Shown: piece by piece, positions 1 through 13,748 of the stretch
How the letters are laid out: every line of letters begins with the position of its first letter
Position numbering within the stretch: position 1 is the stretch's first letter
DNA from: Vulcanimicrobiales bacterium
GTDB lineage: Bacteria; Vulcanimicrobiota; Vulcanimicrobiia; Vulcanimicrobiales; Vulcanimicrobiaceae
Direction of reading: 5' to 3'
Assembly (NCBI GenBank): GCA_038231455.1
Contig: JBBRLI010000041.1
Coordinates: 1-13,748 of the forward strand
Length of the DNA: 13,748 nucleotides
Notes under the pieces: model-generated
The model's input: the letters and a program-made list of their open reading frames with translations, nothing else
Database searches by the model: none
Told to the model about the DNA's origin: nothing
Position numbers and translations under genes: made by a program

Positions 1-6
1 CAGTTT

Positions 7-15
7 TGGTATAGT
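7..15 (+). promoter_or_regulatory. Candidate extended -10 promoter (TGgTATAGT)
   Basis: TG-n-TATAGT at 7-15 is one mismatch from TGnTATAAT. It is followed by an SD-like AGAGG (51-55) and ATG at 61. Confidence 0.4.
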
Positions 16-60
16 GGAATTCGCCATCGAGTCGCCTTCACGTTGGTTTAAGAGGTTGAC

Positions 61-261
61 ATGAAGTTGGCTCGGTGGCTCTTCGCTATCCTCGAAGGAT
101 CAGCTCAGCCCCGAAGTACACACGCGTCTGGACTCGGCCCGTCCAAGGCGCTGGTCGATCGAGTTAATTCTCAAAAACTCGAAGAGCCGTTACACCGTCA
201 AGCGTCGACTTCTCGAGGCCGGTATATTGAAAAACGCGTGCGACGAGTGTGGTGTGTTTGA
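61..261 (+). CDS. Possible 66-aa ORF overlapping the HNH frame (doubtful)
   Basis: ATG has a good SD (AGAGG) and an upstream extended -10, but most of the ORF overlaps the clearly coding HNH frame and has no recognisable motif. Confidence 0.2.
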   Translation: MKLARWLFAILEGSAQPRSTHASGLGPSKALVDRVNSQKLEEPLHRQASTSRGRYIEKRVRRVWCV

Positions 262-406
262 GTGGCAAAACCGCCCTCTAACGATTCAGCTCGACCACCG
301 AAACGGAATTCGAGACGACCACCGTCTCGAAAACCTGCGAATGCTCTGCCCAAATTGCCATAGCCAAACCGAGACATTCGCGTTGAAAAACCGCAAACGC
401 CTTTGA
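65..406 (+). pseudogene. HNH endonuclease, 5'-truncated (not in the ORF track)
   Basis: Frame +2 between stops at 62-64 and 404-406 reads ...RPRRWSIELILKNSKSRYTVKRRLLEAGILKNACDECGVFEWQNRPLTIQLDHRNGIRDDHRLENLRMLCPNCHSQTETFALKNRKRL*. This is the CxxC ... DH-NG ... NL ... CPNCH Zn-finger HNH signature. There is no ATG/GTG start upstream of the first CxxC. Confidence 0.85.
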
Positions 407-428
407 TGGGGCTACCATTTCCCGGTCA

Positions 429-462
429 AAAAACCTCAGTAAAAAGGGGGTTTTTGCTTTTT
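429..462 (+). terminator. Possible intrinsic terminator after HNH
   Basis: AAAAACCTC-agtaaaaag-GGGGTTTTT stem-loop followed by GCTTTTT. The stem is weak and AT-rich. Confidence 0.4.
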
Positions 463-628
463 AAGGCGCGGCCGGGTGTACGAAGGGTTACGTCGCCAAG
501 CGTGACGCCTGCACTCCAATTTTCCGCGACGACTCGATAGTTGTGTGATGTAAACGTGTCAGTGTATGTGGTGAAGGCAGTAGGCGCGTGGGAGACTGAC
601 GGCAACAATCTGTTGGGAGCGACGCCAG

Positions 629-1870
629 ATGAATGCCGCGGTTAAACGATCCACTGTCCTCGTGCGGCTCGCCGTTTTGTTCGCGGTCTTCTTTGTCCCT
701 ACGATGACGATCGCCGGAACTGATTTGGCGATCTCGTACGGGAGCCCGCCATATACGATTGCCGCGACGTGCGATCTAAGGCAGCCACTGGCGTTTATCA
801 GCATGACGATAGCGAATCACGGCAAGGACACGAGTGCCTCCACGACCGTTTCCGCTTTCGAGGCAGGCGGCGTCCTAAGCGGCGATCCGGAGACCGCGCC
901 GCCGATCGGCACCGGCAAAGCCGTGACTCTGCGCTTGCCAGTTCGCTACATCAACGGGAGCAGCGGGCAGATCGGTGGAGATCACGCGATGACGATCACG
1001 ATCGGGTTGCAGCGCCTCCAGCCGATAACCCTCACGGTTCCGACGGGCTTCTGCATCACGCCGCGCCACATGCTCCCCGGCGACCGCGTCGCTGTTCCGC
1101 CCGCGTCGGCAACCGCACAGCGCGCACGCGCGGCTGCTTTAGCAACAGCCGGTCCGACATTCACCAAAGTCGAGCTGTCGCCGACAACGGTCGCGAAGAT
1201 CGCCGACCGCGCACTCACCGTGCCGATTCACGTGCGCGTGGCCTTAAACGCCGCCGACTGCGCTCTGCACGTCGGCCAGATTGTCGGCAGCCTCATTTGT
1301 CCGGACATGATTCGCTCGGGCAATCTCTTGCTCGTGTGGGAATGGAAACCGGGCGCAGGCCCGGATCGCGTCGATGGGTACCGCGTCTATCGACTCGACG
1401 GTGGCAAACGGCTGGTCGACACGCGACCTTCGCAAGACCTGATGTTGACGGACTTGCCGGTTCCGCAAGGCGGTTACCCCGGAACGTGTTACGCAGTAAC
1501 CGCATTCGCCGGACAACGCGAGTCGGCGATGAGCCCTGCGCTCTGCCCAACGCGAAAACAGACGACGGTCGGCGCGAACCCGACGATCGCGCCACCGACC
1601 CCGGCGCCCCAACACGTGGTCATTCACGTCACTGATGACTCGTATCCGCAGGACACGATTGTAGCCGTGGGTGGAGACGTCACCTGGATCAATGACGATA
1701 CGGACGACCACACGGTGTACGACGGGACAGACTCGGGAGTCATCCGCGGCGGAGGCGGTCGTTATACGATCGTGCTTCGCGACATCGGCCTTGCGCGGTA
1801 CTATATCCGATATAACTGCCAGTATCACACCGATATGAACGGCAAGATTACCGTGATGAAGAATCCCTGA
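629..1870 (+). CDS. Secreted/anchored multidomain protein: Ig/CARDB-like + FN3-like + C-terminal plastocyanin-like cupredoxin
   Basis: SD GGGAG at 615-619. Basic then hydrophobic N-terminus. Beta-rich TDLAISY...MTIANHG module; LVWEW...VDGYRVYR...CYAVTAF...ES FN3-like motif; Pro/Thr linker. The C-terminal VAVGGDVTWIN..DHTV...YNCQYHTDMNGKITV carries His, Cys, His and Met type-1 Cu ligands. Confidence 0.8.
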   Translation: MNAAVKRSTVLVRLAVLFAVFFVPTMTIAGTDLAISYGSPPYTIAATCDLRQPLAFISMTIANHGKDTSASTTVSAFEAGGVLSGDPETAPPIGTGKAVTLRLPVRYINGSSGQIGGDHAMTITIGLQRLQPITLTVPTGFCITPRHMLPGDRVAVPPASATAQRARAAALATAGPTFTKVELSPTTVAKIADRALTVPIHVRVALNAADCALHVGQIVGSLICPDMIRSGNLLLVWEWKPGAGPDRVDGYRVYRLDGGKRLVDTRPSQDLMLTDLPVPQGGYPGTCYAVTAFAGQRESAMSPALCPTRKQTTVGANPTIAPPTPAPQHVVIHVTDDSYPQDTIVAVGGDVTWINDDTDDHTVYDGTDSGVIRGGGGRYTIVLRDIGLARYYIRYNCQYHTDMNGKITVMKNP

Positions 1871-2049
1871 GGTCCGCTGGACGCCCCGTTCGGTGAGCAA
1901 CATTGTAAAATCCTGAGGACCGACACTGCCAAAGCGCTGCAATCGAGGGCAAGATCTGCGCGATAAAGGCCGAGTTCGCAAGATCAAGGTCGCACGCGGA
2001 TCTTGTCGCAAGCAAGGCGCCTATCGATACAACACGAGCGGAGACTATA

Positions 2050-2292
2050 TTGACGAGAGCCGAGGCGCACTCGCGTCTGGAAGCCGCGGGCTTCAACATC
2101 GATTCCGAACCCTACATCGGTGAGATTTATCGCGTCCATCGAGATGGTCGGTCGTGCGGGGTCAATCTCGGCGAATCCGCCATCGAAATCGTTGGCCACA
2201 AAGAAAACGACCCTGACGACGAGCTTTATCTTGCCGTGCTCAAAACGCTCGAAGAATCACCTGAGCCGCCGCCCGCAGACAGCGCCCCTTAG
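2050..2292 (+). CDS. Small acidic hypothetical protein (80 aa)
   Basis: TTG start with GGAG SD 6 nt upstream. Protein-like composition with a Pro-rich tail. No family recognised. Confidence 0.6.
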   Translation: MTRAEAHSRLEAAGFNIDSEPYIGEIYRVHRDGRSCGVNLGESAIEIVGHKENDPDDELYLAVLKTLEESPEPPPADSAP

Positions 2293-2350
2293 CGTACGAG
2301 GCTCTCGAAAGGCGCGCAAATCCTTCGCCGATCGTCGGGCGGCGACGACG

Positions 2351-2581
2351 GCGTCGCGCGGGATTTCCGCAAACACGATTGCATCCGGGGCAATCGAGAC
2401 CGACTTCGGCGGCGGCCGCGTGCGCGATAACGCCGAGATCAACGAGATGGTCGCGACGATGACGGCGCTCGGGCGTGCCGGATTGCCGGACGACGTCGAA
2501 TCCGCCGTTGCCGCGCTTCTTTCGGATAGCGGCTGGATCACGGGTCAGCGCATTGAGGTCTCAGGCGGGATGCAAGTCTAG
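2351..2581 (+). pseudogene. C-terminal remnant of an SDR family oxidoreductase
   Basis: RGISANTIASGAIETDFGGGRVRDN...TALGRAGLPDDVESAVAALLSDSGWITGQRIEVSGGMQV* is the classic SDR C-terminus (RGIxVNxxAPGxxxTD ... LGRxGxPDD ... WITGQxIxVSGG). The Rossmann TGxxxGIG and YxxxK motifs are absent. Confidence 0.85.
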
Positions 2582-2594
2582 CGCCGCTCTGGTC

Positions 2595-2900
2595 TTACTG
2601 AAGAAAGTGATAGACCATGCCGCAGAGGATCGGCGTCATCAGAAGCGCTGCTCTCGTTAGCGGTCGGAAGAACAGCCACGTCTGAATGGCGCGCGGCGCG
2701 GGCGGGGCGCTGCCTTCGTATAGGCTCGGGTAGAGCGTCTGCAGATCGGCCGGTGCGAGGCCTTCGCTCGAGTGGCCGGAGCCTACCGCGTGGGCAGACT
2801 CCCGGCTGCCGACGTGGCGGAGGCTGGATTTGAGCGATGCGGCGGTCGGGTCGGTCGTGTAGCTGTGGCCGTGGCCGATCGAGCGATGGGTGACGAGCAT
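2595..2900 (-). CDS. Small hypothetical protein (101 aa) with His/Ser-rich N-part and C-terminal hydrophobic helix
   Basis: Strong SD GAGGAG 7 nt before ATG at 2900 (preferred over the track start at 2930). C-terminal ...LTRAALLMTPILCGMVYHFLQ is a probable transmembrane segment. Confidence 0.65.
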   Translation of the reverse strand: MLVTHRSIGHGHSYTTDPTAASLKSSLRHVGSRESAHAVGSGHSSEGLAPADLQTLYPSLYEGSAPPAPRAIQTWLFFRPLTRAALLMTPILCGMVYHFLQ

Positions 2901-2962
2901 GGGGAGTCTCCTCGTTCGGATAAGCGCCACCCGGTCAGGTGGTCAAGCGATCCGGTGAGCAG

Positions 2963-3036
2963 AACATACGCGTAGAGACTTTCCGGCAACTTACGAAAAC
3001 AATTACTTCATTCTTACGCCAGTTACAAAGGTGTAA
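2963..3036. promoter_or_regulatory. Divergent promoter region with phased TTAC repeats and a TTACA-N4-TGTAA palindrome
   Basis: AT-rich. TTAC at 2991, 3003, 3014 and 3023; CTTACG at 2990 and 3013; perfect inverted repeat TTACA-AAGG-TGTAA at 3023-3036 over the regulator's SD; candidate minus-strand -10 TATGTT at 2963-2968. Confidence 0.45.
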
Positions 3037-5892
3037 ATGACGGATTTAGACCTCCGCAGTCGCGTCGTCGCTCGGGCGTCCCTTGCCGCGCGGATCGCCG
3101 CGGCCGAGCCGGCCATTATCTCCATCGTGGCACCAGCCGGCTTTGGCAAAACCACGTTCGTGCGACAGCTCGTCCACGCAGAAGAGGCCGTTGCCATTTG
3201 CGACTGCCGCGGAGTGCGCTCGCCGATCGAATTCGCGCGCCGGATTATCTCTTCGCTTGCTGATGAAATGCCCGACCGAGCACCGAATCTTTCGCAAAGC
3301 GCGACGATGGTCGGCGATGGCGGGAACGCGGAGCACGACGCGTTCGCGCTCTTGCTCTCCGCCTGGCGCGTCCGCACGCGCAAAGCTATTTTCGTTTTCG
3401 AGAACGCTGAGGACATCGTCATCGAGAGCGACGTGCGCGATCTGCACGCCCGCTTGCTGACCTCGCGCCCGCCCGACCGCACGATCGTCGTGTGCTCGCG
3501 CGAGCCGCTGCGTATCCATCTGACGCGCTTTGCGGCGCCGCACGAAGTGCTTTCCATTCGAGCCGAGGATCTCGCGTTCACCGTTGCCGAGATCGCGGAG
3601 GTCCTGACACTCGCGGGTTCTTCCGCAGCGCATGCCGAGAAAATTGCGACGGTTTCCGGCGGTTGGCCGATTGCCGTGCTGCTCATGGCCCGTTTCGTAA
3701 GCGAAGGCCGCATCGAAGAGTTGCTCGACCGGCTCGACGACGTCGCCTACGAAGAGTTGCATGAGTATCTTGCCGATGAGGTGATCGCGGCGATGCCGGC
3801 GACGCTCATCGACGCACTCACCGCATGTGCGACCATTCCGAATGCAACGGCCCGCGACCTAACGCTCGCGCTGGGTGACCGCGCGGCTGCCGATGCGTTC
3901 GTGACATTCGAACGGACAACGCCATTCGTGACGCGTCACAAAGCAAACGTGTTCGAAGTTCATACGTTGATCGCAACGATTCTGAACGAACGTTTCCCCA
4001 ATCGCGGCGCGTCGCTGCTCCAAAATGCGAGTAACGCGTACGAAAGCGCCGGCGAACATCTGCGCGCCTCGCAGATCGCGCTTGCGTCCGGCAATCAAAT
4101 GGAAGCGGCACGGCTCCTCGACAAACTCGAAGTAATCGAAGACCGTGCGCCGGATCTTGCCTATTCGAATATTCTTGCGGCACTCGACCGAGACGTCATC
4201 ATCCGCTATCCGCGTCTGTGGGCGGTAACCGCGTTGCTGCAAACGTTTTCCGCAGATTCGTCCGCGTTGCTCGCGGAGGCCGAGCGGCTCTGGAGCGGGC
4301 TTGCGCCTGATGTCGAGCCGATCGAGCGCGTCTACATTTTCGTTTTCCGCGTGCTCTTACGGAGCTACGTCGGTCGATTTGCCGAGGCGCTGGCGATCAT
4401 CGATGAGTTTCGCGCCTCAATCGCTGCACCCGATATACCGACGACGCAGCTGCACGCGTGGCTGCTCTACCTTCGGTCGCTGATGACGGCCCGAATGGGG
4501 AACCTTGCCGTTGCCCGACGCGAAGTCGAGCTCGCGCTTCCGCTCGTGCAATCGATGTACGTGATGGCCGGCGGCTCGCTCTTGGTGTTGGCGACGGACA
4601 TCGAGCGCGTTCTCGGGAATCGCGCGGCCGAACGCACGTTGATCGAACGCGCGCTCGTCAACATCCGCTATACCAACATGAGCAACTTCATCGCGTTCTA
4701 CCTCGCCGAAGCGACATTTGGCGCGTGGTTGGCCGGCGAAGAGGACGAATACGCTGAGTGGGCATTCTCGCTCGGAAATGAAGTGGCCCGGGAAGGCATT
4801 GCGGGGTTTGCATTCTTCGCTGCGCGGGCGCGCAATCAAGACGTGATGCCGCGGACGGTCGATCTGCTTAAATGGGTGATCGCCGGGCACCTTATCGCGG
4901 CCGTCGATGCATCCGAACCGACCCTCGCCCGCGAGCACGCGCGAGCCGCTCACGCGGCCGCGCTTCGCTTCTACTCGCCATTTATGGAAACGCTCGCCCA
5001 TCTCGCACTCGCGGCAACGGCGCCGCGCGACGAGCGCGCCGGCCACTTCGCGAGTGCGGTGGCAAGCGCAGCACTCATCGATTCTCCACCGTTGCAAGCG
5101 GCGGTCGCCGCAGCGGCGAGCGGCAGCGATGCCGGCTTTCTGCAATCGTTCATGCTTCGGCTCGACCGGACGGAGCCGCTCGAAAGTCACGGCCTGGCGA
5201 TCGAATTCACGACGGGTACGGTTCGCCGGAACGGCATCCCGATTTCGTTGCCCGAACGCGAGATGGCCCTCCTTTTTGCACTCGCGCTGCGCCCCGAGCC
5301 GATCCCCCGCGAACGGATTACCGATATGCTGTGGGCCGATCTCGACGATGACGCAGCACGCAATGCCTTTCACGTCTGCTCTCACCGTCTCAAAGCACGC
5401 CTGGAGAGCGACGCGGTGATCGTCCACACGCGAGCCGGTTACGCGATCCGCACCGACATCGAAGTCGATCTCTGGCAGATCGATCGGTCGATGCTGCGCG
5501 TACGCGGTTCGAGCGTCGTCGGTCCCGCACGCGAGGCAATCTTGCAGTCGCTGTACGGACAGCTCTGCGCGATGCGCTCCGAGCGTTTCGCTGATTGGGA
5601 CTGGTTTGCGCCCGTAGCACGCCATCTTCGCGAACTCCGTGGAGAGGTGGCGCAATTACTTGCCACCGATGCGCTCAACAACGGCGACCACGGCGAAGCG
5701 CTTGCCCTTGCAAAAGAAATGATTCGCTACGATGCTTGCGACGAGCCCGCCCGTGAAATCGCGATCAGAGCACACCTTGCCAGCGGCAACAAAGCGGCAG
5801 CGCTCCAGCACTTTCGCCAATATCGCGACACGCTCAAGGCCGAACTGCAATGCGAGCCGTCGGCAGCGATTGCAGCATTGATCGAAGCCTGA
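3037..5892 (+). CDS. MalT-like STAND ATPase transcriptional regulator with C-terminal OmpR-type wHTH and BTAD domain
   Basis: Walker A APAGFGKTT; Walker B-like IFVFENAED; SREP..., DLAFTVAE, SGGWP and YLADEV motifs of MalT-type STAND proteins; helical TPR-like middle; C-terminal REMALLFALAL...RERITDMLW...NAFHVCSHRLK...GYAI (wHTH) and VDLWQ...YDACDEPAREIAIRAHL.SGNKAAALQHFRQY...LKAELQCEPS (BTAD). Confidence 0.9.
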   Translation: MTDLDLRSRVVARASLAARIAAAEPAIISIVAPAGFGKTTFVRQLVHAEEAVAICDCRGVRSPIEFARRIISSLADEMPDRAPNLSQSATMVGDGGNAEHDAFALLLSAWRVRTRKAIFVFENAEDIVIESDVRDLHARLLTSRPPDRTIVVCSREPLRIHLTRFAAPHEVLSIRAEDLAFTVAEIAEVLTLAGSSAAHAEKIATVSGGWPIAVLLMARFVSEGRIEELLDRLDDVAYEELHEYLADEVIAAMPATLIDALTACATIPNATARDLTLALGDRAAADAFVTFERTTPFVTRHKANVFEVHTLIATILNERFPNRGASLLQNASNAYESAGEHLRASQIALASGNQMEAARLLDKLEVIEDRAPDLAYSNILAALDRDVIIRYPRLWAVTALLQTFSADSSALLAEAERLWSGLAPDVEPIERVYIFVFRVLLRSYVGRFAEALAIIDEFRASIAAPDIPTTQLHAWLLYLRSLMTARMGNLAVARREVELALPLVQSMYVMAGGSLLVLATDIERVLGNRAAERTLIERALVNIRYTNMSNFIAFYLAEATFGAWLAGEEDEYAEWAFSLGNEVAREGIAGFAFFAARARNQDVMPRTVDLLKWVIAGHLIAAVDASEPTLAREHARAAHAAALRFYSPFMETLAHLALAATAPRDERAGHFASAVASAALIDSPPLQAAVAAAASGSDAGFLQSFMLRLDRTEPLESHGLAIEFTTGTVRRNGIPISLPEREMALLFALALRPEPIPRERITDMLWADLDDDAARNAFHVCSHRLKARLESDAVIVHTRAGYAIRTDIEVDLWQIDRSMLRVRGSSVVGPAREAILQSLYGQLCAMRSERFADWDWFAPVARHLRELRGEVAQLLATDALNNGDHGEALALAKEMIRYDACDEPAREIAIRAHLASGNKAAALQHFRQYRDTLKAELQCEPSAAIAALIEA

Positions 5893-6322
5893 CCGTAACG
5901 ATCGAGGCTTCGCAATCAGCGCTCCGTTACTTGACGGCGTTTGCGTTTTATCGCACGCGAACTGCAACGCCGATATTACGATCATCGAGGGCAATTCGAA
6001 CGTCGTTGTGACCGGTAATTCAAGCATCGGCGACGGCACGGTCGTCGCGCATCGGAACGGTCTTACGGGGATCGCGAGTTTTGGCGTCAACAATCTGAAT
6101 CCGTTTCGTGTGGAGGCGACTTGCAATTGGTGGGATGCTAAAAACGGACCGGGACCGGTCGGACCGGGTTCGGGCGATAAAGTCCGTCCGAACGTGACGT
6201 TTGCTCCGTGGCTCAAGAGCTCGAACCTCAGAAGCTCGTGCAAAGGATCGGGCAACGGCGACGAAGGCGACGACAACGATCAGGGAGCGACCGGCGACTA
6301 CGCCTCCTTCCGCGGGATGTGA
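5893..6322 (+). pseudogene. C-terminal remnant of a parallel beta-helix (pectin-lyase-fold-like) secreted protein
   Basis: The frame of the 6008 ORF is open back to the regulator stop with no SD or signal peptide: ...DITIIEGNSNVVVTGNSSIGDG...VEATCNWWDAKNGPGPVGPGSGDKVRPNVTFAPWL. The A-x-x-NWW...GP...GDxV...VxFxPWL cap is typical of beta-helix repeat protein C-termini. Confidence 0.6.
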
Positions 6323-6360
6323 AGGCATCGACTGCCTGTGCTCCGTACGAAAAAGCTCCA

Positions 6361-7269
6361 ATGAACGATGTAATGCGCGCCCAGATGAAAAGCAAGCCCG
6401 GCTTCATCGCCGCTCTCGATCAGAGTGGCGGTTCGACACCGGGCGCTTTGCGCCAGTACGGCGTGCCCGATTCGGCGTACAACGGCGATGTCGAGATGTA
6501 TGCGATGATGCACGAAATGCGCGTACGCATCATGAGTTCGCCAGCCTTTACCGGCGACAAAGTCATCGGCGCAATTCTCTTCGAACGCACGATGGACGGC
6601 GAAGCCCACGGCAAGCCCGTGCCGACGTATCTGTGGGACGACCGCCATGTGGTTCCACTTTTGAAGATCGATAAGGGGCTGGAAGCGGAAGCTGACGGCG
6701 TAAGCCTCATGAAGCCGATCCCCGGCCTCGATGCCTTGCTGGAACGCGCGGGAAAACTCGGCGTGTACGGTACGAAGATGCGCTCGACCATCAACCTTGC
6801 GTCGGCCTCCGGGATCGCAGCGATCGTCAGACAGCAATTCGAGATTGGCCGACAAATCGCACGCGCCGGCCTGGCTCCGATTCTCGAACCCGAAGTCTCG
6901 ATCAAGAGTCCCGAAAAAGCCGCGGCCGAAACGATCTTGCTTCGGGAGTTGCTCGACGGCGCTACTGCTTGGTCGGAGTCATTGCCGTTCATGGTGAAAG
7001 TCACCATCCCGGAATCCGTCAATCTCTACGCGCCGCTGATCGCACACGCAAAATGTGACCGCGTCGTTGCGCTCTCCGGCGGTTACTCGCTTGACGATGC
7101 TTGCGAACGACTGGCCCACAATAAAGGGATGATCGCGAGTTTTTCGCGCGCGCTGGTCGAGGAACTTTCCCGCCCGATGAGCGACGCCGACTTCGATTCG
7201 AAGCTTGCCGCAAATATCGACAAAATCTACCGCGCATCAACGGAGAAAGTCGCCGCCGCGTCGGCGTAA
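6361..7269 (+). CDS. fda: Fructose-1,6-bisphosphate aldolase, class I (bacterial type)
   Basis: GFIAALDQSGGSTP, GAILFE, KIDKG, GTKMRS, EPEV, Schiff-base Lys in MVKVTIP, ALSGGY, ASFSRAL. Start placed at ATG 6361 to match the usual family N-terminus (302 aa). Confidence 0.95.
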   Translation: MNDVMRAQMKSKPGFIAALDQSGGSTPGALRQYGVPDSAYNGDVEMYAMMHEMRVRIMSSPAFTGDKVIGAILFERTMDGEAHGKPVPTYLWDDRHVVPLLKIDKGLEAEADGVSLMKPIPGLDALLERAGKLGVYGTKMRSTINLASASGIAAIVRQQFEIGRQIARAGLAPILEPEVSIKSPEKAAAETILLRELLDGATAWSESLPFMVKVTIPESVNLYAPLIAHAKCDRVVALSGGYSLDDACERLAHNKGMIASFSRALVEELSRPMSDADFDSKLAANIDKIYRASTEKVAAASA

Positions 7270-7395
7270 GGCGATGTGCTAGTGGCAACGATCACTCCTG
7301 CGCGATGATTGCGCACGCCTGAGCGTTATCACCGTTCCGTAACTGCGCGAGTTTTCGACAGGGAGCTCGAGCGCGCAAAGTAATGCACGGCGTCC

Positions 7396-9972
7396 ATGCG
7401 ACGTTTTCGTTGGCTTCGGTATTTGACCGCGCTCGTTTTCATCAGCGGTTGCTCGTCGAGCGGTGGTGTGCACAACGTCCCGCAGACACCCCTTGGGCGT
7501 GAACGCACCTCCACTAGCGTGCGGTCGTCGCTTGCTGTCGGCGAGTCAGCGTATCCATCGGGTGCGGCCGCACTGCTGCCGGGAACGATCGCCTTCGACA
7601 ACTACGACATCGGCGGTGAGGGCCTCGCGTATCACACGCAAAACCGCGCGAATCCCGGCGGCAAGTATCGCGCCGACGGTCTCGGTGTCGAGAACGATGG
7701 CGATACCGGCTACGGCAACGGCTTCGACGTCGGCTGGAATGCGACAGGCAACTGGTATAGGTATTCCGTCGACGTCCAAGCGGCGGGGTCGTATCCTGTC
7801 GCCTATCGCATCGCTGCGAACGCGCCGGGTTCGATGCACGTTGAGGACGAACGCGGCACCAATCTCAGCGGCCCGATCGCAATCGCTGCGAGCGGCGGTT
7901 TTCAAGCCTGGACGACCGTCCGCGGGACACTTGCGCTTGCCGCCGGTGCACACGTGCTCAAAGTTGCAATCGACAGCGGAAATGGGTCGTTCAATCTCAA
8001 CGTGATGACGATCGGACAAGGCGCGGTCCTAGCGACGGAGGCTGCCTATCCGAGTGGAACTCCGTGGCCGGTGCCGGGGACGATTGAATTCGACAATTAC
8101 GACACGGGCGGTGAGGGAGTTGCGTATCACACCCATCACCTAACGAATCCCGGCGGAAAATATCGAAACGACGGGGTTGGCGTTGAAACCGATCGCGACC
8201 CGGGCATCGGGAACGGTTTCGATGTCGGCTGGAACGACACGGGAAATTATTATAAGTACACGCTCGCCGTTCAACCGGCGGGGACGTATCCGGTCACCGT
8301 CCGCCTGGCCGCAAATGGCGCGGGGACATTCCATCTGGAAGACGAGAACGGCAAAAATCTCACCGGCACCATCGCCGTTGCGGCAACGGGCGGCTATCAA
8401 TCATGGATAAACGTTGCGACCAGCGTGACGCTGGACGCCGGTAAGCATGTCTTGAAAATCGCGATCGATAGCGGCAATGGCTCGTTCAATCTCAACCTCA
8501 TGACGCTCGGAACGCCGAGCACAACGCCCTCGCCGATTGCGAGCGCATCGCCCACGCCCGGTCCTTCGCCATCGGTGCAGCCAAGTATCACGCCGACATC
8601 CGGACCGACGCCGACGAGCGGGGACATCGATTGGCCCACCCAAGGCTTCGATCGCGCGCGTACGGGTGAAAACCCGAACGAGAAGCGCTTGACGGCCGGG
8701 ACGATCGGCGGCTTGAAACTTCTGTGGACTGCACGCATCGCCGGCGATACCACGAGCCGTTTTGCAAATTCGCAACCCGTGGTTGCATCGCACGTCGTTG
8801 TCGGCGGCGCACAAAAAAACGTCGTCTACACCGGCGACGAACACGGGTACTTTGCCGCTTTCGACGCAACATCCGGCGCGCTCATTTGGCGCAAAGCACT
8901 CGGGTCGCAAGTCACGAGTTGCCCCGATATTCCCGATCGCACGTTTGGGATTACGGACGCAGCGACGATCGACCACGCACGTAACCGTATCTACGTCGTG
9001 GACGGAGCGGGCAAACTCTGGGCACTCGACCTTGCCACCGGCAATGTCTCTGCCGGCTGGCCTGCGGGCGGACTCTCCGTCGTCGATGATCCGTCAATCG
9101 ACCACGTCTATAGCGGTCTTGCCTTGAATAGCGCAAACGGCATGCTCTATGTCCCAAGCGCGAGCTACTGCGATATCGGGCGCTGGCACGGTGCGCTACG
9201 CGCGATCAACACGCAGACCGCAAGCCTTGCATCGATCTACTACTTTGCCACGGGATCGACGGCGCCGCCCGCAAGCACGGGACCGTACGGTGGCGGCGTT
9301 TGGGGTTGGGGCGGCATCGCGATCGACGCGCAAACGAACAATGTGTACGGCGCGAGCGGAAATACCAATCCGCAAGTTTCCGCGCCGGCGAGCAATGAAA
9401 GCATCACGGAGTGGAACGCGAGTCTCGGACTCGTCGCAAGCGCATATCCGCCGGTCTCCAACGGTGACCTCGATTTCGGCGGCTCGACCGTGTTGTACAA
9501 CGCCGGCGGCAGTCCGTGCGTCATCGCATTCCGTAAGAACGGCCAGCTCTTTAGCTACAATCGCTCGAATCTGGCGGCCGGTCCGGCAACGGCGTGGCAA
9601 ATCGCTCGAGACGGTATCTCTTCGCCCGCCTTCTCTTCGGCTACCGGATTGATTTATTTCAACAATCCCAACGCCGGGGCACTCGCACAGGGCGTGTATG
9701 CGCTACGAACGCTCGGCGGTTGCATCATCGATCAAACACCAGCGTGGAGCGTGACGGGCGTGAACGCGAATCTGCAAGCGCCGAGCATCGCGGGCGGCAT
9801 CATCTATGAAGCATTGGGATCGAAAATCCAAGCGTATAGCGCTTCGAGCGGTGCGCCGCTCTGGACAAGCGGCTCGAGCGTGACGAATGGGATTCAAGCC
9901 GCACCGACGATCGTCAACGGACGCCTCTACGTCGTCGATTGGAGCGACAAACTCTACGCGTTCGGACTCTAG
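7396..9972 (+). CDS. Lipoprotein with two tandem CBM6-like carbohydrate-binding modules, Pro/Thr/Ser linker and PQQ-type beta-propeller
   Basis: Signal peptide with lipobox ISG-C19. Two PGTI..DNYD.GGEG.AYH...GW...GN...Y.V...G.Y.V..R.AA...GG.Q.W......L.AG.HVLK modules. SPTP linker. DWPTQGFDRARTG start and propeller motifs (AAFDATSGALIW, WALDLATG, GGGVWGWGG, DLDFGGS, AYSASSGAPLW, PTIVNGRLYV...LYAFGL). Confidence 0.88.
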   Translation: MRRFRWLRYLTALVFISGCSSSGGVHNVPQTPLGRERTSTSVRSSLAVGESAYPSGAAALLPGTIAFDNYDIGGEGLAYHTQNRANPGGKYRADGLGVENDGDTGYGNGFDVGWNATGNWYRYSVDVQAAGSYPVAYRIAANAPGSMHVEDERGTNLSGPIAIAASGGFQAWTTVRGTLALAAGAHVLKVAIDSGNGSFNLNVMTIGQGAVLATEAAYPSGTPWPVPGTIEFDNYDTGGEGVAYHTHHLTNPGGKYRNDGVGVETDRDPGIGNGFDVGWNDTGNYYKYTLAVQPAGTYPVTVRLAANGAGTFHLEDENGKNLTGTIAVAATGGYQSWINVATSVTLDAGKHVLKIAIDSGNGSFNLNLMTLGTPSTTPSPIASASPTPGPSPSVQPSITPTSGPTPTSGDIDWPTQGFDRARTGENPNEKRLTAGTIGGLKLLWTARIAGDTTSRFANSQPVVASHVVVGGAQKNVVYTGDEHGYFAAFDATSGALIWRKALGSQVTSCPDIPDRTFGITDAATIDHARNRIYVVDGAGKLWALDLATGNVSAGWPAGGLSVVDDPSIDHVYSGLALNSANGMLYVPSASYCDIGRWHGALRAINTQTASLASIYYFATGSTAPPASTGPYGGGVWGWGGIAIDAQTNNVYGASGNTNPQVSAPASNESITEWNASLGLVASAYPPVSNGDLDFGGSTVLYNAGGSPCVIAFRKNGQLFSYNRSNLAAGPATAWQIARDGISSPAFSSATGLIYFNNPNAGALAQGVYALRTLGGCIIDQTPAWSVTGVNANLQAPSIAGGIIYEALGSKIQAYSASSGAPLWTSGSSVTNGIQAAPTIVNGRLYVVDWSDKLYAFGL
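7543..8511 (+). repeat. Intragenic tandem duplication of a 495-nt (165-aa) CBM6-like module
   Basis: Copy 1 is about 7543-8016 and copy 2 about 8038-8511, with the same 495-nt offset at both ends. Shared strings include NPGGKYR, GNGFDVGWN and HVLK.AIDSGNGSFNLN.MT. Confidence 0.9.
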
Positions 9973-9987
9973 GCGACATCCGAGGGA

Positions 9988-10154
9988 ATCGGCGTCGTCC
10001 CGCGCAAGTCACCGAATAGCCAACGCATGGGAACTCGGTGGAAATCCGAGACGGTCGCGCCACTGTAAGCGGGGAGCCGCTGAAGGTCACTGTCGCAAGA
10101 TGGGAAGGCCTCAGCACGACGGCTACGATCCGCAAGTCAGGACATCTGCCGAGG
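9988..10154 (+). ncRNA. Cobalamin (B12) riboswitch
   Basis: GGGAA-CTCGG-TGGAAAT-CCGAG-ACGGT-CGC-GCCACTGTAA ... GTCACTG ... TGGGAAGG ... AAGTCAGGACATCTGCC (B12 box). TCGGC (9989-9993) can pair with GCCGA (10148-10152). It lies directly upstream of a BtuB-like gene. Confidence 0.93.
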
Positions 10155-10170
10155 CACAACTCGAACCAAC

Positions 10171-10191
10171 GCCCCGCGTCAAGGGCAGGAG
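10171..10191 (+). promoter_or_regulatory. Riboswitch expression platform: hairpin abutting the SD
   Basis: GCCC-cgcgtcaa-GGGC immediately followed by AGGAG (SD, 10187-10191), then GTG at 10200. No U-tract, which suggests translational control. Confidence 0.55.
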
Positions 10192-10199
10192 TCAGAATC

Positions 10200-12065
10200 G
10201 TGCGTCGCTTTGCGTACGCTCTCGGCATCGTTGCCGTGAGCCTCTTTGCGTCGGCTGGAACCGTATCCGCCGACACAACACCCTCCCCGTCTCCCACCGG
10301 TCTCACCGAAATCGGCCGTGTCTCGACGAGCGATCGCCAGGACGAACCGCGTTCGGCGAGCGCGCGAACGACCTTTATTGTTACAAAAGCCGAGATGGTC
10401 GCTCATGGCGACCGCACCGTCGCCGATTCGCTCGAACGCGTTCCCGGCGTCAACCTCACCCGCTACGGAGCGTTCGGTGCCCAAACGGGTATCTCGATTC
10501 GCGGCGCATCGTCAAGTCAAGTGCTCGTCCTACTCGATGGACGCGCCGTCGGCGGCAACCAAGTCGGCGGCGTCGATCTTGCATCGTTCGTTGCGACCGG
10601 TATCGAGCGGATCGAAATCGTTGAAGGCCCGGGCGCGACGCTCTATGGTTCGGGCGCTGTCGGTGGCGTCATCAATTTGATCACATCGAAGAGTCGCAGC
10701 GCCTATCGTCAGCCGCAAGTGGATCTTGGCATCGGCTCGTACGGCGATCGTTTCGTGAGCTTTGAGACGAAGAATTTCGCGCTCGAGCGACACGTCGCGT
10801 CCAACAACTTTGCCTATCCGGTCGATGGCGCCGCGACGGCGATCCGTGCGAACGACGATGCATCGGAAACGACTGCGCGCGCGACCACGACCGGAACACT
10901 CGGCGCATTCGCCGTGACGGCGGCGATCGGCGCGACGACGCGTCATCTGGGCATTCCGGGATCGGCAGGTTTTGGGACCGTCTCCGCGCGCCAGGAAGAC
11001 GGCGCGACCGATGCCCGCATCGTGCTTTCACAACGCCGGGCGCAAGCCACGACCACGATCGATCTTTCGGGCGTGCGCGAGCGCGTTAGCGCCCACGACT
11101 TCGATCAGCGCGATAGCGCGAACGGCTTCGTGCCGAGCAATCAGACCAGTATCGAGTCACGTGCACAACTCGGTCTACGCAACGTCGTCTCGAGCGATTC
11201 GTCACGTTTGATCTACGGGATCGATCTCACGAGCGGTTCGGCACGCAACGACGATGGCGTTGGCGACATTGCCGCGCGTCCGTTCGCACAAACAGCCGCC
11301 TTCGTTCAGGAAAGCCTTCAAGTCTCGCGAGCGTCACGCGTGTACGCCGGCATTCGTGCCGAACGCGACGGCGGACTCGGCGGGGCGATTTCGCCATCGC
11401 TCGGCGCCGTCATCGCGCTTGCCGACGGCGTTTCCGCTCGCATCAATGCCGCAACGTCATTCCGCGCTCCGTTTGCAGCGGAACTCTACTACCCAAATTT
11501 CGGCAATCCGAAGTTGCGAGCAGAACGCACCTCCGGCGGCGACATCACGTTGTCGAGCACACACGTCCTTGGCGGTGCAAGCCTCGGCTACTTCGTCTCG
11601 AACGGCCGCGACCTCATTACCTACGACAGCACCGCAAATACCGACATCAATATCGCGCAGTCAAGGATCGCCGGTTTCACGTTCGACGTGCAAACCGTTC
11701 CGCTCAATGGCTTTCTGACCAAACTCAATCTAACCGATACCTATCGCGCGCTCGGCTTCACACCGGGCACGAACGCCGCGCGTCTGCCGTACCGACCGAC
11801 GATTCTTGCGAATCTGGATCTTGGCTTTATCGGCAACCCGACTTCGCGACTTGCGGCGCTCGGTGTCATCGCACACACCGAAGGCTTGCGCGATCCGGCG
11901 GGTGCGTTTACCTATACGCGTATCGATGCGTATGCGCGGCTACGGATCGCTCCGCGCGCGCTCCTTTCGCTACGCAGTACGAATCTGGGCAACGAGCGCT
12001 ATGCGATCATTGCGGGTTATCCGCTTCCCGGGCGCGCCTTTTTCGTCGATCTCTCGACGCGGTAG
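10200..12065 (+). CDS. btuB: TonB-dependent outer-membrane receptor, BtuB-like (vitamin B12)
   Basis: Likely GTG start at 10200 after AGGAG (the track start at 10038 lies inside the riboswitch). Signal peptide; TonB-box-like LTEIGRVSTS; plug motifs TVADSLERVPGV, SIRG...VLVLLDG, IERIEIVEGPGATLYGSGAVGGVINLIT; barrel motifs FRAP..ELY, GNPKLRAE, NLGNERY....GYPLPGR. Under a B12 riboswitch. Confidence 0.9.
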   Translation: MRRFAYALGIVAVSLFASAGTVSADTTPSPSPTGLTEIGRVSTSDRQDEPRSASARTTFIVTKAEMVAHGDRTVADSLERVPGVNLTRYGAFGAQTGISIRGASSSQVLVLLDGRAVGGNQVGGVDLASFVATGIERIEIVEGPGATLYGSGAVGGVINLITSKSRSAYRQPQVDLGIGSYGDRFVSFETKNFALERHVASNNFAYPVDGAATAIRANDDASETTARATTTGTLGAFAVTAAIGATTRHLGIPGSAGFGTVSARQEDGATDARIVLSQRRAQATTTIDLSGVRERVSAHDFDQRDSANGFVPSNQTSIESRAQLGLRNVVSSDSSRLIYGIDLTSGSARNDDGVGDIAARPFAQTAAFVQESLQVSRASRVYAGIRAERDGGLGGAISPSLGAVIALADGVSARINAATSFRAPFAAELYYPNFGNPKLRAERTSGGDITLSSTHVLGGASLGYFVSNGRDLITYDSTANTDINIAQSRIAGFTFDVQTVPLNGFLTKLNLTDTYRALGFTPGTNAARLPYRPTILANLDLGFIGNPTSRLAALGVIAHTEGLRDPAGAFTYTRIDAYARLRIAPRALLSLRSTNLGNERYAIIAGYPLPGRAFFVDLSTR

Positions 12066-12149
12066 TTCGCAAGGCCGTTTCGTTCGCTCTTTGCTCGGAT
12101 CGACCGCGACCGGACGATTCGACGCGCGTTACGCGCAGTTAGGATTGCT

Positions 12150-12656
12150 ATGCTCACCACCTTGGTCTTGATCGCGACCGGCGGATTCGCCAGTCTACTT
12201 CTCCCCTGCGTCACCCCGTTTGGCGCACTCGCCGCATGCGCCGCGCTACGCGGACGTTTGCGCTCCGCACTTTTTGTCGTCGGAGCCACCTGGGCCGTCA
12301 ACGAAGCAGCCGGCTTCTTCTTTTTTGGTTATCCGCGCACGAGCGATTCATACGCGTGGGCGCTGCTCCAGGTCATTGCCGCTGCGGTTGCAACTGCGGT
12401 CGCAGCAGCAGTTGTCGCGGGCACACGCAAGCGACCGTTTTTCATGCGTGCCGTTCTAACGCTCGCCGTGGCAACGCTCGTTTTTGAATCAGCGCTCGCG
12501 CTTGCGGCGCGTCTTGCGGGGCTCTCGCTTGCAGCGTTCTCGCTTCCGATCGACGCTTTGGTTATCGAAACCAACGTGCTCTTCTTCCTCGCGTTTGAAG
12601 CGGCCGCGCTGCTGCTGGGTGCGGTTCGCTCGAGCCGCGGCAGGCAGCAACCGTGA
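12150..12656 (+). CDS. Small integral membrane protein (about 5 TM) in the B12 operon; candidate corrinoid/cobalt transporter
   Basis: Highly hydrophobic 168 aa with PCVTPFGALA and W.VNE..GF...GYP motifs. SD-like AGGA upstream. The stop overlaps the next start (GTGA). Confidence 0.75.
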   Translation: MLTTLVLIATGGFASLLLPCVTPFGALAACAALRGRLRSALFVVGATWAVNEAAGFFFFGYPRTSDSYAWALLQVIAAAVATAVAAAVVAGTRKRPFFMRAVLTLAVATLVFESALALAARLAGLSLAAFSLPIDALVIETNVLFFLAFEAAALLLGAVRSSRGRQQP

Positions 12657-13603
12657 ACTACCCGCGCATCGTAAGTCTGCTGCCGAGCGCAACAGAGATT
12701 CTCTTCGCGCTCGGCGCCGGCCAGCAAGTCGTCGGCGTAACGCACGAATGCGACACGCCGATTGAAGCGGCGAGTCGCCCGCGCCTGACAAGCACGCGCA
12801 TCAAAAAAGTGGCGCTCGACGGCGAGTCGATTTCGATGTCGATCGAACGCCAAGTACAGGCGCATCTACACGGCGGCGAGAGCCTCTATGACTTGGATGA
12901 GGAGCGCCTCCATCGACTGGGACCGGATGTGGTGGTCACGCAATCACTTTGCGACATTTGCGCCGTGGCGTTCGCGACCGTCGAACGCGCGGTATCGACG
13001 ATGCCAAACGATCCGACACTGGTTTCTCTCGAACCCTCGACGCTTGCCGAAGTGAAAGAAAACGTTGCGCTTCTCGGCCGGGTCGCGCACCGCGAAGCCG
13101 AAGCCTCCGCGTTGCTCATGGAAATGAACGAGCGAATCGCGGCGGTCGGACGTCGCGTGGGTTCGCTGCCCCGCAAGCGCACCGTCATGCTCGAATGGAC
13201 CGATCCGCCGTACGGTGGAGGGCACTGGTCGAGCGAGTGCGTCGCGCTAGCCGGAGGTGAACCGCGGTGCGCGTTTCCCGGCGTTCCGTCTGAGGCAATT
13301 TCGTGGGATGCCGTCATCGCTGCGGACCCGGAGGTCATTATCATCGCACCCTGCGGAACGGGACTCGCAGACACGCTCGCTGCAATCGACGATCTCGCGC
13401 GACGCGAACCGTTCTGGCTCGATTTTGCCGCGCGGCGGCGCGTCGTCGCGATCGATGGCCATCACTACGTGAATCGGCCGAGCCCCGCGCTCGTGCGAAC
13501 GATCGAACTCTTCGCGCACGCAATTCATCCAGAGCACGATATCCATCTCCAAGACCATGAATTCGCCGTGGTAACGGAGCAACTGCTTAGCCGCTCTTCG
13601 TAA
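12653..13603 (+). CDS. BtuF/TroA-like cobalamin-binding protein lacking a signal peptide
   Basis: RIVSLLPSATEILFALG...VVGVTHECD.P, L.PDVVVTQ.LC..CAV, LEW.DP...GHW, ADPEVIIIAPCG, NRPSP.L motifs. Begins 4 residues before RIVSL. GTG start is coupled to the upstream TGA. Confidence 0.85.
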   Translation: MNYPRIVSLLPSATEILFALGAGQQVVGVTHECDTPIEAASRPRLTSTRIKKVALDGESISMSIERQVQAHLHGGESLYDLDEERLHRLGPDVVVTQSLCDICAVAFATVERAVSTMPNDPTLVSLEPSTLAEVKENVALLGRVAHREAEASALLMEMNERIAAVGRRVGSLPRKRTVMLEWTDPPYGGGHWSSECVALAGGEPRCAFPGVPSEAISWDAVIAADPEVIIIAPCGTGLADTLAAIDDLARREPFWLDFAARRRVVAIDGHHYVNRPSPALVRTIELFAHAIHPEHDIHLQDHEFAVVTEQLLSRSS

Positions 13604-13748
13604 ACCCACGTCGCCATCGTCGGCCTCGGCGGCCTGGGTCACATGGGAGTGAAGATCGCGCACGCGCTGGGCGCGAACGTTACGGTCCTTAGCCAGTCAC
13701 TCTCGAAAGAAGCCGACGGCAAGCGCCTCGGCGCCGACCACTATCTCG
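13604..13748 (+). pseudogene. 5'-truncated NAD(P)-dependent zinc alcohol dehydrogenase (cinnamyl-ADH/YahK type); runs off the window
   Basis: Immediately after the TAA at 13601-13603, in the same frame: [48 protein letters not shown]. This is the Rossmann GLGGLGH motif of CAD-like MDRs. The N-terminal Zn catalytic domain is missing. Confidence 0.85.

Follow-up and report, generated by a model that had tools for sequence, protein, structure and literature searches.

The closest described system is BtuM of Thiobacillus denitrificans (PDB 6FFV/8OVV), which was proposed, and shown, to import B12 alone (Rempel et al. 2018, PMC6072759). BtuM and solitary BioY provide examples of S-components functioning in the absence of a module (PMC11109136, PMC6072759). 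In the locus described here a cobalamin riboswitch precedes genes for three proteins: a receptor, a small membrane protein and a signal-less protein of the BtuF fold. The same trio is found in many bacteria, where it may constitute a B12 import route not yet described. The best reading, with a probability of about one half, is a BtuM-like solitary corrinoid carrier together with a cytoplasmic acceptor.

The riboswitch-led gene cluster

The window, i.e. the whole stretch of 13,748 nucleotides that was analysed, is one whole contig. The features at its 3′ end, in their order on the + strand, are as follows.

9973..10167, + strand: cobalamin riboswitch aptamer (RF00174, covariance-model match over the full aptamer)
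10200..12065, + strand: btuB-like TonB-dependent outer-membrane receptor of 621 aa with an N-terminal signal peptide (plug and barrel domains)
12150..12656, + strand: 168-aa six-helix inner-membrane protein, candidate solitary corrinoid carrier (predicted ECF S-component fold)
12653..13603, + strand: 316-aa BtuF/ShuT-fold protein, no signal peptide (PF01497; GTG start overlapping the stop of the membrane gene)
13604..13748, + strand: 5′-truncated zinc-ADH (Ahr-like) gene, operon boundary, in a frame shared with the BtuF-like ORF (ADH_zinc_N and Ahr profiles)

At 70.1 bits (E = 6.4e-16, model positions 1–189), the RF00174 match is above the gathering score of 31.5. It begins 15 bases upstream of position 9988, the start given in an earlier sequence-only reading of this DNA, and no other match was found in the genome (3.71 Mb, 93.67% complete). 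That reading placed the riboswitch at the head of three co-oriented genes, with the last two coupled and the operon ending at an ADH remnant, and this arrangement holds. The three open reading frames follow the aptamer on the same strand, a GTGA overlap read directly from the sequence joins the stop of the membrane gene and the start GTG of the BtuF-like gene, and a 5′-truncated ADH begins at 13604.

The receptor gene is immediately 3′ of the riboswitch and its likely start is GTG 10200, preceded by GGAG, which from a reading of the sequence is a likely ribosome-binding site between aptamer and start codon. The receptor has the domains of BtuB, a Plug (PF07715, 4.5e-23) and a TonB_dep_Rec_b-barrel (PF00593, 1.9e-19). 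Its best NCBIfam match of 29 families is TIGR01779 TonB-B12 (1.7e-46, 159 bits, below the 599.7-bit cut-off), and it scores 105.7 bits against the BtuB equivalog NF007926, whose cut-off is 836. The receptor is under the equivalog cut-offs; its B12 specificity rests on the riboswitch and not on sequence score.

The ADH fragment (positions 13604–13747) matches ADH_zinc_N from profile position 1 (1.7e-07) and the Ahr profile NF047908 at profile positions 169–213; thus the ADH gene is truncated at its 5′ end. The cut, at the 5′ half of the gene, comes four bases past the BtuF-like stop. The last 141 bases of the window are also those with which contig C1 begins, and the 3′ half of the ADH gene is found on C1; the first 141 bases of the window are the first 141 of contig C19. 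The BtuF-like/ADH junction coincides with a branch point of the assembly graph, which, together with the position of the cut, would fit a deletion or an assembly error that removed btuC and btuD after the BtuF-like gene and left a remnant. This origin is the least probable of the explanations considered. An 18,366-base contig from a different assembler, built on X1, the probable source run, crosses the junction without difference, albeit from the same reads, so that it does not count as independent data. On two unrelated contigs (L057 and L082) the order is receptor, membrane gene and a BtuF-like gene of the HECD type described below, and these continue with PF01902 and RmuC genes, not with btuCD. 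In addition, a BtuF without a signal peptide could not serve BtuCD from the periplasm.

The membrane protein

The 168-aa protein has no match in Pfam or NCBIfam, Pfam S-component families included. It belongs to an unnamed family with 674 clusters at 50% identity (E ≤ 1e-3). The nearest ESM-Atlas clusters are also unnamed and give weak leads to ECF S-component families. The member in the window has a long branch of 2.49 changes per column, and its identity to the members of the locus set does not exceed 37%. The family is rare among the relatives of this genome: of 61 genomes, 5 have a match at E ≤ 0.01, and the match is convincing in only 3, this genome counted.

An identification of the 168-aa protein as BtuM by sequence was tried and rejected: profiles built from 8 and from 61 members gave no hit at E ≤ 10 in an hmmsearch against all PDB chains, those of BtuM among them.

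The AF2 model of the 168-aa protein displays six helices (pLDDT 85.3, pTM 0.82). A VIA-align search, which is independent of Foldseek, gave ECF S-components or CbiM/NikM in all of the top 13 rows, with Z values of 9.1–11.6, all of which fall below 13, the tool's caution line for helical bundles. These include RibU 5kbw (Z 11.6, 144 residues aligned), 3p5n (11.3), NikM 4m5c (11.1) and CbiM 5x3x (10.1), and PanT, FolT, BioY, ThiT and others are also among the leading rows. BtuM 8ovv is at rank 15 (Z 8.5, rmsd 4.3, 157 residues aligned). Foldseek gave nothing at E ≤ 0.001; RibU 3p5n had a probability of 0.75 and a TM of 0.48. The 168-aa protein is thus predicted to have an ECF S-component fold like that of BtuM.

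Eight residues are invariant in the family: C20, P23, A26, N51, G55, Y61, P62 and W70. Cys20, the only invariant cysteine, is in loop 1 between helices 1 and 2. Asn51 and Gly55 (helix 3) and Trp70 (helix 4) are at the outer ends of their helices, and loop 3 contains Tyr61-Pro62. Positive loops at 34–39 and 90–99 and a positive C-terminus, set against the helix limits of the model, would place the invariant residues on the periplasmic side.

The BtuF-fold protein

The BtuF-like protein matches PF01497 from residue 6 (6.6e-18). Its AF2 model (pLDDT 94.1) has ShuT 2r7a (3.1e-15) and BtuF 5ysc and 1n4a as top Foldseek matches, and BtuF 1n4a aligns with a target-normalised TM of 0.85, so that the model shows the class III binding-protein fold. 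Against the BtuF equivalog NF002894 the protein reaches 33.8 bits, the cut-off being 234.

The absence of a signal peptide, claimed from the sequence, is confirmed. Upstream of GTG 12653 the frame is open for only 18 codons and has no ATG, GTG or TTG, and the protein has 5 residues ahead of its first strand motif, RIVSLLPSATE. In P0001, the other BtuF-like protein of the genome, this motif is preceded by a hydrophobic leader of 25 residues.

An alignment places the protein in a subfamily characterized by HECD, LCxxCAV and PCG motifs, comprising four conserved cysteines and one conserved histidine, and an insert of ~45 residues. Genes of this HECD type are common in relatives, where a riboswitch is found within 1.5 kb in only 1 of 20 loci. 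A second signal-less paralogue in the genome (52% identity) adjoins ppa-cobS-cobT and a histidine-phosphatase gene, a position in line with handling of corrinoid in the cytoplasm.

Gene neighborhoods of the family

Loci of the membrane family were collected from genomes (36) and metagenomes (80), 116 in all. The taxa are Rhizobiales, Rhodospirillales, Acetobacteraceae and Vulcanimicrobiota. A cobalamin riboswitch is present within ~6 kb of the membrane gene in 23 of the 36 genome loci and absent within 6 kb in 13; in 18 of the 23 it lies 5′ of the membrane gene, on its strand and within a co-directional string of genes. By Pfam, a TonB-dependent receptor is found in 16/36 genome loci and cob, btuR or cbiZ genes in 4/36. 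Among relatives of this genome, one locus shows the order cobQ, membrane homologue, riboswitch and btuB, and another has a riboswitch, the membrane homologue and a methylmalonyl-CoA-mutase-like ORF. In two loci the membrane gene is beside cobQ/cobT/cobS. A FecCD-like (btuC-like) ORF is within ~6–7 kb of the membrane gene in 1/36 genome loci and in none of the 80 metagenome loci.

A BtuF-fold gene is present in 28 of the 116 loci (11/36 genome, 17/80 metagenome), usually immediately adjacent to the membrane gene; the majority of loci lack a BtuF-fold neighbor. The partners are of two different subfamilies, both signal-less. On a tree of 117 membrane proteins the partner type requires only 2 changes, compared with a mean of 9.7 in shuffles (0 of 500 as low). 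The sequence-only reading had noted the membrane gene together with a B12 riboswitch, a signal-less BtuF-like gene and no btuCD, and among the homologues this B12 linkage, this pairing and this lack of btuCD all recur.

In 26 of the 28 partner genes a start codon is 4–8 residues before the first strand, and none of the 28 has a hydrophobic window above KD 1.83 in the upstream in-frame stretch. This bears on the location of the protein. All solved relatives of the BtuF-like model are periplasmic or extracytoplasmic binding proteins, and the tight gene coupling would fit a receptor-carrier pair; the protein could then reach the periplasm by a signal-independent route and feed the S-component-fold carrier as BtuF feeds BtuCD. 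Such a route is improbable, as neither a signal peptide nor a hydrophobic leader could be accommodated in any of the 28 partner genes examined, and the open reading frame in the window is not extendable. The HECD subfamily also keeps its four cysteines in conserved motifs, and conserved cysteines of this type are more usual in cytoplasmic proteins.

B12 and transport genes in the rest of the genome

No FecCD or ABC ATPase gene was found in the window by Pfam. The claim that BtuC and BtuD are missing thus stands for the operon, but it does not stand for the organism. Contig C15 encodes a BtuF-like protein with a signal peptide (BtuF PRK03379, 8.8e-30), a FecCD permease whose best match is BtuC PRK09535 (7.6e-66), and an ABC ATPase. 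None of these proteins reaches a curated cut-off, and their scores against heme or siderophore families are almost as high. The genome-wide RF00174 search gave no riboswitch near this set. Because of this btuF/btuC/btuD-like set, the trio need not be the sole B12 route in this genome.

A counter-point to a solitary carrier is that BtuB could simply feed the BtuF-BtuCD-like system of C15.

In the same genome, PF02361 (EcfT/CbiQ) was not found, although as a control it was found in 11 of 14 reference genomes. Thus the expected absence of ECF genes is borne out for EcfT, which is what this search covered, and the EcfT partner of a module-dependent S-component was not detected. For a CbiM/NikM system, likewise, no CbiQ match was found in the genome or in the window. 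A search of the genome for CbiC, which marks de novo corrin synthesis, gave no match; CobS, CobT, three MCM-family mutases and four B12-binding domains are encoded. This gene content indicates that the organism needs corrinoid.

The presence of the C15 set leads to an explanation in which this set transports, and the 168-aa and BtuF-like proteins are accessory to the canonical route, performing decyanation or reduction, remodelling, storage, or delivery to CobS/CobT and adenosyltransferase. This is rather unlikely, but it has several points in its favor. The C15 cluster is complete and B12-type families are its best matches; the second signal-less paralogue is beside genes of nucleotide-loop assembly, not transport genes; the four cysteines and one histidine of the HECD subfamily suit cofactor chemistry as well as binding; and BtuM both binds and decyanates B12 (PMC6072759). 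Against it are the low scores of the C15 proteins, the nearly equal heme and siderophore matches and the lack of a riboswitch there, as well as the single btuC found near the family in 116 loci. Moreover, a FecCD permease is wholly missing in 2 of 5 family-carrying genomes, one of which has the order riboswitch, receptor and membrane gene, and these two need another inner-membrane route.

The membrane protein could also import cobalt or another metal in the manner of CbiM/NikM, and not corrinoids. Cobalt transporters are often under B12 riboswitch control, NikM and CbiM are among the best structural matches, and the two loci with cobQ/cobT/cobS would agree with such a function. A metal substrate is very improbable, since imported cobalt would be of little use in B12 synthesis where CbiC is not found, and there is no CbiQ/EcfT match in the genome. 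Typically the neighboring gene encodes a TonB-dependent receptor and follows the same riboswitch, and the partner has the fold of a tetrapyrrole binder. The N-terminal metal-binding motif of CbiM is not evident in the 168-aa protein, which also argues against a metal.

Proposed mechanism

In the preferred reading, of a solitary carrier with a cytoplasmic acceptor, scarcity of corrinoid would cause the riboswitch to permit translation or transcription of the operon. TonB-driven BtuB would bring corrinoid into the periplasm, where the 168-aa protein, of a family distinct from that of BtuM, would bind it at the periplasmic face and carry it across the inner membrane without an ECF module. Cys20 may ligate the cobalt. 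The coupled, signal-less BtuF-fold protein would take up the corrinoid in the cytoplasm and so give uptake a single direction; processing of the corrinoid by this protein, or its transfer to salvage and adenosylation enzymes, may follow.

A stronger version is tentative and rather doubtful. It supposes a two-protein, ATP-independent corrinoid importer in which the direction is set by a dedicated cytoplasmic BtuF-fold protein that removes the cofactor from the carrier's inner face. The importer would be widespread in Alphaproteobacteria and Vulcanimicrobiota, and would be the sole inner-membrane B12 route in species that have btuB and no FecCD-type permease. If true, this would be a new design, an inside-out form of a binding-protein-dependent transporter.

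Comparison with known systems

The 168-aa protein resembles BtuM in being a small six-helix inner-membrane protein with, by its model, an ECF S-component fold. As described for BtuM (PMC6072759), the gene is next to btuB, which here is directly upstream, in a Gram-negative-type bacterium without an ECF module (here, no PF02361), and there is a conserved cysteine on the periplasmic side, a predicted side for the 168-aa protein. The cysteines differ in position, the essential, cobalt-ligating Cys80 of BtuM being in loop 3 (PMC6072759) and the invariant Cys20 in loop 1. The taxa listed for BtuM are mostly beta- and gammaproteobacteria and Sphingomonadales (PMC6072759, Supplementary Data 1). In the family of the 168-aa protein, a signal-less BtuF-fold gene often accompanies the membrane gene, whereas the available part of PMC6072759 mentions no such partner for BtuM.

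The locus shares with BtuB-BtuF-BtuCD a riboswitch-controlled btuB-like receptor and a BtuF/ShuT-fold protein, but its operon has no permease or ATPase and its BtuF-fold protein has no signal peptide. The periplasmic BtuF-like protein of the same genome lacks the ~45-residue insert and the cysteine motifs of the operon's protein. ECF-CbrT, CbiMNQO and solitary BioY have in common with the 168-aa protein the S-component fold, in its case by model; it differs from ECF transporters in that no EcfT/CbiQ was found in the genome and in that it matches no Pfam S-component family.

In the exit of B12 from eukaryotic lysosomes, ABCD4/LMBD1 hands cobalamin to cytosolic MMACHC/CblC. The proposed logic would be analogous, i.e. 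a membrane step coupled to a cytosolic acceptor that may process the cofactor, although the protein families are unrelated and the analogy is one of inference only. The 168-aa protein belongs to an unnamed family that is separate from BtuM by sequence and has a predicted fold of a kind already known.

The riboswitch-headed operon

The window spans all of contig C41 (13,748 bases). The source genome comprises 3.71 Mb in 106 contigs (93.67% complete), and the nearest named homologues of the window's proteins are in metagenome-assembled genomes of Vulcanimicrobiaceae and other Eremiobacterota. The 3′ part of the window displays the following features:

9973–10167, + strand: cobalamin riboswitch aptamer (RF00174, 70.1 bits against a gathering score of 31.5)
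10200–12065, + strand: TonB-dependent receptor with Plug and barrel domains; GTG at 10200, after GGAG, is the likely start
12150–12656, + strand: hydrophobic 168-aa open reading frame, 84 bases after the receptor, with no Pfam or NCBIfam match
12653–13603, + strand: PF01497 (BtuF-like) protein of 316 aa; its start overlaps the stop of the membrane gene as GTGA
last 145 bases: zinc alcohol dehydrogenase (ADH), NAD-binding part, from about residue 169 onward

With these parts found, the riboswitch and three-gene operon of the sequence-only reading are correct as observed, apart from a shift of 15 bases in the riboswitch start. This is the only cobalamin riboswitch found in the genome. The receptor has TonB-B12 as its top NCBIfam family, at a score far below the cut-off. 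A scan of positions 9700–13748 gave no promoter-like sites and three terminator-like sites (4.8 expected), all within coding sequence, which is uninformative as to where transcripts begin or end.

The open reading frame that immediately precedes the riboswitch (7396–9972) encodes a secreted protein of 858 aa in which two CBM6/CBM35 modules are combined with a PQQ-like beta-propeller. Further upstream (3037–5892) is a 951-aa regulator with AAA ATPase, Trans_reg_C and BTAD domains, a SARP/AfsR-like architecture.

On the best-supported account, the operon would encode a BtuM-like solitary corrinoid carrier acting downstream of BtuB, and the translationally coupled BtuF-fold protein would serve as its cytoplasmic acceptor; the odds of this are put at about even (0.5).

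Family and fold of the membrane protein

A word-indexed search yielded seven relatives of the membrane protein. When a profile was run against 1.84 billion cluster representatives, 674 matched at E ≤ 0.001, of which 491 reached E ≤ 1e-10; most have 175–200 aa. None of 38 homologues scanned shows a Pfam family, and in the ESM-Atlas the closest clusters consist of proteins without a name, with Pseudomonadota in 25 of 30 matches.

The AF2 model (pLDDT 85.3, pTM 0.82) has six helices. Foldseek against the PDB gave nothing at E ≤ 0.001. In an exhaustive VIA-align search the first 13 rows are all ECF S-components or CbiM/NikM (138–156 residues aligned), with Z = 9.1–11.6, values of an order that chance alone may give to helical bundles; BtuM is at Z = 8.5. 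Because the list is uniform, an S-component fold is assigned despite this caution about Z. With CbiM/NikM in the same list, and a cobalamin riboswitch at the head of the operon, transport of a metal is a minor alternative to transport of a corrinoid.

Eight residues are invariant in the 61 aligned family sequences: C20, P23, A26, N51, G55, Y61, P62 and W70. The helix limits of the model, together with the positive-inside rule, would place them on the periplasmic side. In S-components, substrate is bound on the periplasmic side.

Genomic context of the membrane gene

Gene neighborhoods were compared at 36 loci from named genomes and 80 metagenome loci. The 36 loci are mostly from Alphaproteobacteria (e.g. 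Bradyrhizobium, Rhizobium tropici, Zavarzinia, Rhodopila, Enhydrobacter and Sphingomonas), with one each from Vulcanimicrobiota and Rokubacteria. A cobalamin riboswitch is present within about 6 kb of the membrane gene in 23/36 loci, and in 18 of those 23 it precedes the membrane gene in the same orientation, within a string of co-directional genes. A TonB-dependent receptor (Pfam) is present at 16/36 loci, usually directly upstream of the membrane gene, and 11/36 carry a PF01497 gene of the signal-less type. Homologues of the membrane gene are linked to B12 loci in this survey. Further neighbors are btuR/cobO with DUF1636, cobT-cobS-cobQ, cbiZ, DUF6925, and riboswitch-controlled nrdAB and metE. 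In one relative of the source genome, whose record is probably identical to L025 of the survey, the homologue is flanked by cobQ and a riboswitch-btuB unit; in another it is flanked by a riboswitch and a methylmalonyl-CoA-mutase-like open reading frame.

Among the metagenome sequences, a scan with the single membrane protein gave 464 pattern matches, none of which was confirmed. A scan with an eight-sequence family alignment gave the 80 loci, at most 41% identical to the window's protein and with no close relative of it; proteins P0003–P0006, in contrast, are 62–73% identical. A purpose-built nhmmer profile detects a riboswitch in at least 11/80, a lower bound because the profile was trained on alphaproteobacterial examples and many loci are fragments of 1–4 kb.

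A FecCD-like open reading frame is near the membrane gene in one of the 36 genome loci and in none of the 80 metagenome loci. The genome locus is that of Sphingomonas aracearum, with the FecCD-like frame just upstream of the riboswitch; this is the sole locus that unites btuCD-like genes with the membrane-protein family. The FecCD-like gene and an ABC ATPase gene (L041:1448–3645) precede a riboswitch-receptor-membrane gene-cobT string. Of five carrier genomes searched whole, two are devoid of a FecCD permease, among them Enhydrobacter aerosaccus ATCC 27094 (L019); in one of the two, the riboswitch is followed by the receptor and then by the membrane gene.

Several other neighbors were observed. 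DUF6925 genes are beside the membrane gene in riboswitch-controlled strings at 6/36 genome loci (L015, L022, L028, L029, L035 and L042) and 6/80 metagenome loci. At L021 and L035, cobalamin riboswitches preceding nrdAB (class I ribonucleotide reductase) and metE flank the membrane gene, i.e. B12-independent isozymes under B12 control.

The signal-less BtuF-fold partner

In the window, the BtuF-like protein starts five residues ahead of its first beta strand and there is no alternative upstream start in frame. Another BtuF-like protein of the same genome displays a typical leader ahead of the same first-strand motif. PF01497 genes occur at 17/80 metagenome loci, many of which are short fragments; these and the genome examples mostly adjoin the membrane gene directly. 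Culturable carriers with such a pair include Zavarzinia marina and Rhizobium tropici (L010, L011). The start codon is 4–8 residues ahead of the first strand in 26 of these 28 partner genes, and a hydrophobic leader is absent from all 28: Kyte-Doolittle means over 12 residues upstream reach 1.83 at most, this maximum being in a frame shared in part with the membrane gene. The model of the window's protein (pLDDT 94.1) has the heme binder ShuT and BtuF as best matches. A periplasmic partner would accord with a likeness to BtuF, but is a minor alternative given these leaderless starts.

The partners form two subfamilies. The window type has about 290–320 aa, HECD, LCxxCAV, EWTDPP..GGHW and PCG motifs and an insert of ~45 residues. 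The alphaproteobacterial type has about 265 aa and a WCGKK motif. On a tree of 117 membrane proteins (two rows, too short or containing X, were omitted) the partner type changes twice, compared with a mean of 9.7 in shuffles and 0/500 as low; kin share partner labels, so this shows clustering and not co-evolution. Complex predictions for the membrane protein (61-sequence alignment) and the BtuF-like protein (BtuF-fold alignment) scored 0.00, 0.44 and 0.00, where the mark is 0.32, and are counted neither way.

A second, leaderless copy of the HECD type (52% identity) is present on contig C14 of the source genome (L049:4674–5648). Its neighbors, ppa-cobS-cobT and a gene for a cobC-like histidine phosphatase, run convergently to it. 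The HECD-type gene is found in 24 of 41 related genomes, with a riboswitch near it in 1/20 loci and cobS within 1.5 kb in 5/27, a weak association with cobS.

On C14 the second copy is preceded by a 239-aa secreted-looking open reading frame without a family. A gene for a PF01902 protein (diphthamide-synthase-like PP-loop ATPase) directly follows the signal-less BtuF-like gene at L057:8423–9124 and L082:1884–2663 and adjoins the membrane gene at L016:5226–5939, possibly as an additional component of the module.

B12 genes of the source genome and a second cluster

CbiC was not found in the genome at its 93.67% completeness, nor was EcfT. CobS and CobT are present, with three MCM-family mutases, four B12-binding domains, TonB-type proteins and about ten other receptors. 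The organism looks like a corrinoid salvager that needs to import the corrin ring.

On contig C15 (L004:7502–10161), the gene for a BtuF-like protein that has a signal peptide is oriented divergently to genes for a FecCD permease and an ABC ATPase. The best family matches of this cluster are of the B12 type, all below cut-offs and with heme and siderophore families close behind, and it has no riboswitch. The sequence-only reading had noted the lack of BtuC/BtuD. This holds for the operon, but not for the genome, since C15 has a BtuF-like/FecCD/ATPase set. The main rival is that both operon proteins handle corrinoids while the C15 ABC system does the transport; the B12-type matches favor it, the close heme and siderophore scores and the missing riboswitch do not, and it is considered unlikely, though less so than the other alternatives.

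The C15 FecCD/ATPase genes are followed by a 673-aa open reading frame without a family, and a TonB_C protein (C15:55964–56182) is encoded ~2 kb from the cluster.

Contig ends and the ADH junction

The window's final 141 bases (13608–13748) are identical to the first 141 of contig C1 (453 kb), where the 3′ half of ADH continues, and bases 1–141 are identical to the start of C19. There are 69 end overlaps of this k=141 assembly-graph type in the bin. Both window ends are graph junctions, so the 13.7-kb segment, with a branch point on either side, may differ between strains. An 18,366-base contig from another assembler (probable source run) spans the ADH junction with no difference and extends 4.7 kb beyond it. 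Two low-depth contigs, 90%–95% alike, match positions 13609–13653 only and diverge before 13609; the contig break at ADH is due to relatives with a different sequence 5′ of that point. From these contigs, the dominant strain appears genuinely to have a truncated ADH beside the end of the BtuF-like gene, although the reads are the same and are not independent proof. An operon truncated at this end is a minor alternative to a complete three-gene operon.

Elsewhere in the window, the open reading frame at 2120–2581 is possibly another truncated gene: its match to a short-chain dehydrogenase is confined to the final third of that family (adh_short_C2 positions 152–235 of 236).

Proposed mechanism and comparison with known systems

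In the proposed mechanism, the membrane protein would be a solitary carrier of S-component fold acting after BtuB, and the cytoplasmic binding protein from the overlapping next gene would make its transport one-way without ATP. This would offer an answer to the open question of how a solitary S-component moves substrate in one direction without ATP. More than 6,297 database proteins match the BtuF-like protein at E ≤ 1e-10, some labeled "cobalamin-binding protein" by NCBI. Thousands of signal-less proteins with this label or "iron complex transport substrate-binding protein" probably reside in the cytoplasm rather than forming part of a transporter, which affects their annotation.

The BtuM study (PMC6072759) describes many B12-auxotrophic Gram-negative bacteria as having BtuB without BtuCDF, the inner-membrane step being mostly unidentified. 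In the portion consulted, a 2021 review names only BtuBFCD, BtuM and CbrT (PMC8123684). In the literature searched, which left out most subscription papers, neither the membrane-protein family nor its pairing with a signal-less BtuF was found described. The operon points to a second S-component-fold family, of hundreds of clusters, unnamed and tied to B12 riboswitches and btuB, with no detectable sequence relation to BtuM: the family profiles matched no PDB chain by sequence, BtuM included. Carriers of BtuM (Supplementary Data 1, PMC6072759) are largely of other taxa than those of the present family. Thus, the family resembles BtuM in fold and context but is distinct from it.
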